From positions 1 through 12,056 of the forward strand of contig NW_021826538.1 of the NCBI RefSeq assembly GCF_006345805.1: a DNA stretch of 12,056 nucleotides, written 5' to 3'. Below are positions 1 through 12,056 of the stretch, in pieces. The stretch is from Octopus sinensis. Taxonomy: Eukaryota. The notes under the pieces are model-generated. The model was given only the letters and a program-made list of their open reading frames with translations, searched no databases and was not told where the DNA came from. The stretch's first letter is position 1; every line of letters begins with the position of its first letter. The position numbers were made by a program, and so were the translations under genes.

Positions 1-914
1 TCAGCCCCACTTGTATATTTCGTCCAGCTCACATTGCAGGTGCTTAGTGTCTTCAGAGTCTGTATTGCCTGTGAAACTTTTGTATCATCTGCATAACTGA
101 GATCGTGGCTCTCCGCGGGCGAGGACAGTCTGAGAGGGCCATTATGAACAGTAGTGGTCCCAAAACAGTGCCCTGTGGAAAACACCGCTCACTATTTGCG
201 TGCTAATGGAAGTGGCTGCTACCACCTGACTTCTATTCTTCAGAAAGTCATGAAAACCATTCCCTAGTTTTCCAACTATGCCAAGAACCACAATTGTGAC
301 ATATCATTCCATGATCAACTTTATCGAAGGCCTTTGCAAAGTCGAGATATATGACTTCCACATTTGAGTGGGTGAGCAGTTGTTTCAGCACACCCAGTCA
401 TAGTGCTGCAGGAGCTGAGTTAAGCAGCTTCTTCCTGGTCGGAAACCATGTGGGTGTCAGCAGCAAGTCATTTTCTTCAAGGAAGGTGATAATTAATTTC
501 CTTCTGACTATTCGTTCTCATGACCTTGCTGATGTGTGAGGTCAGAGAGAGATAGGTCTGTAGTTCTTGGCCTCCGCTCTGCTACCTCCTTTATGAATAT
601 GGCATATTTTACCTTCCTTCAGTTTTCCTAGATGTTTGCCAGCTGCAAGGAAGCTCTGAAAAGAGGAAATGCAGTGGTCTTGCTAGGACTCTCTTACATA
701 CTTTTAGGAGGATTGCCGGGAAATCCATCGGGGCCAATGGCTGGAGTCTGTTTCATTTCATCTATAGCCTTTATTAATGTCCTTCCTTTATATCGATGTA
801 ATTTATCGTCGCCGCCTCTGATTCATCCATGCAGTGGAAAAAAGTCAGTTGGATTGCTGATTTGGAAATGCCCAAGGGGTGAGTGAAAACACTCTTGAAT
901 TGTTTATTCAGTAT
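1..914 (-). mobile_element. 5'-truncated, frameshifted CR1/L2-group non-LTR retrotransposon (LINE) fragment, RT region; continues beyond left window edge
   Basis: Colinear with and highly similar to 9413-10316 and to the reverse complement of ~4322-5235. The minus strand encodes YADD (84-95), GTVLGPLLFIMALS and YLDFAKAFD motifs. Several indels break the frame. Similarity stops at ...ttcagtat (914), next to the TA array. Confidence 0.93.
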
Positions 915-992
915 GACATATATTATGCAATATATATATAGATATTATATATATATAATATATAATTATATATATAGGTTATATATTACAAT

Positions 993-1026
<34 letters not shown>

Positions 1027-1236
1027 TATATATGCATATCTTATAATATATATTGTATATGCATATATATATATATAGCATATAATAGATATATTATATG
1101 CATAATATATATATGCATATATTATATATATATATATGCATTTATAAAGATATATTTATATGCATATATATATATATATGCATATATATATATATATGTG
1201 CAGATATATATATATATATATATGCATATATATATA

Positions 1237-1270
<34 letters not shown>

Positions 1271-1487
1271 CATATATATATATGCATAATATATATATAT
1301 GCATATAAATATATATTATATGCATATATATATGCATATATATATATCTGCATATATATATGCATATATATATATATTGCATATATATATAGCATGCATG
1401 GATATATAATATGCATATATATGTATATATATATATGCATATATATATATATGCATATATATGCATATATATGATATATATATATGC

Positions 1488-1520
<33 letters not shown>

Positions 1521-1841
1521 ATTGCATATATAATATATATATGCAATATATATATATATATGCTAATATATATATATATTATACTATATATATGCTTATA
1601 TATATATAATATATTATATATGCTTATATATATATATATCTATATGCTATATAATATATTATATATATATATATATATGCTATATATTATATATATATAT
1701 AATATATAATATATATGGATAATATATATATATATATGTATATATGCTTCTCTATATATATCTATATATGCTTATATATATATATATATATTGCTTATAT
1801 ATATATATATATATATATGCTTATATATATATATATATATA
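915..1841. repeat. Compound (TA)n microsatellite with ATGCAT interruptions (left/middle) and ATGCTT/ATGCTA interruptions (right, from ~1560)
   Basis: Read directly from the sequence; the ORFs here are Y/I repeats. Confidence 0.97.
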
Positions 1842-2862
1842 CTTGATTTAAGCAGCAGAAAATTACCTGATTATTACTATTACTTGATTATTTATAAATG
1901 ACCCAAATAGGATGTTATATTTCTTTTATATGTCTTTCGTATATATTTAATAATGCACCATTTTTATAAAAGCAATGTTTTTTTAAAAAAAGCAATGTTG
2001 TCAAATTTAGAATGTTTATATAAATTTGTGTATAGCAAAGCATATGTATTTGTAGCATGCGTATCTGTGTATGTGTAGTGAAAGTATGCTTGTGCTTAAG
2101 CACGCATACACACGACGGTATGTATATGTATCAATTCAAACTTGTGTATGTATACTGGCCTCTATAGATGCCAATAACATCGCTACAAGTTCCCCCCACC
2201 CCTCTCTCGTTCCGTTTTCCTCTTTCCCTTCTTTCGTTCCCCCTCCTTGCCTCAGTATATGAGAATTGCTACATAGATGAATTTTAGCTTGCGTGCGAGA
2301 CGGGGTTGCGTGAATATATGTACACTGCTTTTATGTGTATAATTTAGATTATATTCATACGGTCTGTATATGTATGTATGGCGTTTACGCGCGCATCCTT
2401 TTGTGTATGTTGATATATATATGTGGATTTTAATATAAATATGTATGCAGTATTTTAAACAGGTTTAATTTCTATGCATTAATTTGTACTGTCTTCATTA
2501 ACGGCAATAGGTTTTTCCTCGGTTTTTTCCTCGGATTTTATAATTTTTATAATTTTTATAAGTTTTTATATATATATATACATATATTTTTGACCTTTTT
2601 GTTTATCGCTTCGAAGATTGACCGTTTTTTCTAAAGGGCCAATCAAACAAGTCCATTTCTTTTTAAAGGTGTAGCGTTTGTAAGAGTATAGATTGAATTA
2701 ATATATAATGTTCCATTCTAGCAAAAACTGTCTGATAACGGCAACGAGAAACTCAGAGTAACAGATTTTGTTGAATTTTTGCTGCTTAAAATAAAGCATA
2801 ACTCTACCACTGGTATTTGAGTATCTTTTTTCCACCTTGTTCCACATTTATGTGTTTACTCC

Positions 2863-2864
<2 letters not shown>
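1842..2864 (+). mobile_element. Putative non-autonomous or degenerate Penelope-like-element-derived segment (hammerhead + AATAAA near right end, short inverted copy at left end)
   Basis: Bounded by (TA)n on both sides. HHR-like fold at 2722-2770, AATAAA at 2790-2795, and an imperfect inverted repeat (1838-1864 vs 2774-2800). No coding remnant recognised, and the interior is low complexity, so the left extent is uncertain. Confidence 0.4.
2722..2770 (+). ncRNA. Degenerate minimal type I hammerhead ribozyme motif
   Basis: Stem I CAAAA-A-CTGT (2722-2731) / ACAG-A-TTTTG (2761-2770). Core CTGATAA (2732-2738, G8 replaced by A). Stem II CG-GCAA-CG plus an extra A. GAAA at 2748-2751. Near-palindromic stem III ACTC-A-GAGT. 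GUA triplet, predicted cut after 2760. Confidence 0.6.
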
Positions 2865-2897
<33 letters not shown>

Positions 2898-3039
2898 TTT
2901 TATATATATATATATGCTTATATATATATAACTTATATATATATATGCTTAATATATATATGCATATATATATAGATACTATGCATATATATATCTAGGC
3001 ATATATATATATATATATATATATAGATATATATATGCA

Positions 3040-3093
<54 letters not shown>

Positions 3094-3096
3094 TAT
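2865..3096. repeat. (TA)n microsatellite with ATGCTT then ATGCAT interruptions
   Basis: Read directly from the sequence. Confidence 0.97.
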
Positions 3097-3103
3097 CATA
3101 TTT

Positions 3104-3981
3104 AAAGCCTTCTTTAAATTTGCGAAAGAAACCACCTCGGTACACTGCAAGATTGGCCCACTCTTTGATAAAAGGGCTCTCTAACTGAGGACCCCAAGGG
3201 ATAAGTGAAATACTTAAGGAACAGTAATAAAAGTTGTTCACATCCCCTCTGGGGCACATGCAAATCACATACCCTGAAGTTTTCTTGACCCCACAACACT
3301 CCAAAACCAAACAACAAAAAACACCATCGACCACATAGACATAACAGAGAGGGATGTAATATCTGCCATAGAGAAAATGAGAATAAACTCAGCTGCTGGA
3401 CCAGATGGATTCCCAGGCAGTCCTCCTAGAAACATGCAGCATGCCCTAGCGGGACCACTGAAGAGGCTCTTCAGTGGTTCCTTGGCTAACGGTAAACTGC
3501 CCGGGCGCTAAAAGAAGGCACCATATGCCCTATCCACAAAGGAGGGAGTAGAGCAGAGCCAAAAACTACAGGCCAGTCTCCCTGACGTCACACATAAGTA
3601 AGGTCATGGAACGAATCATCAGAAAAAAAGTGATCACGTTCCTCGAAGAAACTACCGTCTCATGACACACAGCATGGCTTTAGCCAGGAAGAAGCTGCCT
3701 TACGCAGCTGTTACAACACTACGACTGGGTACTGAAACAACTACTGGATCGCTCACAGGTGGATGTGGTATATTTCGACTTTGCGAAGGCCTTTGACAAA
3801 GTCGACCACGGAGTGATATGTCACAAATTACTCAGACTCGGCATAACAGGAAAAGTAGGTGAGTGGATACATGACTTCCTGAAGGACAGAAGCCAGATGG
3901 TTGCAGCCAGTGGAGCCCTATCGGGAAAGACACCAATAGCAAGCGGGGTGCCACAGGGCACAGTCTTGGGACCCTTGCTGT
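3104..3981 (+). mobile_element. Diverged-subfamily CR1/L2-group LINE fragment (linker + N-terminal RT), truncated at both ends
   Basis: Encodes KAFFKFAKETTSVHCKIGPL (3104 on), and VVYFDFAKAFDKVDHG...SGVPQGTVLGPLL (3759-3980). Visibly more diverged from the other three copies than they are from each other. Multiple frameshifts. Ends just before the YADD region. Confidence 0.9.
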
Positions 3982-4478
3982 GTCCCAGAGAGAAAGGCCA
4001 CTGTACACAAGAACAAAATCCCCAGAGAGAGGAAAATTTTAATGAGACGGCGTACAAACATTTCAAATCGCCTAAACAAACAAATTGAAAGCAGTGAAAA
4101 GTCCCGCCTGAAAAGAAAACTGTTGGAAATTGAAAATTGTCTGCAACTCTCCCATGAAAAGGAAAGAGCAGACAAAGAAGCCTGGGCTATAGACAACATA
4201 AAAACTAACCCCAGAGCTTTCTACAGGTATGCCAAAGAAACAGCTACGGTACACTGTAGGATAGGGCCACTGCTTGAAAAGGATGGCACACTCACAGGAA
4301 AACCAATGAGGGTAAGTGAAAAACTGAATGAACAATTCAAGAGTGTTTTCACTCCACCCCTTGGGCATTTCCAAATCAGCAATCAACTGACTTCTTTACC
4401 ACTGCAGATATAAAATCAGGGCGGCGACGATAATTACATCGATATAAAGAAGACGATGTAATAAAGGCTATAGATGAA

Positions 4479-5495
4479 ATGAAAACAAACTCAGCTATTG
4501 GCCCCGATAGATTCCCGGCAATCCTCCTAAAAGTATGTAAGAGAGTCCTAGCAAGACCACTGCAGTTCCTCTTTCAGAGCTTCCTTGCAGCTGGCAAACT
4601 TCCAAGAAAACTGAAGGAAGGTAAAATATGCCCTATTCATAAAGGAGGCAGCAGAGCGGAGGCCAAGGACTACATACCTATCTCTCTAACCTCACACATC
4701 AGCAAGGTCATGGAACGAATAGTCAGAAGGAAACTAATCACATTCTTTGAAGAAAATGACTTGCTGCCTGACACCCAACATGGTTTCCGACCAGGAAGTA
4801 GCTGCTTAACTCAGCTCCTACAGCACTATGACTGGGTGCTGAAACAACTGCTCAACCACTCAAATGTGGAAGTCATATATCTCGACTTCGCAAAGGCCTT
4901 CGATAACATCGATCATGGAATGATATGTCACAAACTGCGTGATCTTGGCATAGTTGGAAAACTAGGAGAATGGCTTCATGTCTTTCTGAAGAATAGAAGT
5001 CAGGTGGTAGCAGCCAATGGGGCCACTTCCATTAGCACGCAAATAGTGAGCGGTGTTCCACAGGGCACTGTTTTGGGACCACTGCTGTTCATAATGGCCC
5101 TCTCAGACATGCCCTCAGCCACGCGGAGAGCCACGATCACAAGTTATGCAGATGATACAAAAGTTTCACAGGCAATACAGAACCCTGAAGACACTAAGCA
5201 CCTGCAACGTGAGCTAGACGAAATATACAAGTGGGCTGAAAAGAATAGCATGCAGTTCAATGCTGAAAAGTTTCAAGCTTTATACTATCAGCATGCAAAA
5301 CTGAATGCAATACCCAATGAATACACTGGACCCGGAGGGATTGCAATCCCAGAGGCAAAATCAGTGCGTGACCTGGGTATTCACATGAGTGATGACGCGA
5401 CCTTTCATGTACATGTTGCTAAACTAACAATGAAATGTAGACGGCTGGCTGGATGGATTCTTAGGACATTTAGAACAGAGAACAAGAAACCATGA
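4479..5495 (+). pseudogene. LINE ORF2 reverse transcriptase domain (uninterrupted 338-aa stretch of a frameshifted ORF2)
   Basis: Motifs PIHKGG, PISLTSHISKVMER, QHGFRPG, YLDFAKAFD, SGVPQGTVLGPLLF and YADD (5145-5156). Frame is broken upstream (~4385-4450) and by a 1-nt deletion near 5475 relative to the minus-strand copy. Confidence 0.93.
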
Positions 5496-6055
5496 TGTAC
5501 CTCTGGAGGACACTTGTCCTAAGCCACTTTGACTATTGCTCTCAGCTATGGTCACCATCCAGTGTCAAGTTGATCACAGAACTTGAGGCGATCCAACGAA
5601 GCTACACGAAGAAGATAGCCTCTGTGCAGAACACGAGCTACTGGGAGAGACTCAAGAGATTAAAGCTCTATTCCCTGGAGCGTAGGCGAGAAAGATATGC
5701 CATAATATATATCTGGAAGATCCTGGAAGGTCTTGTCCCAGACTTTGGCATCGAGAGTCACACAAACGCCAGAACCGGACGCCACTGCGTAGTACCAAGG
5801 ACTCCAAATTTGCCATCAAGATGGAGGACAAGATATTGTGATAGCCTGGGCTTCAGAGGCCCACGGCTCTTCAATATCCTCCCGAAGAACCTGAGGGACC
5901 TGCATGGTGTAGATGCGGATGTCTTTAAAGTAGGACTGGATCTCTTCCTGTCAGGTGTCCCAGATGAACCAACTTCACGGCAGGAGGTGCAGATGAGGGC
6001 AGCTGCATCGAACTCTCTCAAGCATCAGATGGCGTTTGCTAAAAAGCATCCGTGA
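5492..6055 (+). pseudogene. LINE ORF2 C-terminal region (after -1 frameshift)
   Basis: LVLSHFDYCSQLWSP...LEAIQR...Y.ERLKRLKLYSLERRRERY is a typical CR1-group ORF2 C-terminus; the homologous peptide is encoded at 8598-9161 on the minus strand. Confidence 0.88.
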
Positions 6056-6079
6056 GGTAAACCCGTGTAGCAAACCAAA

Positions 6080-6101
6080 TGGCGGTGCCCCAGCATGGCC
6101 A
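6080..6101 (+). other. LINE 3' UTR stem-loop (candidate RT recognition element)
   Basis: TGGC-G-GTGC-CCCA-GCAT-G-GCCA, inside a 30-nt block (6074-6103) identical to the reverse complement of 8549-8578. Confidence 0.55.
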
Positions 6102-6141
6102 CAACTCATTAGCTGAAACTGAAAAAATCAAAATCAAAATC

Positions 6142-6411
6142 ATATATATATATGCATATATATATATGTATATATGCATATATATATATATATGCATATA
6201 TATATATATATATATAGCATATATATATATATATGCATATACATATATATATGCATATATATGTATATGCATATATATATGCATATATATATATATATGC
6301 ATATATATGTATATATGCATATATATATGCATATATATATATATATGCATATATATATATATATATATATATATGCATATATATATATATATATGCATAT
6401 ATATATATATA

Positions 6412-6455
<44 letters not shown>

Positions 6456-6470
6456 TATATATATATATAT
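6142..6470. repeat. (TA)n microsatellite with ATGCAT interruptions
   Basis: Read directly from the sequence. Confidence 0.97.
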
Positions 6471-6548
6471 AATATTAGTTATCGCCATACTAATATGGCA
6501 TTCTTATATAAATAAGAATAAAGCTGACCGCTTATTAGCTCCATGAGG
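6471..6548 (-). repeat. 78-bp inverted partial copy of the 363-bp unit
   Basis: Reverse complement of 6704-6781 with one mismatch (TTCTTATATAAAT vs TTCTTATAAAAAT). Confidence 0.95.
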
Positions 6549-6569
6549 CGACGCCTATGGTTTGGCTAC

Positions 6570-6611
6570 GCTGCATTGAAAAGGGGCAATACCCCGAAAC
6601 GCGTCTGTAGC
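6570..6611 (+). ncRNA. Minimal type I hammerhead ribozyme, U3-A8 core variant (copy 1)
   Basis: GCTGCA (stem I) TTGAAAA (core) GGGG-CAATA-CCCC (stem II) GAAA CGCG TC | TGTAGC (stem I, 6 bp incl. one G-U). Predicted cut after C6605. Confidence 0.85.
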
Positions 6612-6932
6612 TGCCGGCCATGTAGTGTGGAGCGACTGACCTCCCTTGTTCAAAGGTTATATGGATACAGTTTGTGTATCAAATAGCTAACTTAAGGCGA
6701 TGACCTCATGGAGCTAATAAGCGGTCAGCTTTATTCTTATTTTTATAAGAATGCCATATTAGTATGGCGATAACTAATATTTTCCGGGAACGCTGCCGTT
6801 GTTCTCTTTTAGAGAGACTTAGTAATTTTAATATTTCTATTATTGAAAACAAGTGGATGTATTCCACCGAAGCTAGGTAAATAAAACCTTTGAACAGAGA
6901 TTGTAGGAAGCGACACCTACTGGTTTGGCTAC

Positions 6933-6974
6933 GCTGCATTGAAAAGGGGCAATACCCCGAAACGCGTCTGTAGC
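6933..6974 (+). ncRNA. Minimal type I hammerhead ribozyme, U3-A8 variant (copy 2)
   Basis: Identical 42-nt motif, 363 nt after copy 1; predicted cut after C6968. Confidence 0.85.
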
Positions 6975-7295
6975 CGCCGGCCAAGTAGTGTGGAGCGACT
7001 GACCTCCCTTGTTCAAAGGTTATATGGATACAGTTTGTGTATCAAATAGCTAACTTAAGGCGATGGCCTCATGGAGCTAATAAGCGGTCAGCTTTATTCT
7101 TATTTTTATAAGAATGCCATATTAGTATGGCGATAACAAATATTTTCCGGGAACGCTACCGTTGTTCTCTTTTAGAGAGACTTAGTAATTTTAATATTTC
7201 TATTATTGAAAACAAGTGGATGTATTCCACCGAAGCTAGGTAAATAAAACCTTTCAACAGAGATTGTCGGAAGCGACACCTACTGGTTTGGCTAC

Positions 7296-7337
7296 GCTGC
7301 ATTGAAAAGGGGCAATACCCCGAAACGCGTCTGTAGC
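7296..7337 (+). ncRNA. Minimal type I hammerhead ribozyme, U3-A8 variant (copy 3)
   Basis: Identical 42-nt motif, 363 nt after copy 2; predicted cut after C7331. Confidence 0.85.
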
Positions 7338-7658
7338 TGCCGGCCAAGTAGTGTGGAGCGACTGACCTCCCTTGTTCAAAGGTTATATGGATACAGTTTG
7401 TGTATCAAATAGCTAACTTAAGGCGATGACCTCATGGAGCTAATAAGCGGTCAGCTTTATTCTTATTTTTATAAGAATGCCATATTAGTATGGCGATAAC
7501 TAATATTTTCCGGGAACGCTGCCGTTGTTCTCTTTTAGAGAGACTTAGTAATTTTAATATTTCTATTATTGAAAACAAGTGGATGTATTCCACCGAAGCT
7601 AGGTAAATAAAACCTTTGAACAGAGATTGTAGGAAGCGACACCTACTGGTTTGGCTAC

Positions 7659-7700
7659 GCTGCATTGAAAAGGGGCAATACCCCGAAACGCGTCTGTAGC
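7659..7700 (+). ncRNA. Minimal type I hammerhead ribozyme, U3-A8 variant (copy 4)
   Basis: Identical 42-nt motif, 363 nt after copy 3; predicted cut after C7694. Confidence 0.85.
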
Positions 7701-7926
7701 TGCCGGCCAAGTAGTGTGGAGTGACTGACCTCCCTTGTTCAAAGGTTATATGGATACAGTTTGGTATCAATAGCTAACTTAAGGCGATGGCCTCATGGAG
7801 CTAATAAGCGGTCAGCTTTATTCTTATTTTTATAAGAATGCCATATTAGTATGGCGATAACTATTATTTTCCAGGAACGCAGCCGCTGTTCTCTTTTAGA
7901 GAGACTTAGTTATTTTAATATTTCTA

Positions 7927-7961
7927 ATATATTATATATATATGTATATATATAATGTATA

Positions 7962-8020
<59 letters not shown>

Positions 8021-8429
8021 GCATATATATATATGTATATATATATGTATATATATATAAACATGTATATATATGCATATATATATATATATGTATATAT
8101 ATGCATATATATATATATGTATATATATATGCATATATATATATATATGTATATATATATGCCTATATATATATATATATGTATATATATATGCATATAT
8201 ATATATATGTATATATATATGCATATATTATATATATGCATATATATATATATGCATTTATATATATATAATGCATATATATATATATGCATATATATAC
8301 ATATATATATATATTATATGCATATATATATATATTATGCATATATTATATATATATATATATATTATATATATATATATATATTATATATGCATATATA
8401 TATATATATGCATATATATATATATATGC

Positions 8430-8469
<40 letters not shown>

Positions 8470-8511
8470 GCATATATATATATATGCTATATATATATTT
8501 ATGCATATATA
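7927..8511. repeat. (TA)n microsatellite with ATGCAT/ATGTAT interruptions
   Basis: Read directly from the sequence. Confidence 0.97.
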
Positions 8512-8597
8512 TTGATTGATTGATTGATTCTAGTTTCAGCTCATGAGCTGTGGCCATGCTGGGGCACCGCCATTTGGTGTTGCTACTTGGTTTCACT

Positions 8598-11574
8598 TCA
8601 TGAAGGCTTTCTAGCAACTTCTATTTGGTGCATGAGAGAGTTCGATGCAGCTGCCCTCATCTGCTCCTCCTGCCGTGAAGTTGGTTCATCTGGGACACCT
8701 GACAGGAAGGGATCCAGCTTCATTTCAAAGACATCTGCATCCACCCCATGCAGGTCTCTCAGGTTCTTCGGGATGATATTGAAGAGCTGTGGGCCTCGGA
8801 AGCCCAGGCTATCACAGAATCTTGTCTTACATATTGATGGCAAGTTTGGAGTCGTAGGCACCACTTAGTGGCGCCCAGTTCTGTCATTTGCGTAACTCTC
8901 GATGCCAAAGTACAGGACACTTCCCTCCAGGATCTTCCAGATGTATATTATGGCATATCTTTACCGCCTACGCTCCAGGGAATATAGTTTTAATCTCTTG
9001 AGTCTTTCCCAGTAGCTAACATTCTGCATAGAGGCTATCTTCTTCGTGTAGCTACGTTGGATCGCCTCGAACTCTGTGATCAACTTGACACTGGATGGTG
9101 ACCATAACTGAGAGCAGTAGTCAAAGTGGCTTAGGACAACTGTCCTCCAGAGGACCAACATGGTTTCTTTTTCTCTTGTTGTAAAGGTTCTGAGGATTCA
9201 TCCGGCCAGTCGTCTACATTTCATTGCCAATTTAGCAACATGTACACGAAAGGTCGCGTCATCACTCATGTAACTAACTAGGTCACGCACTGATTGTGCC
9301 TCTGGGATTGCTATTCCCCGGGTCCAGTGTCATTGGGTATTGCATTTAGTTTTGCATGCTGATAGTATAAAGCTTGAAACTTTTCAGCATTGAACTGCAT
9401 GCTATTCTTTTCGGCCCACTTGTATATTTTGTCTAGCTCACATTGCAGGTGTTTAGTGTCCTCAGGGTTCTGTATTGCCTGTGAAACTTTTGTATCATCT
9501 GCATAACTTGTGATCGTGCTCTCTCTGCGTGGTTGAGGGCATGTCTGAGAGGGCCATTATGAACAGTAGTGGTCCCAGAACAGTGCCCTGCGGAACACCG
9601 CTCATTATGCGTGTTAATGGAAGTGGCCCCATTGGCCACTACCACCTGACTTCTATCTTTCAGAAAGTCATGAAGCCATTCTCCTAGTTTTCCAACTATG
9701 TGGGATCACGCAATTTGTGACATATTTCCATGATCGACTTTATCAAAGGCCTTTGCAAAGTCGAGATATATCACTTCCACATTTGAGTGGTTGAGCAGCC
9801 GTTTCAGCACCCAGTCATAGTGTTGTAGGAGCTGAGTTAAACAGCTTCTCCTGGTCGGAAACCATGTTGGGTGTCGGGCAGCAAGTCATTTTCTTCAAGG
9901 AAGGTGATCAGCTTCCTTCTGACTATTCGTTCCATGACCTTGCTGGTGTGTGAGGTCAGAGAGATAGGTCTATAGTTCTTGGCTTCCGCTCTGCTACCTC
10001 CTTTATGAATGGGGCATATTTTACCTTCCTTCAGTTTTCTTGGGAGTTTGCCAGCTCTGAAAGAGGAACTGCAGTTGTCTTGCTAGGACTCTCTTACATG
10101 CTTTTAGGAGGATTGCCTGGAATCCATCGGGGCCAGTAGCTGAGTCTGTTTTCATTTCATCTATAGCCTTGATTACATCGTCTTCCTTTATATCGATGTA
10201 ATTTACAGTCGCCGACTCTGATTTCATATCTGCAGTGGTAAAAAAGTCAGTTGGATTGGTGATTTGGAGATGCCCAAGGGGTGGAGTGAAAACACTCTTG
10301 AATTGCTCATTCAGTATTTCACTTACGCTCATTGGATTTCCTGTAAGTGTGCCATCCTTTTCGAGGAGTGGCCCTATTCTACAGTGCACCGTAGCTGTTT
10401 CTTTGGCATACCTGTAGAAAGCTCTGGGGTTAGATTTTATGTTGTCTATAGCCCAGGCTTCTTTGTCTGCTCTTTCCTTTACATGGGAGAGTTGCAGACA
10501 TTTTTCGATTTCCAACAGTTTTATTTTTAGGCGGGACTTTTCACTGCTTTCAATTTGTTTGTTTAGGCGATTTGAAAATTTTGTACGCCGTCTCATTAAA
10601 ATTTTCCTCTCTCTGGGGATTTTGTTCTTGTGTACAGTGGCCTTTCTCTCTGGGACACATTTGTAGCATATGGCTTGCATTACAGACATGAATTGTTAAA
10701 ATTTCACGTCGATGTCTGGCGAGGAGAGACATTTAGGCCAGTTTTGTTTGAGGATCTCTTTCTCAATTTGTTTCCAGTTTGCCTTATGGTAGTTCAAGCT
10801 GGAAAGATTCTGGGGGTTTCTTGTAGGCTGCAAGTCCGTGCTCTCTTTTGGCCCGTACATGGTCAGCTCTATCATGTTGTGATCCGAGAGTAGTGTCGGT
10901 GTCACTTTCACATTATGGATGAGATCCATGTCATTTGTGAAGCAGAGATCCAGTGTGTTACCTGTCCTGGTTGGTTGGAGTATTACCTGCTCCATGTACA
11001 GGGTGTTGATGAGGTTCAGGAGGAACGTCGCCTATCCTCGTTCACATCTTGTCATTTCTGGGAGAGAAAGGCCCTCGGGCCATCTGACATTGGGCAGGTT
11101 GAAGTCTTCCATAAGAAGTACACTTATGTGTTGTTCTTATGTGGTTAGAACTTCTTCTATTTTTATAAGGCACTCTTCAAACTTGCCCACATGGCTTGGG
11201 GCATCTGGAGGGCGATATGTAGCACACACAACTACATCAAGTTGCCTAATACGTACAATTAGTGTGTTACACACCGAGTTTGAGTATGACAAGAGGACCT
11301 GGGGTGTGAGGTCCTCACGGATGTACATAGCAACACCTCCATGACTCCTTTCTTTCCTGTCAGTCCGTAGTACAGCATACTGTGGTATGTGTAACTCCGC
11401 ATCTGCTATATCCGGTTTCAGGTGCGTTTCCGTTAGTGCTATGCATAGGGCTTGATTGCATGCAACAACATCTCTCAGGAACGGGATTTTTGTCCTGTTA
11501 CTGAGTGTTTGCAGTCCTCTGATGTTCAGTAGGAGCATCGAGGTGAGGTGTACGTTGTTGCCGGTGGTGTCCAT
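8598..11574 (-). pseudogene. LINE ORF2 (APE endonuclease + reverse transcriptase), multiple frameshifts and stops
   Basis: APE motifs LLNIRGL, IALTETHL, RTDR...GGVAMY, YRPP, DFN, PTR.GNTLDL and SDHNMI (~11538-10863). YADD at 9494-9505. C-terminus ...AAASNSL at ~8598-8650. Start placed at MDTTG (ATG 11574-11572), which is uncertain. Confidence 0.92.
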
Positions 11575-11689
11575 CCTGGGTCTGTTTGCTGTGGTGGTGG
11601 TCTGGTATATAGTGGGTAGTCCCATCTGCGGGCTTGGGTTTGATGAAGCCAGGTCAGCTGCTGTACAATCTTTTGTGCCATGCACAAAT

Positions 11690-12056
11690 AGATTGTTGCT
11701 CAGCAGCTTGCCCTTTCGACAACATCATGTTGGTGGTTTGTGGCACGCACAACATCTGCGTACCTCCGCTTTGGGGCAAGTGGTGCGTGGTCCATCCCTT
11801 TTCCCTGTGTTGATGGTTTGTCCATCTGCCTCGTGTCTCTGTGGCAGGGTCCCCGATGTGCAAAGCGGCCCTGCACCTTCCTTTCCATGCCAGCAGGAAC
11901 CTCTCAGTTAGAACCTACACACCCGTGTGCGCTGTTTGTTCCATCTTTTGCGGTTCCACTTCTATTCCTGGTTTTTTCACCCTTTGGTCCTGCTTGAGCT
12001 TTTCCTTTAGCTCTACCACCCTTCTTTTAGTTCTTCCTCCTCCTCCTCTACCTCAT
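11690..12056 (-). pseudogene. Possible degenerate LINE ORF1 remnant
   Basis: Lies upstream of ORF2. Shows a Glu/Lys-rich stretch (EVEEEEEELKE..VVELKEKLK) and a broken Cys/His motif VCRF*LRGSCWHG...RFAH. Needs frameshifts and a stop to assemble. Confidence 0.35.

Follow-up and report, generated by a model that had tools for sequence, protein, structure and literature searches.

Hammerhead ribozymes of the canonical metazoan type I are built from a helix I of 6 bp, a helix II of 4 bp and a helix III of only 1-2 bp closed by a palindromic loop of 2-4 nt, and are active as dimers in tandem repeats (PMC4209133). Published retrozymes are 170-400 nt long, low in GC and highly self-paired (Cervera & de la Pena 2020, PMC7229834). 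In particular, newt satellite 2 and the axolotl retrozymes (HHR_Amex1) form tandem repeats of ~330-350 nt; their type I hammerhead, in which a helix III of 1 bp ends in a palindromic tetraloop, is weak singly and efficient as a dimer, and the monomers are circularised by tRNA ligase (PMC7229834). Invertebrate non-LTR retrozymes include those of Mytilus galloprovincialis (~350-400 nt) and Acropora millepora (220-240 nt), whose hammerheads as a rule possess a more stable helix III and cut singly (PMC7229834). As for the catalytic core, natural covariation of the C3-G8 pair to U3-A8 was described as active in vitro by Perreault et al. 2011 (PMC3088659), and ~1,300 U3-A8 motifs were reported in Schistosoma mansoni by Cervera & de la Pena 2014 (PMC4209133). 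Finally, tandem copies, an upstream inverted 5'-truncated copy and a (TA)n target are hallmarks of insertions of the type made by Penelope-like elements (PLEs) (Craig et al. 2021, PMC8557442), the (TA)n targeting having been reported for Naiads, where canonical hammerheads are missing.

The window analysed here, a stretch of 12,056 nt from an Octopus sinensis contig, contains an array of 363-nt units that probably represents an animal-type, non-autonomous non-LTR retrozyme whose units each bear a type I hammerhead on the plus strand. The features observed in silico, namely the repeat, a complete motif that is improbable by chance, the preference for a double hammerhead, the structured monomer and the anatomy of the insertion, are all consistent with a hammerhead-bearing tandem retrozyme. 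An initial annotation had proposed a tandem retrozyme, an interpretation supported by the motif layout, unit size, GC content, lack of coding capacity, monomer pairing and PLE-like context. The array resembles the newt and axolotl repeats in its unit length, in its A-CGCG-U helix III and in a double hammerhead favoured, by our computation, by ~19 kcal/mol, whereas it differs from them in having U3-A8 in place of C3-G8 and in its non-amphibian host, the likeness being one of architecture with no sequence homology shown. With the invertebrate retrozymes it shares short low-GC tandem repeats, one type I hammerhead per unit, self-paired monomers and the lack of LTR, PBS, PPT and ORF.

The tandem units and their hammerhead motif

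Tandem Repeats Finder (TRF) reports a single array with a period of 363 nt, at 6548-7930 (3.8 copies, 97% matches, 0% indels, score 2633), and the 42-nt string GCTGCATTGAAAAGGGGCAATACCCCGAAACGCGTCTGTAGC is found exactly four times on the plus strand, at 6570, 6933, 7296 and 7659, which bears out the exact 363-nt spacing noted initially. No further match to this string was found in the window with up to 3 mismatches allowed, nor in 200 shuffles. The units are thus head-to-tail repeats with one type I hammerhead each, within the ~150-450 bp range of retrozymes, and their GC content of 40.5-41% lies below the 45-50% that marks low-GC retrozymes. The unit is non-coding, with short ORFs only, the longest of which is without a homologue in a collection of 5.8 billion proteins, and it lacks LTR, PBS and PPT; ARAGORN gives no match that would point to a tRNA-like or Pol III origin. 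On its right side the direct array is truncated at about unit position 293 (…TTAATATTTCTA) and continues into (TA)n. The coordinates of the features are collected in Table 1.

Table 1. Features of the 363-nt array and its surroundings, with positions in the window.
Feature	Position	Strand	Basis
Left (TA)n microsatellite, presumed target tract	6142..6475	.	TRF period 2, 167 copies
Partial unit in inverted orientation, 5'-truncated (unit columns ~157-235)	6471..6548	-	Repeat search, alignment, blastn
Tandem array in direct orientation (3.8 x 363 nt)	6549..7926	+	TRF, alignment, junction sequence
Hammerhead domain 1	6558..6620	+	Exact motif 6570-6611, descriptor match, fold; predicted cleavage after 6605
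Hammerhead domain 2	6921..6983	+	Exact motif 6933-6974, descriptor match; predicted cleavage after 6968
Hammerhead domain 3	7284..7346	+	Exact motif 7296-7337, descriptor match; predicted cleavage after 7331
Hammerhead domain 4	7647..7709	+	Exact motif 7659-7700, descriptor match; predicted cleavage after 7694
Predicted monomer RNA of 363 nt, between successive cleavage sites	6969..7331	+	Linear and circular folds
Further predicted monomers	6606-6968 and 7332-7694	+	
Right (TA)n microsatellite, presumably the second half of that target	7927..8512	.	TRF period 2, 299 copies

The four identical motifs have the layout of a type I hammerhead, with three helices round the core, of which helix I is the open-ended one, and the pairings, core and GUC triplet of the initial annotation are confirmed from sequence and folds. 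Helix I is GCUGCA/UGUAGC (6 bp including one G-U) and extends past an internal loop into outer stretches of 3+5 bp; helix II is GGGG/CCCC (4 bp) with the loop CAAUA and is closed by G10.1-C11.1; helix III is the single pair A15.1-U16.1 closing the palindrome CGCG. The minimum free energy (MFE) fold computed for domain 2, over 6926-6986, contains helix I with the outer helix as well as helix II. The core reads UUGAAAA ... GAAA-CGCG-UC, and C17 of the cleavage-site triplet GUC is located at 6605, 6968, 7331 and 7694, the very positions at which cutting had been predicted. All the invariant residues are present (U4, G5, A6, A9, G10.1-C11.1, G12, A13, A14, A15.1-U16.1 and C17), while the C3-G8 identity is lost: positions 3 and 8 have changed jointly to U-A and retain the potential for a Watson-Crick pair, in agreement with the claim that C3U+G8A is compensatory. 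The CGCG palindrome of helix III, the extension of helix I and the inverted partial unit at 6471-6548 come in addition to what had been recorded.

The motif had also been likened to the minimal type found in PLEs, and here the comparison leads elsewhere, as its architecture is that of canonical metazoan type I hammerheads (PMC4209133) and of axolotl HHR_Amex1 (PMC7229834), with helix III reduced to one pair under a palindromic tetraloop. Indeed, the hammerheads of the Schistosoma mansoni Cercyon PLEs carry the same compensatory U3-A8 change and are likewise associated with a retroelement (PMC4209133), but they are minimal, with a helix II of 7-8 bp and a helix I of 4-5 bp, and occur mostly as single copies in PLE pseudo-LTRs (pLTRs), whereas the 363-nt unit combines a canonical 6-bp helix I and its extension with a 4-bp helix II in an ORF-less tandem array.

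A structural descriptor that requires the invariant core residues and accepts any Watson-Crick pair between positions 3 and 8 matches the window at the four motif sites only, a search with a relaxed core, as initially suggested, thereby recovering all four copies; in random sequence of matched composition (20 Mb) the same descriptor had no match. Conversely, no Rfam hammerhead model matches the array (1451 nt) or a single motif (111 nt) at E <= 10. When the whole window was scanned with Rfam (cmscan, E <= 10), the only matches were spurious microRNAs in the (TA)n tracts. The Hammerhead_HH9 and Hammerhead_1 models (clan CL00010) have the same order of elements as the motif, and the HH9 consensus also resembles it in a UAC-containing internal loop 5' of a 6-bp helix I and in an A-rich loop 2; the two models differ from it in a much longer helix III and in two core positions.

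Scanning contigs for the motif pattern, with the U3-A8 or the canonical core, gave one metagenome match (L003) and none in viral or prokaryote genome contigs. L003 is a canonical-core motif in another eukaryotic contig, not part of the same repeat family and located ~720 nt downstream of a non-LINE reverse transcriptase (RT) ORF; its helices II and III are identical in sequence to those of the 363-nt unit, while its helix I has a different sequence with fully compensated pairing, and homology to the unit is unproven. Used as a canonical-core control, L003 reaches 23.9 bits with HH9 against a gathering score of 52. The Rfam negative is therefore weak evidence, since a control with the canonical core also falls far below threshold, and the Rfam models do not cover the architecture with a short helix III. 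No homologue or other copy of the 363-nt family was retrieved from the protein collection or from metagenome, viral and prokaryote contigs: a 30-mer from the unit body had no match in viral contigs, and a 112-aa minus-strand ORF across one motif had no relative among the 5.8 billion proteins.

RNA structure and predicted processing

The monomer predicted between successive cleavage sites has a linear MFE of -115.4 kcal/mol, compared with -86.8 +/- 5.2 in 100 shuffles (z = -5.5), and a circular MFE of -110.4, with 62-63% of its bases paired, a self-pairing characteristic of retrozymes. Helices I and II are retained in the monomer MFE, and the ends of the monomer are joined in the fold by helix I and its extension. 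Against the retrozyme reading counts a G to C change at 7255 in one unit, which is uncompensated and lies inside a predicted long-range helix. For a transcript with two motifs (6553-6995), the unconstrained MFE of -144.4 kcal/mol already includes a 6-bp helix III between the units; when constrained, the double hammerhead has -144.3 kcal/mol versus -125.1 for two single hammerheads, making it ~19 kcal/mol more stable. The motif is predicted by these folds to act as a double hammerhead between adjacent units and not singly.

Published work on related elements suggests how such an array may be expressed, cleaved, ligated and copied. In a plus-strand transcript of at least two units, neighbouring palindromic ACGCGU segments would pair into one 6-bp helix III and the helices I would be exchanged between units, generating a double hammerhead in which each U3-A8 core would cut after its GUC. 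The cleaved ends, kept adjacent by helix I and its long extension, could then be sealed by a host tRNA-type ligase (RtcB-like) to give highly base-paired circles. The multimeric or circular RNA would in turn be copied by an RT acting in trans, most likely from a PLE, with copying primed at a break in (TA)n, an event that may have left both the tandem insertion and the inverted 5'-truncated copy. In a 2007 study by Przybilski and Hammann, the activity of U3-A8 cores is reportedly described as dependent on context, which counts against this explanation.

Insertion site and competing explanations

The inverted partial unit forms arms of 78-79 nt that are 97-99% complementary to 6704-6781, 7066-7144, 7430-7507 and 7790-7868; its unit-3' end (CTAATATT) adjoins the left (TA)n, and its truncated end meets the direct array at 6548/6549. 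Tandem copies, an upstream inverted 5'-truncated copy and (TA)n on both sides match the anatomy of PLE-type insertions (PMC8557442), from which the locus differs in containing no RT or GIY-YIG ORF and no recognised 30-40 bp 'tail'. No PLE is present within the window, where both neighbouring elements are LINEs. In particular, the RTs in the window are all of LINE type (RVT_1 at 8.8e-30, with LINE-1 ORF2p and R2 as best PDB matches), and no GIY-YIG domain was detected among the window ORFs, whereas a PLE would bring an RT together with GIY-YIG. Since the RTs are only LINE-type, a PLE partner is argued from the literature and not from the sequence. Two copies of the neighbouring LINE family have their 3' ends inside the same (TA)n tract, and this family therefore also uses (TA)n targets.

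The layout is not exclusive to PLEs, LINE copies ending in the same tract.

The same element might owe its insertion to LINEs and not to a PLE, by way of target-primed reverse transcription and twin priming. The exclusively LINE-type RTs and the two LINE 3' ends in (TA)n speak for it, and so does the inverted 5' segment, the classic outcome of LINE twin priming. Moreover, the choice between 'LINEs or PLEs' was left open by Cervera & de la Pena 2020. However, the 363-nt unit has no sequence in common with the 3' end of the neighbouring LINE by blastn, which argues against a SINE-like partnership, and published evidence favours PLEs: retrozymes and PLEs co-occur in 32 of 35 species and retrozymes show homology to pLTRs (bioRxiv 10.64898/2026.07.22.740005), and the two kinds of element have type I hammerheads and the tandem habit in common (Cervera & de la Pena 2020, PMC7229834). 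Mobilisation by LINEs is on this balance unlikely, though it deserves some weight.

Units 1 and 3 are identical but for one site, unit 2 departs from either of them at 6-7 sites, and the edge unit 4 has ~8 private changes. This pattern fits homogenisation of the interior at the DNA level, as would be expected if the array were a dead relic, descended from a hammerhead retrozyme and now an ordinary satellite grown and kept uniform by unequal crossing-over or gene conversion, with a U3-A8 core that no longer cleaves usefully. Conservation of the motif within the array does not speak against decay, as the 46-nt motif shows 0 substitutions where 2.2 are expected, given 17 variable columns (P ~0.11, not significant). 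On the other hand, random complementary changes exactly at positions 3 and 8, with the rest of the core and three helices intact, have estimated odds of ~1e-4, the double hammerhead all but coincides with the MFE fold of a transcript of two units, and natural U3-A8 hammerheads are described as active (PMC3088659). Decay to a satellite is in our judgement distinctly unlikely.

It is highly unlikely that the units are tandem solo pLTRs left by an autonomous PLE and not a separate non-autonomous family. It is true that pLTRs carry hammerheads and occur as partial tandems with an inverted truncated copy in a (TA)n target (PMC4209133, PMC8557442), and that retrozymes are reported as their sister group (bioRxiv 10.64898/2026.07.22.740005); yet 3.8 units follow one another directly, an ORF for RT or GIY-YIG being absent both among them and next to them, and the canonical architecture of helix I, helix II and loop is that of retrozymes and not of the minimal PLE type, with its long helix II and short helix I. 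Lastly, a satellite with a coincidentally hammerhead-like motif is hardly credible: it would go undetected by the Rfam models, as here, and a factorised estimate of 2.7e-10 per nt allows ~1.6 motifs per 3-Gb genome under the relaxed descriptor, but the same estimate gives ~2e-7 for one 363-nt unit, and four independent marks of retrozymes accompany the motif: the size of the unit, its low GC, the structured monomer RNA and the near-MFE double hammerhead that a palindromic helix III provides.

Novelty and meaning of the array

The preferred reading of the array as a non-autonomous tandem retrozyme adds to a kind already described, as U3-A8 cores have been known since 2011 and 2014 and animal tandem retrozymes since 2020. 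Thus, of the initial annotation's view of the core, the presence of U3-A8 stands, while its novelty does not, natural examples having been published in 2011 (PMC3088659) and 2014 (PMC4209133). For cephalopods, the search of the literature on hammerheads and retrozymes yielded only a tally of 235 Rfam matches to Hammerhead_1, given in the paper on the giant squid genome. We would suggest only tentatively, and with less than even confidence, that the array belongs to an unreported retrozyme lineage, probably of cephalopods or other molluscs, in which a hammerhead of canonical architecture has U3-A8 fixed family-wide and is active as a double hammerhead, and which produces abundant 363-nt circles and is invisible to the CUGANGA descriptors and Rfam models on which published censuses of retrozymes rely.

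Elements of this kind are missed by the Rfam models and by strict CUGANGA descriptors and are therefore annotated as plain satellites; if the lineage proposal is true, the numbers of animal retrozymes and of ribozyme-derived circular RNAs would be systematically underestimated. The unusually clean anatomy of the insertion, with its (TA)n target, tandem units and inverted truncated copy, bears on how retrozymes are copied into DNA. If active, the motif would place the change from C3-G8 to U3-A8 in the context of a canonical tandem retrozyme, as nature's own test of compensation within the catalytic core, and would add a further animal lineage to those with circular RNAs made by ribozymes. Collectively, the existing picture of retrozymes is left unchanged by the 363-nt array and is filled in by it.

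Architecture of the tandem array and its motif

Tandem Repeats Finder reports a single array with a period of 363 nt, 3.8 copies, 97% matches and no indels. An exact string search of the window finds the 42-nt hammerhead-like motif exactly four times, where the initial annotation had placed it; no further site appears in the window with three mismatches allowed, and none in shuffles. The motif, read 5' to 3' from copy 2, holds all the invariant hammerhead positions bar C3 and G8, which are jointly changed to U and A with the potential for a Watson-Crick tertiary pair being kept, and the cut positions previously predicted agree with this anatomy. The motif is not the minimal hammerhead variant of Penelope-like elements (PLEs); its proportions are those of canonical metazoan type I hammerheads, with a helix I of 6 bp, a helix II of 4 bp, a helix III of 1-2 bp and a palindromic loop of 2-4 nt (Cervera & de la Pena 2014, PMC4209133), and likewise those of axolotl HHR_Amex1 (PMC7229834).

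Features of the array, of its motif and of the surrounding sequence
Feature	Position (nt)	Strand	Detail
LINE copy	1-912	-	
(TA)n tract	930-1841		
(TA)n tract	2865-3090		
LINE copy	3333-3981	+	
LINE copy	3979-6141	+	
RT ORF	4479-5495		RVT_1 match, 8.8e-30
Shared LINE ends	6120-6141; 8513-8535		
(TA)n tract	6142-6475		
Inverted copy	6471-6548		78 nt, unit columns 157-235
Array	6548-7930		
Motif copies	6570; 6933; 7296; 7659	+	
Predicted cuts	6605; 6968; 7331; 7694		C17, then U1.1
Inverted copy counterpart	6704-6781		
(TA)n tract	7927-8512		
LINE copy	8513-10659 and beyond, to 11685	-	
Outer helix			UGGUU…GGC / GCC-GGCCA
Internal loop			5' side UAC; 3' side single C or U
Helix I			GCUGCA / UGUAGC, 6 bp, one G-U
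Core, first strand			U3 U4 G5 A6 A7 A8 A9
Helix II			GGGG / CCCC, G10.1-C11.1 closing, loop CAAUA
Core, second strand			G12 A13 A14
Helix III			A15.1-U16.1 closing palindrome CGCG

The four units align straightforwardly with about 17 variable columns, none of which falls inside the motif, although the absence of motif substitutions is not significant (0 observed vs 2.2 expected, P about 0.11). Only one site separates unit 1 from unit 3, against 6-7 sites between unit 2 and either of them (6606-7694), so part of the array uniformity is likely due to DNA-level homogenisation; this pattern is also suggestive of gene conversion inside the array or of a higher-order period of two units. To insert more than three units, the template would have to be multimeric or circular, unless the array was amplified later at the DNA level. 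No other copy of the 363-nt family was found in a 5.8-billion-protein collection, viral contigs or prokaryote genome contigs.

Chance expectation and the Rfam search

A descriptor search with a relaxed core recovered the four array sites and nothing else in the window. The descriptor required at least 5 of 6 pairs in helix I, the core N3-UGA-N-N8-A with any Watson-Crick pair at 3-8, a G-C-closed helix II of 4 bp with a loop of 3-7 nt, and then GAAA, a palindromic loop of 2-6 nt, U and H. Applied to 20 Mb of sequence simulated with a first-order Markov model at the composition of the array, it gave no match, even when helix I was left unconstrained. The product of component frequencies predicts 2.7e-10 matches per nt, which amounts to 2e-7 for a 363-nt unit and about 1.6 for a 3-Gb genome. 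Thus, a coincidental motif in a retrozyme-sized tandem unit is very unlikely.

Rfam returned no hammerhead family at E <= 10, whether the query was the whole array or 111 nt surrounding a single motif. The negative result is of little weight because L003 (WNGL01048539.1), the one other locus found by a metagenome pattern scan with YTGAARAGGGGNNNNNCCCCGAAACGCGTC, has the canonical core CUGAAGA and itself scores 23.9 bits on Hammerhead_HH9 vs a gathering score of 52. L003 shares helices II and III with the window motif, while its helix I differs, being perfectly paired (ACGCAG/CUGCGU). The short-helix-III architecture is outside the coverage of the Rfam models, and two core substitutions put the window motif under Rfam detection. 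The L003 hammerhead is isolated and of type I (1734-1775; ACGCAG-CUGAAGA-GGGG-CGAAA-CCCC-GAAACGCGUC-CUGCGU), with an RT ORF (4-1017) about 720 nt upstream of it; this ORF is not LINE-like in a PDB search and has motifs, FLDD and KPTD…HP, that may be Penelope-like. Downstream of the hammerhead, the same contig has a 214-nt tandem repeat (2397-2832, 2 copies, 85% matches).

Predicted folding and processing of the unit RNA

For a 443-nt transcript covering two neighbouring motifs (6553-6995), the unconstrained minimum free energy is -144.4 kcal/mol, as compared to -144.3 kcal/mol with the full double hammerhead enforced and -125.1 kcal/mol with two single hammerheads enforced, making the single-motif form about 19 kcal/mol less stable than the double one. 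In the unconstrained fold, two ACGCGU segments form one 6-bp helix III and both helices II are retained, while the predicted double hammerhead has its helices I swapped between motifs and, being a nested fold, contains no pseudoknot. In newt and axolotl repeats, monomers show poor cleavage and dimers good cleavage (PMC7229834), a preference paralleled by that predicted for the array; on this modelling, the window motif should work as a double hammerhead.

The 363-nt monomer folds at -115.4 kcal/mol vs -86.8 +/- 5.2 kcal/mol for shuffles (z = -5.5), with its 5' and 3' ends predicted to be clamped by helix I and its extension. The circular monomer (about -110 kcal/mol, 62-63% of bases paired, GC content 40.5-41%) matches in prediction the self-pairing and GC published for animal retrozyme RNAs, whose circles are closed by a tRNA ligase such as RtcB and not by the ribozyme (PMC7229834). 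Neighbouring units may pair via ACGCGU into a double hammerhead whose predicted cleavage would release a 363-nt RNA, and the clamped ends may then be joined into a circle by a ligase. By analogy with these systems, we infer that the unit RNA would be expressed, cleaved and ligated.

Insertion site, candidate partner and relation to known retrozymes

The array is located within one (TA)n tract, with an inverted piece of the unit at its upstream edge, and the element has A/T-rich outer ends, each merging into (TA)n (inverted piece …CTAATATT, direct array …TTAATATTTCTA). Tandem copies, an upstream inverted 5'-truncated copy and a (TA)n target, all present here, represent the signature of PLE insertions (PMC8557442). 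The inverted piece and its counterpart in the array form a 78-bp inverted repeat (99% complementary, spacer 155 nt), and a read-through transcript would contain a long, almost perfect dsRNA hairpin on which ADAR or Dicer might act.

The window also contains a LINE family in at least four copies or fragments (mutual identity 75-91%, blastn), with ORFs interrupted by frameshifts and stops. The two largest copies flank the array as a tail-to-tail inverted pair (about 2.5 kb, 90% identical). The best solved-structure (PDB) matches of the RT ORF are LINE-1 ORF2p and R2; among named proteins, the relatives closest to it come from Octopus (64%) and Argonauta (61%), with unnamed proteins at 72-75%. 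The window is animal DNA, and these relatives point to a cephalopod or another mollusc as the probable host. The copies facing the array share the same terminal base (…GCTGAAACT); behind it come a short tail repeat, (AAAATC)n for one copy and (AATC)n for its counterpart, and then (TA)n, which suggests a microsatellite-tailed LINE inserting into (TA)n. The long (TA)n tracts are broken by TGCA or TGTA; their dozens of sub-threshold Rfam microRNA matches (mir-297, mir-3149, mir-1277, mir-466) are low-complexity artefacts.

The array insertion is also compatible with LINE target-primed reverse transcription involving twin priming, and the neighbouring LINEs use the same (TA)n tract; however, the unit has no sequence in common with the neighbouring LINE (blastn, window), and PLEs are favoured in the literature as animal retrozyme partners (PMC7229834; bioRxiv 10.64898/2026.07.22.740005). 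The PLE partner initially proposed is not evidenced in the window, where no PLE ORF is present, and a PLE is put forward as the likely partner with moderate confidence, in line with that literature.

The U3-A8 core, first regarded as a novelty, is an already published variant. Its covariation in natural hammerheads was described by Perreault et al. 2011 (PMC3088659), who cite Przybilski & Hammann 2007 for its in vitro activity, and about 1,300 U3-A8 minimal hammerheads are linked to Cercyon PLEs in Schistosoma mansoni (Cervera & de la Pena 2014, PMC4209133). The definition of animal tandem retrozymes (170-400 nt) dates from 2020 (PMC7229834), a 2026 preprint tied them to PLE pseudo-LTRs (bioRxiv 10.64898/2026.07.22.740005), and Hammerhead_1 counts are already available for a cephalopod (giant squid genome paper). 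The literature searched gave no description of a tandem retrozyme combining canonical architecture and a U3-A8 core; such an element differs from the known ones in detail, not in kind. Collectively, the complete motif, the chance odds, the structured monomer and the insertion layout support the hammerhead-retrozyme call as a structural and evolutionary reading, and the array is quite probably a hammerhead retrozyme, functional now or until recently.
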